A stretch of 64,000 nt of DNA from positions 82,439-146,438 of the forward strand of contig CALSRB010000007.1 in the NCBI GenBank assembly GCA_943788655.1. Reading direction: 5' to 3'. The notes beneath the pieces are model-generated. The model saw only the letters and a list, made by a program, of their open reading frames with translations, did not search any database and had not been told where the DNA came from. Numbering within the stretch: the first letter of the stretch is position 1; each line of letters opens with the position of its first letter. This document shows, piece after piece, positions 1 through 64,000 of the stretch. Both the position numbers and the translations under genes were made by a program. This stretch comes from Candidatus Poseidoniaceae archaeon. GTDB lineage: Archaea > Thermoplasmatota > Poseidoniia > Poseidoniales > Poseidoniaceae.

Positions 1-470
1 CAAGGGACCAAGACCGCCCTGATGATTGGGCTTTCATGTGCTGGGAATGTGAGACAAGTTTCACCTCTGGACTTGCTGACCTCGTCGAAGAACGAATGGC
101 AAACGGAACGCGCATCGTCATCGATGAAGACAAACCGCCACGGAACCCAGTCCCTCCTAAGCCTGCATCAATGGACTTCAGCAGCGTGAACGAACTGATT
201 CGGAAGGATTTGGAACAAACCGGTGCAACCGCTGACGAGATGACCAAGGTTGTCGAAGAAGGTGGTTTGACTGGTGGCCTCATGGACATCAACGATTGGA
301 TTGACCAAACGCTGGCTGCAAAGGAATACATTCAGGCACAAGAAGACCGAGAAGACTTCATCCTCCGAACTGGTGCTGGAGCAACGAAGTTCAACAAGTG
401 GATGAAGAAGGCAGGTTTGTTCTTCAACAAGCAAACCGGTCGTTGGACGCGCCACAAGGACATGCGATGA
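1..470 (+). CDS. Hypothetical protein with CxxC motif, 5'-truncated by the window edge
   Basis: Frame is open from position 3 (RDQDRPDDWAFMCWEC...) to TGA at 468-470; protein-like composition; immediately followed by the ferredoxin gene. Confidence 0.6.
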   Translation, partial: RDQDRPDDWAFMCWECETSFTSGLADLVEERMANGTRIVIDEDKPPRNPVPPKPASMDFSSVNELIRKDLEQTGATADEMTKVVEEGGLTGGLMDINDWIDQTLAAKEYIQAQEDREDFILRTGAGATKFNKWMKKAGLFFNKQTGRWTRHKDMR

Positions 471-480
471 GGTGTTTGTG

Positions 481-825
481 ATGTCCGCAAATGCGGTTGC
501 AGCAACCTTAGATCTCGATCCAAGCAGCGATGAAACAAAACCTGTGATTCGTTTCTTACAAGGACCCCATCTACTCGGACAAACACCCTTTGTGGCAGGA
601 AAAACTCTTGTCGAACATGCGATTGAAGCAGGTGTTGAGATTCCAACGAACTGTACCTCTGGCACATGTGGAGCATGCATGGTGACGTTGCTTTTGGGCG
701 ACATTCCCCTGCCCGACCCATTGCCACCAGGCCTTGATGATTTCATGGCGGAAGAAGGCGCACGCCTCGGCTGTATTGGCCTGCCAAACGGCGACGTTGA
801 TGTTGACATCCGACCACCGCTATGA
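481..825 (+). CDS. 2Fe-2S ferredoxin-domain protein
   Basis: C-x4-C-x2-C motif (CTSGTCGAC) plus distal RLGC; SD-like GAGGTG at 469-474 favours ATG 481. Confidence 0.88.
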   Translation: MSANAVAATLDLDPSSDETKPVIRFLQGPHLLGQTPFVAGKTLVEHAIEAGVEIPTNCTSGTCGACMVTLLLGDIPLPDPLPPGLDDFMAEEGARLGCIGLPNGDVDVDIRPPL

Positions 826-837
826 CGAGGGAGCGTT

Positions 838-1029
838 ATGTTCGAGGAATGGACCTATGTCGAATGGCTCATCCTTGCCGTGGATGTTGTTGCCGTTTAC
901 ATTGTGTTTGAATTTCTTCGACGAAAGGTCAAGCGGAAGTTAGAGGAAGTCGAACTCCGACAACGATACGCTCTTCATCAACGAAAAGCTTCGAGGGAAA
1001 AGTCACCTTCACAGTCCGAAGAGGACTGA
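838..1029 (+). CDS. Small single-TM hypothetical protein
   Basis: SD-like GAGGGAG upstream; hydrophobic N-terminal helix followed by a basic stretch. Confidence 0.6.
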   Translation: MFEEWTYVEWLILAVDVVAVYIVFEFLRRKVKRKLEEVELRQRYALHQRKASREKSPSQSEED

Positions 1030-1123
1030 AACCATCTTGTGATGAAAGTGGAGTGTGGTTTGTTGAAAACCTTCACGCAATAAACGCAGATGGTTCAAGA
1101 ACCGTAGACGCCCATCAACGGCT

Positions 1124-2386
1124 ATGACGGGGCGGGGCGAGGTGACGACTGGCCCGCTCCCAGTTGGTCAATTTGTGACCTTGGTGAAGCGCGCCCTCAC
1201 CAGCGAACCGTTGTTCCAACGACAAGCCATTAAAGGTGAAGTTTCGCAGTGGAAATCCTATGCATCAGGCCACACCTACTTCACGCTCAGAGACAACGAT
1301 GGGCAGATGAGTGCCGTCATTTGGAAGGGGCGCTGTGCAATTCATCCTTCAATTAAGGAAGGCACAGAAGTTGTGGTCACTGCCAACGTCGATGTCTATG
1401 TCAAACGAGGCAACATCCAGCTCATCGTCGAACGAATTGAACCGGTGAATGCCTTAGGTGCAATGGAAGAGGCAAAGCGCTTGTTGGTTGAACGACTTCG
1501 CAATGAAGGCGAACTTGACCGCCCAAGAATCCGCCCTCCTGTGATTCCAAAGCACATTGCAATCGTTACTGGCGCAGGTTCAGCAGCCCTTTCTGACATG
1601 CAACAACTGATTGAGAACCGGTGGCCAGGATTGCGCCGAACGGTCATTGGTGTGCTGGTTCAAGGTCAGCGAGCAAGTGAAGAGATTGTTCGAGCACTGG
1701 CCCTTACCCGCCGATTGGCAGACCCAGTTGTTGCGGCACAACGAGGTGAGCCACCCGTCGATCTTGTCATCGTGGGTCGCGGTGGAGGCTCGCCTGAAGA
1801 TTTGTGGGCGTTCAACCTCGAACCTGTGATTCGTTCCATCATAGCAAGCCCGATACCTGTCGTCTCCGCCGTTGGCCATGAATCAGACCTTCTGGTCGCC
1901 GATCTCGTGGCTGATGTACGGGCCTCAACGCCATCGAATGCGATTGAACGAACGGTCCCCGTTCGGGCCGAACTTGAGCAATGGTTGGACGAACTCGACG
2001 AACGCCTCGCCCATGCCACACGCCGAACTTTTGGAGATGCAAGGCAACGCCTGATTGGGCTTCATGCACGGTTGAAAGTCGCACCGTTAGCCGGTATTAA
2101 CGTGGAACGTCGTTCCATCCTCTCGCTGCAGTCAAGGCTCAACAGAACGACTGAGAGCAAACTTGCAAACGAGCGAACACGCTTAGCGAGCATCGAAGCA
2201 AGCCTCCACACAATTCACCCAAAGCGCGTCCTCGAGCGTGGCTATGCAATGACACAAACCAAAGATGGCGCCGTGGTGAGCAATACCAAAATGCTTGAAC
2301 CCGGACAAGAGTTTAGCCTGCATTTTGTCGATGGAAGTGCCGAGGCTATGGTCACCAAAATTCACACCATGGAGGAAGAACAATGA
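1124..2386 (+). CDS. xseA: Exodeoxyribonuclease VII large subunit
   Basis: OB-fold GEVS..SGHTYFTLRD; IVGRGGGSPEDLWAFN; PVVSAVGHESD; DVRASTPS; VLERGYA. Confidence 0.96.
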   Translation: MTGRGEVTTGPLPVGQFVTLVKRALTSEPLFQRQAIKGEVSQWKSYASGHTYFTLRDNDGQMSAVIWKGRCAIHPSIKEGTEVVVTANVDVYVKRGNIQLIVERIEPVNALGAMEEAKRLLVERLRNEGELDRPRIRPPVIPKHIAIVTGAGSAALSDMQQLIENRWPGLRRTVIGVLVQGQRASEEIVRALALTRRLADPVVAAQRGEPPVDLVIVGRGGGSPEDLWAFNLEPVIRSIIASPIPVVSAVGHESDLLVADLVADVRASTPSNAIERTVPVRAELEQWLDELDERLAHATRRTFGDARQRLIGLHARLKVAPLAGINVERRSILSLQSRLNRTTESKLANERTRLASIEASLHTIHPKRVLERGYAMTQTKDGAVVSNTKMLEPGQEFSLHFVDGSAEAMVTKIHTMEEEQ

Positions 2387-2607
2387 CAGAAAGCAAACAG
2401 ACATACAACGAAGCAGCACAACGGTTGGAAGCCATCGTCGCCACCTTAGAAAGGGGCGGAATGGGTTTGGATGAAACTCTGAAAATGTATGAAGAGGGTG
2501 CAGCCTTGCTCAAAACATGTCAGGCAGAACTGATCGCTGCTGAAGGACGATTGAATGAATTGCGACTCGATGACTTGGAGCAAGAACTTCAAACGGAAGC
2601 GCCCTAA
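2383..2607 (+). CDS. xseB: Exodeoxyribonuclease VII small subunit
   Basis: TYNEAAQRLEAIVATLERG..LDETLKMYEEG..L..CQAEL..AE; ATGA overlap with xseA. Confidence 0.95.
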   Translation: MTESKQTYNEAAQRLEAIVATLERGGMGLDETLKMYEEGAALLKTCQAELIAAEGRLNELRLDDLEQELQTEAP

Positions 2608-2633
2608 ACATCGCGCAACACGAGGTGCCCAAG

Positions 2634-2933
2634 ATGAAGCCACGCCACTATCAAGCCCTTTCCAGAAGGGTGGTGCGGATGCTCAATGGCTGGAAAGACC
2701 CGCACAATGAGGTGGCTTACACGGCTACGAAAGCGATGAGTGCAATCGAGATTGGCCAAGATGGTCACATCGAGATGACCATTCAACCCGCTCGCCCGCA
2801 TTGCCCATGCTGCTTACTGGACCTGCGTTCGCTGCATCAAAAGACAGCATCGATCAAAGGCGTCACCAACGTTACAATCACGGTGACGGGTGTGCCTGCT
2901 TCTGAGCGTTGGACTCGAGAAGTGAACGGTTGA
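2634..2933 (+). CDS. DUF59 / FeS-assembly (SufT/PaaD-like) small protein
   Basis: L..WKDP, a PHCPCC loop and a terminal GV.NV.I beta-strand fit the DUF59 pattern; SD GAGGTG at 2622-2627. Confidence 0.55.
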   Translation: MKPRHYQALSRRVVRMLNGWKDPHNEVAYTATKAMSAIEIGQDGHIEMTIQPARPHCPCCLLDLRSLHQKTASIKGVTNVTITVTGVPASERWTREVNG

Positions 2934-3744
2934 GGCTTCTTCGACGCAACAGAAAGAACATCGGAATCGACCACCCACCGACGGACCCAGCCCATGCAAT
3001 GATGGAACCGATGAAGATTCCATACGATGGTATCGACCACATAACAATCAGAGCGTACACGGCCACACTCACGCCACCAAGCATCATCGGCCCTGCCGCA
3101 CCTTGGGGGACTGTTTCCCCTTGTGCAAGCCAGAGAGCCACCATACTGGTCAAGAAAATAGCAGGGAACACGGCCGCAAGACCTGCCAACAAAGGTTGGC
3201 CTTGACCGGCAAGCCAAACGGCGCAGCCAATCGCAATGGCTGCGGCAGAACCCCTTCCCACAAGGATGGGCCAGCGAACATGTTGACTGCCTTTTGGCGC
3301 TGCCTTGGGTTCCCAATTGAAGCGGATTGCAAGCGCAATCAAGAGCCCGAGTCCAAGACTGCCCACAAACCAATTTGACATCCCAGCATCGAGCATCTGG
3401 TCGATCACAAGAAGCAACAGAACGCCGGCACACGCCCAAACGGCAAGAGATGCTACGGTGGTGGCAATCAACGGACGTTGGGTTGACATCTTCGGCGGGA
3501 GCACGACCCACACGGCGAGAAAGAGCGCATTGAGGAGCATACCAAGAGGAACAATGGCCATGCTTTCCATCAGTTGTTCTTCATTCCCTGAAAGGTGCAT
3601 TCCAGCTGCGGCTGGAACAATCGTCGATGGAACGGTGCCGAGCACGCCTCCAACAAGTCCCCCCCACCGTTCGATGGCAAGCGTGACGCATGTTGCGACA
3701 AGTCCTGCAAAAAGTGCTGAGATGAGAACTGAGGAAGCAAGCAT
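2878..3744 (-). CDS. Multi-pass membrane protein with two internal repeats (DUF3147-like)
   Basis: About 8 hydrophobic helices; repeated G.L...P motifs (GGVLGTVPST / AGLAAVFPAI); follows trx in the same orientation. Confidence 0.65.
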   Translation of the reverse strand: MLASSVLISALFAGLVATCVTLAIERWGGLVGGVLGTVPSTIVPAAAGMHLSGNEEQLMESMAIVPLGMLLNALFLAVWVVLPPKMSTQRPLIATTVASLAVWACAGVLLLLVIDQMLDAGMSNWFVGSLGLGLLIALAIRFNWEPKAAPKGSQHVRWPILVGRGSAAAIAIGCAVWLAGQGQPLLAGLAAVFPAIFLTSMVALWLAQGETVPQGAAGPMMLGGVSVAVYALIVMWSIPSYGIFIGSIIAWAGSVGGWSIPMFFLLRRRSLNRSLLESNAQKQAHPSP

Positions 3745-3747
3745 GGA

Positions 3748-4086
3748 TCACAGGTACCGATTTAATCGGTTGACCAAGCGATCGATGTTGCCACCAGCCC
3801 ATTCTTTGACTCGCTCCCCGTTCACGAAGATGGCGTTGTAAGGGAGGACATCGACTTCAGCCACCCACGGTTGAGCGATTTTGAATCGCCCAAGGCCGGG
3901 TGTATCGAGGAGAAGTTTTCCAAAACGGACTTGCTCTGGGGCTTCGCCGCTACCGAGGTAAGCAGACAAATCCTCTGTCCATGTCTCGCATGCTGCGCAT
4001 CCATTCTTTCCGAGCATCAACACGGCAACTGGAGCAGAGAGGAAATCCTCCCAAGTAGCGCGGTCGAGCATCTCAAGTTCTGGCAT
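3748..4086 (-). CDS. Thioredoxin-fold protein
   Basis: CAAC motif, cis-Pro region VDVLPY..IFVNGERV; SD AGGAGGT upstream. Confidence 0.8.
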   Translation of the reverse strand: MPELEMLDRATWEDFLSAPVAVLMLGKNGCAACETWTEDLSAYLGSGEAPEQVRFGKLLLDTPGLGRFKIAQPWVAEVDVLPYNAIFVNGERVKEWAGGNIDRLVNRLNRYL

Positions 4087-4119
4087 GTTGTAACCTCCTT
4101 GCGTTGCGTTGCGAGGTGA

Positions 4120-4647
4120 TCAAGCAGCGTAGTCGTCGCCCTTCTTCCAGTTGGCGCCACAAAGGCCGCCTGCCATGGTTGCTTGAGCGGTTCGGAGAAC
4201 TTCTGCTGGGGAACGTCCTGCGTCCATGTTGTTGATGGACCACATCTGGACCTTGCCTTCATCGTCGACGAGGACGGTTCCGCGGAATGAGCATCCGAGA
4301 GCGTCGTTTCGCATGCCGAAGTCACGGGTGATGTCTTGAGTGCAGTCTGCAATGACGTTGTGGTTGACGCCGCCTGGGAAGATGGTTTCATCCTTGAACC
4401 AAGCGTTGTGGGAGTGCCATGAGTCGGTTGAGCATCCGATCACGGTGATGCCGTCGTCTTCGAATTCTTCCTTGAGTTGTTCAAAGCCGACAATCTCAGT
4501 AGGGCAGATGAATGTGAAATCGAAGGGGTACCAGTACATGAGGTACCACTTACCCTTCATGTCGTCGCTGCTAATGTTGACGCTTTCTCCGCTGATGTAG
4601 GTGCGGGCGTTCCAGGCCGGTGCGGGTTTTCCAATCATGTTCTCCAT
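4120..4647 (-). CDS. ahpC: Typical 2-Cys peroxiredoxin (AhpC/TSA family)
   Basis: YPFDFTFICPTEI, STDSWHSH.AW, GRS..EVLR, resolving LCGANWKKG. Confidence 0.93.
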   Translation of the reverse strand: MENMIGKPAPAWNARTYISGESVNISSDDMKGKWYLMYWYPFDFTFICPTEIVGFEQLKEEFEDDGITVIGCSTDSWHSHNAWFKDETIFPGGVNHNVIADCTQDITRDFGMRNDALGCSFRGTVLVDDEGKVQMWSINNMDAGRSPAEVLRTAQATMAGGLCGANWKKGDDYAA

Positions 4648-4713
4648 GTTATTTCCTCAGCCTTTCCAAAGAGCGGAGGTATAAGAACACGGTGGCGAAG
4701 ACCGATTGCAATT

Positions 4714-5502
4714 TCATTCGAACGGATCGAGGTGGACAATTTGTTCGACATCGATGCGCTTGTAGCCTCGTTCTCGGGCTGCTTCAGCCGCTTTGCTCAA
4801 CATTGCCCGCATCCAACCGAGGGACATCAAGGTCTTCATTCGACCAATTGATTCGATGAATTGAACTGGATTTCCACCTAACTGGGCGTGCTTACGAATG
4901 TCTGATTCAAGTTGTTCTACCACCATATAATACGTTTCAAGAAGCTCTACCACAGCATCACGAGTCACTGGCATCTTCGCATGAGTTTTGGCGAGGGAAA
5001 GCAGGGATGACTCGGTCAACACACCTCCACCCTGGCTGATAACGAAATCTTCGGTTGGGATCGCTTCGACTGCTTGTTCAACATCGCCATCGTCATCGAG
5101 GCCCATGCCTTGGATGGCAATTTCAAGATGACGAGGTTTGATGGTTGCAACGCGGTCTTTTTCTGCGGCCGCTTCTGCGTGCTTAATCATCGCCGCCAGG
5201 TGACGTTCAATGTGTTCAATGCCAGCTTGGACGGCGGCTGAACCAACGGATTCAACGGAACCCAGCTGGTCGATCATGAGTTCCCGAGTTCGGTTGTAAT
5301 TCAGACGGGTTCGGTTCGCATCGTCAAGCGTTTTCCGGTCTGGGTCTTGTGCCAATGTTGCCTGCTCCATCTCTGGAACAAGGCGTTCGATTTCTTCACA
5401 TACCAACTCAACAAGCCGTTCTTTCACGGCTCCTGCAAGGCGCATTTCCGTGTAGTTTGATGCGACTGCACCGATGTGTCCCGAGGAATAGGGCTTGGCC
5501 AT
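4714..5502 (-). CDS. Multi-histone-fold protein (about three tandem folds)
   Basis: Repeated alpha1-L1-alpha2-L2-alpha3 patterns ending in RKTL, ATIKPRHLEIAI and GYKRIDVEQI. Confidence 0.7.
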   Translation of the reverse strand: MAKPYSSGHIGAVASNYTEMRLAGAVKERLVELVCEEIERLVPEMEQATLAQDPDRKTLDDANRTRLNYNRTRELMIDQLGSVESVGSAAVQAGIEHIERHLAAMIKHAEAAAEKDRVATIKPRHLEIAIQGMGLDDDGDVEQAVEAIPTEDFVISQGGGVLTESSLLSLAKTHAKMPVTRDAVVELLETYYMVVEQLESDIRKHAQLGGNPVQFIESIGRMKTLMSLGWMRAMLSKAAEAARERGYKRIDVEQIVHLDPFE

Positions 5503-5558
5503 ACCCCCGACTCAGCGAGGAAGCATATTGAACACTATGGTCGTTCAAGATGGCGACT

Positions 5559-5825
5559 TCATTCCGTCAGTCCATCTTCACGGCTCATTGCTTGGGAGAT
5601 TTCCCAAGCGTGGAGGCATTCATGACCGCCCAAAAAACCGCCCGCTTCACGACTGGGCCCGACGAATTCTGAACCACAGAATTGACAGAAGACCGCAACA
5701 ATTGGCTCATTGTAATACGTACCATTCGGCGTGCTGCGCTTTGGAATTCGCTTGCCTACATCTTCGTGAGTCCATCCTTCGAGTTTCTCACATACATCGC
5801 TGTCTACGTGTTCTTGTTCAGTCAT
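5559..5825 (-). CDS. Small protein with C2H2-type zinc finger
   Basis: CQFC-x17-HECLH; starts 2 nt after the M24 peptidase stop. Confidence 0.6.
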   Translation of the reverse strand: MTEQEHVDSDVCEKLEGWTHEDVGKRIPKRSTPNGTYYNEPIVAVFCQFCGSEFVGPSREAGGFLGGHECLHAWEISQAMSREDGLTE

Positions 5826-5827
5826 CT

Positions 5828-7105
5828 TCACCACTCCGTAATGGCGGGCCAAAGCCCATCTGCTGTGATGGGACGCATGCCGTCCTCATCTCGAATCCAT
5901 GTATCTTCTGTTCCGATGCTGCCTTCGGCATGAACCACCTTTGGCTCGATTGCCATGGTTGCTCCAATCGGCAGCGGGCGCTCAAATCCTTTGGCAACGA
6001 CGGGTGACTCGTCGAGTTGAAGGCCGACTGAGTGGCCAAGGAAACGGCTCTGATCGGGCGCCATGCCCATCAAGTGTGAAGCATGACCAAACTCATTTGC
6101 CAGTGCAAAGCCCTCATCCCAAGCTTCGCTGCATAAACCACCACGGTCAAGCACATCGACCACTGTATCCTTGACAGCAACCATGTCTTCGAGCCGCGAG
6201 ACCCACGCTGCATCTAATGAGCCTGCTACGAACATTCTCGTCATGTCGACGATGTAACCTCGATGGGCGTGAACAAGATCAACGAGAACTGGTTCGTTCG
6301 CTTTAATTCGTGTGAATCCTGAACCCATTCCGTTGAGGGGGTGGGCGCCTGTACCACCAACTGCCGAATCGAAAAATGATGGAATCCCACCCGCCCGACC
6401 TGCAACGATGACGCCACGGTCACATTGGAGCGGGAAGCGGCGCATATGAATGTGGCCGCCGAAGCCTTCTGAGCGACTCACCGCCTCTGCTGCTGCAACC
6501 AATTCGAGTTCGGTGATTCCTTCTCCACCGACGGCTTGGACCGCTTCGAACATACGCAGTTGGACATCTGCGGCGGCGTTCATCTGATCTTGTTCCCACG
6601 AAGATTTCACTTCACGTTGAGCGTGTACGATGCCTGTGACATCAGGGCAGGCACCAAGGGGTGAAAGCGCACTGACGAATCGATCTGAGTAGGTCTTCGG
6701 AACTTCTCCGAACTGAAGTCCAGGGGCTGCAGTAACCCCTCGCTGCTTCAAAACTTCTGAGAATTCCTTCATCCGTGGAAAAACCACAACTTCGTGCGGG
6801 CAATCTGAGCCGCCACCCTCGAACAAAGCTCGTTGGAGGGACCTGCGAACGAACAAGACTGGCCCGTTTCCTCCAGCCTCAGTGCTCCCACCCGCACCTT
6901 GTGCTGGAATGAACATTGAAGCGTTCTGACGACCGCCTGCAAAGTAATACAAGTCGACGGGGTGTTGGAGCAGTGCCCCAGCCACGCCGGCTGCTGAAAG
7001 CAACCGTCCGAGTTCAACTTGCCGTGCCGCTAACTCCGAGACTGGCACTCGCCAATCCTCACCATCGGGGCCGGTCAAATCCGCCACATCCCATCCGGTC
7101 ATCAA
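5828..7105 (-). CDS. Xaa-Pro aminopeptidase (M24 family)
   Basis: Creatinase-like N-domain DLYYFAG; metal ligands VDL..GYIVDMTR, GHSVGL..DE.P, AIEP, GTEDT. Confidence 0.92.
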   Translation of the reverse strand: MMTGWDVADLTGPDGEDWRVPVSELAARQVELGRLLSAAGVAGALLQHPVDLYYFAGGRQNASMFIPAQGAGGSTEAGGNGPVLFVRRSLQRALFEGGGSDCPHEVVVFPRMKEFSEVLKQRGVTAAPGLQFGEVPKTYSDRFVSALSPLGACPDVTGIVHAQREVKSSWEQDQMNAAADVQLRMFEAVQAVGGEGITELELVAAAEAVSRSEGFGGHIHMRRFPLQCDRGVIVAGRAGGIPSFFDSAVGGTGAHPLNGMGSGFTRIKANEPVLVDLVHAHRGYIVDMTRMFVAGSLDAAWVSRLEDMVAVKDTVVDVLDRGGLCSEAWDEGFALANEFGHASHLMGMAPDQSRFLGHSVGLQLDESPVVAKGFERPLPIGATMAIEPKVVHAEGSIGTEDTWIRDEDGMRPITADGLWPAITEW

Positions 7106-7208
7106 GCAGATGTGAATGTCAGCCGTTCAAAATGGCTCCGATTCATCCGAACGGTTTTCCTGCACTGTGCCCCTAAATGTTGATAACCACCCTTCTTATG
7201 AGGTAACC

Positions 7209-8015
7209 ATGCACATTGCGAGTAAAATCACCCTTATTCTTGGCGCGCTGATCTTCGTTGGGAGCATTGCCGGCGTTGTGATTGCCGGAGTGTCGTTGAC
7301 TGATGCCGGCTACCAAGAGGAAGTGTACGTTGATCGCTCGATGAGCCAGACATTCACCATTCAAGAAAACAAATCATGGGATGTTTCCATCTATGTGATT
7401 CACCCTGTGGACTGTGATACACTCGATCTCAGCATCGTAGACAGCGATGGCGACCAGGTCAAATCTGCTTCCTGCAGGCTCGATGGAGGTCAAGGCAATG
7501 AAGAGTTCTATCCAGATGGCAGTGAGGAATTCTATGGCACCATGGACCATAACACCGAAGGCATGCAGTACACGCTCGAGAGCAATGTAGAAGTCAGCAT
7601 ACGTGGCAGTTATTGTGACCAAGCATGCGAAGAAGCAATTGGTGGAGGTATCCTTGCGGGGGCAGGTGGATTCTTTGGATTCTGCTGTTCTGTTCCACTC
7701 CTTGTTCTTGGCATCATTCTTGCCCTGGTTCTTGACGACCCCAAGCAAAACATCGTCATGCCGACGGGGCAAATGCTACCAGGTCAAGCGGTCTACCAAG
7801 CGCCGGTCGGCCAAAACATCCAGCAAGGATATGGGCAACCGATGCAACAAATGGGTGGACAACAACCACAGATCACGCCTCCACTGACCCAGCAGGCACA
7901 ACAACCACAAATCACGCCTCCGCTGACCCAACAGCAGCCCCAACAGGCACAGCAATCACAAATCACACCCCCAATCTCTGAGCAGCCTGCTCAGAACCCT
8001 TGGGACAACCTTTGA
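7209..8015 (+). CDS. Two-TM membrane protein with Gln/Pro-rich cytoplasmic tail
   Basis: SD GAGGT before ATG 7209; N-terminal and late TM helices; low-complexity tail. Confidence 0.75.
   Translation: MHIASKITLILGALIFVGSIAGVVIAGVSLTDAGYQEEVYVDRSMSQTFTIQENKSWDVSIYVIHPVDCDTLDLSIVDSDGDQVKSASCRLDGGQGNEEFYPDGSEEFYGTMDHNTEGMQYTLESNVEVSIRGSYCDQACEEAIGGGILAGAGGFFGFCCSVPLLVLGIILALVLDDPKQNIVMPTGQMLPGQAVYQAPVGQNIQQGYGQPMQQMGGQQPQITPPLTQQAQQPQITPPLTQQQPQQAQQSQITPPISEQPAQNPWDNL
7863..7975 (+). repeat. Imperfect intragenic tandem repeat, 3 x Q(P/S)QITPP(L/I)
   Basis: caaccacagatcacgcctcca / caaccacaaatcacgcctccg / caatcacaaatcacaccccca. Confidence 0.85.
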
Positions 8016-8022
8016 AACCGGT

Positions 8023-8979
8023 TCAAACCTGTACTTCGGGTGCAACCCATGCCTCGGTGGTATCGAGCCGTTGCTGTGCAATTTCGCAGTATGAATCTGA
8101 AAGATCAACGCCGACATAGGTTCGCCCAGTGGCTTTTGCTGCAACGCATGTTGTGCCCGAACCATTGAATGGATCGAGAACGACATCACCAACGAAACTG
8201 TACATTTCGATGCATCGCTTTGGAAGTTCAACAGGGAACGGAGCTGGGTGGTTGACTCGCGATGCACGCTCTGTCGCAAAGGACCAGATTGATTTCGTGT
8301 GTTTGATGAAATCGTCACGAGGGATGGTGTCGATGCGACCCTCAGCGCGTTCTTTCTTGTCCCGCTTGAGTTTGTAGTCACCCTTTGAGAACACCAGCAG
8401 GTATTCGTGGACGTCGCGCAGGCAAGGGTTGCTTGCGCTCTGGAATGAACCCCATGCGCAAGAAGAGCCTGCGCTTGCTGATTTGTCCCAAATGATTTCG
8501 CCTCGCATCAAGAAACCAATTTCAGCCATCATTACGTTGATGTGGCTCGAGAGAGGAATGTACGGCTTTCTTCCGAGATTGGCGACATTGACAACCATGC
8601 GTCCCCCGGGTGCAAGCACCCTGTAACATTCGGCAAACACACCGTGCAAGAGGTTGAGGTATTCGCCGAGCGAGAGATCTTCATCGTATTCCTTGCTGGC
8701 GTTGTAGGGCGGAGAAGTCACCACAAGGTGAACGCAATTGTCTGGCAAGTCAAGGTTTCTTGAATCACCTGAAATGATGCTGTTGGCCATGGTTGGTGGA
8801 AGGGGTTGTTCATCGCCAACCTCACGGCTTGAAACAAGGCCCTCGTTGACCCGACTGCCATAGTAGGTCGAAGCGTCGTGGCCTTCACGCCGAGAGACCC
8901 CGAACGAAGAGGTGCTGGTGCTGGCTCGGCGCCGTGCCCCCTCCAATGATGTGTCCCTTTCGGGTGCTTCGCGCGCCAT
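8023..8979 (-). CDS. Site-specific DNA methyltransferase, beta class (N4-C/N6-A), apparently orphan
   Basis: Motif IV VTSPPY precedes HPAPFP and motif I VLDPFNGSGTT. Confidence 0.92.
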   Translation of the reverse strand: MAREAPERDTSLEGARRRASTSTSSFGVSRREGHDASTYYGSRVNEGLVSSREVGDEQPLPPTMANSIISGDSRNLDLPDNCVHLVVTSPPYNASKEYDEDLSLGEYLNLLHGVFAECYRVLAPGGRMVVNVANLGRKPYIPLSSHINVMMAEIGFLMRGEIIWDKSASAGSSCAWGSFQSASNPCLRDVHEYLLVFSKGDYKLKRDKKERAEGRIDTIPRDDFIKHTKSIWSFATERASRVNHPAPFPVELPKRCIEMYSFVGDVVLDPFNGSGTTCVAAKATGRTYVGVDLSDSYCEIAQQRLDTTEAWVAPEVQV

Positions 8980-9092
8980 CCTTCAGAAGCGGTGTTCGCG
9001 GCTTTATCACCTTTCGGCCCGGCAACCACCCGAAGACGCGCGATTTGCGAGGGCAAAGCGATGCCCAACAAACGCCAACTTGATGCGTGGGG

Positions 9093-10382
9093 ATGAAAAA
9101 CCGACGGCCCTTGGACAGACTGATGGCGAGTGTTCTCACCCTCGGGCATGTCAACGTAGAAGGGCGTACGGTCATCGTTCGAGTCGATGTCAACTCCCCT
9201 ATGGGACCGGACCAATCCTTCTTGGACGACACACGAATAAAGGCCATTGTACCAACCCTCAATCGACTTTCAAAAGCCAAGGTGGTGCTTCTTGCCCACC
9301 AATCAAGACCGGGAAAAAAGGACTTCACAAGCACCCTCGGCCATTCCCGTGAACTTGGACGAATCATCGGACGGCCTGTGAAGTGGGTGGAAGACCTCGC
9401 TGGAGACAAGGCAATGGCTGCCATCGAAAACCTTGAGATTGGAGATATTTTGATGCTCAACAACGTTCGGATGTATGATGAAGAAATCAATACAAAAGGG
9501 ACCTTTGACACCATGGCGGAGACGCAAATGGTGCAAAAACTGGCCAGCGTTGCAGATCTTTACGTCTATGACGCATTTGCTTGCGCACACCGAGCAACCC
9601 CTTCCGGTGTTGGATTCACCAACCTCATTCCGTGCGTGGCCGGTGAACTCATGGCCAATGAAATTCGAAAATTGGACCAAGCCCTCGAGAACCCTGCACG
9701 ACCGTGCATTGCCGTGCTTGGCGGCGTCAAAGTGGACGATTCAATCGCTGTTGCCGACAACATGCTTCGAAACAACATCTGCGACGAAGTATGGGTCACT
9801 GGCGGGGTTGCAAACCTGATGCTTGAGTTAGCGGGCCATGATATTGGCCTTGTGAATCATGACTTCCTTGTTGGAGAAATGGGGAAGCAATGGAACCCGA
9901 CCGTTGAGAAAGCCAAGTCTCTGTTGCTCGATTTCCCAGAAAAAATCCGCCTGCCCGTGGATGTGGCTGCCAACGTCGAAGATAACCGAGTTGACCTTAC
10001 CGTCGAACAGCTTCCGATCTCTGCACCTATCTTTGACTTGGGCATTCAATCCGTTCGAAACCTCTCCATGGCCATTAAACAGGCTGGAACCGTTCACCTC
10101 AACGGTCCTGCCGGCGTCTTCGAATTGCCTGATTTCGCTCTTGGAACAATTGAGATGCTCAACGCATGTGCAGAATCGAATGCATACGTTGTTGTTGGCG
10201 GAGGCCACACTGCGACCCTGATTATGAAGCGCAATCTCGCCTCAAGGATGGGGCACGTTTCCACGGGAGGGGGGGCTTGCCTCGACTACATTTCGGGCCG
10301 AAGCCTGCCAGCGGTTGCAAGCCTCGAAGCAAGTGCTAAGGCGTTCTCAATGCAATCGGAATCAACGATCAACACGCGTTGA
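9093..10382 (+). CDS. pgk: Phosphoglycerate kinase
   Basis: RVDVNSP, LAHQSRP, DAFACAHR, LGGVKVDD, NGPAGVFE, GGGHT, HVSTGGGA. Confidence 0.97.
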   Translation: MKNRRPLDRLMASVLTLGHVNVEGRTVIVRVDVNSPMGPDQSFLDDTRIKAIVPTLNRLSKAKVVLLAHQSRPGKKDFTSTLGHSRELGRIIGRPVKWVEDLAGDKAMAAIENLEIGDILMLNNVRMYDEEINTKGTFDTMAETQMVQKLASVADLYVYDAFACAHRATPSGVGFTNLIPCVAGELMANEIRKLDQALENPARPCIAVLGGVKVDDSIAVADNMLRNNICDEVWVTGGVANLMLELAGHDIGLVNHDFLVGEMGKQWNPTVEKAKSLLLDFPEKIRLPVDVAANVEDNRVDLTVEQLPISAPIFDLGIQSVRNLSMAIKQAGTVHLNGPAGVFELPDFALGTIEMLNACAESNAYVVVGGGHTATLIMKRNLASRMGHVSTGGGACLDYISGRSLPAVASLEASAKAFSMQSESTINTR

Positions 10383-10387
10383 GAAGG

Positions 10388-10460
10388 AGCCACTGGGGAG
10401 GTTCGAACTCCCGACCTCCTGATTACGAATCAGGTGCTATACCAGCTAAGCCACAGTGGC
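10388..10460 (-). tRNA. tRNA-Thr (anticodon CGT)
   Basis: Reverse complement folds as a cloverleaf: acceptor GCCACTG/CAGTGGC, anticodon arm CCTGA-TTCGTAA-TCAGG, T-loop GTTCGAAC; CCA not encoded. Confidence 0.96.
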
Positions 10461-10543
10461 GCATGTCACGGGCGGTGGCTCGTGAACATAAGCCACACGG
10501 TTGAGAACCCAGTGTTGATGAGGGGGGGATACCACCACTCTCC

Positions 10544-11803
10544 ATGGGCGACGATGGTTCGGTGAGGTATCGCAACACCGTCCTTATCGATGAACTTGGC
10601 AAGAAGCACATCGGCGATGTGTTGTTACTCAAAGACGGCTCATGGGCCAACTCGAACGGAGATGAAGACGTTAAACAGGATGTTGACGGATCAAATCGCC
10701 TGATCACTCGTAGCCTGCAAAATTGGCACACCCATTTGGCCATGCAACTGAACGCGAGGGATTTCAGCGATGGGTTTCCACTTCATCGATGGCTCAATGA
10801 AGCCATCTTTCCTACCGAGGCAAAAATCACACCGGAATTTGTCCGTGTTGGAGCGCAGGCCGCTGCAGCTGAAATGATCAAAACAGGCACCTCGTTTGCC
10901 GCAGACATGTACTTTTATCCAGCAGTTACGGGCCAAGTCCTCGATGACGCTGGCCTTCGTGGGTTGATTGGAGGACCTGTCAGTGACGCTGCACTTCCAT
11001 CGCATGACGATGCGGCCTCGGCGCTTGAGGAACTTGATACCATGCTCAAGAACCAGTCGCCTCTCGACAGAATTCAATACGCCATTGCGACCCATTCAGT
11101 GTACTTGTGCAGTGAAGACACGTTGCGAAAGGCCTCGGAACTTGCTGAAAAGCGAAGCGCTCGCCTCCACATTCACGTCAGTGAAACTCGAAAAGAGGTA
11201 GCAGATTGCCACGACAAAACTGGAATGTACCCTGTCGAATACTTGGACAGCATCGATTTCTTCCAACCAGGAACCATCTGTGCTCACGCTTCGTGGGTGA
11301 AGAAAAACGAAATTCGAATGTTGGCAAAGCACAAAGCAACGGCAGTACATTGCCCTTCGTCGAACATGAAACTCGCCTGTGGAGGAACCCTCTCGCTTCC
11401 TGCGTTCAATGAAGCAGGCGTCGATGTTCGCATCGGAACCGACGGTGCTGCCTCTTCTGGAAGTGGACTTGACATGCTAGCAGAAGCACGACTGGCCGCC
11501 TTGGTTCAACGCCACGACCACTGGGACCCGACGCTGATGACTGCAAATGATGCCTTCCAAATGGCCACCAAAGGAAGCAAAGACTGGGCAGTTTGGGACA
11601 TCGATGACATTCGCATGCGCCCTGTTGGCCGTTCGAACAATCGCCACATCACGAACCTCTTGTTCAATGGAGCCACATGCCTCGACCTTTGGGTTGGTGG
11701 CGAAGCATTGCGGTTCGACGGAACTACGCGTTCGCTCGATGAACAGCAATCATGGATGGCGCTCGATGAGGCCGTTCAGACATACTATGAAGGCGTTGAG
11801 TGA
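10544..11803 (+). CDS. Amidohydrolase, MTA/SAH deaminase-like
   Basis: HTH metal motif (NWHTHL), EMIKTGT, HIHVSET, HCPSSNMKLA.G, GTDGAAS. Confidence 0.88.
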   Translation: MGDDGSVRYRNTVLIDELGKKHIGDVLLLKDGSWANSNGDEDVKQDVDGSNRLITRSLQNWHTHLAMQLNARDFSDGFPLHRWLNEAIFPTEAKITPEFVRVGAQAAAAEMIKTGTSFAADMYFYPAVTGQVLDDAGLRGLIGGPVSDAALPSHDDAASALEELDTMLKNQSPLDRIQYAIATHSVYLCSEDTLRKASELAEKRSARLHIHVSETRKEVADCHDKTGMYPVEYLDSIDFFQPGTICAHASWVKKNEIRMLAKHKATAVHCPSSNMKLACGGTLSLPAFNEAGVDVRIGTDGAASSGSGLDMLAEARLAALVQRHDHWDPTLMTANDAFQMATKGSKDWAVWDIDDIRMRPVGRSNNRHITNLLFNGATCLDLWVGGEALRFDGTTRSLDEQQSWMALDEAVQTYYEGVE

Positions 11804-11806
11804 GCC

Positions 11807-12346
11807 TTACTTCTGGCGGAACAGCAGAACACCTGCACCTTCAGCGATGATGAGGAACATGTACCCGGTTGCGCTCAGTTTGAGATCGACTGAATAATTC
11901 AAATTCAATTCCGTTCCTTCGGGAAGCAACCCCTCTTTTGTTCCAATGCCTGCGTAGAAGTCGCCTGATTCAACGCGCCAGTCAACACCGGCGTCACCCT
12001 TGTCGCCTGCAGCAACATAGCCTGCATCGCCGTATGTACAGGTCTTGCTTGTGGTGTCGAATCCACCAAGTGCCCCACCGTTCTTTGCGATGTCATCACA
12101 CTGCTTTTTCTTGTCACCATCAGCGATGACCAAGAAAATATCATCTCGATCCCATGTGATGGTTGTGTCGGCATTGATGATGAGCGAGGCTGGATTGCCA
12201 GGTAGAGGGTCGTCTGAGAAGAACACCATGCCTTGGACATTCGGTGTAGGCACATCGTCAACGGCTCCTTCCATTGTGTAACCAACTGTGCCACCAAGGA
12301 GGAGCAAGGTTGAGAGAGCGATCAATACAAAGCCGGTCTTCTTCAT
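11807..12346 (-). CDS. Hypothetical membrane-anchored protein
   Basis: MKK plus hydrophobic signal/TM segment and a C-terminal TM; downstream of cax in the same orientation. Confidence 0.7.
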   Translation of the reverse strand: MKKTGFVLIALSTLLLLGGTVGYTMEGAVDDVPTPNVQGMVFFSDDPLPGNPASLIINADTTITWDRDDIFLVIADGDKKKQCDDIAKNGGALGGFDTTSKTCTYGDAGYVAAGDKGDAGVDWRVESGDFYAGIGTKEGLLPEGTELNLNYSVDLKLSATGYMFLIIAEGAGVLLFRQK

Positions 12347-12360
12347 TATCTCACCCTTTC

Positions 12361-13533
12361 TCAAATTAAGAAGAATGCCGCTCCAAGAATAATGTAACTC
12401 CCAAGAAGCATGACACCTTCAAGCCAATTTGTTTTCCCGTCTGTGAGAATGGAGTTGGCCACGAGGACGGAAATAAACGTGGCCGATGTCTCGAGAATCC
12501 CAAATTCAAGCGTGAGAGGGACCCCGAGAACCCATCCGAGAAGGACCATCACCGGTGCAACGAACAAAGCAATTTGGACGCTTGAACCGATTGCGATGGC
12601 AATGGCCAAGTCCATCTTGTCTTTTCCAGCGACAATGACCGCAGCAAAATGCTCTGCTGCATTGCCAAAGAACGGGAGGAGGATCACGCCGACAAAGAGT
12701 TCTGGAATGCCCAATTCGTGGACTGCATCCTCGAGGTTGTGAACCAAAATGTGCGCCATCCAACCGACAAAGGCGGTGGAAAGAATGAGCAAGGTCCACG
12801 CGTCTCTGATGCTCATCGTCGGGTGTTCGTGCGTCCCATGGCCTGCTTCGGCAGCAAAAACATCCACGTGCGTTTTCAATTGAAACAGAAGAGCCAATCC
12901 ATAGATAGCCAACATGATGAGAGCTGCGTAATGAGAGAGATCTTTGATGGCGCTTGAATCACCACCCGCCAAATCAACGGCGCTTGGAATGATGAACGCA
13001 ACAATAGCAAGCAGCAACAGCGAGCCATTCATTTGTCCTGAGTCTTGGTTGAAGTGCTGAACTTTGTGATTCACACCCCCCCAAACCATTGCCAAGCCAA
13101 GCACCAGCAATAGATTGCCAAGAATCGAGCCGATGAGGGAGGCTTGAGTGACGGTGATCATGGTTGCGATTGTACCAGGGTCGACTGATTTCGACGCAGC
13201 GTAAAGCGCAAGCCCTGCGATGATCATCTCAACCGCATTTCCGAAGGTAGCATTGAGCAAACCGCCGACTGTCTCCCCGGTTCGAAGGGCGATCTCTTCC
13301 GTGGCTTTCCCCATGAGGAACGCAAGTGGCATAATGGCCACCATTGAGAAGACAAAGGCGAGACCTGTGTTGTGTTGTTGATTCATGAACAGAGCCACGG
13401 GGAAGGCTAGCAACAGCCAGTTGAGTTTGTTCTTCATTGGATTCACTGAATCAAGAAGGTGCTCAAAGGCTTCCTCGATGTGTTCAGAAAGTTCTTCCGT
13501 GCTGTCCTTAGCAGGAACAGAATTCTCGCCCAT
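12361..13533 (-). CDS. cax: Ca2+/H+ antiporter (CaCA/CAX family)
   Basis: Alpha-1 GGLLNATFGNAVE, LIGSILGNLLLVLG; alpha-2 GNAAEH, GSSVQIALFVAP, DGKTNWLEG. Confidence 0.94.
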   Translation of the reverse strand: MGENSVPAKDSTEELSEHIEEAFEHLLDSVNPMKNKLNWLLLAFPVALFMNQQHNTGLAFVFSMVAIMPLAFLMGKATEEIALRTGETVGGLLNATFGNAVEMIIAGLALYAASKSVDPGTIATMITVTQASLIGSILGNLLLVLGLAMVWGGVNHKVQHFNQDSGQMNGSLLLLAIVAFIIPSAVDLAGGDSSAIKDLSHYAALIMLAIYGLALLFQLKTHVDVFAAEAGHGTHEHPTMSIRDAWTLLILSTAFVGWMAHILVHNLEDAVHELGIPELFVGVILLPFFGNAAEHFAAVIVAGKDKMDLAIAIAIGSSVQIALFVAPVMVLLGWVLGVPLTLEFGILETSATFISVLVANSILTDGKTNWLEGVMLLGSYIILGAAFFLI

Positions 13534-13584
13534 ACACGGTTGCAGCCGGCAAGAGGCCTTGAGTGCACCGCTCGCAAGGTTGCA

Positions 13585-16500
13585 TCAATCATCCTTTTTC
13601 GCACGACCAACCTTTCGGCGGGTAGGAGCCTTTCGAGGGGCTGCACGTCGACCGACTGTTCGCTTCTTTGCGACTGGAGCAGGTTCTTCCTCCTCCTCGT
13701 CTTCATCGTCGTTCCAATTGAACATGTCATCGTCGTCGTCATCGTCTTCTGGAAGGTCGACAACGGCCTTCTTACTGCGAGTCTTTCGCTGAACCACGTT
13801 GACGGCAAACGGATCGTCTTCATCTTCTTGCTCAGCAGGAGCAGATTCCTTCTTCTCCTCTTCCTTCTTTTCACCGCCGCTTGTGTCAGTGACTGCGCCC
13901 ATGTCGAGTTCTTGTGAAGTGCCGATAAATTCAGACATCCAGTCATCGCCTTCTTCTTCATCATCATCGCCCTTCGACTTCTTTTTCTTTGGACCCGACA
14001 TGCTTGTTTGGATGATGAGTGCCATAACGATCAACGACATGACAAAGACACCAGTGAGAACCCAAACCAACACATACGGTGGGTCGGACATTGATGGCTT
14101 GATGGTGATTGGTTCAGGTTCTGGCTGAAGGGATTCAACATAGTTGCATGATGTTGTGCCGTCGAGACGGTTTCGACATTGGTCAACGACAAACACGACG
14201 TTCTTCGAGACTTCGTTGCCTGCGGAGTCAACTGCACGAACATACACTGCGTGTTGACCTGGCTCAAAGTTTCCAGCAGAGAACTCCATGTCAAGCACCA
14301 TCGAGCGGTTGTCGCCTTCAAGGTCAGTCACATAGGTGGATTCAGACCATGGAGTGGATTGTGAGTTTCCTGTTCCGTAATTGTACGTGAATTTGTATTG
14401 GAATGATGTGATCATGACGTCATCGGTTGCGCCTGCCAAAAGTTGGATGGAGTTTCCATAGAGGTATTTCGAACCATCATTCCCGGAAGATGGTGCATAT
14501 ATTTCCACAGATGGTCGCATTGCATCCACAGCACGGTCGGTCCATGTCTGGCTGATAAGGTTGCCAGATTCGTCTTCCATAATCAGTTCAATCAACATGT
14601 CCCCGGCAATGGTGTTCTGGCTCACAAAGAATTCGAAGGCATAGACTGGGCCACGATCTGGATCATTGTTGTTATCCGCAATCATGTTCATTTCGATATC
14701 GCCGCCCGAGATATCGCCCCCAGCCAATGTGGTGATGTTGACTGAAGGGTTGCCTTGCAGGTACTCATCAATCTCCATCTGAAGCACGTAGGTGCCGGAA
14801 ACCAACGACGGGCTCTCGAACGCGGAACCTGCGTCATCAAGGAGCAACATCGTGGCCACAGGGAACTTTGTGTCCTCATTTATTTTCACAGCGTTTCCAC
14901 CAATTCCATTGAACATCTCAGGATTTTGGTTGCCCCATTGGTCCTCGATGATGACAGCATACCATACGTCTCGATCGACGCCGGAAGGGATTGGAAGTTG
15001 ACGAACAAGGGTGCTTGCGGTGCTTTCACCGGGTGAAATATCACCAAGGACAAACTCCCAACCTTGGTCGGCGATGTTGCCGATTTGGTCTTCGTTTTCA
15101 CCGAACGGCGCTCCGTAGTGTCGCCAAATTTCGTACCCTTCATTATAATCAGGTTCATTGAACCATTCGAGGGTGATTTGTTCGAGGGAGCCAAGCGATG
15201 AGGCTTCCTTAATCCTCGCTGGGTTTGGTGCGCGGGTGTCTTCTGAAATCGGGCCGAAATGGTTCTGATTCAATCGTGTGTCCATGTACGTCCCGTTGAT
15301 GTGGCCGTACAATGCCTCAGTTGTGACATAGTAGTGGGCGTTGTCACGAAGGAGGTTGACATCAAGAAGAACATCGAATGTACCAACGCCGTCGCTGACA
15401 GAGCCAAGCCATTCCATCGATTGGTTGGCGACGAATTCGGCGCCAGTAACACGGAAGTTCGAGCGCCAGATGTGGTATCGCTCACCTTCGACGCCAAGCT
15501 GGTCTTGCCAGGTGACTCGGGTGATCCGCTCGCCGACGAACTCGGCATGAACTTGAGTTGGTTCAGCAACCCATGGAGTGAATGCATCTTCGAAGAGAGG
15601 ACCTGCACATGAGTTTACGGTGGTGTTCGGACTGAATACACCAAACAGATCGATCGTCACGATGCAATAGTTTGCATAGCCAAGTCGGCCAATCGGAACT
15701 TCATAATCGAAGGAACCGACACCTTCTGCCACGGTCGCAATCAATTGAACACTGGGGCTCAAAATGCTGTTAAATGGATTTCCTGACATGTAAATGCGGT
15801 AGGATTCTCCGGACTCATCAGGCACATCGGTCCATGAAACGGTGGTCGTTCCACCACCTGAGTTTGCGTTTGGAATGAACTCGGCGTACATAGCACTCAC
15901 TTGGGAGGGAGGCATGTTGTCTTCAAGCAACGCATCATCAAGGGCGTTGTTTGAGAGGAAGCGGACATCCTCGTAGTCTTCACCCGGGGCCGTCCAGTTT
16001 GGCAAAAGGTAGGTGACTGCGTAGTAGGCGCTGCGGTCGGTGCTCGTTGGAATCACCAAGTCAACCGAGGAGGTTCCAGCAGGGTAGGTCGCAACTGGCT
16101 GGCTTGTGCTAAGCAGGTCCGCACCGTTTGCTCGAGTGATTGGGTAATCAGCTCGCCAGATATTGATCTGGTAAGCGTCATCCCCTGTTTCTGGGAGAAT
16201 TGGGAAGATGTCATTGTAATTGACCCAAGCCAAGGTGGTGATGCTTTGTTCTGGGTCGAAATCCGCTACGAGGTTGTAGGGCGTGCGAATCGGTGTTGTG
16301 ATTTCCTGCACTGGCGTGAACAGAACCGAAGCGTTGTCGTCTAAATCAAGCCATTCAGTGCCATCGCCAAGCGTTGTGGTTACGGCGTAGTAGAATGTAC
16401 CATTGACACCAGGGGGAACAAGGAATGAGGCGCTGTGGTAGTCGACGGTTCCGTTAAGACCACGGCACTTGAACGCATCATTGCCCACCGCAACTGAAGA

Positions 16501-16821
16501 ACATGCGACGATGTCCTCAACAAATGGCGTCAATTGTCCAATGGAAGATTCGTTGATTGGGGCTGCGGAGCGGTAGACGCTGTATGTTGCTGAAAAGAGG
16601 CCTTGAAGGACTGAACCATCAAAGTCGATGTTGCGCCACGTGATGGTGGTGGTTTCACTTAACGGGTCGAACGTTGCAGCGATGTCTTGTGCTTGCAAGT
16701 GAGAAGGATTTCCAAGATCTTCTGCCGCGACATTGGAGAGGGGCATGATGGCAAGCATCATGCACAGGACGAGGAAAAGTGCCTTCCTTTCAGTGCCTTT
16801 ACCGAACGTTTGGTCTGTCAT
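13585..16821 (-). CDS. Large secreted, C-terminally anchored protein with about 5 FN3-like and 2 Ig-like domains
   Basis: Signal peptide; repeated P...A.F....T.(I/V).W...Y.(I/V)(Y/W)R units; TM near the C-terminus; acidic then basic tail. Confidence 0.8.
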   Translation of the reverse strand: MTDQTFGKGTERKALFLVLCMMLAIMPLSNVAAEDLGNPSHLQAQDIAATFDPLSETTTITWRNIDFDGSVLQGLFSATYSVYRSAAPINESSIGQLTPFVEDIVACSSVAVGNDAFKCRGLNGTVDYHSASFLVPPGVNGTFYYAVTTTLGDGTEWLDLDDNASVLFTPVQEITTPIRTPYNLVADFDPEQSITTLAWVNYNDIFPILPETGDDAYQINIWRADYPITRANGADLLSTSQPVATYPAGTSSVDLVIPTSTDRSAYYAVTYLLPNWTAPGEDYEDVRFLSNNALDDALLEDNMPPSQVSAMYAEFIPNANSGGGTTTVSWTDVPDESGESYRIYMSGNPFNSILSPSVQLIATVAEGVGSFDYEVPIGRLGYANYCIVTIDLFGVFSPNTTVNSCAGPLFEDAFTPWVAEPTQVHAEFVGERITRVTWQDQLGVEGERYHIWRSNFRVTGAEFVANQSMEWLGSVSDGVGTFDVLLDVNLLRDNAHYYVTTEALYGHINGTYMDTRLNQNHFGPISEDTRAPNPARIKEASSLGSLEQITLEWFNEPDYNEGYEIWRHYGAPFGENEDQIGNIADQGWEFVLGDISPGESTASTLVRQLPIPSGVDRDVWYAVIIEDQWGNQNPEMFNGIGGNAVKINEDTKFPVATMLLLDDAGSAFESPSLVSGTYVLQMEIDEYLQGNPSVNITTLAGGDISGGDIEMNMIADNNNDPDRGPVYAFEFFVSQNTIAGDMLIELIMEDESGNLISQTWTDRAVDAMRPSVEIYAPSSGNDGSKYLYGNSIQLLAGATDDVMITSFQYKFTYNYGTGNSQSTPWSESTYVTDLEGDNRSMVLDMEFSAGNFEPGQHAVYVRAVDSAGNEVSKNVVFVVDQCRNRLDGTTSCNYVESLQPEPEPITIKPSMSDPPYVLVWVLTGVFVMSLIVMALIIQTSMSGPKKKKSKGDDDEEEGDDWMSEFIGTSQELDMGAVTDTSGGEKKEEEKKESAPAEQEDEDDPFAVNVVQRKTRSKKAVVDLPEDDDDDDDMFNWNDDEDEEEEEPAPVAKKRTVGRRAAPRKAPTRRKVGRAKKDD

Positions 16822-16911
16822 CAATGCTCTTGTAGCATGCTACCGTTATGAGTATGCCGCCTCTAAACCAGCCAATTGAGCGGTTCAGTGCACCCCGTAG
16901 GGGTGGCGGAA

Positions 16912-17619
16912 TCACTCTGATTCGTTTCCTTGATTTGGCTGTGGAAGTGGGTCATCTCGATCGATTTGGGAGATTTCATGCTTGGCTTGTACAAACCGAA
17001 TCAAAAAGGTCCAAAGTCCACCGAACGCAGAGATGACAACGGCAATGCTGACCGGGTTGATCCCAATGTGATCAAGCGCACCCGGGAAGGTACCAAAATC
17101 TCCGATTTCAAGATGGATGAAAACACCCATCATCACCAGAGCGACCAGGGCAAGAATGGTCCGGTCTGCACGGGAAAAACCTCGGTAATTGCGGGTGCCT
17201 GCCACTGCTTGAGCTTGCGTACCCATGTACGAACCGAGCAACGTAAACAATGCGGCAAGGAGTCCAAAGGTAAAATCACCGACAAACACAGAGCCAGCCA
17301 GGCAAACTGTCCAGATAATGTCGAGAAGTCGATCGAAGGTGTGATCGAGGTAATCACCCCAACGGGTGACTTGGCCGGTCCGACGAGCCAAAGGCCCATC
17401 GAGGGCATCGAGAACCATTGCGAATCCAATCAGCAACGCTCCACCGAACAGCATGCTTGCGCCGTAGGTATTGTTTGGGGCCATCAAAACGGACAAACCA
17501 CCGAGCACACCAATCGGCAATGCAATCCATGTCAGGGTTGAGGGTTTCCAAGTAGAAATTGAATCGATAACGGGGTCGACCATGCGCTCCCATGAACTGC
17601 GAAGTTTCTCTAATGCCAT
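16912..17619 (-). CDS. CDP-alcohol phosphatidyltransferase (archaetidylinositol phosphate synthase-like)
   Basis: DALDGPLARRTGQVTRWGDYLDHTFDR signature. Confidence 0.92.
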   Translation of the reverse strand: MALEKLRSSWERMVDPVIDSISTWKPSTLTWIALPIGVLGGLSVLMAPNNTYGASMLFGGALLIGFAMVLDALDGPLARRTGQVTRWGDYLDHTFDRLLDIIWTVCLAGSVFVGDFTFGLLAALFTLLGSYMGTQAQAVAGTRNYRGFSRADRTILALVALVMMGVFIHLEIGDFGTFPGALDHIGINPVSIAVVISAFGGLWTFLIRFVQAKHEISQIDRDDPLPQPNQGNESE

Positions 17620-17667
17620 ACCAATCGATAGGGCTCCTTCGTTGGGGGGTGTTTGTTCTTTGGGTGG

Positions 17668-18207
17668 TCAGGCCAACCAATCGATGGCTTCTGAAGCAGT
17701 TGCCTCGACGCCGTCGCTGGGACAACCATCGTCAATCCACTGCAGGATTTCCGAGGCCAATTCCTCACTTGTGGCGAGGCCAGCATCGACCTCCAACACT
17801 GGAACATCGAGTTCGAATTCGATAATTTCAGACCACGTGCCGGCAATCATCTCCCACTCAACATTGGCGCGTACCTTCGCCTCATTGTAGCCACGTTCTT
17901 CAAGGCGTTGTTTGAGCACATCTGGATGGCAACGGATCAAAACGATGGCATCGATTTCCAAAAGATGCGACAAGTGCCCATCAACAAAAACCGTACCCTC
18001 CGATTCGTCAATCCACGCATCTGCCAACTTGTGAACATCCACCGGTGCAGCCCCATCTGAAGCATCTTCTTCGCCAAGACAGTCGAAGCGTTTGGCTAAT
18101 TCGATGACTGACTCGACGGCATGTCCTTGCGCCTCAAAATGTGCACAAAGAGTGGTCTTTCCGCTGCCGGGAGTGCCAGTGACTGCAAAGACACGAGGTG
18201 GAACCAT
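17668..18207 (-). CDS. Archaeal adenylate kinase, AK6/Fap7-like
   Basis: GTPGSGKTT P-loop, hhhhDGH, RC.P..L..RL..RGY...KV..N. Confidence 0.88.
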   Translation of the reverse strand: MVPPRVFAVTGTPGSGKTTLCAHFEAQGHAVESVIELAKRFDCLGEEDASDGAAPVDVHKLADAWIDESEGTVFVDGHLSHLLEIDAIVLIRCHPDVLKQRLEERGYNEAKVRANVEWEMIAGTWSEIIEFELDVPVLEVDAGLATSEELASEILQWIDDGCPSDGVEATASEAIDWLA

Positions 18208-18333
18208 GTCAATGCCAACACACGCTCGTTATTACATCCACCTCCAGATTCAACAGCATGCTGTGATGATTCTTCATTGAATCCGTTGGACAAAGGCATC
18301 AATAGGTGGGAGGTTCACCGTCTTCTTGCTCAC

Positions 18334-19086
18334 ATGTTTGGAATGAATGACCCCGCCCAAACGCTCCTTCAACTTGAGCGATACATCCTCGATGGACGGA
18401 TGGAGATGTCCGAGGTCATGGCGATGCAGTTCACAGAGATGTTTCTTGCAAGAAAGAAACGCTCCACAGAAGACCAAATTATGCTGGTCAAAGGCCTCCG
18501 CATTTTGTGCGACGTGCTTGTGACCAGAGGAAAGGGAGCACGCGCTGTGGCAAGCGTCAACATACTTCTGAAAGAACGTGCAAAACTCGTCAAGACACTC
18601 CGCAATGGCGCACCTCAGTTGCTTGAACAAATGACACCCGAGGCCGAAGATCAGCATCGGGCGGGCAATGTTCTTGCTTCCGGCGGCAAACAGCGGGCGG
18701 CAAGGAAAGCCTATGCCAAAGCGGAAAAATTAGCCCCAGGAAACCTGGCTGCAGCCCTCGATGCATGCAGGTACATTGGATACGAAGCCAAGCTCATCGA
18801 CCGCCTTGCAACCACTTGTGAAGCCGCAGGTCCCGTCATTTACACAGGCGGTGTGTTCATGCTGGAACCGGTTGGAAACAAACCAGTTGATGCAACACAG
18901 GTTGCTGAAGCATTGTTGGGTGCTGTCCCTCACGGCATTGGAAATTCATCACTGTGCACAGCACAAGCACAACGCATTGAAAATGAAAAGACGGCCATCC
19001 TTCAGGGTGAAGCGGCCGCGAATGCACGGCTGCAAAGCGCACTTGATTCGCTGACGCCAAAACACGACTATTACGAGTACAGCTAG
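18334..19086 (+). CDS. Hypothetical alpha-helical (TPR-like) protein
   Basis: Long ORF; helical pairs such as RAGNVLASGG..AARKAYAKAEKLAP; start moved to ATG 18334 to avoid overlapping the kinase gene. Confidence 0.7.
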   Translation: MFGMNDPAQTLLQLERYILDGRMEMSEVMAMQFTEMFLARKKRSTEDQIMLVKGLRILCDVLVTRGKGARAVASVNILLKERAKLVKTLRNGAPQLLEQMTPEAEDQHRAGNVLASGGKQRAARKAYAKAEKLAPGNLAAALDACRYIGYEAKLIDRLATTCEAAGPVIYTGGVFMLEPVGNKPVDATQVAEALLGAVPHGIGNSSLCTAQAQRIENEKTAILQGEAAANARLQSALDSLTPKHDYYEYS

Positions 19087-19095
19087 GCTGGTTTT

Positions 19096-19173
19096 TGGTA
19101 ACGAGGGATGGATTTGAACCACCGATCTCCGGGTTATGAGCCCGACGGGATATCCAGACTACCCCACCTCGTT
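19096..19173 (-). tRNA. Initiator tRNA-Met (CAT)
   Basis: Cloverleaf with A1-U72 acceptor (AACGAGG/CCTCGTT), three G-C pairs in the anticodon stem, CTCATAA loop and encoded CCA. Confidence 0.96.
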
Positions 19174-19307
19174 AACCAAAGGGCCGACCTTCCCTCCTTT
19201 CAAACCACCGATGCTCGCCTGTCGTTGGAACCCTTCAGCACACCGGCAGAAGAATGAGTGAAAAAAGGAGGTGCTGATTTGATGAAGGAGAACATCCTCT
19301 CAAGAAC

Positions 19308-20120
19308 ATGCGCTCCCATACCTTCAGACCCGTGCTGCTCTGTGCAGTGCTGCTGACGGCCATGCTTGCAGGGTGCCTCGGCAGTGGCGAGGACGATGAA
19401 AACGACAGCCCCATCAACCTCGTCGTTTACTACGATGTGACGTCGGGTGTCATCGAAGAGACCATTCAAAACAACCAACAAGTCTCAGAAGACGGCGTCG
19501 ATGTTGTCTTTGATTACTCGTACACGAAATCCACCGCAGGTGACATCTCAAATTTCTTATTCAACCCTGGCGACGGCTCGACCACAATCTCCGTCAACAG
19601 TGCTGATACGGGGGAAATTACCTACACCTACCTCACACACGGCATGTTCTCTGCGAGCATCGGAGCGATTGACGACCAAGGAAACGAGGTGTTCGAGAAC
19701 GTCACAATTCGAATTGACAAGCAAATTACCTGGGGCGAAACTCAAACCACGGACCCAAGAACGATGGACATCGAAGCAACGCCTGACTGCGAATGCCCAT
19801 TACCGCAACAAATCCAAATTGATTCCACGGTGACCAACCGCGATAATTTTGGAGGAATTGGCGGGTCCCCAGTGACCGTAACATGGTACCTAAACAACAC
19901 CGAAGGATCTGCCGCTGAATCACCGCCTGAACAGATTGCAGACGGGCAAAACGCTAATTGGAACCACAGTGAATTCGCCCCAATCACAGGCGTTTGGACG
20001 CTTGAAGTTGGCTTGAACCAAGATCAAGAACAAGTGGACATCTCGCACGTGGTTAGGATTGCCTACGCCGCTGAAGAAAGCACAACCAATCCATTCCCTT
20101 CAGATGAAAGCGCCCCATAA
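19308..20120 (+). CDS. Lipoprotein with PKD/Ig-like domains
   Basis: Lipobox LAGC after a hydrophobic stretch; PKD-like FNPGDGS..TYTY..G.F. Confidence 0.75.
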   Translation: MRSHTFRPVLLCAVLLTAMLAGCLGSGEDDENDSPINLVVYYDVTSGVIEETIQNNQQVSEDGVDVVFDYSYTKSTAGDISNFLFNPGDGSTTISVNSADTGEITYTYLTHGMFSASIGAIDDQGNEVFENVTIRIDKQITWGETQTTDPRTMDIEATPDCECPLPQQIQIDSTVTNRDNFGGIGGSPVTVTWYLNNTEGSAAESPPEQIADGQNANWNHSEFAPITGVWTLEVGLNQDQEQVDISHVVRIAYAAEESTTNPFPSDESAP

Positions 20121-20144
20121 GTCGGCGTAGATTCCTGAGTGATT

Positions 20145-20165
20145 TTCACTTTCATTGAAGGTGAA
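20145..20165. promoter_or_regulatory. 10-1-10 near-perfect palindrome upstream of radA
   Basis: TTCACTTTCA-T-TGAAGGTGAA (one mismatch) in an AT-rich intergenic region. Confidence 0.4.
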
Positions 20166-20308
20166 TCTAAACTAAAAGTGATTAAAACGGGCCACTGAAA
20201 GCCCAGCGACCGACGGCATTTCACAATTCGAGCGCTTCAAATTTCCGCGCCGCCCTTCGTTCCTTGATATACCGTGGCCGAACCAGAAGGGGTTGGAAGT
20301 GAACAGAA

Positions 20309-21346
20309 ATGGCGACCAAATCGAAGAAAAAAGCAAAGATAGAGATTGAAAACAATGAAGACCCTCAAGACAAGCCATTGGCAGTGATGCCACCGGAAGA
20401 AGAAGCCCCTGAGGTGAAAATCGAAGACCTTCCGGGTGTCGGCCCAGCGACCGCAGAAAAGCTCCGCGAAGCCGGGTTTGACGACCTCCTCGCACTTGCA
20501 GTGATGTCACCTGGCGATCTTGCAGACCAAGCCGAACTCGGCGAAGCAGTGGCGACTAAAATCATTGGAGCAGCAAAGAAAATGGCCAACATCGGCGGCT
20601 TCGTTTCCGGTGGCGCACTCCTTGAGCGACGACGTGAAGTGCTCAAGCTCTCCTCAAAAGTTCAATCGATTGACGACTTGCTCGGCGGTGGTTTCGAAAC
20701 CCAAGCACTCGTGGAAGTCTACGGTGCGTTTGGAAGCGGAAAGACCCAGATTGGTCACCAATTGGCAGTCAACTGCACCCTTCCAATGAGCGAAGGTGGC
20801 TTTGATGGCGATGTATTTTACATCGATACAGAAGACACATTCCGCCCTGAGCGAATCACGCAGATGGCCCGAGGCCACGGTCTTGATCCAGACGCTGTGT
20901 TGCAACGAATCCATGTCGCTCGAGCCTACAATTCAGCACACCAAATGCTCCTGGTTGACGAAATCAAGCGCATGAGCAAAGGCCTCAACGTGAAGATGAT
21001 CATTGTTGATTCCCTGACAAGCCACTTCCGTGCAGAATACATCGGCCGTGGTATGTTGGCAAACCGCCAGCAAAAACTCAACCGCCACTTGAAAGATCTC
21101 AAGCAGCTTGCTGATGTAAACAACGCCCTCGTGTTGGTCACCAACCAAGTGCACTCGAAGCCAGATGCAATGTGGGGCGACCCAACAAAGCCAATCGGTG
21201 GACACGTGCTCGCTCACGCCTCAACCTTCAGGCTCTACTTGCGAAAAGCCAAGGCAGGACGCCGAATTGCTCGACTTGTCGATTCACCAAACTTGCCAGA
21301 TGGCGAGTGCGTCTATCAGGTCACGCAAGATGGCCTCCGTGATTGA
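20309..21346 (+). CDS. radA: DNA repair and recombination protein RadA
   Basis: Hh[63 protein letters not shown]. Confidence 0.98.
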
Positions 21347-21422
21347 GGAGCCCCTTCGAAAAGGCCTGTTTGGGCCATTCAAGGTGCGGCACATTCAAGG
21401 TCACATCGACAAGGAAAGCAGC

Positions 21423-22553
21423 ATGCGACACCTTGTGGAACGAGTCTTGGAACTGTCAGAAGCAGAACAAGCAGCAGCGAACACCGCCGCTCCACCAATG
21501 GATGAAAACTCAGAAGTGGAGTTGCAAGCCCTTCTCGAATCCCTTCAACCAAGGATCAGGGTCTACGGTGTCGGTGGCGCTGGATGCAACGCTGTAAATC
21601 GATTGTTTGATGAGCGGTTGTTCAAGAATTCCTACGTCACAGGCTATGCAATCAACACTGATGCGCAGGCATTGCTCATGTCGCCAATCGAGGAAAAAAT
21701 CTTGATTGGAAGAACAGCTCGAGGACGTGGCGCTGGAGGCGATCCAACAAAGGGCGAAGCAGCCGCTTTGGAATCTGAGCCATCCCTTCGAAGGATCACC
21801 AATGACACTCAACTTGCCATCATCACTGCAGGAATGGGCGGCGGTTCTGGAACCGGTGCTGCAGGACACATCGCACGGCTGGCTAAACAGCAAGGGGCAA
21901 TGACCATCGCTGTCGTGACCTATCCATTCAATTCAGAGGGGGCTCTACGGAAGCAGAACGCTGAATGGGGATTGGAGCGCTTGCGAGAGCACTGCGATAC
22001 CATCCTCGTGATACCAAACGAACGATTGCTGGAAATTGAAGGCGTCAAAGATCTCCCAATCGGGGATGCGTTCCGTGTCGGCGATGAACTGCTTGTTCGC
22101 TCAATTACAGGAGTTGCAGAAATGCTCACCACCGATGGCATGGTCAACCTCGACTTTGAGGACCTTCGCTCAGTGATTCAATTTGGAAGCGGCGTGGCCA
22201 TGATTGGGCTTGGTGAAGCCAGCGGACCCGGCCGTGTTGAAGCGGCGACTGAGGAAGCCATGCATTCTCCACTGCTGGACATTGATTCTTCGGATGCCCG
22301 TGGCGCCCTCATCAACGTGGTTGGCGGACCAAGCCTTACACTCGGCGAAGCTGAGAAATGTGCAAAGATTATCTCGGACCAAATTTCACCTCATGCCCAA
22401 GTCATCTGGGGGGCTGCTGTTCGTGAAGAACTGGGTGATGAAATTAGAGTCATGCTTGTGTTGACTGGTGTGAAAAGCGAACAAATCCATGGCGCAAGTG
22501 AGAACCGACAACTGCGCGCCTTGCAGAATCGCCACATAGAATTCGTCAATTGA
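21423..22553 (+). CDS. ftsZ: Cell division protein FtsZ
   Basis: GVGGAGCN, INTDAQ, GAGGDP, GMGGGSGTG, NLDFEDL; FtsZ1-like N-terminal helix; start is either 21423 or GTG 21339. Confidence 0.95.
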   Translation: MRHLVERVLELSEAEQAAANTAAPPMDENSEVELQALLESLQPRIRVYGVGGAGCNAVNRLFDERLFKNSYVTGYAINTDAQALLMSPIEEKILIGRTARGRGAGGDPTKGEAAALESEPSLRRITNDTQLAIITAGMGGGSGTGAAGHIARLAKQQGAMTIAVVTYPFNSEGALRKQNAEWGLERLREHCDTILVIPNERLLEIEGVKDLPIGDAFRVGDELLVRSITGVAEMLTTDGMVNLDFEDLRSVIQFGSGVAMIGLGEASGPGRVEAATEEAMHSPLLDIDSSDARGALINVVGGPSLTLGEAEKCAKIISDQISPHAQVIWGAAVREELGDEIRVMLVLTGVKSEQIHGASENRQLRALQNRHIEFVN

Positions 22554-23180
22554 TTATTTGAGCACTCGGATCAAGAAAAAGGCAAGGGCGGCAAGGGCTG
22601 CCGCAAACACTGTCCAGTCAAGGGCGCTGATGTCGGTTTGTTCGGAAACGGTATCTTCTACGGGTGGTCCATCGACATGTGGGATAGAGATAACATACGA
22701 CGACCAGCCATCACCATTTGACTGCTCATTGCCATTCACTGCATTACCCACCAATGAGAATTTGACAGGCTCTGTTGAATTTTCAGGACTGGTCCATGTC
22801 AAGTTCCACTGCCGCTGATACGTACCTGCGAGTTCATGCGTCCACCCATCATTGAGTTGTTGAACCTCAGATGCGTTCTCAAACTGAACCACACCACCCC
22901 CTTTGGTGAAGAAACGAAATCCTCCTTGGTGGCTATCTTTACTTGCGTTAATTGAACTTTCAATTTCGAGACTTAGGTTGTAGGTGGTGTTTGATTCAAA
23001 TTTCTCGGGGAGGCCGCTGATAACAACAGTGGTCGCATCAGAAATTCCGCCGTGACAAAGGCATCCTTCATTCGCCATGTCGCCCACACCTGATGGTATG
23101 CTGGAAATTGATGGGGCGAACAAGAGAACGAGCAGCATGCTTGCCCAAAGCATCGATGTTGAAACTCGATTAACTCGCAT
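22554..23180 (-). CDS. Reeler / choice-of-anchor-V-like secreted, membrane-anchored protein
   Basis: Signal peptide, GCLCHG, GGF, WNLTWTSP, GNAVNGN...GD; C-terminal TM. Confidence 0.72.
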   Translation of the reverse strand: MRVNRVSTSMLWASMLLVLLFAPSISSIPSGVGDMANEGCLCHGGISDATTVVISGLPEKFESNTTYNLSLEIESSINASKDSHQGGFRFFTKGGGVVQFENASEVQQLNDGWTHELAGTYQRQWNLTWTSPENSTEPVKFSLVGNAVNGNEQSNGDGWSSYVISIPHVDGPPVEDTVSEQTDISALDWTVFAAALAALAFFLIRVLK

Positions 23181-23346
23181 CTGCTTCACACAGATGGAAA
23201 ACGCCAGCACCTTTGATACTTGGCCGTTGAGAGGAACTTGTTCCATGATAATCTATCGGTCGCTCGTTTGATGGAAGCATCATCAGGATTTGGTCTCGAA
23301 AAACATCCTTTCATGTACTATGATAATCACATATGCTACTGATAAC

Positions 23347-23997
23347 ATGATGGGACCATGGGAAACAGCACCAGAAGAAGTAGTGGAAGAAGAGATTGAT
23401 ATCTTCGCAGAATTGGGCGCACTCCGCCCCGGAGCAACCGCACCACAACCACAACTGAACCAGCAAATGGTATCACAGAACCAAAGCGCTGACCCCCTTG
23501 CAATGTTCATGGACGATGACGAGGATGAACCGTTGCTCGCTGGTCAATCCGCACAACCCCTCGAACCTCAAATGGAAGCCATCAGCACAACGGCAATCTC
23601 GCATCAGGACGAGTCCGGAAAACCAAACTTCACTTCTCCAGTATCCAATGAAGTTATTTCAGAACTTCTGGAAATCCTTGTCAAGAAAGAATTGCACTCT
23701 CGTCACGAACGTGGCGAAGACTGGTTGAGCGACCTCCCTGCAGATGCCGTGGCCAAGATCGAATCAGCCAAGGTCATCAAGGATCAAGAAGCCTACCACC
23801 TATCCCTCATTATCGACATGGTTGGAACCGGTCAAGTTCGGCCGTTTGCTACCGTGCTTTCGACCGAACAGGGTACACTTCCTGTGGCCCCGCCGCCTCA
23901 AATCCCACAGAGTTGGCATCCACTCTACAATGCCCTTCGAGAACTTCTTCTCAGCGCTATGAATTCGTTGACCGCACTCAAGGTTGTCACAAACTGA
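23347..23997 (+). CDS. Hypothetical protein with acidic disordered N-half
   Basis: Long ORF with coding-like composition; start uncertain. Confidence 0.65.
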   Translation: MMGPWETAPEEVVEEEIDIFAELGALRPGATAPQPQLNQQMVSQNQSADPLAMFMDDDEDEPLLAGQSAQPLEPQMEAISTTAISHQDESGKPNFTSPVSNEVISELLEILVKKELHSRHERGEDWLSDLPADAVAKIESAKVIKDQEAYHLSLIIDMVGTGQVRPFATVLSTEQGTLPVAPPPQIPQSWHPLYNALRELLLSAMNSLTALKVVTN

Positions 23998-24000
23998 GCA

Positions 24001-24381
24001 TCAGTTGTGCACTTGGCATGAATGAGTCATGTTGACATTCACAAACATCTGAGAAACCGTGCAGTGCTTCTCATGGCTTTTGGCCACGATGCGTTCAACA
24101 AGTTTGAGAGGTACATCTCCGCGTACATGGTAAACCATGTGGATATCTGTGAAGACCTTTGGAGCAGTCTCTGCCCGAGTCCCGTCCATTTCAACCCAGA
24201 CCTCACTGAAGGACCGCTCTTTTAGGCCCAAAACGAGGTCGGCGGTTGAACATGCGCCGATCATTTGCATGACAACCTGCATTGGAGTTGGCCCATCTTC
24301 CCAGTTCAAATCGAGGCGATCGCCGCGCTCATTTGTGCATGCGACTGTGTCGCCTCCTGTCCAATCCACGCGCCCGTACAT
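24001..24381 (-). CDS. OsmC/YhfA-family protein
   Basis: GPTPMQ..IGACS, R....PKVFTDIHM, SHEKHCTVS. Confidence 0.88.
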   Translation of the reverse strand: MYGRVDWTGGDTVACTNERGDRLDLNWEDGPTPMQVVMQMIGACSTADLVLGLKERSFSEVWVEMDGTRAETAPKVFTDIHMVYHVRGDVPLKLVERIVAKSHEKHCTVSQMFVNVNMTHSCQVHN

Positions 24382-24439
24382 AGAACGCCCACGGGCGGTT
24401 CATTCTTGAAGGGGACGCTTCTGCCTCGTAACGATTGCA

Positions 24440-25666
24440 ATGGCAGGAACACCCGTTACCATGGAAAATGGCAAACTCAACATCCCAAACGACCCGGTAA
24501 TTCACTACATCGAAGGCGATGGAATTGGCGTCGATATCACACCCGTGATGATCAAGGTCGTTGACGCTTCAGTCGAGAAGGCATATGGCGGACAACGAGG
24601 CATCGTTTGGTCCGAAGTGTTGGCTGGCGAGAAAGCATTCAACGCAACTGGCGAATGGTTGCCAGAGGCCACGCTTGACGCCATGCGAAGTGGCCTTGTC
24701 TCCATCAAAGGTCCATTGACAACCCCCGTCGGCGGTGGCATTCGCTCACTCAACGTGGCGTTGCGCCAAAAGCTCGATTTGTTCGCTTGCGTTCGACCCG
24801 TTCGCTGGTACGACGGTACGCCATCTCCTGTGAAAGCACCTGGCGATGTGGACATGATTATCTTCCGTGAAAACAGCGAAGATGTCTACGCTGGAATTGA
24901 GTGGGAAGCCGGTTCTGAAGGCGTCAAGAAAGTCATCGATTTCCTCCAAAACGAGATGGGTGTTGACAAAATTCGATTCCCGAACACTTCAGGAATTGGG
25001 ATCAAGCCAATCTCTCAGGAAGGCACAGCACGAATTGTGCGTGCTGCAATTGAATATGCGTTGGCCAACGATAAGGAAAGCCTCACCCTTGTTCACAAGG
25101 GGAACATCATGAAGTTCACTGAAGGTGGATTCCGTGACTGGGGATACGAGATTGCAAAGCAAGAATACGGAGCAGTCGAACTTGATGGCGGCCCATGGTG
25201 CACCCTCGAAAACCCAACCACTGGTCGAAGCATCCTGATCAAAGATGTGATTGCCGACGCTATGCTTCAGCAAATCATCACCCGTCCTGCAGAGTACTCG
25301 GTGCTCGCAACAATGAACCTCAACGGCGATTATATCTCCGATGCACTTGCAGCTCAAGTCGGCGGCATTGGTATTGCACCTGGTGCAAACATCAACTACG
25401 ACACAGGTATCTCAATCTTTGAGGCAACCCACGGCACCGCTCCAAAGTATGCTGGACAAAACAAAGTGAACCCAGGCTCCCTCATCCTCTCCGCTGAAAT
25501 GATGCTCCGCCACATGGGATGGACCGAAGCAGCAGATCTGATTGTCAAGGGCATGGAAGGAGCCATTTTGGCCCAAACTGTGACCTACGATTTCGAACGA
25601 TTGATGGACGACGCAACATTGCTTTCTTGCAGCGACTTCGGCGATGCAATGATCTCACACATGTGA
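24440..25666 (+). CDS. icd: NADP-dependent isocitrate dehydrogenase
   Basis: [58 protein letters not shown]. Confidence 0.98.
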
Positions 25667-25673
25667 GTTCGTA

Positions 25674-28600
25674 TCATCCATGCAAAAATCCGTTGAGGGC
25701 TCGGCTGTTCTTTGCAACGCCGAATCCAAAGCGCTCTTCAAGCGCCCGTGAAACAAGGGTGAAATCACTGTCCCGGGTTGCAACAAGGACTGTTCCGAGG
25801 TTGCCAAGAGATTGCTTAGCCAAGTGAAGAGCAAGGTGCATGATGGTGCAATCCGGAGATTCAGGATAAACATCCAAGCCATCGACAACAGTTCGAGCCG
25901 GTTCGCCTCTGGTTCGCTTCATGGCCGTGATTTCTTCGTAAATCTCGGTGTAATCTTTGAAGAACTCGACCACTCGAGATTTGTTCTCAGCGTCTTCAGA
26001 CTCTACTTCAAGTTGCAAGTCCATTGGGCGCCATGTGCTGTAGTCAGAGAGCACTTGGTCCACAATTTCGCTGATGACATCTTTTCTGAAGACGGTATCA
26101 AGCATGGTTGGTGGAACCAAGAGGCCGCTGAAGCGACCACGTAGGAATTCTAAGTCGCTTGCAATTCCTTTGAGTTCTTGCTTGACGATCTTTGGAAGCC
26201 AAAGTTGGATTTTGCCTTCTTGTGCTCGCTTCAACAAGACATGGTGGAAGTGACCGTGGCCACCGATGTCGAGGCTCGCTTCTGTGAAGACCTCCAACCG
26301 TTGCTTGATGGCATCCATCAGCGCATCAACCAGCACGTTGGTGTCAATCAGAACCAACGGTGAGAGAGAGAGGTTTCTCAAGTAGCGGCGAGAGCCGTTT
26401 GGAATCTGGTCCTTGTAAGCGGAAAACAAGCCTTGTTCGGCATCTGCAATCCGCTTAATTTCTCGAACACTGAATTGTCCCCTGTTTTGAGCTCGCTCAA
26501 GGAACATGAGTCCCTCGACTGGCTTTTCTTGTGCTGCTTCCTTCGCCAATTCATACAGTTCGTCAAGCGAAGGGGAGGAACCTTGCATGAGTTGAGTGAA
26601 GCGGGTATCGAACGCGTTTCGTTGCCGGCGACGATTCTTCTGCAGAGAGTTCACGGCGGCGGTGACTCGACCGCAGAAGGGGTCTGTTGGGAGAACTCGG
26701 TGGTGTTCAAGGGGGTAGGTTTTGAGCATGTCAAGGTCATCTTCGGCAAAGTAGGTGACATCGATTTCTTCGATTTCACCTTTCTCGTTTTCCTGTGTGA
26801 TCGTTTTCGTAGAGCGTACGAAATCCTTCAACAATCGAGTTGCTTCATTGGTGTTTTGAGTCGAGGTGAACGACACACGCAGGTAGAGTTGGAACCGCTT
26901 TGTAATGGCGCTCTTGAGGGCAGGTTGGGAATCAAGAAGTTCCACCGCTTCCTTCCATTGGCCCGCGAAAGCAAGGTGAATGAGGGACTTTCGGTAGAGG
27001 ACAATCTTGTGCTCATAATCGAAGCCTTCGTGGTCGCCAGCTCTTCGGTAGTCCCTTGCAGCGTTGAGTTCATCGTGCATCGACGCTGACACGGAAGCGC
27101 GGGCTAAGGTGTGCCATGGAGAAAGTGGGTCGTTTGTTTGGTACCAGCGGACCAACGATGGAAGACCCAAATCGTGCTCAAGCACCAAGTGGCGCACTGA
27201 ATGAATCATTGCTGTAGGTACATTTTCATTCCCGAGCAAGGTGTTGACGCTTTCGACTGTTGAGTCAACGGATGTTCCGTGTTGCAACATCAATGCGACA
27301 CGGTTCAAGCGAAGCGTGTCAATTACGGCAGCGAACAAGTGTTGCTCCATAAGGCTAAGATCTGCTTCAGCCACGCTTGTTTCCAGCGCTTTGAGTTCCT
27401 TATCTTCGACAATACCCGACCCACCTTCACGGAGGGCTCGACGGATGACGCCGAAGGCGAGAAGCCCGTTCTTGTCGAGGAGGGTGCCGAGGCGTTCATC
27501 ATCCACGTTCTCCCCTTCAAACAGCATGAGAAGGGCTTCGCTGGTTGATGAAAAGGCAGGAGGGGCTTCTGTGCTGTGGACTGAATCGAGGGCTTTTTGC
27601 CGTGCAGTTCGAACCATGTGCCACAAATCATTGTCTTTACCGGCAGCCAAAAGATGAGCGGCAAGCAAGGTCTCGTACGGGTGAGACATCGGTGTAAGAT
27701 CGTTCTTGACGATGATTTCCGACAGGCGTCGGAGGTTCATCGAGCGGGTGTAGATATCGATGACGATTGGAAGAACATGTTCCCAAGCCTCGCTGTTGTC
27801 ATGGCTGAGGTGCTTTGCTGCAAGCGCCTGGGCAGCTGTATCAACGCCCTCTGAACAAATGATGTCGACGAGGGCACCGTCGTCGAGGTGAGGAATTTGT
27901 CCTTCGAGCCAAGATTGGACTTCCTCGCTTCCAAGGTCAGAGATGAGTGGGAGAAGATTGGACAGTTCTGCGTGAGCGTCGAGTTTGAGGGCCGTGAGTG
28001 TTTGAATTGTTTCCTCAGATTTTCCTTCCCGGTGAAGAGCCGCCAATCGCCACCATGTCACACGTTCAATGGATTGAGTCGGTGCTTTTCCATCCTGCAG
28101 AAGGTCAAGGCCCTCACTGAGCGTTTCTGCATCGAGGTCTGCAGAGGATTCTGGTGGGTGTTGCCATGCGAGGAAGCGGCGTGATTTTGCAAGGGAGTGG
28201 TCGCCTGTTGCGTTGGTGCTCGCAGCCCAATCGTTGACCTCGCCGTTTCGCAAGGCGACCAAGTCGCTCAATTCCGATGCAAGGGTTTTGTCGGCCTTCT
28301 TGAGGCGCTCCAGCGCATCGCTGGCATCGTTACCAGTTGCGATGAGAAGCAGAGCAGAAAGGGCTGCGGCTTGACCGTCGAGTTCGAACAGCAGCGCACC
28401 AGGATTGAGGTTTCGACCGGCGGAGAGTTGAGAACTCACGGTCCTGAGTGCAACTTGAGCCTCTGCGGTTTCAACGGTAGGCGCAAGCGCCTCGAGGGCC
28501 ATTGCCAAATCCTTGGAAGATGTTGGATCGATGTAACTTGGCTCCATCTTGACCTTTTTCTTTGAGGAGGTTTTCTTCGGCTTTGCGACTGGGAAGGCTG

Positions 28601-29027
28601 CAAATTGCCCGAAAATCGGGGTGTGCTGAGCCAGGTCCCCCCACACTGGATGCGCTCCCTTTTCGAGGCATGAATCGCGGAGGCTGGTTTCGGTGGTTTC
28701 CCAAGTTGCGTCCCATTCGTCTTTGTTGAGTAATTTATGCGTGAGAAGCACAGCGAGCCGATAGGCGTCTGAGAAATCACTTGGGATGAGCATTTCTGCG
28801 GGTGATGGAAGGTTATCCAGCGGCCCAGATGAGCCCCGGCCACCACGACGGGTTCTTGTGCGTCGCATGTTCGTGGGTTTTCGCATTGGCGAGGATTGAT
28901 CCTCTTCGTCGGCTGCGGGAAGTTCCGTTTCTGCAACCGCCAAGAGCAGAATCGGGCGCCATGCCTTTTCCAAAAGTTGCCAATCTGGAGTTCGAACAAC
29001 GAGGGACTGACGGCGTGCTTTTGTCAC
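25674..29027 (-). CDS. Large helical-repeat protein with C-terminal PIN domain
   Basis: LVLIDTNVLVD, KQEL, PDC, VATRDSDF; long Ala/Leu/Glu-rich helical region; true start may lie further upstream. Confidence 0.8.
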   Translation of the reverse strand: MTKARRQSLVVRTPDWQLLEKAWRPILLLAVAETELPAADEEDQSSPMRKPTNMRRTRTRRGGRGSSGPLDNLPSPAEMLIPSDFSDAYRLAVLLTHKLLNKDEWDATWETTETSLRDSCLEKGAHPVWGDLAQHTPIFGQFAAFPVAKPKKTSSKKKVKMEPSYIDPTSSKDLAMALEALAPTVETAEAQVALRTVSSQLSAGRNLNPGALLFELDGQAAALSALLLIATGNDASDALERLKKADKTLASELSDLVALRNGEVNDWAASTNATGDHSLAKSRRFLAWQHPPESSADLDAETLSEGLDLLQDGKAPTQSIERVTWWRLAALHREGKSEETIQTLTALKLDAHAELSNLLPLISDLGSEEVQSWLEGQIPHLDDGALVDIICSEGVDTAAQALAAKHLSHDNSEAWEHVLPIVIDIYTRSMNLRRLSEIIVKNDLTPMSHPYETLLAAHLLAAGKDNDLWHMVRTARQKALDSVHSTEAPPAFSSTSEALLMLFEGENVDDERLGTLLDKNGLLAFGVIRRALREGGSGIVEDKELKALETSVAEADLSLMEQHLFAAVIDTLRLNRVALMLQHGTSVDSTVESVNTLLGNENVPTAMIHSVRHLVLEHDLGLPSLVRWYQTNDPLSPWHTLARASVSASMHDELNAARDYRRAGDHEGFDYEHKIVLYRKSLIHLAFAGQWKEAVELLDSQPALKSAITKRFQLYLRVSFTSTQNTNEATRLLKDFVRSTKTITQENEKGEIEEIDVTYFAEDDLDMLKTYPLEHHRVLPTDPFCGRVTAAVNSLQKNRRRQRNAFDTRFTQLMQGSSPSLDELYELAKEAAQEKPVEGLMFLERAQNRGQFSVREIKRIADAEQGLFSAYKDQIPNGSRRYLRNLSLSPLVLIDTNVLVDALMDAIKQRLEVFTEASLDIGGHGHFHHVLLKRAQEGKIQLWLPKIVKQELKGIASDLEFLRGRFSGLLVPPTMLDTVFRKDVISEIVDQVLSDYSTWRPMDLQLEVESEDAENKSRVVEFFKDYTEIYEEITAMKRTRGEPARTVVDGLDVYPESPDCTIMHLALHLAKQSLGNLGTVLVATRDSDFTLVSRALEERFGFGVAKNSRALNGFLHG

Positions 29028-29223
29028 GTTTGATTTGAACGCAACTTGAAGGCAATTTGCCAGATAGGTCTCCTGCAGAATACTCGCCCCTCAACCAGTG
29101 CCTCAACCTACCCTCCTTCAACCCACCGGCACGGGTCACTCCTGCGTTGAGCGGCTTGAATCGAATGTTTCCAATAACATCCATGAGGAAAGGGGGCCTC
29201 CGAGGTAGCAAGGGGGCGACAGA

Positions 29224-29694
29224 ATGGACCTAATCAACGCCTTCATTCTCCTATTGCATCCACTCTTGGCAACGGGCTTGCTTGTGTGGATTTGGTGGCA
29301 GTACTCATGGCGAAAGAAAAGTCATGAGCTCAAAGGCGAACAACGTGTTGTAGCGAGAGATCGACACGAAAAAATGGGCGAACAATTGCTTCGTTCCACA
29401 TTCGGCGTGATTGCCGTGGCGTTCATTGCACGGGCCATTGTTGGGTGGCGCACCGATGGTGATGCGCTGTCGAACCTTATGCCGCAGAGCCTTCATGGAT
29501 TTATGGGGCCGGTTGGATTTGGATTGTTGTACGTGCTGGCAAGAATGGGTCGGAAAGCACGGGATGCGAGAATGAATGGGGAGAAATTCAGCCACCATTC
29601 ACTCAAACACGGAAGGGCTGCAGACCTCATTGTGGTCCTTGTGTTTCTTCATGCCTTCCTTGGATTCCTTTACCTTTTCATCGTCTTAGCGTAA
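29224..29694 (+). CDS. Four-TM His-containing membrane protein (DUF4079-like)
   Basis: LLHP, RDRHEKMG, SLHGFMG, KHGR, LHAFLG. Confidence 0.7.
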   Translation: MDLINAFILLLHPLLATGLLVWIWWQYSWRKKSHELKGEQRVVARDRHEKMGEQLLRSTFGVIAVAFIARAIVGWRTDGDALSNLMPQSLHGFMGPVGFGLLYVLARMGRKARDARMNGEKFSHHSLKHGRAADLIVVLVFLHAFLGFLYLFIVLA

Positions 29695-30693
29695 TCAACG
29701 AATGGCCAACGTTTCACTGCGTTTTGCCCACATGTCAAGCCAATGTTCGAGGTTCGAATCGAGGCCTGGTTCTTGGACACGGCACCCACAGGCATTGGCG
29801 TGACCGCCCCCCGTCGGATCGAGAGCTGTGGCCATTCGAGACAAATCAAAACGCCCTTGCCCTTCTGGTAAGAACGAATTAGCATAGAAGCTGGCAGATA
29901 GAGCGGGTCGATCTGGCGTGTCGATTGAACCATCTGCATACCCGTGAATGATGCAGCATGCATCAGCTCGGTCGCCTGCCCATGCTGTGACGAGATAGCC
30001 GTTTGAGCGAACACCTTTTTCATCCATTCGACACACGGCAAGTCGATCGATGATGGTTGTAGAGGACTCGACGACGTGTTGCGCTGCCGTGCGCTCTTCT
30101 TTGGCGCGATTGACATGAGGTTGTATTCGCTCATCGGCTAAAATGTCCGCAAGACGGACGCCTTTGGAGAGCATGCTGAGCAACAGCTGCATGTGTTCTG
30201 TTTCCCGCATGGAAAGCGAACGAGCAAGTTGGAGGATTGGGCCATCTTCGAGAAACTCCTCTCTCGTAATCTGTCCCGAGTCTAAGGCATCAACAACAGG
30301 CATGATCTCCTCAAGATGACTTAGATCAATGTAAGGTTTTAGCACGTCATATGCAAGCCTCGCTGCAGAGGGAGTGGCCTCCCAGTGGCACGTTCCACCG
30401 CGTGCAATGAACGCAGCCTCTTCGGCTTCGTTTGGACGGTTGGTTTGGTGATGGTCGAGGTACCACCCACAATCTGGATGGAAGGGGAGGTCCACCATTG
30501 CCGTGTGTTGGTCAATCAAGTGATCAACTGAGCCAGACCGAATCAATGCAGCATGGGCAAAGTGAACGACGGCTTCAGGGTTGGCAGCCTTCAAGACCGC
30601 AGCTGCACAAAGCCCATCCAAGTCTGAATCTGCAACGATGCTCCTGAAATCAGGGAGACCGGCTTCGGCAAGAACACTCGATAATTTCCCCAT
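29695..30693 (-). CDS. DHH/DHHA1 phosphoesterase (NrnA-like)
   Basis: DSDLDG, VDLP, LDHH, PSAA, GGGHANACG; start set at ATG 30693 because the longer ORF overlaps the Nudix gene. Confidence 0.85.
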   Translation of the reverse strand: MGKLSSVLAEAGLPDFRSIVADSDLDGLCAAAVLKAANPEAVVHFAHAALIRSGSVDHLIDQHTAMVDLPFHPDCGWYLDHHQTNRPNEAEEAAFIARGGTCHWEATPSAARLAYDVLKPYIDLSHLEEIMPVVDALDSGQITREEFLEDGPILQLARSLSMRETEHMQLLLSMLSKGVRLADILADERIQPHVNRAKEERTAAQHVVESSTTIIDRLAVCRMDEKGVRSNGYLVTAWAGDRADACCIIHGYADGSIDTPDRPALSASFYANSFLPEGQGRFDLSRMATALDPTGGGHANACGCRVQEPGLDSNLEHWLDMWAKRSETLAIR

Positions 30694-30755
30694 AAGCGGC
30701 TCGTGAGGGAACGGCTTGAAGAAGATTTGCTGAGGCCATATCAGCCGCAAGTAAC

Positions 30756-31193
30756 ATGACCGTGCGCCCTCCATTGAACGACATGGAGACTTCTTGCGGC
30801 GTTGTCTTGGTGAATTATGGGACGGTGCTCCTGCTCCAGTATCCCCAAGGCCATTGGGATTTCCCAAAGGGTCACGTCGAGGCAGATGACGTGGATCACC
30901 ACAACACAGCACAACGGGAGTTAGCCGAAGAAACTGGCATCGACCAAATCCAATTTGTTGACCATTTTGTTGAGCGAAGTGAATACGCCTATCGCCATCG
31001 AGGGAAGCGGAAAGTGAAGCAAGTGTACTGGTACATTGCACAAACAGATCAAATCACGGTGAAACTCTCGCACGAACACAGAGGCTACATGTGGTTGGAT
31101 TGGGACATGGCTGAACAACAACTGTCCCATGAAGAAACGAGAAGCGTCTTGAGGGGCGCACGTCAGCACATGGCCGCTTTAGGTCTTGAATAA
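30756..31193 (+). CDS. Nudix hydrolase, Ap4A hydrolase-like
   Basis: HWDFPKGHVE..TAQRELAEETGI Nudix box; LSHEH...W. Confidence 0.9.
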   Translation: MTVRPPLNDMETSCGVVLVNYGTVLLLQYPQGHWDFPKGHVEADDVDHHNTAQRELAEETGIDQIQFVDHFVERSEYAYRHRGKRKVKQVYWYIAQTDQITVKLSHEHRGYMWLDWDMAEQQLSHEETRSVLRGARQHMAALGLE

Positions 31194-31889
31194 TCACAGC
31201 ATTTCAAAATCTTCATCCGAAGCATAGAGGCGTCGGATTCGATTGGCTACACCAGATTCAGGACCTCTTTTTCCCAACGGTTGCCAAAGCATCTCGTCGT
31301 GGCCAAGCCCAGATGTAACCCATCGGCCGAGAACGAATAACCAATCTGACAATCTGTTGAGGTAGACTTGGACAATCGGTCGGACAGAGGCATCGCCTTC
31401 GTGTTCTTTGAGACGAACCACCGCGCGTTCGAGCCGCCGAGCAACCGTTCGAGCGAGGTGAAGCATTGCTTCGGGACCATGGCCCGCTGGGAGGATAAAA
31501 CTGGTAAGAGGTTCAATATGTTCGAGCCAAGCATCCATTTCCTCGACCAAAACAGCGCATTGAGCTTCGTTAATCAGGACCATGTATTCAGGAAGTTCCG
31601 AGGGGACACAAGCTAATTCTGCTCCAAGGTCGAACAATTCGTTTTGCACACGTGTGAGGACCATTGAAAGGATGGTTTGCACGCGTTCCACAGTCGCCCT
31701 GCTGCCGCCATCTTCGTGAGGTGGTAGCCGGTTTGCTTCCATCGCAACGAGCCCAAACACAGCGTTCAGCTCATCGCATGTTCCAACCACTTCAAAACGA
31801 AGATCTGCTTTTGACCGGCGCGAGCCGTCCACGAGAGAAGTTTCGCCTTCATCGCCACCGCCAGTGTACACTCGATTGATTCGAACCAT
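31194..31889 (-). CDS. pduO: Cob(I)alamin adenosyltransferase, PduO type
   Basis: VYTGGGDEGETSL, GTCDELN, QNELFDLG, FILP, RTVARRLER, YLNRLSDWLF. Confidence 0.93.
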   Translation of the reverse strand: MVRINRVYTGGGDEGETSLVDGSRRSKADLRFEVVGTCDELNAVFGLVAMEANRLPPHEDGGSRATVERVQTILSMVLTRVQNELFDLGAELACVPSELPEYMVLINEAQCAVLVEEMDAWLEHIEPLTSFILPAGHGPEAMLHLARTVARRLERAVVRLKEHEGDASVRPIVQVYLNRLSDWLFVLGRWVTSGLGHDEMLWQPLGKRGPESGVANRIRRLYASDEDFEML

Positions 31890-31912
31890 GCTCGTTCCTC
31901 AACCCTGCGAGG

Positions 31913-32398
31913 TCACGCTTCTATGAGTGGTTTTCGGGCCATAAAGCTGGCATCGATCGGATGATACCATTCGATGTCCTCCTCACCGAGGCTCCAAGAA
32001 TACAACGCAAGATGCTCATCAACGACACCATACCATTCGAGGCGCCCTGGTTCCAAGCACGCAATGCGGGTACCTGTGGTTTCAATTTTGGCGGTGGTGT
32101 GTTGCCAGTGCGCTACAAGCTGGGCAAGATGTTCTGCAACCTCTACAACATGTTCATGCTCTGCCTGAAGGGATTCGAGAAGCACTTCCAGTTCCTCCGT
32201 CAAATCATGAGCCTCATCGCTCATCGCTTGAAGCTCTGCAAGCCACCGTGTGACTTTTGGCAAGTTTTCTCTCGCTTCCTCAATGGTCACAATTCGGGCA
32301 CCACGAGGGAGAACTCGCATCGCTGTTTCTTGGTCCTTCAATGAACATGTATCCATTGGTCGACCAGAAAAGAATGGAACATCCCTTGTTTCTCTCAC
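31913..32398 (-). CDS. DUF2203-family protein
   Basis: T.EEA...LP, a coiled coil, and Y.W.LGE..I.WYH....F..RKPL; start uncertain (32320-32398). Confidence 0.75.
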   Translation of the reverse strand: MRETRDVPFFSGRPMDTCSLKDQETAMRVLPRGARIVTIEEARENLPKVTRWLAELQAMSDEAHDLTEELEVLLESLQAEHEHVVEVAEHLAQLVAHWQHTTAKIETTGTRIACLEPGRLEWYGVVDEHLALYSWSLGEEDIEWYHPIDASFMARKPLIEA

Positions 32399-32533
32399 AT
32401 GGGTTCCTTGTCTTGGCGGACCTTCAAGTCATCGGACAAAACGCTTGATTTTTCGTGAATTTGGAGGGTGAAGGGTTTCTTCGTGGCCCCATGGAAGAGG
32501 GCGCTGTTCATATTTAGTCGATAAAAATGAACA

Positions 32534-32815
32534 TTATGCTGCAACAGCACCTGTCTGGACCCGAGATCGTGTCTTAGTGACCACTTTCTTGACGAGTAGA
32601 CTTCCAAGACTGATCCAAACAATCAACTCGATTGCAAGGACGATGTAGTAGACGGGTCCAAGGTTTTGGAGCAACGCAACGGCGTCGTAGGGAACCCCAT
32701 TGAATGCCATGTAGAGGGATTGTGAGAACAGACTTGAGGCAAACCACACGAAAATTGCGTACCACATCACCGTGCTCATCGTCAGCGTTTTCGCCTTTGC
32801 TTCAATTGTTCCCAT
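32534..32815 (-). CDS. Small two-TM hypothetical protein
   Basis: Two hydrophobic helices; has its own TATA-like box about 28 nt upstream. Confidence 0.7.
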   Translation of the reverse strand: MGTIEAKAKTLTMSTVMWYAIFVWFASSLFSQSLYMAFNGVPYDAVALLQNLGPVYYIVLAIELIVWISLGSLLVKKVVTKTRSRVQTGAVAA

Positions 32816-32837
32816 AATAATAAATCGACTTTCATCG

Positions 32838-32868
32838 TATTAAGGACTTTGTTTTATTGAGTCAATAA
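32838..32868 (-). promoter_or_regulatory. TATA-like box (TTAATA) with an upstream perfect 7-1-7 palindrome
   Basis: TTATTGA-G-TCAATAA at 32854-32868; TTAATA on the minus strand at 32843-32838. Confidence 0.6.
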
Positions 32869-32935
32869 TTGCTCATTCAGCCTTCAGAAGAACTGATATT
32901 GTGAAAAAAATAAAAAAAGTGACTGGAATCCGGAA

Positions 32936-33703
32936 TCACTCTTCACTGCTAGCCAGTGTTGGAAGACGGGTTGCGGCCTCTGGGTCAAGGCGAAGGAGTG
33001 CCTCGTGGATGGCTTGAATCCACTCCGGAGCTACACCTTTCTCGCCTCCAACATCTTCGAGTGCGTGCAACCATTCTGTCGCCTTTTCGTGATCGCCGAC
33101 AAACAGATTCAGTCGATGGAGTGCCACGTAAGCCATGGGATTGAGGTGTTCTTCTTCAGCATCCCAACCTTTTTCGAAGCAAGCAATTGCTCCATCTGGA
33201 CCATCGATAAAGCCACGTTGAAGAGCGACCATGCCTGCTTGGCTCCATGCAAGAGGAAGTCGTCCGATGAGGAGTCCACGAAACACCAACCATGTCTGAC
33301 CGCCCCCCAGCATCACAAGTGCTGCAAAGCCGGACCATTGCTCAAATGTATTCAACTCCGGCCATGTTGTGACCATGAGTCCGCCGATTCCAACACAAAA
33401 AAGGAAACCTGAGAAAGGAGCGATGAGCACTTCCCTGCGAGTACGGACCAGGTGATGAATGCCGACCAGCAACCCAAACGAGCCAAGTCCAGTGAGAATA
33501 ATCAAGTGGCCAAGCACTGAAACAGGATTTGGTGCAAGTTGCCCCAGTGTCAATAAAAGAGCGATTGAAAGGACGACCCAGCCAAATCGACGGGAGGGAA
33601 GCGGGAACGGTTGGCTTTTCGATGCAAGGATAAGCACGAGACCAATCAGTGCTTCGAATCCTAAGAGAATCCAACGCAGGCTTTCCTGTTCCAAGAGCAG
33701 CAT
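32936..33703 (-). CDS. Multi-TM membrane protein with C-terminal TPR-like domain
   Basis: About 5 TMs, then WSQAG..A..CFEKGW; SD GGAGGG before ATG 33703. Confidence 0.7.
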   Translation of the reverse strand: MLLLEQESLRWILLGFEALIGLVLILASKSQPFPLPSRRFGWVVLSIALLLTLGQLAPNPVSVLGHLIILTGLGSFGLLVGIHHLVRTRREVLIAPFSGFLFCVGIGGLMVTTWPELNTFEQWSGFAALVMLGGGQTWLVFRGLLIGRLPLAWSQAGMVALQRGFIDGPDGAIACFEKGWDAEEEHLNPMAYVALHRLNLFVGDHEKATEWLHALEDVGGEKGVAPEWIQAIHEALLRLDPEAATRLPTLASSEE

Positions 33704-33750
33704 ACATTCCCTCCGCTTTTGCCAAGAACCGGTGCTTCTTGACCCTTTGG

Positions 33751-34182
33751 TCAAGCCTTGTGGTATTCACTTCCACGCAGAATTTCTGTGGCGCGGTAGA
33801 CTTGTTCAACCAACACGACGCTGGCCAACTCGTGAGGCATGGTCATCGGTGACAGAGAAAGGCGCTTGCAGGCACAATTCGGTTTCGTTGTCCAACCCTC
33901 CGCCGGACCAATGGCCAAATGCGTTGAGTGGGTCTGTACTGTCCAAGCTTTGAAACGCTGTGCGAACGCAACGGAATCTTCCATTTGGCCTCCTTCGTCC
34001 AACAAGTACACATCACCTGCCAAATCACACAACAGATCAAGATAGGCTGCCGGAGAAAGTTTGTTTGAATGGGTTTCAATACGAACACCACGGTTGTTCA
34101 GACGTGCTGCGTACATCTCGACAAGACGGTTCAGATCCTTCTGTTTGGTTGAACCATGAAGATGAACGATCACCCGGCCCAT
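33751..34182 (-). CDS. rlmH: 23S rRNA (pseudouridine1915-N3)-methyltransferase, SPOUT family
   Basis: [38 protein letters not shown]. Confidence 0.92.
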
Positions 34183-34218
34183 GCCCCTCGGGTTGAATGG
34201 GTGGTTGATGAAGATGCA

Positions 34219-34539
34219 TCACGAACGAATCTTTTGGACAATGAAAAAGCCGATGGCAGTGCTTGCGCCGAAGGCACCGAGTTCGACAACGGATTGTGCG
34301 AGGGTGAGAACTTCGTCGAGGGCGCGGTTGCTGTTCTCAACAACGCCTAGGGTGAGGCGCTCCCAGTCGACGACCAGAATGTCCCGGGATTCAAGCCACT
34401 TGAGCAGAATAAACTCACCGATAAGGAACCACTGCACGGCTTTTGAGGCCATGGACCAAAGCAGGCCAAGCACGGCGCCAAAGATGATGCCTTCGATGGC
34501 TGCTGAGCCGAGAATATCGAACCATAAGTCGGTGTCCAT
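34219..34539 (-). CDS. FUN14-family membrane protein
   Basis: G...G...G...K.....G....L..L.....I.VDW..L pattern. Confidence 0.7.
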   Translation of the reverse strand: MDTDLWFDILGSAAIEGIIFGAVLGLLWSMASKAVQWFLIGEFILLKWLESRDILVVDWERLTLGVVENSNRALDEVLTLAQSVVELGAFGASTAIGFFIVQKIRS

Positions 34540-34612
34540 GGCCGCTCCATGCGTTACAGACTATATCACTTTCAACAGATGGCGTTAAGGAAGACCTGTT
34601 CTTCAGCGTTTC

Positions 34613-34954
34613 ATGGGTTGGTGGCCGTTTGCGAAAAAATCCAAATCCAAGCGGATGCGGGTTGAAGACCCGCTTCTCAAAGACGCACGAACCTGGATCT
34701 CAGAACTCAGGGACCTTTGCGAGATGAATTTTGAGCAACCTGAGGAAGCGCGACGAAGGATTCGCCACATGCAGGTTGAATGGCATGACGCACTCGAGCA
34801 GGGAGTCTTAACCGCCGCCAACAGAGAAGGTCTGGAGGCACGTGCCTTCCGATTGTTGAGTTGTTCAGATGAAGAATGGATGCAGTGGTTAGACGACCTT
34901 GATTTTTGGAAATCTGGCTGGAAACCCGCTCCTTTGAACGATAACGAGGCTTGA
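34613..34954 (+). CDS. Hypothetical Trp-rich protein
   Basis: ORF with a TATA-like element about 28 nt upstream; amphipathic MGWWPF start. Confidence 0.7.
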   Translation: MGWWPFAKKSKSKRMRVEDPLLKDARTWISELRDLCEMNFEQPEEARRRIRHMQVEWHDALEQGVLTAANREGLEARAFRLLSCSDEEWMQWLDDLDFWKSGWKPAPLNDNEA

Positions 34955-34979
34955 AGAAGGGGAGGCGACAGGCCTCCTC

Positions 34980-35672
34980 ATGGGTCAAACTCCAACCCTC
35001 CACATCCTCTACACCTGTCCATTCTGTTGGAAGGTTCGAGGTGTCATTGAACACATCGGCATGGATGTTGATTACATACCTGTTAACGGAATGAAAATCA
35101 AAAAATCTGTCGCCTTTGCTGGCGACTGGGGAAAGGTCCCAGTGTTCACCGACGAAACCGGAGAACACTTCGTCGATTCTACCCCCGTCATGAAGCACAT
35201 CGATGCAGCATACAATGGCGGAAAATTGGCAGCCACCGGTGATGCAGAGCGGCAACAAAAATGGCTCGAGTGGGCCGACGCTAAAGTCTCCAAAGCAACC
35301 GTTCCAATTCTCTATGGCACCCTCGGCTCCGCCCTGAAGACCACCACGAGGATTTCAAAGATAGAGAAATTCGGATTCGTTTCCAAGCGCCTTTATGCGT
35401 GGGCTGGCTTCCCAATCATGTGGGGCATCATCGCAAAGAAACGAGTCAAGAAAGATGGACGTACACCAAAGAAATTGTGGCACGACCTGCTAACTGAATT
35501 CACAGGTGAACACGGGACGGAGCCTTTCTTCGGTGGAGCCTCTCCCGACCTCGTGGATTTCGCCGTCTTTGGCTACACACGCTCAATATCCCCATTCCCA
35601 CAGTTCGCTCTCTTGGAAGATCACGAGAAAGGAATGGCATGGTACCGTCGAATGGAAGGCACGCTCAAGTGA
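34980..35672 (+). CDS. Glutathione S-transferase family protein, mPGES-2-like
   Basis: TCPFCWKVR, KVPV, DS, KWLEWAD, PFFGGASPDLVDFAVFG, WY.RM. Confidence 0.85.
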   Translation: MGQTPTLHILYTCPFCWKVRGVIEHIGMDVDYIPVNGMKIKKSVAFAGDWGKVPVFTDETGEHFVDSTPVMKHIDAAYNGGKLAATGDAERQQKWLEWADAKVSKATVPILYGTLGSALKTTTRISKIEKFGFVSKRLYAWAGFPIMWGIIAKKRVKKDGRTPKKLWHDLLTEFTGEHGTEPFFGGASPDLVDFAVFGYTRSISPFPQFALLEDHEKGMAWYRRMEGTLK

Positions 35673-35681
35673 GGGATCCCC

Positions 35682-36515
35682 TTGGAATTCATCGCGCTTT
35701 CAGGCATCAAATTCCAACGAATTGAGTCGCAGTCAATGCATCTTGGAACAGACAAAGGCGGATGGATTTATGCTGGTCAACGACCAAGGCACGAAGTCCG
35801 ATTACCTGCGTATTACATCATGACCGCCCCGCTGACTGGCGCCGACTACAACGCGCTTGTAGGCATGGAAGATGGGCCGGATGGCGACCAATTTCGAGTG
35901 ACTGCTGAATCACTGAAGTCCCTCATGAACGCTGGACAAGCCGTCATTGATGCTGGGGTTGAAGGATTGGACGAAGCGATCCACTGGGAAGTGCGTTGCC
36001 CTTCGGAAGCGGAGTGGCGATGCGCGCAGGATGCTCACGGACTCGGCCTTGCAAAAAAGCAAGTCGAAGTGTTAGCAGATGCGATTAACTCGAATTACCG
36101 TGGGGCTATGATGGATGGGCGCCCACGAAGGTTCGAAGGCCTCGGTCCGATGGCACTGCATCGAGCTGCCATTGAAACTCATCCAACGAAGGAAGGGATC
36201 ACGGCGCTCTCAAGCGTCCCCCTTGATCGTCCTGTCAAAGGCATCGTGGCTCGCCTCGTCGTCACGCCGATTCGCCAAGGCGCTCCAAAACGGGTCCCCA
36301 ATTCCGCAGACATGGCATCGAACATCCGCACTGAGATTGTGTGCACTGTGCTGCTTGGTGTGATTCCTTCGTTTGTGATTCCGATCCTCAGAGGCATGGG
36401 AGACTACGCCGTTTCTGGATGGCCAAACTTGCTTTTCGGAGGCCTATGCGCTGGTTTTGTGACGGGTGCGTTTTGGCGCCCTCGTCGACCAACTGTGTCC
36501 TATGACGAAGTGTGA
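35682..36515 (+). CDS. Degenerate FGE-sulfatase-like domain protein with C-terminal TMs
   Basis: PRHEVRLPAYYIM, RCPSEAEW; two terminal hydrophobic helices. Confidence 0.6.
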   Translation: MEFIALSGIKFQRIESQSMHLGTDKGGWIYAGQRPRHEVRLPAYYIMTAPLTGADYNALVGMEDGPDGDQFRVTAESLKSLMNAGQAVIDAGVEGLDEAIHWEVRCPSEAEWRCAQDAHGLGLAKKQVEVLADAINSNYRGAMMDGRPRRFEGLGPMALHRAAIETHPTKEGITALSSVPLDRPVKGIVARLVVTPIRQGAPKRVPNSADMASNIRTEIVCTVLLGVIPSFVIPILRGMGDYAVSGWPNLLFGGLCAGFVTGAFWRPRRPTVSYDEV

Positions 36516-36517
36516 AT

Positions 36518-38839
36518 TCACTTCTCTTCCACAGGGTCGACCAAACTTTCCCAGTACGGTTCTTGACGAATTGCATCCGCTGCACAAATCGCTGCCATGT
36601 TGACAATGTGACGGACTCCATCTTGTCGAGCAACCAGTTGTACAGGTTGGGCCATTCCTTCGAGGATTGGCCCCGTCATTTCTGCGTCACCCAATTCCTC
36701 GAGTAATTTGTAAGCGATGTTCGCTGCTGCGAGATTAGGAAGCACCAGAACATTTGCTGCGCCAGTGAAGGCCATGAATGGGTACTCACCTTGCACATTA
36801 CCGTTCAAGGCCGTATCTGCTTGCATCGGACCGTCGATTACGAGTGAGGGGTCAAGTTCGCGGGCGAATTCAATGGCGTCCTCAATTCGCTCAGAACGTT
36901 GGGCTCGGCTGCTTCCGAAGTTCGAGAACGAGAGCATTGCAACCACAGGAGCAACACCAAATCGACGTGCCACTTTGGCTGTCTGAACAGCAATTTCCGC
37001 AAGGGTTCGGCTGTCTGGGTACACGTTGACTGTGGCATCAGCAAGGAAGATGGTTCGACCTTTGACGTTCATCATGTAACAACCAACAATGCAGTGAGCA
37101 TCCTCGTCTGCACCAATCAACTCGAGCGTTGGGCGCAGAACATCAGCGTAGTTTCGAGAAACACCACCAACAAAGCCATCGGCATCCCCATTGGCCACCA
37201 TCTGGCTGGCAAAGTAAGGGCGTGATTTTAGCAGGCGTGCAGCATCTGCAACCGTCATCCCCTTGCGGTTGCGTCGGTCCAACATCGACTCGGAGTAGAT
37301 GCCTTTTCTTCGCTCGTCTTTCCGTGGATCATAAACTTCGTATTCGAAGTGAAGACTCAAATCCTCAACCATACGGCGGATGCGTTTTTCTGGACCCAAT
37401 AGAATCGGGTAACAGATTTTCTGATCGACCAACTGGGCCGCTGCACGAATCACCATCTCGTTGTCACCTTCAGGGAAGACGATGCGTTTTCCTCGTCCAC
37501 GAACTTGGTTGATGACGTGGCGCATAATGGAATATGATTGACCGAGCCGAGCCTCAAGTTCCTCACGGTATTTCTTGATTGAGAAATCCTCCGGTTGAAC
37601 ACGGGCTACGCCTTCGTCAACAGCCGCCTGAGCAACCGCCGAAGCCTCCCAAAGCAACACTCGGCGATCGAATGGTTTGGGGATGATGTACTCAGGGCCA
37701 TACTGCATGACTGCGCCGTCGTAGGCCGCAGAAATGTAATCTGGAACTGGTTCCTTAGCCAACGCTGCTAACGCACGGGTCGCTGCCATCTTCATACCTT
37801 GTGTGATGTCGGTAGCCCGTACATCGAGTGCTCCTCGGAAAATGTATGGGAACCCGAGCACGTTGTTGACTTGGTTCGCATAGTCTGACCGCCCGGTTGC
37901 AATGATGGCGTCTTGGCGAACTTCGAGAATTTCTTCAGGGAGGATTTCCGGAGTAGGGTTGGCAAGTGCGAACACAATCGGCCTCGGTGCCATGGAAGCA
38001 ATCATCTCTTTGCTGACCAGTCCGCCTCGTGAAAGGCCGAGCATTACATCAGCCCCATTGAGCGCATCGGCAAGGTCACCTGCTTCTCGTTCGTGAGCGA
38101 ACGGAGCCTTGTATTCATTCAATTCTCCCGCTTCCAGTCTAGCTTTGGTGACAATGCCTTTGCTGTCAACCATGGCGATGTTCGATCGAGTGACACCGAT
38201 GGCAACGTAGTGGTTGGCGCAAGCAATAGCGCTTGCACCCGCCCCGATGACCACCACCTTGATTTCTGAGAGTTTCTTTTCTTGGAGCTCAACTGCGTTC
38301 AACAAGGCGGCTGCAGAAATGATTGCGGTCCCGTGCTGATCATCGTGCATCACTGGGATATCAGTTGCTTCCGCAATGCGTCGCTCAATCTCAAAGCATT
38401 CTGGTGCCTTGATGTCTTCAAGGTTGATACCACCAAAGGTTTTGGCGATGTTGACCACGGTCTCGATGAATGTTTCAGGATCTTCAGTGTCGACTTCAAT
38501 ATCGAAAACATCGATATCAGCGAATGTCTTCAAGAGTAAACCCTTGCCCTCCATAACTGGTTTGCTGGCAAGAGCGCCGATGTTCCCTAACCCCAGCACA
38601 GCTGTTCCGTTTGAGATAACAGCAACCAAGTTGCCTTTCGATGTGTATCGGTACGCGTCTTCTGGGCGCTCTGCGATTTCGAGGCATGGATAGGCCACAC
38701 CTGGCGAATATGCAAGGCTCAATTCGTGCGCCGTGCTGTGCGGTTTGGTTGGAACCACCTTGATTTTACCTTGGGGTTCGGCCTCGTGATACTCGAGGGC
38801 TTCCTTCTTGAGCAAGCGCTCTTTCTTCTCCCGGTTCAT
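36518..38839 (-). CDS. maeB: NADP-dependent malic enzyme fused to a PTA-like domain
   Basis: ALEYH, LAYSPGVA, SNGTAVLGLG, PVMEGK, INLEDI, HDDQHGTA, GRSDY.NQVNN; C-terminal RIVFPEG, DG.MQAD. Confidence 0.97.
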   Translation of the reverse strand: MNREKKERLLKKEALEYHEAEPQGKIKVVPTKPHSTAHELSLAYSPGVAYPCLEIAERPEDAYRYTSKGNLVAVISNGTAVLGLGNIGALASKPVMEGKGLLLKTFADIDVFDIEVDTEDPETFIETVVNIAKTFGGINLEDIKAPECFEIERRIAEATDIPVMHDDQHGTAIISAAALLNAVELQEKKLSEIKVVVIGAGASAIACANHYVAIGVTRSNIAMVDSKGIVTKARLEAGELNEYKAPFAHEREAGDLADALNGADVMLGLSRGGLVSKEMIASMAPRPIVFALANPTPEILPEEILEVRQDAIIATGRSDYANQVNNVLGFPYIFRGALDVRATDITQGMKMAATRALAALAKEPVPDYISAAYDGAVMQYGPEYIIPKPFDRRVLLWEASAVAQAAVDEGVARVQPEDFSIKKYREELEARLGQSYSIMRHVINQVRGRGKRIVFPEGDNEMVIRAAAQLVDQKICYPILLGPEKRIRRMVEDLSLHFEYEVYDPRKDERRKGIYSESMLDRRNRKGMTVADAARLLKSRPYFASQMVANGDADGFVGGVSRNYADVLRPTLELIGADEDAHCIVGCYMMNVKGRTIFLADATVNVYPDSRTLAEIAVQTAKVARRFGVAPVVAMLSFSNFGSSRAQRSERIEDAIEFARELDPSLVIDGPMQADTALNGNVQGEYPFMAFTGAANVLVLPNLAAANIAYKLLEELGDAEMTGPILEGMAQPVQLVARQDGVRHIVNMAAICAADAIRQEPYWESLVDPVEEK

Positions 38840-39052
38840 AGGCAATCGAATCCAACGAATGTGGTTCTGGGTTTGAGTGTTGTGTGTGTACGGGACAAAC
38901 GGTGAGGAAAAGAAGGGCTGTGTAGCATCACCATCGATGCTTTGAAACCGTATTTTTCTTGCTCATTTTGTTGATTTTGAGCGGTTTTACTACGATACTT
39001 GTGCGCACGAGCAAGGGCCGCGTTCAAATACCCCAAAAGACCCCTTTACAAC

Positions 39053-42000
39053 ATGAAGCCAGCCCATGCTCTATTTTCTCCCGGTTCCGCCGGCAAAAGA
39101 GCCGCTCTGTTGGTCGCTTTGATGCTCTGTTCATCCATCGCCCCGATGATGATGGTACCCGGCGTTTCAGCGCATGAATCATTCAACGACACGATTTGGC
39201 CAAAATCGGGGAGCAATGACACGGGTTGGGTGCAATTGGACGCAACGGGCGCAGACCCAATGACAGGGGGTCAAGCAACTGCCGACTGGACATTGGAATT
39301 CGCACCGGGGGCCGACATCTCAAACGTGTCGTTCCAGATTCGAGTCGACGGAAGCGACGGCTTGATGATCGAAGAGCCGATGCTTGTTGCAAATGACATC
39401 GGCATCAATTTGCTCGATTGGCGAGGACTTGGAACCCTTGGTGCAGCCGACTCGTTTGAAGGAACCAACCCTCACGAAGGAAGGCTTTCACCAAACAGTG
39501 ATTCTGGCGCCACATGGACCCTCCCCTCAGATGCTGAAATCACCGAGTTGGTGATCGAAGCGCTTGCCCCCGTCGATCCTGCGGTCTCCTTTGAGCCGAT
39601 TGACCTCGACATCAGCGCTCATGCACTCCACCCTGATGACGCTCGAATGTACATCGCTATTCTCGATGATGTCCTCGTTTTGGATTACAACAACGATCCG
39701 CCAATCATCGACATGATCCCATTCGAAAGCAATGTCGTGGATATGGAAATCGATGTGGCAAACAACTTGATTCATTTCCTCACTGAAGAGGACGGTTTCT
39801 TCGCCGTTTCGCTCACAGACTCAAGCACACAGACCGTGCTCCCAGATGCGTCGGATGCTGCGTTTGAGGAACTCCATCAATTCGTCATAGCAAGCACTGG
39901 AGATGTTTATGCCGCAAATGCGGATGAACTCGTCCTTTGGAACGGAGGTGCATGGGTCAACGTCGGTGGCACAAGCGGTGCATGCTTGGACATGTTAGAA
40001 GTAAACGGAATTCTTTACATTTCAATGGACGACGCTGGTGTAGCACGGTACGATCTTGCCTCGGGACAGATGCTTTCTGTATGGTCCACCGCCAACAGTC
40101 TTCACTCTGACGAAGTCCACCAGCTAATGATTTCTGGAAATCAACTTCTCATGGCATCCCCGGATGCCGGTCTTGCTCGATATGACTGGAGTTCTGGTTT
40201 CTGGCTTTCAACATGGAACAGTGGAAACTGGTTGGCCAGTGATGATGTGTCTGGCCTCGCAAGGTCTGGCAACACGCTGTACATCCTCAACGGCGATTCT
40301 TTGCACACCTACAACGCAGCAAGCAATGTTTTTTCAGGCTCTCAAACCCTTGACGCCTTCGGCTTAGCCAACGATGGACAAGGCCTCCTGCTGTGGCCAA
40401 GCAACGGTGCACGCGCACCACCTTCTGAATTAATCCTGGTCAGCGATGGCGGTGGAGCGCTTGTTGAATTGAGTCCCGGCTCTTCACCCCTCAACACAGG
40501 CGTGCTGCTGCTCGGGAGCGGACCAACGTCTGGTCAAATGATTGACTCAACGGAGTTGAACGGCGTTTTGTTTGTTGCTACTGATGACCAATACCTCAAC
40601 AGATTTGATACCCAAACTTCGCGCTGGATTGAGCCGGTGTTTATTGGAGCAGACATTGCACGTCTAAGCACTGATGGCAACCATGTGTACATCGCAGCCG
40701 CAAACGGCGCCCATCAAATGCACAGCAACGGCACAGTGTTGCAAACTTGGGACACATCCAACACCCCAATGTCGAGTAACGAAGTTACCGTCGTCCAATC
40801 TGATGGCTCGACCGTCGTGATCCTCAACCAATTTTACGGTGAATTCGCAGCAGTTAATCTCACAGGAGCGCAACCCCTCGTCTTCGAGTCACTCATCCTC
40901 TCAACGGGTTCGGTGACCGATGCCGCAATTCACAACGAAGTGGCATATGTTGGTACCCAAAATGACGGTTTGCTCCGCTATGACATAGCAACTGATGCTT
41001 GGCTCACCCCGTGGATTTCCACTGGTGTCAACGGTGCCAACGATGTCCCCGTGGCTGTAGTAGGCGATGTGTTGTACTTTGGAATTCCAGGCTACGGTGT
41101 GGCCCGTAAGGACCTCGCCACAAACGAAATTCTCCTCCCATTGACCACTGTCAGCAACAACCCGGGAGCCGGTTCCTCAACTTCTGTCCTCCCAAGCTCA
41201 ACCATTTACGCCCTTGAAGCCGGCACAAGTGTGCTCTACATCGGAACCAACCAAGGCGCCATTGAATGGGATGTATCTTCCTCGACGGCGACCACTTTCC
41301 AGATAGGAAGGCAATGGAATGAGCGTCCACAGCAATTCTTTGATTTCGTCGTCGTAGGTTCAAATGTATATGCTGCGACCAACATTGGTGTGTGCAAATT
41401 CCCAACCTCAACCGTCGACATCGATGAGTGCCTCAACGTGTACGACGGCATGCCGAACTGGGCGACCTATTCGATCGGTGCTGGAATTTCAAACACATAC
41501 CTGTTTGGAGGAACAAATTCAGGGGTTGGAATCATCACGATTTCACCCTTTGATGTGGTCGGTGAATGGACGGCTGGTGAGCAAACAAACAACGCGCCTG
41601 TAACCGTCGTTGGTGATGTGGCTTTCATCGCACTCGATGGCATTGGCATCGCCCGATATGACCTCACCAACGATGAATGGCTCAGCCTTTGGACCGACGA
41701 CAATGTGCTCGATGATGGGAATGAAGATGCAACCGCGCTTTCAGTCGACATCAATCCAAATTACATTTGGGTCGGTGGTTCTGATGGGTTCCAGTTGCTC
41801 AATGCCACCACCGGAAATGAAGTGTATGATATTGAAAAATCAAGCAGCCTGTTTGCTGGAAACGGCGACCCACTTGACATGATTCTCAAAGGCAACATCA
41901 TGTACTATCATGACGGTGCCAGCAGCGATAACCTGTATCGGTTTGACGCCCAGAATTTCACCTCCCTTCCTGCTCTTGACGTTGGCGCACAAGTGGGTCA

Positions 42001-45000
42001 GAACAACGGCGATGTGAATGGAATGAGCATCATTGGTGACATCATTATGATCAGCGTGGCATCTCAAAATTGGTGGCAAGTTGATGGATCCGGTGGCATC
42101 GCTCAATGGAACACCAGCAACAATTCATGGGGCGATAACATCCTCCCAATCGGCCAAGTCGATCGAGTGACTGCGTACAAATCCTCTACTGGAAACATGT
42201 GGGTATCATGGGGCGAAAACTCCCTTCAGTACATGGCTGCAAACGGCACTGTACTTGGAGAATGGGACGATGGAGATTTCAATTTCCCAATCCGTGAGAT
42301 TGTCGAATACAACGGTGAAGTGATGTTTGCTACCGAAGACGGCGTCGCACGTTACAACGAATCTGCGGGCCAATGGTTGACAGAGTGGACTCCTGGATCG
42401 GGCTTGCCCAGTGATGCTGGCGACCAAATCTACGAATTATGGACCGATGGAACAAGCCTGATCGTTGGTAGCGGCGAAGTGAGTCAGTTTGGTCAGTTCA
42501 GAAATGGCGCAATCTCCCATTGGGACGGTACGACATGGACCAATTACGAAACTGGGACCAACGGAGTGCCCAATGGTTACCCAATTACAATGACGGAGTG
42601 TGCCGGCATCGTCCACATCGGTATTTACGCCAACAATGGAGGCGTGGCCCGATTTGATATGGCCAATGATTCCTTCTTGAGCACCTTCCGAGGGGCAGAC
42701 TGGAACGAAAATTATGCCGAGGTATCCGGCGTCGCTTGTGACGGCACAGACACCCTCTATGTGGCCTTCTATGAAGACCAAGCAGATGTCAAAAAGTACA
42801 GTTATGCTTCCAACACCTGGCTTAACCCAATCACCACAGCAAACCACAACTTGCCAAGCGATCGTGTGTGGTGGGACGCTATTGACTATTCCAACAGCAT
42901 GCTTGTGCTGGGCCACGGCATCGGTACGAGCGGTGACAACATCATCGGCGGAGGCTACAGCGCAGTTGCAACATCAGGAGGCTCCACTGCGCAAGTCTCC
43001 TTCAACGGACAAGGGTCTTCGGTCACTTCCTTCCAATGGCTGACCAATGAATGGTTGATTGGGCAAGCGGGCGGTTCATCCGGATACAGCCACGTCGATA
43101 CAATCAGTTCGTTGGGACAAAACACATTGCTTGACTTCCCCGGACTTGTCAGCGGCCAGGTCACCAGCATGGCAGGCAATGGCACGCATCTATGGATTTC
43201 AACTCAAGGCGCAGCCCAAGGGTTTGGACAAGGTGGTTCAGCAGGCGCTGGATTGCTTCAGGGCGAACGCCAATCTGATGGGACAATCGATTGGCAGCAG
43301 GGATGGACGATGGTTGCCAACACCGTGGCCAAGGACATGGAGCTTGTTGGCACGGATCTTTACATCACGACAACACCGACTGGGCTCTACAAACTGGATA
43401 CCCTCACCGGTGTCTTGAGTCGAATCAGCGGTGCATTACACAACAACATGGACGGGCTCTTCGTTTACGGCTCGAGTTTGGTCATCGGCTTGCAAGGAAG
43501 TTCCGGCTCAGCTGCTGGCGTCCAAGTGTACGACCCAAGCACAGGCTTCGGAAGCGGTCGATTGCTTGGTGGCCTCCCCTCGAACAGCATCAATGCATTC
43601 ACTGAATCCTCAACCATGCTTTACATCGCAACCGATGGTGGAATTGGACGCTGGGACTACGCCCTATCAGACTGGGCAAACCCGCTCACAACAAGCGATG
43701 GATTGCCGACCAATGTGGTCGAAGATGTACAGTTCATCGGAACCGATCTTTGGATTGCTACAACCGCTGGTGTTGTCAAGATGGACACGTTAACCAATGC
43801 GACCACGCTCTATTCAAGCGGCACAGGTCTCATGGCCACCTCTGCACAATCCTTGACCACCGCAAGCACAACCACTGTTGTCAACGGCACATCTACAACA
43901 TCCACTTCCCTCTTCATCGGCCATGATGGCGCAGGTTCTGAACGCCCGGGCGTCACCAGCGTCGATACATCCTCGAACGCTGTCTCTTGGCATAAGTTCG
44001 ACCAATTATCATCGAACACTGTTGATGCTTTGGCAGCTGACTGGTGGGGCTTGCACATTGCAACGGACATCGGTCCAATGACGCATTACAACGGACAATC
44101 GAATCAATTCGAAGATGGAGTCCCTTCCTTCCAAGTAGCGGGATGGCCAATCCAGAAGATGGTCAGCGATGGCGATCATGTCCTTACCATTGGTGAGAAT
44201 GGAGCCTCAATCCTGAGCGCTCGCACGCCAACTCATGCTACCCTGAAGATGTTCCAAGAGACCGGATTGACAGGCGGGACCATCACGTCTGATGCAATTT
44301 GGCTGACGACCGGCGACATTGGCCTCTTTGGCTTCGAAAACAACGCCCAGTATGCTGCGTTAGATCGGTTCTCATTGCGCAAAGCAAGCCCTCTCAACGT
44401 CGGTTTCAACGGTGGATTTACCGACATCAGCGACATGACTCACCCCGGCATGCCAATCGTTCTTGCGAACCTATCCAACACGGCAGCACTCGACCCAACC
44501 CTCGGTGTTGTCGGGACAAATGGCATCATGTTCCAAACGGTTCCTCTCGCATTCACCTCACCAGTGAGCAACGCAGCGACGTGGGCGAAATCTGTGAGCA
44601 TGAAGTACAACGCTACGATTGAACTCAACAACAATCCAGACTTCGAAACAACCATGCAACTCGCTGTCGACAATGGAATCATCATCAATGGAACGCAATT
44701 TGTTCAATTGAACCTCCGCTCACCAAGCAATGGGTCGATGCATGTTCGCCTCATCTACGACTATGTCAAGACTGAAACCCCGATTGCATTGACTGAACTG
44801 GTTGACCGACCCGATGATGGCGGCGGAGCTTTGACCGCAGCATGGAGCCTTGTTCACGATGATGACTTCGCTCGCTACCTCGTCTACGTCAACGATGGGC
44901 CTGTTTGGTCGCTCGACGGAGGAATCACCACCACATTCCTACAAACTCGAACCATCGACAAAGCCATCTCTCTGCACAGCCGACTGTCGAGCGAAGTTAC

Positions 45001-47413
45001 CACTTCCAACGGTCAACCGCTCGTTGATGGAAACGATTACTACGCTGTAGTGGTCGTTGAATACGACGATGGACGCCTCGGCACTCCTTCGCCTGTGCTT
45101 GGACCTGCAACCCCGTCTGACGAAGTGCCGTTGGCACCAATCTGGGCTGAGGCAGGCCCTCACGAAGGAGGCGAAGATGGTGATCTGGACGTGGAATGGG
45201 CTCGCTGCACAAGCCTCGATCTTCTGCAAACGAACATTTACGCCTCGACCCAACCAATGACAGACGTTCTCGGCCTCACGCCTGAAGGGGAAGTTATGAA
45301 GATGGAAGGAAACTCAACCGTACTTTCGCTTTCACCCGGTCAACCGTACTGGCTTGGACTCACCTGTGTTGACGAAGCAGGACAAGAAGACATCATGAAC
45401 GCCCTCATCGTTGGACCCTTTGTCCCAACTGGCGGCTTGAATGACAACACAGCCCCTCCAAAAATGGAAAATGTCAACGCCATCGACACGCCCGAAGATG
45501 ACGGTGGACGCATCACTGTTTCATGGGACGTCAACCCTGCAGAAGATTGCACGTTCTATGCCATCTTCATGAGGGCCGTAGAAGACGGTGAAAATATCCA
45601 ACCGGACTTTGACGGAACTTCCTCCAGTGTAAATCCAGATACTGGCTTTACTCAAGCGAAGATCATCAACGATTGCGATGAACGTTCGACCTTGGTCACG
45701 AGCATCGACGGCGAAGGGCTCCAAAACGGACAAACCTACCTCGTTGGCGTGGTTGCGTACGATGATTGGCTGAACGCAAATCTGGACGATGTGGACCTCG
45801 TGCAAGTGACCCCCCTCCGCAACCAAAACGGCCAACCAACACCTCCTGACAGAACCGAGTTTGTTCAAGCATTTGATCATCCAAACGATGACGGAACCTC
45901 CATTGATGTCTTGTGGTCTGTTTCTGATGCTGATGATTTCTCACACTACACAATTTGGGCAGCCGACCAACCGCTCACCGACCTCTCAGTGGCATGGGCT
46001 TTGTTTGGCGATGACCCAACTCGATGTGGTTGCCTGAAAGTCAACAAGCAATGGGTTGACGAATCATTCAGTCCGCTTGAAGTCACATTAACAACGGCGT
46101 TGTACAGTGGTTCTGGTGGACTTATGGACCTCACTCAAAGTACACCTCAACCGATTCAACCGGATGTAGAACTGTATGTTGTTGTCACCGTTCATGACTT
46201 GGCAGGAAACGTGTTCCTTACCGACCTTACACAGGCCACAGTGACACCGATCGATAACGCCCTCGACACCACTGCCCCTGACCGTCTTGAAGTCTTGAGC
46301 CTCACCGACCGAGCGCTCGATGACGGAAGCGCGCTCTTGCTGGACTTTGAGTTAAGTTCCGCAAGTGACGTTGGCTCGTACGAAGTTTATGCTGCCACCT
46401 GGTCATTCACAAGCGTAGGACAAGGAACACTCGGCCCAAGCACACCGATTGCAACGCTCGAACGAGCCCCTGAACTCCCGCTCACAATCGACATCGTGGC
46501 TGGCGACACTCCGGTGATCCCCGGTCAAGAGATCTGGGCCGTTGTGGTGGTTCGTGACACCTCTGGAAACGCATTCACAACCGACTTGACCGCTGTGTCC
46601 TCCCAATCCATCGATGATGGCTACGATGCTTCAGGCTCGTACCTGCCTGAGGTTTCTGGCATCAGTGCCACGTGGATCGAGGAAAGCAAAATCCTCGTTG
46701 AATGGTCGCCATCAACCGACCAGCGCGTCCAAGGCTACCAAGTGTACATCGCTGAGGAGAACTTTGATGCAATCTCGAGCGCAACAATGGTGGGCGATGA
46801 AATCGCCTCGAACTCATTCATCATCACGGTGGATCAATTCGCAGCGCTGACCAACGCTACATCGTGGTACATCGCAGTCACGCCGTTTGACGAACTCGTG
46901 AGCAAGGAAGCGGTCAACCCAATTCAACTGGGGGCTTTCCAAGCGAATGATGGTACAACACCGGGCGAAGATAATGCAAACGATGGAACTGATTTCTCAT
47001 CACTCTTGACCACGCCCAACCTCTTGGCTGCTGGACTTTTCATCATGGCCATCTTCCTCTTCATCGCCGTGGTGCGAACAAGAGGCAGCCAACAACGAAA
47101 GGCAAAGTCGTGGGAACTCCAAGAAGCCACATGGGGATTGCAAGATGACCAAAGCTGGAACGATGCACCTGCTGTAGCCGCCCCACCAACTTCACCACCA
47201 CCTACAGCAGCGGCACCAACACCACCTGCCTCGAACATGTATGCTCAACCAGCCACGCAACAGGACATCTATGGGCGTCCAGCCTACCAACCTGCACAGC
47301 CGGTGATGCAACCGGTTCAGAGCAATGAGTTGCTCAACGAATTAGGTGTTGGAACTGCTCCACCACAGCAAACCAAAGCCATTGACACCTCGTTCCTCGA
47401 TGACTTGCTCTGA
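39053..47413 (+). CDS. Giant (about 2786 aa) secreted, membrane-anchored beta-propeller + FN3-repeat protein
   Basis: Signal peptide; repeated G(V/L/I)ARYD...WL..W blades; D.P.DDGG...W repeats; C-terminal TM and Pro/Gln tail; ATG 39053 lies 30 nt after TTCAAATA. Confidence 0.88.
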   Translation: MKPAHALFSPGSAGKRAALLVALMLCSSIAPMMMVPGVSAHESFNDTIWPKSGSNDTGWVQLDATGADPMTGGQATADWTLEFAPGADISNVSFQIRVDGSDGLMIEEPMLVANDIGINLLDWRGLGTLGAADSFEGTNPHEGRLSPNSDSGATWTLPSDAEITELVIEALAPVDPAVSFEPIDLDISAHALHPDDARMYIAILDDVLVLDYNNDPPIIDMIPFESNVVDMEIDVANNLIHFLTEEDGFFAVSLTDSSTQTVLPDASDAAFEELHQFVIASTGDVYAANADELVLWNGGAWVNVGGTSGACLDMLEVNGILYISMDDAGVARYDLASGQMLSVWSTANSLHSDEVHQLMISGNQLLMASPDAGLARYDWSSGFWLSTWNSGNWLASDDVSGLARSGNTLYILNGDSLHTYNAASNVFSGSQTLDAFGLANDGQGLLLWPSNGARAPPSELILVSDGGGALVELSPGSSPLNTGVLLLGSGPTSGQMIDSTELNGVLFVATDDQYLNRFDTQTSRWIEPVFIGADIARLSTDGNHVYIAAANGAHQMHSNGTVLQTWDTSNTPMSSNEVTVVQSDGSTVVILNQFYGEFAAVNLTGAQPLVFESLILSTGSVTDAAIHNEVAYVGTQNDGLLRYDIATDAWLTPWISTGVNGANDVPVAVVGDVLYFGIPGYGVARKDLATNEILLPLTTVSNNPGAGSSTSVLPSSTIYALEAGTSVLYIGTNQGAIEWDVSSSTATTFQIGRQWNERPQQFFDFVVVGSNVYAATNIGVCKFPTSTVDIDECLNVYDGMPNWATYSIGAGISNTYLFGGTNSGVGIITISPFDVVGEWTAGEQTNNAPVTVVGDVAFIALDGIGIARYDLTNDEWLSLWTDDNVLDDGNEDATALSVDINPNYIWVGGSDGFQLLNATTGNEVYDIEKSSSLFAGNGDPLDMILKGNIMYYHDGASSDNLYRFDAQNFTSLPALDVGAQVGQNNGDVNGMSIIGDIIMISVASQNWWQVDGSGGIAQWNTSNNSWGDNILPIGQVDRVTAYKSSTGNMWVSWGENSLQYMAANGTVLGEWDDGDFNFPIREIVEYNGEVMFATEDGVARYNESAGQWLTEWTPGSGLPSDAGDQIYELWTDGTSLIVGSGEVSQFGQFRNGAISHWDGTTWTNYETGTNGVPNGYPITMTECAGIVHIGIYANNGGVARFDMANDSFLSTFRGADWNENYAEVSGVACDGTDTLYVAFYEDQADVKKYSYASNTWLNPITTANHNLPSDRVWWDAIDYSNSMLVLGHGIGTSGDNIIGGGYSAVATSGGSTAQVSFNGQGSSVTSFQWLTNEWLIGQAGGSSGYSHVDTISSLGQNTLLDFPGLVSGQVTSMAGNGTHLWISTQGAAQGFGQGGSAGAGLLQGERQSDGTIDWQQGWTMVANTVAKDMELVGTDLYITTTPTGLYKLDTLTGVLSRISGALHNNMDGLFVYGSSLVIGLQGSSGSAAGVQVYDPSTGFGSGRLLGGLPSNSINAFTESSTMLYIATDGGIGRWDYALSDWANPLTTSDGLPTNVVEDVQFIGTDLWIATTAGVVKMDTLTNATTLYSSGTGLMATSAQSLTTASTTTVVNGTSTTSTSLFIGHDGAGSERPGVTSVDTSSNAVSWHKFDQLSSNTVDALAADWWGLHIATDIGPMTHYNGQSNQFEDGVPSFQVAGWPIQKMVSDGDHVLTIGENGASILSARTPTHATLKMFQETGLTGGTITSDAIWLTTGDIGLFGFENNAQYAALDRFSLRKASPLNVGFNGGFTDISDMTHPGMPIVLANLSNTAALDPTLGVVGTNGIMFQTVPLAFTSPVSNAATWAKSVSMKYNATIELNNNPDFETTMQLAVDNGIIINGTQFVQLNLRSPSNGSMHVRLIYDYVKTETPIALTELVDRPDDGGGALTAAWSLVHDDDFARYLVYVNDGPVWSLDGGITTTFLQTRTIDKAISLHSRLSSEVTTSNGQPLVDGNDYYAVVVVEYDDGRLGTPSPVLGPATPSDEVPLAPIWAEAGPHEGGEDGDLDVEWARCTSLDLLQTNIYASTQPMTDVLGLTPEGEVMKMEGNSTVLSLSPGQPYWLGLTCVDEAGQEDIMNALIVGPFVPTGGLNDNTAPPKMENVNAIDTPEDDGGRITVSWDVNPAEDCTFYAIFMRAVEDGENIQPDFDGTSSSVNPDTGFTQAKIINDCDERSTLVTSIDGEGLQNGQTYLVGVVAYDDWLNANLDDVDLVQVTPLRNQNGQPTPPDRTEFVQAFDHPNDDGTSIDVLWSVSDADDFSHYTIWAADQPLTDLSVAWALFGDDPTRCGCLKVNKQWVDESFSPLEVTLTTALYSGSGGLMDLTQSTPQPIQPDVELYVVVTVHDLAGNVFLTDLTQATVTPIDNALDTTAPDRLEVLSLTDRALDDGSALLLDFELSSASDVGSYEVYAATWSFTSVGQGTLGPSTPIATLERAPELPLTIDIVAGDTPVIPGQEIWAVVVVRDTSGNAFTTDLTAVSSQSIDDGYDASGSYLPEVSGISATWIEESKILVEWSPSTDQRVQGYQVYIAEENFDAISSATMVGDEIASNSFIITVDQFAALTNATSWYIAVTPFDELVSKEAVNPIQLGAFQANDGTTPGEDNANDGTDFSSLLTTPNLLAAGLFIMAIFLFIAVVRTRGSQQRKAKSWELQEATWGLQDDQSWNDAPAVAAPPTSPPPTAAAPTPPASNMYAQPATQQDIYGRPAYQPAQPVMQPVQSNELLNELGVGTAPPQQTKAIDTSFLDDLL

Positions 47414-47422
47414 GGGTTGACA

Positions 47423-48202
47423 ATGTCTGAAGGTGTCGACGCAAGTCCTCGTGATTTGGTCTTCACCACGATGGTTTGGGATCAAGCAGGGTGCATTGCC
47501 GACCTTGATGCACACCTTGAGCGCATGGAACTTCACGCCAGACGACTGCGGATTCAGTGGCCAACGGACATAAAACGATTGATCACAGAAGCCGTTGCTA
47601 CGCTCGAATTCAATGATCGACATCCCACTTGCCAACCAAAGGGGCTTCTTCGATTGGAATTGGCCCGTGATGGTGCAATCGATGTACGGCCGCGCCCCTT
47701 CTCAATTCGGAATGAAAGCGTCGAAGCAATCACGGTTCAAGCGCCTCGCTGGTCACCAAAAGTAAACGGAACGAAACATGGAGATTGGCAGCCTTACCAT
47801 GACGCAATGAAACAAGCAGATCATGCTGGAACTGACTTGGCCCTGCTTGTCCATGAGTTCGCCATTGTCGACGGCGACCGGGCCACCCCAATCGTGTTTG
47901 ATGAAGACAGCACGGCGTGGTTGTCGAACGCTTCGGATGGAGGCGTCGCCGGCATTACAGCAGAAATTCTCGTACCTCTTCTCGAAGCACAGGGCATTCC
48001 TGTGCAACGCGGGCGGTTGAACGAACGATTGGTTGCACGAGCGATTGAAGTGATTGCTGTAGGAAGCGGGCTTGGAGTTGCACAAATCGAATCCATCGAT
48101 GGCGAACAGATGGGCACAAATCACGGTTTTGCAAGAAAATGTCAAAGTTTGCTAACCCAACACTATGAAAACAAGAACGCATGGAGTGATGTGGGGGCCT
48201 AA
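47423..48202 (+). CDS. Class IV aminotransferase, likely 4-amino-4-deoxychorismate lyase
   Basis: HLERM, PLP lysine GTKH, G.AGIT; adjacent to a chorismate-utilising enzyme. Confidence 0.75.
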   Translation: MSEGVDASPRDLVFTTMVWDQAGCIADLDAHLERMELHARRLRIQWPTDIKRLITEAVATLEFNDRHPTCQPKGLLRLELARDGAIDVRPRPFSIRNESVEAITVQAPRWSPKVNGTKHGDWQPYHDAMKQADHAGTDLALLVHEFAIVDGDRATPIVFDEDSTAWLSNASDGGVAGITAEILVPLLEAQGIPVQRGRLNERLVARAIEVIAVGSGLGVAQIESIDGEQMGTNHGFARKCQSLLTQHYENKNAWSDVGA

Positions 48203-48228
48203 GCATCGAAGAACTAATTCTCCCCTTC

Positions 48229-50424
48229 ATGAGGCAACTCGAAGAGGATGGATTGCTCGGCGACAAGGCAATTCGTTATGGTGGCCCCGATCAAATGGTC
48301 ATGGTTTCTGGCGGCCCTGCATCTCATCTCTCGAAACACTCCATCCTGTGTGGCCCATCGAAACGAAGGTTCATCGTTCGTCAACCCACAATTGCACCAG
48401 CGCCCCCTCACAAACCGAGCAAAGGTGAAATTCACCTCACTGAACAAACACAGCCACTGGTCGGTCATGTTGAGGAATGGAAACACGGCTCTTGGTATCA
48501 TGCAACATCTATTTTCGGTGAAACAATGGCAGACTTGCTCGGAAAATTACAGGAATTGTCAGCCCCAAAACCGTTCTTTCCAGCACCAAGCATTGGCTTA
48601 CCAACTCATCCATTTTGGTCTGGCACCCTTGCCTATGACCTTGTGCAATGGACCCAGCCAATCGCCTTGCAGCACCCGCCCAAAGAGGGAGAGATACTTG
48701 CAGTCCTTTGGTTGATTGAACGGTTCGCTGCAGAACGAAAGAGCGATGGGCGCATCACAGCGTTCGCATGCGATGGTGATGAATGGGCCTCGCTTGCGAA
48801 CAATGTACAAGCTACGGCCCACGAAGTTGTCAACTCGCATGAGAACCCCCACCCAGAGACTTCCAACTTAACAGATCAGGAGCACCAAGAAGGCATTGAA
48901 GCGATCCGAGAAGGGATTGCTGCAGGTGAATTCTACCAAGTCAACCTCGGGCGATGGTGGGAAGGGCAATTGAATCGACACCCGAGAGCCATCTTTGAAG
49001 AATTATGCACGACCAACCCCGCTCCATTCTCCGCATATCTTTGTGCTGAAGACCTCGAACTTGCGCTTGTCAGTTCATCACCAGAATCGCTGCTTCAATC
49101 GGATGGCAGCGTCGTACGGACTGCGCCAATCAAGGGAACTCGCCCACGTGGTTCCACTCAAGAGGAAGAGGTACTGCTCAGAAATGAAATGCTCAACGAT
49201 GAGAAGGAACGAGCAGAGCACAGGATGCTCGTCGACCTCATGCGCAATGACTTGGGAGCCGTCAGTGATGTCGGTGGTGTTCGAATTGAACGGTTCGATG
49301 TCGAGGCATACGCCAATGTTCAGCACCTTGTCTCGCAAGTGGTTGGAACGCTGTCTGAAGGACAAACTTCCCTCGATGCACTCCAAGCGGTGTTCCCCGG
49401 TGGGAGCATCACAGGGTGCCCTAGAACTGTCGTTTGTGCCACAATCGATGAACTGGAACAGCGACCTCGTTCCTACTGGACAGGCTCCATTGGTTGGATT
49501 GACCTCCATTCAGGCGCATGCGCATGGAACATCCTCATTCGAACGTTGATTGCAAAAAAGGAGAGGACCAGGTGGTTTGGGTCAATTGCGGCCGGCGGAG
49601 GCATCACCATCGGATCCTCGCCCGAGAGCGAAGTCGAGGAAGCGAAATGGAAGGCATCTGCCCTTCGAAAAGCGTGTGGTTGGCATGTTGAACAACGAGA
49701 AAGCCTTCCAACTGGTGAATTGGAAATCCATTCCCTCGAAGTGGAACCTGCACCTGTCGCAACAAAGCAAGGTTCAATCCAAATCGATGACGGTTCAATG
49801 AGAACCAATGGTGCCGTTCTCTTGGTCGACAATCTCGATTCGTTCACGCACAACATAGCACACGCCATTGCAGGATTGGGCCACGATGTCGTTGTTCACC
49901 AGTCGAGATCATTCACCGCATCACTGCAAGAACATGAGGCGCAATCCATTCTTTCGAGGATTCGTCCAAGCCACATTGTGCTTGGACCCGGGCCAGGCCA
50001 ACCAAAGGATTCGCCGGTCACCATGCAAATCGCCACATCTGCAATCGAAGGGCGCATCGAGCAACCTGTTCTTGGGATTTGCTTGGGCCACCAAGCACTC
50101 GGGCTGGCTGCCGGAATGGAGCTAATCAAAGTGCCAACAGGGCCGGTACATGGCTCACCGAGAAGCATCCGCCATAGCGGTGGGCGGTTGTTCGAAGGGT
50201 TCACTTCACCTCACTCCTTCACACTGTACAACTCCCTTGTGCTGACCAATGAAGGCGATTCCTCACTCAATCAAGTAGCATGGAATGAAACCACAGGGGA
50301 CATCATGGGTGTCCAACATCCGGAAAGGCAAATCTTTGGGGTTCAGTTTCATCCAGAATCCGTCGGCTCGAAAAATGGAATCAATGTGCTGAGCAATTTC
50401 CTCGGGATGAGAGCGGATGCTTGA
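48229..50424 (+). CDS. Fused chorismate-binding + glutamine amidotransferase (PabB-PabA or TrpE-G type)
   Basis: YQVNL, PAPFSAY, SSSPE, PIKGTRPR, KERAEH.MLVDL.RND, FPGGSITG; GATase DNLDSFT, GPGP, GICLGHQ, QFHPES. Confidence 0.9.
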   Translation: MRQLEEDGLLGDKAIRYGGPDQMVMVSGGPASHLSKHSILCGPSKRRFIVRQPTIAPAPPHKPSKGEIHLTEQTQPLVGHVEEWKHGSWYHATSIFGETMADLLGKLQELSAPKPFFPAPSIGLPTHPFWSGTLAYDLVQWTQPIALQHPPKEGEILAVLWLIERFAAERKSDGRITAFACDGDEWASLANNVQATAHEVVNSHENPHPETSNLTDQEHQEGIEAIREGIAAGEFYQVNLGRWWEGQLNRHPRAIFEELCTTNPAPFSAYLCAEDLELALVSSSPESLLQSDGSVVRTAPIKGTRPRGSTQEEEVLLRNEMLNDEKERAEHRMLVDLMRNDLGAVSDVGGVRIERFDVEAYANVQHLVSQVVGTLSEGQTSLDALQAVFPGGSITGCPRTVVCATIDELEQRPRSYWTGSIGWIDLHSGACAWNILIRTLIAKKERTRWFGSIAAGGGITIGSSPESEVEEAKWKASALRKACGWHVEQRESLPTGELEIHSLEVEPAPVATKQGSIQIDDGSMRTNGAVLLVDNLDSFTHNIAHAIAGLGHDVVVHQSRSFTASLQEHEAQSILSRIRPSHIVLGPGPGQPKDSPVTMQIATSAIEGRIEQPVLGICLGHQALGLAAGMELIKVPTGPVHGSPRSIRHSGGRLFEGFTSPHSFTLYNSLVLTNEGDSSLNQVAWNETTGDIMGVQHPERQIFGVQFHPESVGSKNGINVLSNFLGMRADA

Positions 50425-50461
50425 AGAATCGTGAGCGAGTGGAAGGGATTGAGGGAAGACC

Positions 50462-50848
50462 ATGCCAACCTGCCGTCATTGTTCAAGCACGTACCCACGT
50501 GAACAATTCATCCATGGAAATGGGCCAAACACACAAGTTTGTGTCCGATGTGGAATTGAAAATGGCCTCGTCTCAAAAGACGATGCTGCGAACATGTTTG
50601 ATGGTGGATTGGGCAGTGCCCGGCTTCAAATCATGGCTCGTCGCTACAGTGTTTTCCTCTACATCCCATTGCTCTGGACGCTGTGGATTATGGTGCTCAA
50701 GGACATCCAACCGTGGGGCGTCTACTTCCTTCTCCTTCTGTTGGTAATCACATTGGCAACCCCCGTCTGGTTCATCTATCGAGGTGGCCAATACTCTGGA
50801 GACATGGCTCGTTTAACACCAGCCTACGACCGACCAAAGGGCCACTGA
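50462..50848 (+). CDS. Zinc-ribbon + two-TM hypothetical protein
   Basis: CRHC...CVRC followed by two TMs; SD GAGGG. Confidence 0.7.
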   Translation: MPTCRHCSSTYPREQFIHGNGPNTQVCVRCGIENGLVSKDDAANMFDGGLGSARLQIMARRYSVFLYIPLLWTLWIMVLKDIQPWGVYFLLLLLVITLATPVWFIYRGGQYSGDMARLTPAYDRPKGH

Positions 50849-52141
50849 TCACGATTTAGCGTGAATCTTCAACACATCTCCATCCTGGAGTTCGTGGTCT
50901 GCACCGACAACCCTTCGGCTTCGACCATCGACACCACGAATGAATCCATCACCGAGGTCGCTGTGAATTTTGTATGCCAATGCTTTGGCTTGTATGGCAG
51001 CAGGTACAACGAACGCATCGGGCAGAACTTTTCCATCCCCGTCTGTCCATCGGTTCTCGTCTTGCACAGGATAGACCACAATGTGTTCTAATTCATCAAA
51101 CAGAACTGTGTCAAGCATGGTCGCCACCCCAGTGCCGGCATTTGCTTCAAGCCGCTCCTTCATGTGAGCAAGCGCCTTCAGTTGGGCTTCATTGAGCGCA
51201 TTTGAATCACTGAATGAGAAGGAGGTTGAGCCAGGGGTGTACTCAATGAGATCGGCTCCTGCAGCCCGGCGCAGACCGAGTTCAACATCAGCCATGCAAG
51301 GAATAATGCAGCCATTTGCAACCACGCCGTCCAATACTTCTGCCGGTGCAACATCAAATTTGTTCGCTGCAATATGAATTGGGAACAACGCCTTGCGCAA
51401 GTGCACGGCAAGTGAGGCTATGATTGAGAGATCCCAGTCCCATGGTGACCCAAGCGTTGTGTGTTCTGAGCGGAACGCTTCATAGGCAAGTCCAACGGAT
51501 TGCAAGGTTGCTCCGAGCCCCGTAAGGCGTTCATGAATGAACGAGATGAGTCCCTTGTCGCCTTCCGCTTGGACGCGCCGAACACCTCGTACCCATCCGT
51601 CCATCAGTAGGCCTGTAATCCAAGCATCGAGTTCCAAGCCTAGGAATTCAATCTCTTCAATGACGCGAGCACGTGCCACCTCTGTGGTTTGATTGTGCCC
51701 TTGTGGATTGCCTTCCAAATCAGTGCTTCCTGCAGCATCAACAACCTGAATCAGAGCGTTGCAGTTTGCGAGGTCGGCAAGGAATGCATTTCCCCTGCCC
51801 CGCCCTTCGCTTGCACCTGGAACGAGACCTGCAATGTCCACCAAGAAGCAAGGAACGAGGCGCATGTGGCCAATGCACGAACCAGTTCTCGGCTCGCATA
51901 AACTTCCTCTGCGTGGGTCGTCCTGAGAGACTGGTTCGATGCGCCCTTCTTGTTCGAGCTTCGCTCGTATGTCCTTACACGGACAGGGCAAGCGAGCAGC
52001 GACAAAGGCGACACCAACGTTTGGTTCAATCGTACAAAATGGATAGTTGGCAATGTCAACCTTGGCCAAGGTTGCAGCACTGAAAAAGGTCGATTTGCCT
52101 ACGTTTGGTTTGCCGACAAGGCCGATACGCACCTTGTTCAC
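50849..52141 (-). CDS. ychF: Obg-family GTPase, archaeal YchF/Ygr210 type with TGS domain
   Basis: GKPNVGKST, NYPFCTIEPN, DIAG, GRGN.FL, NKFD, LPDAF, IHSDL. Confidence 0.92.
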   Translation of the reverse strand: MNKVRIGLVGKPNVGKSTFFSAATLAKVDIANYPFCTIEPNVGVAFVAARLPCPCKDIRAKLEQEGRIEPVSQDDPRRGSLCEPRTGSCIGHMRLVPCFLVDIAGLVPGASEGRGRGNAFLADLANCNALIQVVDAAGSTDLEGNPQGHNQTTEVARARVIEEIEFLGLELDAWITGLLMDGWVRGVRRVQAEGDKGLISFIHERLTGLGATLQSVGLAYEAFRSEHTTLGSPWDWDLSIIASLAVHLRKALFPIHIAANKFDVAPAEVLDGVVANGCIIPCMADVELGLRRAAGADLIEYTPGSTSFSFSDSNALNEAQLKALAHMKERLEANAGTGVATMLDTVLFDELEHIVVYPVQDENRWTDGDGKVLPDAFVVPAAIQAKALAYKIHSDLGDGFIRGVDGRSRRVVGADHELQDGDVLKIHAKS

Positions 52142-52154
52142 GCCCTCGGTGGAT

Positions 52155-54134
52155 TCACTCTTCCTCGTTCGAGGATTGCTTGCTTCGAATCATCGTCAAC
52201 GCGATGTCGAGTTCAGGCAGGTTGATCTTCCCATCACCGTCAAGGTCGACTGCTTCGAGCAAGGCTCCCATTTCCCATGGGGGGAGGTTCGCAATGTCTG
52301 CGTTCTTGAGGGCTCTTTGGAATTCGAAACCGTCAACGGTGCCGGAGTTGTCCAAGTCAATGGATTGGAAGAACTGGAAGATGGACTGGTTTGATTGAGA
52401 GAGGTAATCTGCGAGCATGACCAGTTCTTCAGGCGTTTCCTTTGCATCATCTGGGAACTCTGTGACCTCATCGTTGTGAAGGTGAGCACTCACGGCAATG
52501 ATGGTGGCGCCAGATTCATCCTCCGTGTGACCAACCTTGAGTTCGGTATCGATTCCGACGCCGCGACTGATGAGGGTGCGAATGGTTGTGGAGCCTTCAA
52601 CCAAGGAGTAGGTGCTGATGTCACTGGTTGCGCCTGTGGCAACAGCGTCTGCATTGCCGCGGGTTCCGGTGCGAATCATCACCAACGCCGCCATGATGGC
52701 TGCAATTGCGCACAGGTAGTACAAGGCAGAAGAGACGAGAAGGAAGCCGCCTGTCGAGGCCACTGCTTCTTCAACACCTGAGTCGAGCACGGCTTGTGAG
52801 GTGAAATCACCCATCAGGCGAACGATGGTCGAGGTGAGGCCGCCAATCATTGTGAGCCAAACTGCGAGTTGTGCGTTCGAGGCATTCGCAAGTTGCTTCC
52901 CGCTTGCCAACGGATAGGCCGTGAAGACGCTTGCGAGCATCATCAGTCCACCAACGGTGTACATGAAGCCTTGATCGACGGTGGAAGCCATGGTGCCAAG
53001 GTTGCCGAGGCCGACAAAGACATCCATGCTTGTGAAGTAACCGCCAATGGTGTAGATTGGGATGAAGAGCATAGCGCCGGTTGCAGCGAAAGCACCGGGA
53101 CTCTTGACCACTGCAGCCGCATTGGACTTGGCAGTCACGAGCAGGTTGATTGAACCTGCAAAGAGTGGCAGCATGCCAAGGGTGAGGAGAATAGCGCCTA
53201 AGTTTTGCAACAACTCAGCGCTCGTTGCTGCGGTCATGAAGAACGGTGGAACCGTCACAAACAGAAGAGCCATGTTGACCTTTAGCATGCTTTCAGACCA
53301 AATTGGTGATCCGGTGGTGTATGGAATAACATGGTAAGCCAATCCGAAGATGAGAGCCAATGGGACCCATCCGGTGAGCACGTGTTCAGCCATCCAAACC
53401 GTTTGTGTGGAATCTGCTAGTTCACCGAAGAAGGCCATCAAGCCTGCGAAGATTTTGGCAACCAAGGCAAGCACGAGGAACCAGGTGGTTGGAGCGATGT
53501 TGTCCGATGCACGGTTGGCCACAGTGATGAGAACGTTGATGAGAATCGCTGCATGGAGCAGAGAACCAACAACAAGGGAAGACACATTTGTGATGTTTTC
53601 AATCAATGCAGCCTCATTGTCGAGGGTAGCAAAGGAAAGAATTGCTGGGAGAACCAAGTACGCAGCGGTTGATGCGGTGAGCAAAAGTGCCACCATTGAT
53701 GCGCTCTTTTCACTGGCAAGACGTCCTTGTGCCGTGCGAGATACAGCCACCAAGGCGCCACCAACAAGCATGTAGTTGAGCGCTGTGTTGAAGAAGACAT
53801 TTGTGTAATCCGTAAGCATTGAGCCATCGTCATATGACCAGCCAATGCTTGCAAGGGAATCCAAGGCACCCCCGTCGTAGCTGTGCCAGAGTCCGAGGAA
53901 GGCCCCGATTGATGCAAGGAGGAACCAAACCATTCCAAAGCGAATCCATGTTTTGCTGCCGCTACCTGCTTCGTCGCTGAACAGATCGATGATGCCTGCT
54001 GGGGCTTTGTTAAGCAAAAAGAGTCCAACTTGTTGCAGAGGAGCACTCATGCCACCAATGCCTTTCACAAGGTAATTTGCGGTGGTGAGAAGAATTGCGA
54101 CCAAAAGGCCAGACATAATGAGAACAGTTTCCAT
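52155..54134 (-). CDS. Degenerate cbb3/CcoN-like heme-copper oxidase subunit I fold fused to two EF-hands
   Basis: About 12-13 TMs colinear with CcoN motifs; EF loops DLDNSGTVDGFE and DLDGDGKINLPE; strong SD GGAGGTGA. Confidence 0.72.
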   Translation of the reverse strand: METVLIMSGLLVAILLTTANYLVKGIGGMSAPLQQVGLFLLNKAPAGIIDLFSDEAGSGSKTWIRFGMVWFLLASIGAFLGLWHSYDGGALDSLASIGWSYDDGSMLTDYTNVFFNTALNYMLVGGALVAVSRTAQGRLASEKSASMVALLLTASTAAYLVLPAILSFATLDNEAALIENITNVSSLVVGSLLHAAILINVLITVANRASDNIAPTTWFLVLALVAKIFAGLMAFFGELADSTQTVWMAEHVLTGWVPLALIFGLAYHVIPYTTGSPIWSESMLKVNMALLFVTVPPFFMTAATSAELLQNLGAILLTLGMLPLFAGSINLLVTAKSNAAAVVKSPGAFAATGAMLFIPIYTIGGYFTSMDVFVGLGNLGTMASTVDQGFMYTVGGLMMLASVFTAYPLASGKQLANASNAQLAVWLTMIGGLTSTIVRLMGDFTSQAVLDSGVEEAVASTGGFLLVSSALYYLCAIAAIMAALVMIRTGTRGNADAVATGATSDISTYSLVEGSTTIRTLISRGVGIDTELKVGHTEDESGATIIAVSAHLHNDEVTEFPDDAKETPEELVMLADYLSQSNQSIFQFFQSIDLDNSGTVDGFEFQRALKNADIANLPPWEMGALLEAVDLDGDGKINLPELDIALTMIRSKQSSNEEE

Positions 54135-54146
54135 ACATCACACCTC

Positions 54147-54419
54147 CTAATCGACGATGACCTCTGTTAAGAGCGAGGCAACGATTGCACCCAAACCAAT
54201 CAAGAGGCCGATGAGGTAGTACCAGATGCCACTTCCACCAAGGTTTCCGATGAGCGGAACGAGTTCGCCAAGCAATGGGATGTTGTCCCAACCGAAGACA
54301 TTCGAGAACAATGCGAGCATGCCGATTACACCCACTGCAAAGAGAGTGAGGAGAATTCGACTGGAGGCCGGTTCACCGGTTCCAACGGTTACATCAGGAA
54401 GACTGGTTGTGTTTGTCAT
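54147..54419 (-). CDS. Small two-TM membrane protein, probably co-transcribed with the CcoN-like gene
   Basis: Two hydrophobic helices; its stop abuts the SD of the next gene. Confidence 0.75.
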   Translation of the reverse strand: MTNTTSLPDVTVGTGEPASSRILLTLFAVGVIGMLALFSNVFGWDNIPLLGELVPLIGNLGGSGIWYYLIGLLIGLGAIVASLLTEVIVD

Positions 54420-54526
54420 GAGGTTCACCCGAACGTGACCCCATAGGGGTCATTCCGCCCACTGGTACAGCGGTCATAAAGATTGACACCCTCACAACAG
54501 CAATTGGACGGATTGCTGGAAGCCAT

Positions 54527-55696
54527 TCATGGAGCCCGGAGGGCATCCAAAACATTGCCCCGGCGAGGCTTTGAAATTCCGAGTGGTGTTGGTAGAGCGT
54601 GCTCTAATGCAACCTCTTCTGCCCACGCTTTCTCGCATTCACAAGCGAGACCTTCGAATTCTTGTAACTCGCCTGACACGGCATAGCGTTCGATCGCTGC
54701 GACCACATGGGCGTCACATGCACCGCAATTGTGAGCCCCGCGAACGCGCCCTCCAGCGGTTGGATGGACAATCAGACGACTCACTTGGCCTTCACCGCCA
54801 TTGCCTGTGTCTTTGGGATGAATGGTCGGGTGTGCCCGTCGGATCATCTCGACAAGTGACCATAGCCAAGGTGGACGGTACTCATTGTGCCTGTGCAACC
54901 GGTCGATGATGGTGCCACGCTGAATGTTCATCGGGTTGACCGATATTTCATCGCTTTGTTCTGCCACATCTTCAATCCATTTTACACCGTGCAGAAGCGC
55001 ATCCGCTTCGTTCATGAACGGAGGTTTGAACATCAAATAGGTCTTCACTCGAATGTCGAACTTCTTGAGGTTAGCAACAGCTCTGTCCCACGATTTCGTG
55101 GTAAATCCTTTGTTAACATGGAACCTCAAGACTTCATCATCGTATGCCTCGAGTCCAATCGCAACTGCAAAACTTGTGTTGATTGATGTGGCCCATGCGA
55201 GTTTTTCTTCTGTCAATTGTTCACAGCGCGACTCGACAATCAATTCCTTGCCCAGTGTTTGGCAGTCACGAAGAACCGTTTCTTGGAAAGCAACTGGGAT
55301 TTCCCGATCTTCAAGCAGTGAACCGCTGGTGTACACCTTGACCATTGCATGGCCTTTGAAATCATCGAATTTGGTTTTGGCATAGGCCCATTGAGCATGC
55401 AAATCCTCGTTGGTCACGTCGTCTCTTGTGTCGTTAAAATACCCACAGAATGTGCAACCACTTGACCACCACCAGTGGCATCCTTTGGTTCGCAAAATGA
55501 CCGTGACGGCGCTGCATGGCGTTCCATCGGCCAAGGTTTCTGGGGTGTAGTACACCGTTGCTGGTTCACTGGCGTCCCAAGACTGCTGCCTTGCTTTGGC
55601 CCATGGGGTGTTTGCAGGTGCCTTCACAATGTCGTGAATACGGGCGCCTTTGCTACCATCGCCGACAAGTGTGAGTGATTTTTTGGTTGTCATCAA
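54527..55696 (-). CDS. Radical SAM protein, archaeosine biosynthesis RaSEA family
   Basis: ILRT.GCHWWWSSGCTFCG (Cx7Cx2C), KVYTSGS.L, VESR, AIGLE, NKGF, Y...KPPF, YRPPWLWS, RGAHNCG.CD. Confidence 0.88.
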   Translation of the reverse strand: MMTTKKSLTLVGDGSKGARIHDIVKAPANTPWAKARQQSWDASEPATVYYTPETLADGTPCSAVTVILRTKGCHWWWSSGCTFCGYFNDTRDDVTNEDLHAQWAYAKTKFDDFKGHAMVKVYTSGSLLEDREIPVAFQETVLRDCQTLGKELIVESRCEQLTEEKLAWATSINTSFAVAIGLEAYDDEVLRFHVNKGFTTKSWDRAVANLKKFDIRVKTYLMFKPPFMNEADALLHGVKWIEDVAEQSDEISVNPMNIQRGTIIDRLHRHNEYRPPWLWSLVEMIRRAHPTIHPKDTGNGGEGQVSRLIVHPTAGGRVRGAHNCGACDAHVVAAIERYAVSGELQEFEGLACECEKAWAEEVALEHALPTPLGISKPRRGNVLDALRAP

Positions 55697-55750
55697 AGCC
55701 CCCCTTTGGTTCTGTGGCTGGCCGAATATGTTTCAATCCACCGACGCGCC

Positions 55751-56599
55751 TCATGCCTCAGGCGTGAACAAAACAGTTGTGCCAGCTTGGACGAATTGGC
55801 CTTTCGGATGGGCTGCGTCCTTCATCTCGGCAGAGACCACTGTGGTCGTGAAATCAACCGCTGGAACGCGTATGTCGACCCTCGACCCAAGGCGAATCAT
55901 ACCGAACCGTTGCCCACGTCGCAATTGATCACCAATGCCTTGCCAAGGCACAATAGTGCGGGCCAGTGCGCCTGAAATTTGAGTGACTTCGATGCGGTGG
56001 CCTTCATCGTTGAGGAACACCGTTCGGACGCGTTCATTGAATTCGCTTTCTTTTTTGTAGGCGGCCTTGAACGGCCCTCGCTTCATGCCTTTTCCAGTTC
56101 GGTGTTCCATCCGTTCAATGGTTGAGGCCATCGGCGAACGGTTTACATGGACGTCGAGCGGCGACATGAAAATAGCCATTCGAATCACATCTTCATCAGA
56201 TTCATCGCCTTTTTCGACGGCTTCAAATCGCTGCTCTGTTGTAAATTCGAGGGGGTTGTCGCATGCTTTGGCCACCCAGTCACCAGTAAGAACATCATGT
56301 TCCACATCGCCTGACGCATAGGCTTCCTTTGAGGGCCTGCGACCGGTTGCTCGTTCACGACGGATGAACATCACATGGCCATCGGCAGGAGAGACAAGCA
56401 CACCGGGTTGCTTTGGAATCGGACGGTCTGGATCCCGCCAAAAGTTAACCAGAAATGCTGAGGCCATGATGCAGAGAATTCCGAACAATGGAATAAGCCC
56501 ACTCAGCGGATCGATGAGCGTTCCAACAATGATTGAGCTGACGCCCATCATGAAGGTAATCAGGACGGGTGCGTGGCCCCCATGGGCCAAGCCAGCCAT
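55751..56599 (-). CDS. psd: Phosphatidylserine/archaetidylserine decarboxylase proenzyme
   Basis: FWRDPDR, SPADG, IFMSPLDVHVNRSP, NER, GMIRLGSRVD cleavage motif. Confidence 0.93.
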   Translation of the reverse strand: MAGLAHGGHAPVLITFMMGVSSIIVGTLIDPLSGLIPLFGILCIMASAFLVNFWRDPDRPIPKQPGVLVSPADGHVMFIRRERATGRRPSKEAYASGDVEHDVLTGDWVAKACDNPLEFTTEQRFEAVEKGDESDEDVIRMAIFMSPLDVHVNRSPMASTIERMEHRTGKGMKRGPFKAAYKKESEFNERVRTVFLNDEGHRIEVTQISGALARTIVPWQGIGDQLRRGQRFGMIRLGSRVDIRVPAVDFTTTVVSAEMKDAAHPKGQFVQAGTTVLFTPEA

Positions 56600-56608
56600 T
56601 CGAACGCC

Positions 56609-57436
56609 TCACTCTGCCCAGGGGTCTTCGCCATTGGACCAGTCGGAGGGAACTTCTTCTGCTGGTTCCTCTGCTGTCTCCTCTGCTGGAGCTTCAACTG
56701 CAGGTTCTTCTGCTGCTGCTTCTGCTGCTGATTCTGCTGGAGCCGTGTTGCTGTTGTTGAGTTTTCCATCGTCAAGAAGGTCTTCAACAGCGCTTTCGCC
56801 GACAATTTCGACGGATGCGGATTCGGTTTCAACGGTGATTTGTTCGGCCTCTTCGATGGTCATGTCAGCGGCACGGGCCTCAACCATGTCGTCCATTCGT
56901 TCTGTGAACGCCCGGGACATGTGTTGTGATTTTCGCTCGGCTTCAACCGCTCGCTCAATCATGTCGTAGCGTTGCTTGATGGCCTTGTTGAGGTCTTCGA
57001 AAATTTGCATGTGGTCGACGTACCAATCATCACGTGCCTTCATTTCTGAAACGGCGAGACGCAAGTCGTTATCCAACTCCTCTGCGATGCCGAAAACCTT
57101 GCCGAGTCGATCCTTTTCACGGGAGTACTTTTCTTCCATCTTTTCGAGTTCTGGCTTGAGGTGTTCAACCTGCTTTCCTGCCTTGACTGCACGGAGTTCG
57201 AGTTCGCGGACCCTGATTTCCCGCTCGTTGAGCAGTGCTTCTTGGGTTTCCTTTTCGATTTCCCGTTCAATGATTTCCTTCTCAAGGACTTCATTTTCAG
57301 TTCGAGCGTCGAAGAGTTCCTTTTCCACAGCCTCGTAGGCTGCGAACAACTTTTGCAAACGGTCGGTCTCAGTTGCGAGTTGTTCCTCAAGTTGTTGAAT
57401 TCGAATCTCTGGCGTGACGGTCCCTTCTTCTGTCAT
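56609..57436 (-). CDS. Long coiled-coil protein with acidic low-complexity tail
   Basis: Heptad-rich E/K/L sequence of about 180 aa; EEPA repeats; SD-like GGTGA before ATG 57436. Confidence 0.78.
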   Translation of the reverse strand: MTEEGTVTPEIRIQQLEEQLATETDRLQKLFAAYEAVEKELFDARTENEVLEKEIIEREIEKETQEALLNEREIRVRELELRAVKAGKQVEHLKPELEKMEEKYSREKDRLGKVFGIAEELDNDLRLAVSEMKARDDWYVDHMQIFEDLNKAIKQRYDMIERAVEAERKSQHMSRAFTERMDDMVEARAADMTIEEAEQITVETESASVEIVGESAVEDLLDDGKLNNSNTAPAESAAEAAAEEPAVEAPAEETAEEPAEEVPSDWSNGEDPWAE

Positions 57437-57538
57437 GGTATCACCGGGAGGTAAGCCTCCATGTAAGTCCACTTAACTCCACCCTATCAAGCCGACGCCT
57501 AAACGACCCTGCGAAATGGCTTGAAATTGGCCTTCAAA

Positions 57539-58504
57539 TCATGAAGAGATGGCATCTGTTGCGGCGACCAATTCTCGTGCAATGCTCACTTCACCCATCG
57601 AGTGGCCTGCATCGGGGACAATAATCAGGTTGCTATTTGGCAGAACTTTGTGCAGTTCCCATGCGCTGCGTGTTGGGCAAACCACATCGTATCGCCCTTG
57701 GACGATTACAGTTGGAATGTGTTCGATGACTGATGCGTGATTCAAGATGTGAGCTTCTTCAACGAAGATTGCGTTGATGAAGTAGTGGCATTCAATGCGT
57801 GCAAAAGCAACTGCGAAATCCAAATCTTCTGCTTTTTCAAGGTAGGATGGGTCGGGAAACAGGCGGCTTGTTGCCATTTCCCAACGAGTCCACTCTTTTG
57901 CTGCTGCTCGGCGCACATCACCGTCTTCACTCGTGAGGCGAGCATAATATGCTTCGATAAGGTTCGATTGTTCCGCTTTAGGAATGTGTTCACGGTACGG
58001 CTCAAACGCATCTGGGAAGATGTGACTTGCACCGTCTTGGTAGAACCACTGCAGTTCGCTTTTCCTGCACATGAAAATGCCACGGAGGACCAGACTCGTG
58101 ACTCGATCTGGATATGTTTGGGCGTAAATGAGTGAGAGGGTTGACCCCCAAGAGCCACCAAAGACATGCCATTCTTCGATGCCAAAGGACACCCTGAGTG
58201 CTTCAATGTCGGCCACCATGGCTTGGGTTGTGTTGTCCCTTAACTCTGCATGAGGTGTTGATTGGCCGCATCCACGTTGGTCGAATTGGATGATGTTGAA
58301 CTTCGCAGGATCGAAGTATTGTCGGTAAGCGGGTTGGCCCCCACCACCTGGACCACCGTGGATGACAACAACAGGGACGCCCTCGCTGTTTCCAGATTTC
58401 TCCCAAGCAATTGTATGGAGATCTGTGACTTGCAGCATTCCAGAATCGTAGGGTTCAATCGGTGAATACAGCACCTCTTCAATCGTCGTGGTTGTGTCGA
58501 GCAT
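57539..58504 (-). CDS. pip: Proline iminopeptidase (S33)
   Basis: HGGPGG, FDQRGCG.S, FGGSWGSTL, LRGIF, ARIECHY, QGRYD, AGHS. Confidence 0.96.
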   Translation of the reverse strand: MLDTTTTIEEVLYSPIEPYDSGMLQVTDLHTIAWEKSGNSEGVPVVVIHGGPGGGGQPAYRQYFDPAKFNIIQFDQRGCGQSTPHAELRDNTTQAMVADIEALRVSFGIEEWHVFGGSWGSTLSLIYAQTYPDRVTSLVLRGIFMCRKSELQWFYQDGASHIFPDAFEPYREHIPKAEQSNLIEAYYARLTSEDGDVRRAAAKEWTRWEMATSRLFPDPSYLEKAEDLDFAVAFARIECHYFINAIFVEEAHILNHASVIEHIPTVIVQGRYDVVCPTRSAWELHKVLPNSNLIIVPDAGHSMGEVSIARELVAATDAISS

Positions 58505-58581
58505 GAGGTGTCCAAAGAACGGCCAACCATGTTCCTTTCGTTTGGGGACATGTTCAAGAAATACCCACCAAACGGCAAGCC

Positions 58582-59202
58582 ATGAGCACAAGACCCGCCA
58601 CTGAGTTGTTCTCTGAATGGGCGACAAAGAACAAGGATGAGGGAATGGAACGGGGCCATGCTGCTTCGGTCAAGGCAATGTTGGATTTGGCCTTACCAAG
58701 AGTCAACAAGCCGTATTCTGCCGTCGATGTTGGATGCGGAAACGGATGGGTCTGTCGGGCCTTGGAATCGCACGAAACATGCCTACGGGCCGTTGGCGTT
58801 GATGGATCTGAAGCGATGATTGAGAAAGCAAAGGCCCTTGGAGATGGTGAGTTTCACCTTGCTGTTTTACCACAATGGAAACCAGCCACGGCTTTTGATT
58901 TCCTTCACAGCATGGAATTCCTCTACTACCTCCACGACCCAGCGGCCATGCTAAAAATCATCCACGACGAGTGGTTAAAGGATGCAGGCGTGATGGTCGC
59001 AGGCGTCGATCATTACCTCGAAAATGAGGACAGCCATGGATGGCCTGAAGCCCTCAATGTGCACATGACAATGCTGAGCGAAGCCCAATGGAAAGATGCA
59101 ATGATTGCCGCAGGGTTTACCGATGTCGAAATGCACCGAGTTGCAGCAAAGGACGGTTTCATTGGCACCTTGGTGATGATTGGAACCAAGGCTTCGAATT
59201 AA
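58582..59202 (+). CDS. Class I SAM-dependent methyltransferase
   Basis: VDVGCGNGW, GVDGS..MI, FD..HSME..YY. Confidence 0.88.
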   Translation: MSTRPATELFSEWATKNKDEGMERGHAASVKAMLDLALPRVNKPYSAVDVGCGNGWVCRALESHETCLRAVGVDGSEAMIEKAKALGDGEFHLAVLPQWKPATAFDFLHSMEFLYYLHDPAAMLKIIHDEWLKDAGVMVAGVDHYLENEDSHGWPEALNVHMTMLSEAQWKDAMIAAGFTDVEMHRVAAKDGFIGTLVMIGTKASN

Positions 59203-62200
59203 TCCTCTCCCATTGGAAGAGGGATGCCGAGTGCCTCACCTGCGGGGGCGCAGAGTCGGACATCACCACTGTAGAACGGGCATGTCTTGCAAGGTTCTGC
59301 CGCTTCAGGACTGAGGCGATCTGGCTCTTCGAGCGATTGTGGAGCTGCTGCAAGATGGCCAATCCACTGGAGATGCTCGTTGAGTTCTTGTTGGGCTTCT
59401 TCAAATTCCTCCACAGTCAGTTGCAGCATCCGTCCCGAAGCACCGACAAGGAGAGCGGGTGGGAGGATGCTCCGTTGTTCCTCGGAGGGTTTGGTTGCCT
59501 CAACTGCCTGCAACGCCATGGAATACAGCGTCAACTGGAGGCGGTGTTCATCCAAGATTGAACGCTCGGACGGTGTCGATGGATATGGATTGAGGCGATC
59601 CCCGTCATACTGCTGCAACGCCGTGCCTTGGCTTGGATCCGTCGGATTGAATCCATCTCGACAATCTTTGGTCTTGAGGTCGACCACCTGTAAGAAGCCA
59701 TCAGCATGTTCGTTACGAAGTGCAAGTACGAGGTCTGCTCTTCCATCGAAAATGAGGTCCAATTGGCTGAGCACTGCGTGAGGAATCGATCCCCGAATGC
59801 TGAAGGTGGACCGTTGGATTCCATCAACTGCCACCGCATGTCGATGATAGAATGGAAGTTCTGTTCGCAGGCCTTCCACCGTGAAGCCGTTATGGGTTTC
59901 ACCAGCCGCCAAGCGACCTAGAAGGCCTTCTCGAACAAGCCTACCAAGGGCGCCCATGCGTTCATGGGTGCGGATAGCCATGGCTTGCTCCTTCGAATCT
60001 TCTGACACAGAATATCCTTCCTCGCCGAGAACGTTGGAGATAATTTCAGGATCATCAAGCCCATCTTCGCCGTCAAACATCCATGCCTCAGGCAGCGGTG
60101 TCGAATGCGGCGAGGCAGCCTTTGACGGATTGGCTAAACCAAGTTCTACAAGGCGGTGCATCATTGTTCCAAAAGAGGTTGCTGGAGGGAATTGGCTTGA
60201 GGAAGAGGGGCCTGTTTGATGGGCCCCGAACATCTTGAGTTGTTCTGGAATCCATCCCTTTACCTCGGTTAGCCAGTGCCGCCTTGGGCAAGCGCTGCTC
60301 GTGTCCAAGCCATGAGCTGTCATCCGCACAGATTGTCGAACTTCAAGCGGTTGCGCTGCCTCAACTGGTTCAGGATCAATGGCGTTAATTCGTTGCTCGA
60401 GTGCTGTCCAGTCTTGGAGCGGTGTCGTCACTTGTGTCGTTTCGAAACAATCTGGATGGTGGTAGAGCCGCATTGATTGGATTGCAGCGGGTCCGAGGTG
60501 TGAGGCATGGAGAAGGCTGTACGGGTTAAGCGAAAGCGTACGCTTGTCATAGAATGGCAACTCGTCAGCGCCATAATCCCCTTCCAAGAGCCAGGGTGCA
60601 TGTTCGTCCTGCGCCTCATAGGCTAAGCTTCGAAGGCTTTCCAACAGCATGCCGCCCATGGTGCTTCGTGAGGCTTTCACCTTCACTTCAATCTCCCCGG
60701 TATCAGCGTTAATAGAAGCATCATTGGCGTATGAACCGACGAGAATAAGGCGGTCTCGTGCGCGGGTTAATGCGACATAGAACGAGCGACGGCGCTCCGC
60801 TTGAGTTTGTGCTTGATCGAGCCGCTGGGTGAATTCCCATAAGCCATCATTCGGGCGGTCTTGAGAACGCCATGGGTTGATGCGGCCTGCAATCACTTGA
60901 GGCGTCACAAGGATGTTTTCTCGGCTGTTCAGTTGAGAGTCTGAAGCACCCGCTTTGAACAATCCAGCAACGAACACAACGCTGGCTTCCAAACCCTTTG
61001 CGTTGTGAACAGTCATGATTCTCACCGCTCCACCGGCAGGAACGGTGGTGGCAGGTGGCCCTCGTTGACCAAGCCGGTGCAGTTCGCACAAGCGAGAATA
61101 AATCGCCGCAGCTTCGTGACCAAGTTCATTGCCAATTGAAGCCACCAGCATGTACCAAGCCTCAGCGTTTTGTCGATCTGCATCTTCAGGGTAGGCGACA
61201 AGGAGGTCCGAGTGGTCAAGAACGGCGTCGATGGCTTCGTAGAGAGCGCCTTTTGCGACAATTTCACCGATATGACTGACAAGAGCGCCAACCTGCTGGT
61301 TTGGCGCATGTTGAGCCATGTGCGTCCACCAAGTATGTCCGGGGGTCGCTGCCATCATAGCCTCGATTTGACCATCTGTGAAACCCAAAACAGGCGAGCG
61401 GGCAAGACCAAGCACTGCAGCCCGGGATTGGGGGTTCGCAATCAGGTTGAGAGTTGCCATGAGGGGTTGCACAATTGGGCGGTCAAGAAGACTGCCTTGG
61501 CGGTCAGCAGCAACAGGAATACCTCGGTTTTGTAATCGACGTATGAGGTCGGGCACGTGGGTTCTTGAGTGGACAAGAATCATGATTTCAGAAGCCGCAA
61601 CAGGCTCATCAATTTCTTCTACTTGCTCATAGGCTTGAGTCGTTGCGTTCCACACTCTTGTCGGATTACCGGCCAACAGGGCTGCAATTCGGCCGGCAAT
61701 CAATTCATGCTCCAGGTGGACATCCTTTGATTTCGGATTTGAAAACACATCCATTGGGACGTGGAGATCCGAAGACTGCTCCCCTTCCTCGGTCGACAAG
61801 GGCATCAACCATTCGAGCACGCCCGGCGTATCACCTTCATCTCGACCCGCTACCAAATCTTGAGAAGAAGCATGCCAATCCCCCGGCAAGAGGTGGTGCC
61901 TTGGAGAAAACACATCACGGAACATGCCGTTCATCGTATGTACGAGGCTTGGTTTTGTTCTGTAATTGCTCGTCAAATCAATGAGGCCCTCCGCCCGAGC
62001 TTGCTGCCGGTCGGTTCCTGAAAATTCTGGCGCAAAACCATCGAGGTCTTCACCGAGGGAGAGGTGAGCATAAGGGGCTGAAAGCGTTTCATGCGGCTTA
62101 ATCGCCGTCCCAACGATGAACGCCGCCGTTTCACCTCCGGCTCCGATTGGCCGAGGGTCGCGACCAAACCCTTCTCGCCGAACACCGGGGCCCCAGCGAT

Positions 62201-64000
62201 CTTCAACCATTTCGATAAGGTTCGCTTCTCGGATGGCTTCAACAGCACGGAGCATGACTGAAACTTCTGCCTGCCGGAACCGGTAGATGCTCTGCTTCAT
62301 GTCCCCGACAATGCAGATTGTCGGATCCCAGGGGCCAAGCGGTCGGTCTGGTTCGCCGCTGTGCAAGATTCGGTGACCCCATAGTCGGGCCAACAAGCGG
62401 AAATGAGCGGGGTTGGTATCTTGATATTCATCGATAATGAAGGCCCGGTATTGACGGCGGAGGGTCTGAAGAATGTGGAATCGGCGTTGCAAATCTGCTG
62501 CGCATTTTTCATCGTCATTGGCAAGCACGAGGGCCCGTGAAATATGATGGTCGGTCCATGGCTCATCTCCGAGTGAATCGAGTGCATCAACAACTTCTGG
62601 AGGGTACTCAAATCGCACCATGTCGGGACAGCGGGCGAGCAAGAGGTCGGCGGCCATGTTCTGTATATCGTCGAAATCATGAACGCCTTCTTGGGCTTTA
62701 AGCTGTGTCAAAATGTCCTTGCAGGCACCGTGGACTCGTAAAAGATCCATCAAGATTCTCGATTGCAATGCAGAACCAATTCGCATCGGACCACCAAGTT
62801 CGGCTGTATCGTAGAATTCAACATCCATTTCGGCCATACTGTGGATGCTGGTTTCTGGCAAGTACGGCGATTCGATGCCTGGCGCCAACAGCGTTGCGCT
62901 TCTTCCCATGAAACAGATCAAGCGGCCTGTTTGTGAATTGAGCAAATCTGACATTTCGTTGCATATGAGGTCGGCGGCTGCCTTGATGGCATCTTTCTCT
63001 GGTTTCGGCAGATTGGCTTTGGATTTGGTGACAAGACCAGGGTGCCATCCAGTTTGACGGACAGCGGGCAACGATGCGTTTTGGAAATAACTCGTTTTGG
63101 TTCCGTCTGATTTGATTGAACCGGCAGCCGCAATGGCCACGTTCCACACCCATTGCATGCGAAGAATCGAATCTTCGGGGAACGCATGCCTCGCCATATG
63201 AACGAGGTGTCTGAACCGCGTTTGAGTCCCGCCGAGGGTCGTAAGTTCCGCAGGCGTCACATATGCTGCACTGTGTCCAAGGTACAGGTCGACAAATTCA
63301 TTCAAATGCTCGCGAAGCCGGCTGGCGAAGGCATCAATCTCTGTCGCTACAGGTTCGAGGAACATTTCCAAGAACAGTTGTTCAGGAAGTGGTTCATCGT
63401 GATGGAATGGAGCACCAAGTCGGTGTGCGTGGGCTTCAATCGAACGCTTTGATTCTTCCACAAAGAGTGATTTGTTAAGCATCCCCGAGAGAACCACTGA
63501 TGCCTGTTCTTGACCACCAAGAGCGATGGCAATGCGATCTCTTGATTCAATGAAAGAGTTGACGTAACCAAGAACGCCAGCTTCTTGTGCATCAGAAATG
63601 GTACGAACCCTCCAAGCAGAATGGAGGGCTTCCTCGATCAACAGTGGTGCTCGTTCCTGTGCAATCTGTTCCCTGCTTGGATGAACAGCCACGAGGTCGA
63701 GATGGGGTGAAAGCAATTGAGAAAGGAAGGCGTCAATGGTCGAGATGGGGGCTTCATCCAGCGAAGAAAGAAGCATTTCGACATCGGCATCCGAGCGAAT
63801 CCGAGGGTCATACACTCGAACTGGGTCGTCTGGGTCTACCGGTGATTTACTCGTCGCAGCAACACGTGCACGAATGCGTGCTTTCAATTCAGAAGCCGCT
63901 TTTTTGGTGAAGGTAATCGCTACAACTTCGCTTGGAAGAAGTCCTTGCCACTCTTTACGATCGGTTCGCTCTCGAGCCGGTGCTCGCAATGACCCATGAC
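59199..64000 (-). CDS. UvrD/AddA-like SF1 helicase with C-terminal PD-(D/E)xK nuclease, 5'-truncated by the window edge
   Basis: AITFTKKAA, STIDAF, IDEYQDTN, VGDMKQSIYRFR, NYRT, MTVH.AKGLE, YVALTRARD; nuclease G..D, VDLKT, QL..Y. Confidence 0.93.
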   Translation of the reverse strand, partial: HGSLRAPARERTDRKEWQGLLPSEVVAITFTKKAASELKARIRARVAATSKSPVDPDDPVRVYDPRIRSDADVEMLLSSLDEAPISTIDAFLSQLLSPHLDLVAVHPSREQIAQERAPLLIEEALHSAWRVRTISDAQEAGVLGYVNSFIESRDRIAIALGGQEQASVVLSGMLNKSLFVEESKRSIEAHAHRLGAPFHHDEPLPEQLFLEMFLEPVATEIDAFASRLREHLNEFVDLYLGHSAAYVTPAELTTLGGTQTRFRHLVHMARHAFPEDSILRMQWVWNVAIAAAGSIKSDGTKTSYFQNASLPAVRQTGWHPGLVTKSKANLPKPEKDAIKAAADLICNEMSDLLNSQTGRLICFMGRSATLLAPGIESPYLPETSIHSMAEMDVEFYDTAELGGPMRIGSALQSRILMDLLRVHGACKDILTQLKAQEGVHDFDDIQNMAADLLLARCPDMVRFEYPPEVVDALDSLGDEPWTDHHISRALVLANDDEKCAADLQRRFHILQTLRRQYRAFIIDEYQDTNPAHFRLLARLWGHRILHSGEPDRPLGPWDPTICIVGDMKQSIYRFRQAEVSVMLRAVEAIREANLIEMVEDRWGPGVRREGFGRDPRPIGAGGETAAFIVGTAIKPHETLSAPYAHLSLGEDLDGFAPEFSGTDRQQARAEGLIDLTSNYRTKPSLVHTMNGMFRDVFSPRHHLLPGDWHASSQDLVAGRDEGDTPGVLEWLMPLSTEEGEQSSDLHVPMDVFSNPKSKDVHLEHELIAGRIAALLAGNPTRVWNATTQAYEQVEEIDEPVAASEIMILVHSRTHVPDLIRRLQNRGIPVAADRQGSLLDRPIVQPLMATLNLIANPQSRAAVLGLARSPVLGFTDGQIEAMMAATPGHTWWTHMAQHAPNQQVGALVSHIGEIVAKGALYEAIDAVLDHSDLLVAYPEDADRQNAEAWYMLVASIGNELGHEAAAIYSRLCELHRLGQRGPPATTVPAGGAVRIMTVHNAKGLEASVVFVAGLFKAGASDSQLNSRENILVTPQVIAGRINPWRSQDRPNDGLWEFTQRLDQAQTQAERRRSFYVALTRARDRLILVGSYANDASINADTGEIEVKVKASRSTMGGMLLESLRSLAYEAQDEHAPWLLEGDYGADELPFYDKRTLSLNPYSLLHASHLGPAAIQSMRLYHHPDCFETTQVTTPLQDWTALEQRINAIDPEPVEAAQPLEVRQSVRMTAHGLDTSSACPRRHWLTEVKGWIPEQLKMFGAHQTGPSSSSQFPPATSFGTMMHRLVELGLANPSKAASPHSTPLPEAWMFDGEDGLDDPEIISNVLGEEGYSVSEDSKEQAMAIRTHERMGALGRLVREGLLGRLAAGETHNGFTVEGLRTELPFYHRHAVAVDGIQRSTFSIRGSIPHAVLSQLDLIFDGRADLVLALRNEHADGFLQVVDLKTKDCRDGFNPTDPSQGTALQQYDGDRLNPYPSTPSERSILDEHRLQLTLYSMALQAVEATKPSEEQRSILPPALLVGASGRMLQLTVEEFEEAQQELNEHLQWIGHLAAAPQSLEEPDRLSPEAAEPCKTCPFYSGDVRLCAPAGEALGIPLPMGED

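Follow-up and report, generated by a model that had tools for sequence, protein, structure and literature searches.

The gene at 4714..5502 on the reverse strand of the window (the whole stretch of 64,000 nucleotides that was analysed) encodes a chain that is predicted to form two histone-fold lobes, with an acidic, disordered linker between them. It is close to certain that its product belongs to the "cluster 5 acidic quadruplet" histones of Poseidoniales, as these are presented in "Histone diversity in the archaeal domain of life" (Nat Commun 2026, PMC13260811). The explanation that we prefer, and to which we give somewhat better than even chances as a whole, is that of a two-lobe cluster 5 protein whose N lobe would bind DNA and which would be an accessory to MC1.

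Architecture of the chain

The gene was delimited using the list of open reading frames and the translation: it starts with an ATG, has its stop codon at 4714-4716, and encodes 262 amino acids. The pI of 5.15 and the net charge of −13, both computed from the sequence, agree with the initial annotation, in which several histone folds of a Poseidoniia protein share one acidic chain. The frame and all the strings quoted in that annotation are present in the translation: QDPDRKTLDD corresponds to residues 52-61, HAEAAAEKDRVATIKPRHLEIAIQ to residues 107-130, and AAEAARERGYKRIDVEQI to residues 238-255. This is a conserved gene, and not a chance frame, because it has 348 protein homologues (E≤0.001, among 3619 candidates) and 201 genomic relatives. 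It is also the sole PF00125/PF00808-type match in the source genome (97.3% complete), in which no gene scored over the PF00808 cut-off and PF00125 matched only this reading frame at E≤0.001. When the single 262-residue sequence was scanned with Pfam, PF00125 scored 19.9 bits (cut-off 26.4) over residues 68-131 and PF00808 scored 9.6 bits (cut-off 21.4). Among the family members, these profiles matched, respectively, 36 and 13 out of 38 sequences at E≤0.01. The NCBIfam scan of the protein gave just one spurious row of 12 bits.

Every fold is paired in the two AlphaFold2 monomer models. The one built with alignment A2 has a mean pLDDT of 80.2, with values below 50 only at residues 139-159, and the pTM of the two models (0.41-0.46) indicates no fixed packing of one lobe on the other. 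Foldseek searches of the whole models against the PDB returned nothing at E≤0.001, which is weak evidence because the two lobes lack a fixed orientation, and we used lobe-wise VIA alignments instead. The comparison of the two lobes with hhalign aligned positions 4-126 of the N lobe with positions 1-95 of the C lobe (Prob 95.7, E 9.8e-9, 94 columns). Together with the paired models, this points to two paired lobes, i.e. the published "quadruplet", and not to three folds plus a leftover, so that the "triple" of the initial annotation is better replaced by two lobes. The models and the VIA alignments by lobe bear out the presence of histone folds and indicate something other than a conventional doublet alone. 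Four histone-fold motifs are predicted per chain, the fourth being a remnant in which alpha1 continues straight into the C-terminal half of alpha2.

The N lobe (residues 1-135) is predicted to be a histone doublet with a first fold that lacks alpha3 and a second one that is complete. Residues 2-141 can be superposed on double folds contained in one chain, such as 7vcl_A (Z 10.3, rmsd 3.9, 114 aligned), and the lobe also superposes on HMk of Methanopyrus kandleri (1f1e; Z 9.2, rmsd 2.7, 109 aligned, 18% identity). It shares with single-chain doublets (HMk and the acidic doublets of Halobacteria) the two folds and the intramolecular handshake, a likeness that is structural. It differs from HMk-type doublets in the missing alpha3 of fold 1 and in being followed, after the acidic linker, by a second, truncated doublet. 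Fold 1 (residues 1-62; 5317..5502, reverse strand), identified using the AlphaFold2 models, conservation, and hhalign, comprises alpha1 (7-14), an L1 with the invariant R21, alpha2 (24-52), and the L2 "DPDRKTL". The lack of alpha3 had been proposed from the outset, and residues 53-68 are indeed coil in both AlphaFold2 models. Five consecutive residues (K57, T58, L59, D60, and D61) are invariant across 38 sequences, and hhalign relates this fold to fold 3 (Prob 94, E 1.4e-7).

Fold 2 (residues 63-135; 5098..5316, reverse strand) is the only one with the canonical alpha1-L1-alpha2-L2-alpha3 fold of HMf-type histones. It has alpha1 (69-78), preceded by the invariant R66-L-N-Y-N-R-T-R73, alpha2 (88-115), an L2 with T120 and K122, and alpha3 (123-132). 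Its identification relies on the PF00125 match below the cut-off, on VIA alignments to 1ku5_B (Z 8.6, rmsd 1.4, 66/66 residues aligned) and 1jfi_B (Z 9.8, rmsd 1.8, 74 aligned), and on the family profile A2, whose positions from about 70 to 136 match solved histones. Fold 2 can be regarded as a histone-fold homologue, despite the sub-cut-off scores of the single sequence in Pfam, because this profile reaches the archaeal variant 8bdk_A, its top PDB match (E 2e-7). This protein, MJ1647 of Methanocaldococcus jannaschii (8bdk, "DNA-binding protein HmvA"), is the top solved match for both fold 2 and the C lobe. It is a divergent histone with a substitution at R19, in the RT pair. It differs from the quadruplet in having a single fold plus a C-terminal tetramerisation module, and it bridges DNA (PMC10516927).

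The initial annotation had also described fold 2 as H2A-like. The histone fold and the choice of H2A as the best eukaryotic match were both recovered, but the archaeal 8bdk_A outscores the H2A chains. H2A and H2A.Z chains match the A2 profile with E-values from 3.4e-6 to 6e-4, behind 8bdk_A, and the H2A-like NC2 alpha (1jfi_A) does so at 4.9e-5. The best 60 PDB matches of A2 include no eukaryotic core class other than H2A, with no chain of H2B, H3, or H4 alone. The segment TIKPRHLEIAIQG of fold 2 aligns with a 13-residue stretch of H2A.Z, as does the segment preceding alpha1 with its counterpart. The proline of PRHL is missing from divergent family members. We would regard the H2A-like stretch of L2 and alpha3 as a sequence likeness and claim no specific descent from or to H2A.

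The acidic linker (residues 136-160; 5023..5097, reverse strand), delimited by pLDDT, charge count, and alignment columns, carries a net charge of −8 out of the protein's −13. The two AlphaFold2 models give it a pLDDT below 50 (at residues 138-160 and 139-159), suggestive of disorder, and it varies in both sequence and length, with gapped and poorly conserved alignment columns.

The C lobe (residues 161-262; 4717..5022, reverse strand) was analysed using AlphaFold2, hhalign, profile A4, and VIA, and is predicted to fold back on itself. It comprises alpha1 (164-174), L1, alpha2 (181-207), a turn, a kinked helix (212-226/229-244), the L2 "GYKRID", and alpha3 (252-256). Over the lobe, the pLDDT block means range from 70 to 90 in one AlphaFold2 model and from 76 to 94 in the other, and in these models its two halves form a helical hairpin, with L1 touching L2 (bridge 179/250). 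By sequence, the lobe resembles one archaeal histone fold with an alpha2 split by about 40 residues. Profile A4 matches 8bdk_A at E 0.0011 in two pieces, with positions 6-40 and 80-102 facing residues 2-36 and 41-63 of the latter, so the early description of a third fold with an insertion in alpha2 holds at the sequence level. The hhalign comparison shows the lobe to be an abridged version of the N doublet, which explains it by duplication followed by internal deletion.

The two-piece match to a single archaeal fold could also be read in terms of three folds, the third of them unpaired and requiring either another histone-fold protein or a second chain as its partner, and the interchain pairing of the C-terminal part that AlphaFold3 gives in PMC13260811 is compatible with this. 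We find it highly improbable because the source genome has no other histone-fold gene and each monomer model has L1 (179) and L2 (250) paired within the lobe. In addition, about 100 residues of the lobe superpose on solved pseudodimers, hhalign traces the lobe back to the two folds of the N lobe, and the two-copy ESMFold2 model lacks a confident interface in this lobe. The expectation that the odd fold must find a partner is not supported, since both monomer models have the C-terminal part self-paired.

Among solved structures, the C lobe superposes on 1wwi of Thermus thermophilus, which we take to be a DUF1931 member (Z 9.6, rmsd 2.4, 100 aligned; Z 8.0 in a second comparison). In VIA, it aligns with 7dlx_B (Z 8.7), with double folds (Z 7.7-8.0), and with the AAA+ lid domains of RuvBL and MCM (Z 8.2-8.7, rmsd about 2, about 70 aligned), including 9eq2_B (Z 8.7, rmsd 2.0, 71 aligned), keeping in mind that the structure-alignment tool calls Z of 8-10 common among helical domains. 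The trait shared with 1wwi and the AAA+ lids is the presence of helix-strand-helix pairs packed inside one chain, a likeness that is structural only, and the Pfam scan (E up to 10) gave no DUF1931 or lid-domain match over the lobe.

Pairing within and between chains

The monomer models pair all folds within the chain, and this is where we depart from another explanation, in which fold 1 pairs with fold 2 of the other chain and the resulting dimer forms an eight-fold particle that wraps DNA. In its favour, the two-copy ESMFold2 model scored 0.82, against 0.01 for the best of three controls. The mark was reached by 20/30 proteins solved as pairs of the same chain and by 1/23 solved as single chains, counts that hold only roughly since our own alignment was used; the verdict of the model is that it "supports binding; it does not show it". 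At least 67% of the contacts are shared between the runs, the pLDDT of the partner is at least 67, and all the confident interface residues are within residues 1-130. The pairs with the lowest error link fold 1 to fold 2 of the other copy (59-90, 42-76, 38-75, 23-121, and 30-102). However, these interchain contacts are those of the ordinary histone handshake, which is found within one chain in the monomer models. The two-copy model may pass the mark by likeness only, because the handshake is known from textbook solved structures.

The published predictions cut both ways. In PMC13260811, AlphaFold3 also gives pairing between chains, but of the C-terminal part, and thus disagrees with ESMFold2 on the half involved; that paper reports neither four-helix-bundle assemblies nor nucleosome-like structures for cluster 5. 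The three predictions (AlphaFold2, the published AlphaFold3 runs, and ESMFold2) therefore disagree on which half pairs within and which between chains. The pTM of 0.41-0.46, with lobes lacking a fixed packing, also argues against a closed particle. A precedent is provided by the quadruplets of Nucleocytoviricota, which dimerise and are never found beside other histones (PMC11222145), just as the quadruplet is the sole histone gene here. Both have four fold-derived units per chain and disordered linkers, no other histones, and predicted dimers. The viral proteins have recognisable H2B, H2A, H3, and H4 in series, form pseudo-octamers, and shield about 148 bp when expressed in E. coli (PMC11222145). 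The two lobes of the Poseidoniales protein are instead duplicates of each other, and its fourth unit is a remnant. Foldseek found no match at E≤0.001 among viral models, the best being a Marseillevirus histone-like protein (E 0.026).

Overall, we consider the swapped, DNA-wrapping dimer unlikely, and we regard as very unlikely the combination of a closed eight-unit particle of this kind with a true evolutionary link between fold 2 and H2A. Were the swapped particle real, one gene would provide a planktonic archaeon that lacks any further histone with a defined, nucleosome-like unit.

Conserved basic residues and the candidate role in the nucleoid

The preferred two-lobe explanation places DNA binding in the N lobe, where the conserved basic residues are concentrated. 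Among 36 sequences, eleven positions of this lobe have K or R in 80% or more (3, 21, 27, 56, 57, 64, 66, 71, 73, 122, and 124), whereas only K172 and R232 reach this threshold in the C lobe. In fold 1, L1 retains R21 and L2 retains R56-K57-T58, at positions that contact DNA in HMf-type histones. Fold 2 keeps T120 and K122, and its "drvkTik" aligns with the "GRKTIK" of the archaeal histone 8bdk_A, but its L1 carries a Ser instead of the canonical Arg of the RT pair. The HMf-type arrangement, with an RT pair and an L2 "RKT" in every fold, is absent from the 262-residue protein.

A different use of these folds, away from DNA, as a protein scaffold or chaperone-like acidic protein, strikes us as possible but doubtful. 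Such a use of histone folds has been proposed for TAFs and DUF1931 proteins, and the DUF1931 class is said to be devoid of DNA-binding residues. The acidity of the chain (pI 5.15) and of its linker (net −8), the likeness of the C lobe to AAA+ lids (9eq2_B, Z 8.7) and 1wwi, and its two conserved basic positions are consistent with such a function, as are the availability of MC1 and Alba for packaging and the lack of a match to the quadruplet in many genera of the order. PMC13260811 also suggests that cluster 5 proteins "might not bind DNA". Yet, the eleven basic residues of the N lobe are grouped at loop and alpha1 positions, the L2 motifs "TIK" and "RKT" are retained over 23-100% identity, and no conserved partner gene adjoins the histone gene. 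Net acidity is in itself compatible with DNA binding since acidic histones can show basic ridges, as noted in the same paper.

Under the preferred explanation, the N lobe would stand in for a single histone dimer and would bind a short stretch of DNA through the conserved basic residues of L1, L2, and alpha1. The C lobe would more likely serve in protein-protein contact or capping because it has almost no conserved basic residues. MC1 (PF05854) is present in 194/201 genomes of the order, including all 61 of the high-quality ones, and Alba is present in the source genome. The near-universality of MC1 suggests that the quadruplet is probably not the main packager of DNA and may rather be an accessory nucleoid protein acting alongside it. 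The analysis shows the architecture, the homology, and the distribution, while we infer the DNA binding and the cellular role. Poseidoniales (marine group II), which are uncultured, rank among the commonest archaea in surface seawater, and their sole histone-type gene is an odd duplicated doublet within one acidic chain. The putative binding of DNA by the quadruplet would bear on the origin of histone repeats and on chromatin in a lineage relying on MC1.

Family membership, neighbourhood, and distribution

The initial annotation had warned that multi-fold histones of Poseidoniia might already be catalogued, and they are, as cluster 5, in PMC13260811. The cluster has a median length of 262 aa and a median pI of 5.2, and its representative, "single 5", is DUJJ01000204.1_9. 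The copy that we found on contig DUJJ01000204.1 (L037) is 75% identical to our protein over residues 2-261 (E 3e-136), and we infer from the contig name that it is gene _9. The length, the pI of about 5.2, the status of sole histone-type gene, and the Poseidoniales host are the same, and no trait described there distinguishes the copy at 4714..5502. The gene itself adds no discovery because the family is already in print. The increments are the internal duplication, the divergent branch in a second class, the lack of a match in most genomes of one family, and the conflict between predictions on the half that pairs between chains.

The genomic context is conserved in many of the 89 loci analysed. 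On one side, the order is PGK, DNA methylase, M24 peptidase, small ORF, and histone gene; on the other, the latter is followed by a peroxiredoxin/thioredoxin-like gene (not always), a membrane protein, and ExoVII. We found no conserved partner gene beside the histone gene in these loci. An operon was not inferred because the genomes are close kin, the neighbours are housekeeping genes, and the gene is inverted in seven loci (L053-L058 and L060). This housekeeping neighbourhood gives no hint to function. Metatranscriptome contigs from four runs (three studies) cover parts of the gene, which, as only contigs were available, indicates presence without level, strand, or ends, with possible carry-over of DNA. 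In these four runs, window positions 6274-6975 have no contig cover.

Among the best 80 loci, most are titled Poseidoniales, Poseidoniaceae, Poseidonia, or Thalassarchaeaceae, and the rest have broader archaeal labels, with one bin labelled as bacterial. PMC13260811 describes cluster 5 as exclusive to Poseidoniales plus a single closely related genome. This restriction to the order fails in our sample because 5/37 genomes of another class of the same phylum carry a divergent member; the search of proteins with the profile of this divergent subfamily (A3) returned only two proteins. Within Poseidoniales, the quadruplet is present in 130 out of the 201 sampled genomes. In one family of the order, 69 of the 99 sampled genomes gave no match, including genomes 91-97% complete, and six sampled genera gave none, which suggests that the quadruplet is dispensable. 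A candidate gene remnant in a genome without the gene (G023; 20 bits, three stops) was rejected as noise: the 16 kb around it lack the window's neighbour genes and all three frames are filled with stops. Finally, PF00808 scores over the cut-off in only 4/201 genomes of the order. In three of them, the match falls inside the quadruplet gene, and G144 has one match inside the quadruplet gene and a separate one.

Gene, homologues and the published family

The multi-histone-fold ORF (4714..5502, minus strand) opens at an ATG and codes for a protein of 262 residues; the three strings quoted in the initial annotation all lie in it, at residues 52-61, 107-130, and 238-255. It is a conserved gene: a word-indexed search (3619 candidates) returned 348 proteins matching its product at E<=0.001, scanning the 50%-identity representatives in full with HMMER gave 81 at the same threshold, and a scan of species-representative genomes revealed 201 genomic relatives. 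Among the matches listed (120 of the 348), most are 258-281 aa long, the source names are Poseidoniaceae, Poseidonia or 'Euryarchaeota archaeon', and several carry the JGI label 'histone H3/H4'.

Some matches are peculiar. Two public records with this archaeal gene carry bacterial labels, namely a 'Rhodobiaceae bacterium' bin (L075) and a 'Crocinitomicaceae bacterium' (P0020); they look like misbinned contigs because L075 shows the Poseidoniales gene order. In P0160, a protein of 5070 aa, 22 stretches match the acidic linker region (query residues 126-176), most likely as a low-complexity acidic repeat and not as a relative.

A recent study grouped archaeal histones by physical parameters (PMC13260811, Nat Commun 2026). 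In the available portion of its text, cluster 5, the 'acidic quadruplets', gathers 130 sequences (median 262 aa, median pI 5.2) that are predicted to contain four histone-fold motifs, always as the sole histone gene and exclusive to Poseidoniales and one closely related genome. The cluster's representative there, DUJJ01000204.1_9, comes from a contig whose copy of the gene (L037) is 75% identical to our protein over residues 2-261. Our protein has 262 aa and a pI of 5.15, and in its own genome (97.3% complete) PF00125 at E<=0.001 matches this ORF only, while PF00808 matches nothing over its cut-off. The ORF is a genuine, conserved member of a family that has already been published. Among the papers returned by a search combining histone with the names of the group, only PMC13260811 joins both, and Poseidoniales is absent from the text of the 2024 survey of prokaryotic histones.

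Two lobes and four fold-derived units

With the sequence alone, Pfam matches stay under the cut-offs (PF00125, 19.9 bits at residues 68-131; PF00808, 9.6 bits), and at E<=0.01 they are found in 36 of 38 aligned members for PF00125 and in 13 of 38 for PF00808. We built two AlphaFold2 models, one from 38 close sequences (mean pLDDT 70.9, pTM 0.46) and one from 36 more diverse sequences (mean pLDDT 80.2, pTM 0.41). In the second, pLDDT drops below 50 at residues 139-159 only, the N lobe has helices at residues 7-14, 24-52, 69-78, 88-115, and 123-132 with a coil at 53-68, and the C lobe, after the linker, has helices at 164-174, 181-207, 212-226, 229-244, and 252-256, with a bridge joining residues 179 and 250. 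Since superposition Z values of 8-10 are common for helical domains, as the tool warns, we relied on coverage and on sequence evidence in reading the following matches: residues 2-141 superpose on single chains with two histone folds, such as the H2B-H2A chimera 7vcl_A (Z 10.3, rmsd 3.9, 114 aligned) and HMk 1f1e (Z 9.2, rmsd 2.7, 109 aligned), and also on a SAGA complex chain, Melbournevirus doublets, and SOS; for residues 64-139 by themselves, the matches are single folds from all classes, e.g., HPhA 1ku5_B (Z 8.6, rmsd 1.4, 66 aligned); and the C lobe (161-262) matches the pseudodimer 1wwi (Z 9.6, rmsd 2.4, 100 aligned), AAA+ lid domains (Z 8.2-8.7, rmsd ~2, ~70 aligned), and double folds (Z 7.7-8.0).

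For the C lobe, the profile built from 14 diverse sequences finds its best solved match in the archaeal histone 8bdk_A (E 0.0011). The match is split: positions 6-40 fall on residues 2-36 and positions 80-102 on residues 41-63, so that the profile reads as one histone fold with an interruption of about 40 residues in alpha2, which bears out the split third fold of the initial annotation. When the halves of the family alignment were compared with hhalign, N-lobe positions 4-126 matched C-lobe positions 1-95 (Prob 95.7, E 9.8e-9, 94 columns); fold 1 matched fold 3 (E 1.4e-7), and the match of fold 2 to fold 4 was weak (Prob 32, E 4.8e-4, 26 columns). The C lobe has no counterpart of 'RKTLDDAN' in the N lobe, nor of some 21 residues there that span L1 and the N-terminal half of alpha2 in fold 2. 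Most simply read, the C lobe is a duplicate of the doublet whose middle has been lost, and the remainder would pair the first unit's L1 with the last unit's L2 within the chain. The three folds initially proposed are thus the segments visible in the sequence, but structure and ancestry give four fold-derived units in two paired lobes. The odd fold in need of a partner disappears in the monomer models, where the C lobe pairs within one chain.

Chains may also pair with each other. A two-copy ESMFold2 job scored 0.82 (best of three controls, 0.01), for which the tool's verdict is that the model favours binding without showing it; 20 of 30 proteins whose solved structure is a pair of copies of one chain reached the mark, as did 1 of 23 solved as single chains, counts that are only rough because a self-made alignment was used. 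The runs share at least 67% of contacts, with a partner pLDDT of at least 67, and the confident interface residues all fall within 1-130. In the pairs of lowest error, fold 1 from one copy meets fold 2 from the other. The predicted interface is an ordinary histone handshake, formed across two chains rather than inside one. Because this handshake is a textbook case of a solved complex, likeness alone could account for the pass. The AlphaFold3 models described in the available text of PMC13260811 show the opposite split, in which pairing is intrachain for the N-terminal part and interchain for the C-terminal part; according to the same text, those runs gave no four-helix-bundle assemblies.

Fold 2 had been likened to H2A. 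The close-sequence profile gives 60 best PDB matches that all contain H2A or H2A.Z (E 0.0013 to 0.22), and the best alignment includes the segment ahead of alpha1 and continues until alpha3 ends. With the broader profile, 8bdk_A ranks first (E 2e-7), followed by H2A chains (E 3.4e-6 to 6e-4) and the H2A-like NC2 alpha (4.9e-5); chains with only H2B, H3, or H4 are missing from its best 60 PDB matches. As far as can be told from the available part of PMC10516927, where the code occurs once, 8bdk_A is the MJ1647 entry. The motif 'TIKPRHL' is replaced by 'TIKARHL', 'TLKKRHL' or 'TIKGEHI' in divergent members. The resemblance is real, but may be no more than convergence.

Distribution across the order and beyond

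Counts in this section concern genome samples, not censuses. The family profile matches 130 of 201 genomes of Poseidoniales: 97/99 in family f1, 2/2 in f2, and 30/99 in f3. Six f3 genera have no match (0/3, 0/13, 0/4, 0/15, 0/9, and 0/14, i.e., 0/58 genomes). Several of these 58 genomes are 91-97% complete, and most have 1.3-1.6 Mb. The nucleoid protein profile MC1 (PF05854) matches 194 of the 201 genomes, including all 61 high-quality ones, and all 24 genera; our own genome encodes Alba and MC1, and HU was not found there. The f3 and MC1 counts suggest that the histone-fold gene was lost in streamlined lineages that keep MC1.

PF00808 exceeds its cut-off in four of the 201 genomes, in three of them inside the histone gene. 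The fourth, G144 (from the family of our genome; 90% complete, 2% contamination), has one match inside the gene and a separate one of canonical type (L084, G144:C15:11936-12180, E 9.3e-16) split over two reading frames, which could represent a singlet histone with a frameshift, or else contamination.

A profile of divergent members matches five genomes of another class of the phylum (3.1-4.4 Mb; E 1e-70 to 5e-103), i.e., 5 of the 37 sampled in that class. Four of the five make up all sampled genomes of their order (4/4). Their proteins (L088-L092, in G338, G323, G268, G344, and G273) are full-length, have the same two-lobe layout, and are 23-30% identical to ours; PF00808 matches in these genomes occur only inside the multi-histone-fold gene. 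The family therefore extends past the range given in the available text of PMC13260811.

Charge, putative role and neighbourhood

The protein has a net charge of -13 (N lobe -4, with fold 2 at +1; linker -8; C lobe -1), and the medians over 36 sequences are -11 for the whole, -1 for the N lobe, -7 for the linker, and -3 for the C lobe. Lysines or arginines are kept in at least 80% of these sequences at 11 N-lobe sites (3, 21, 27, 56, 57, 64, 66, 71, 73, 122, and 124) and, in the C lobe, only at 172 and 232. The N-lobe sites fall at L1, L2, and the start of alpha1, where histones contact DNA; the RT pair is described in PMC10516927. Our best guess is an accessory nucleoid protein, with putative DNA binding via the N-terminal doublet; the main rival to such a nucleoid function is a role unrelated to DNA. 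Metatranscriptome contigs from four runs in three studies cover parts of the gene, which places it in RNA libraries and nothing beyond.

The gene lies among those for the ExoVII large subunit, a membrane protein, a 112-aa ORF (no Pfam match, labelled thioredoxin-like from its sequence), a peroxiredoxin, a 97-aa ORF, an M24 peptidase, a DNA methylase, and PGK. This order is conserved in many of the 89 loci, which come from closely related genomes: M24 is kept in 73/89, and the 97-aa ORF and the methylase in 52/89 each. The N6/N4 DNA methylase (8023-8979, minus strand; PF01555, E 5.3e-51) is three genes upstream. The 97-aa ORF (5559-5852, minus strand; no Pfam match) overlaps the M24 peptidase gene at that gene's end and lies 56 nt upstream of the histone gene; its CQFCG...HECLH pattern resembles a small zinc-binding motif. 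In one clade (L053-L058 and L060), the histone gene is inverted relative to otherwise kept neighbours, and ~1.9 kb of other DNA separates it from the peroxiredoxin gene.
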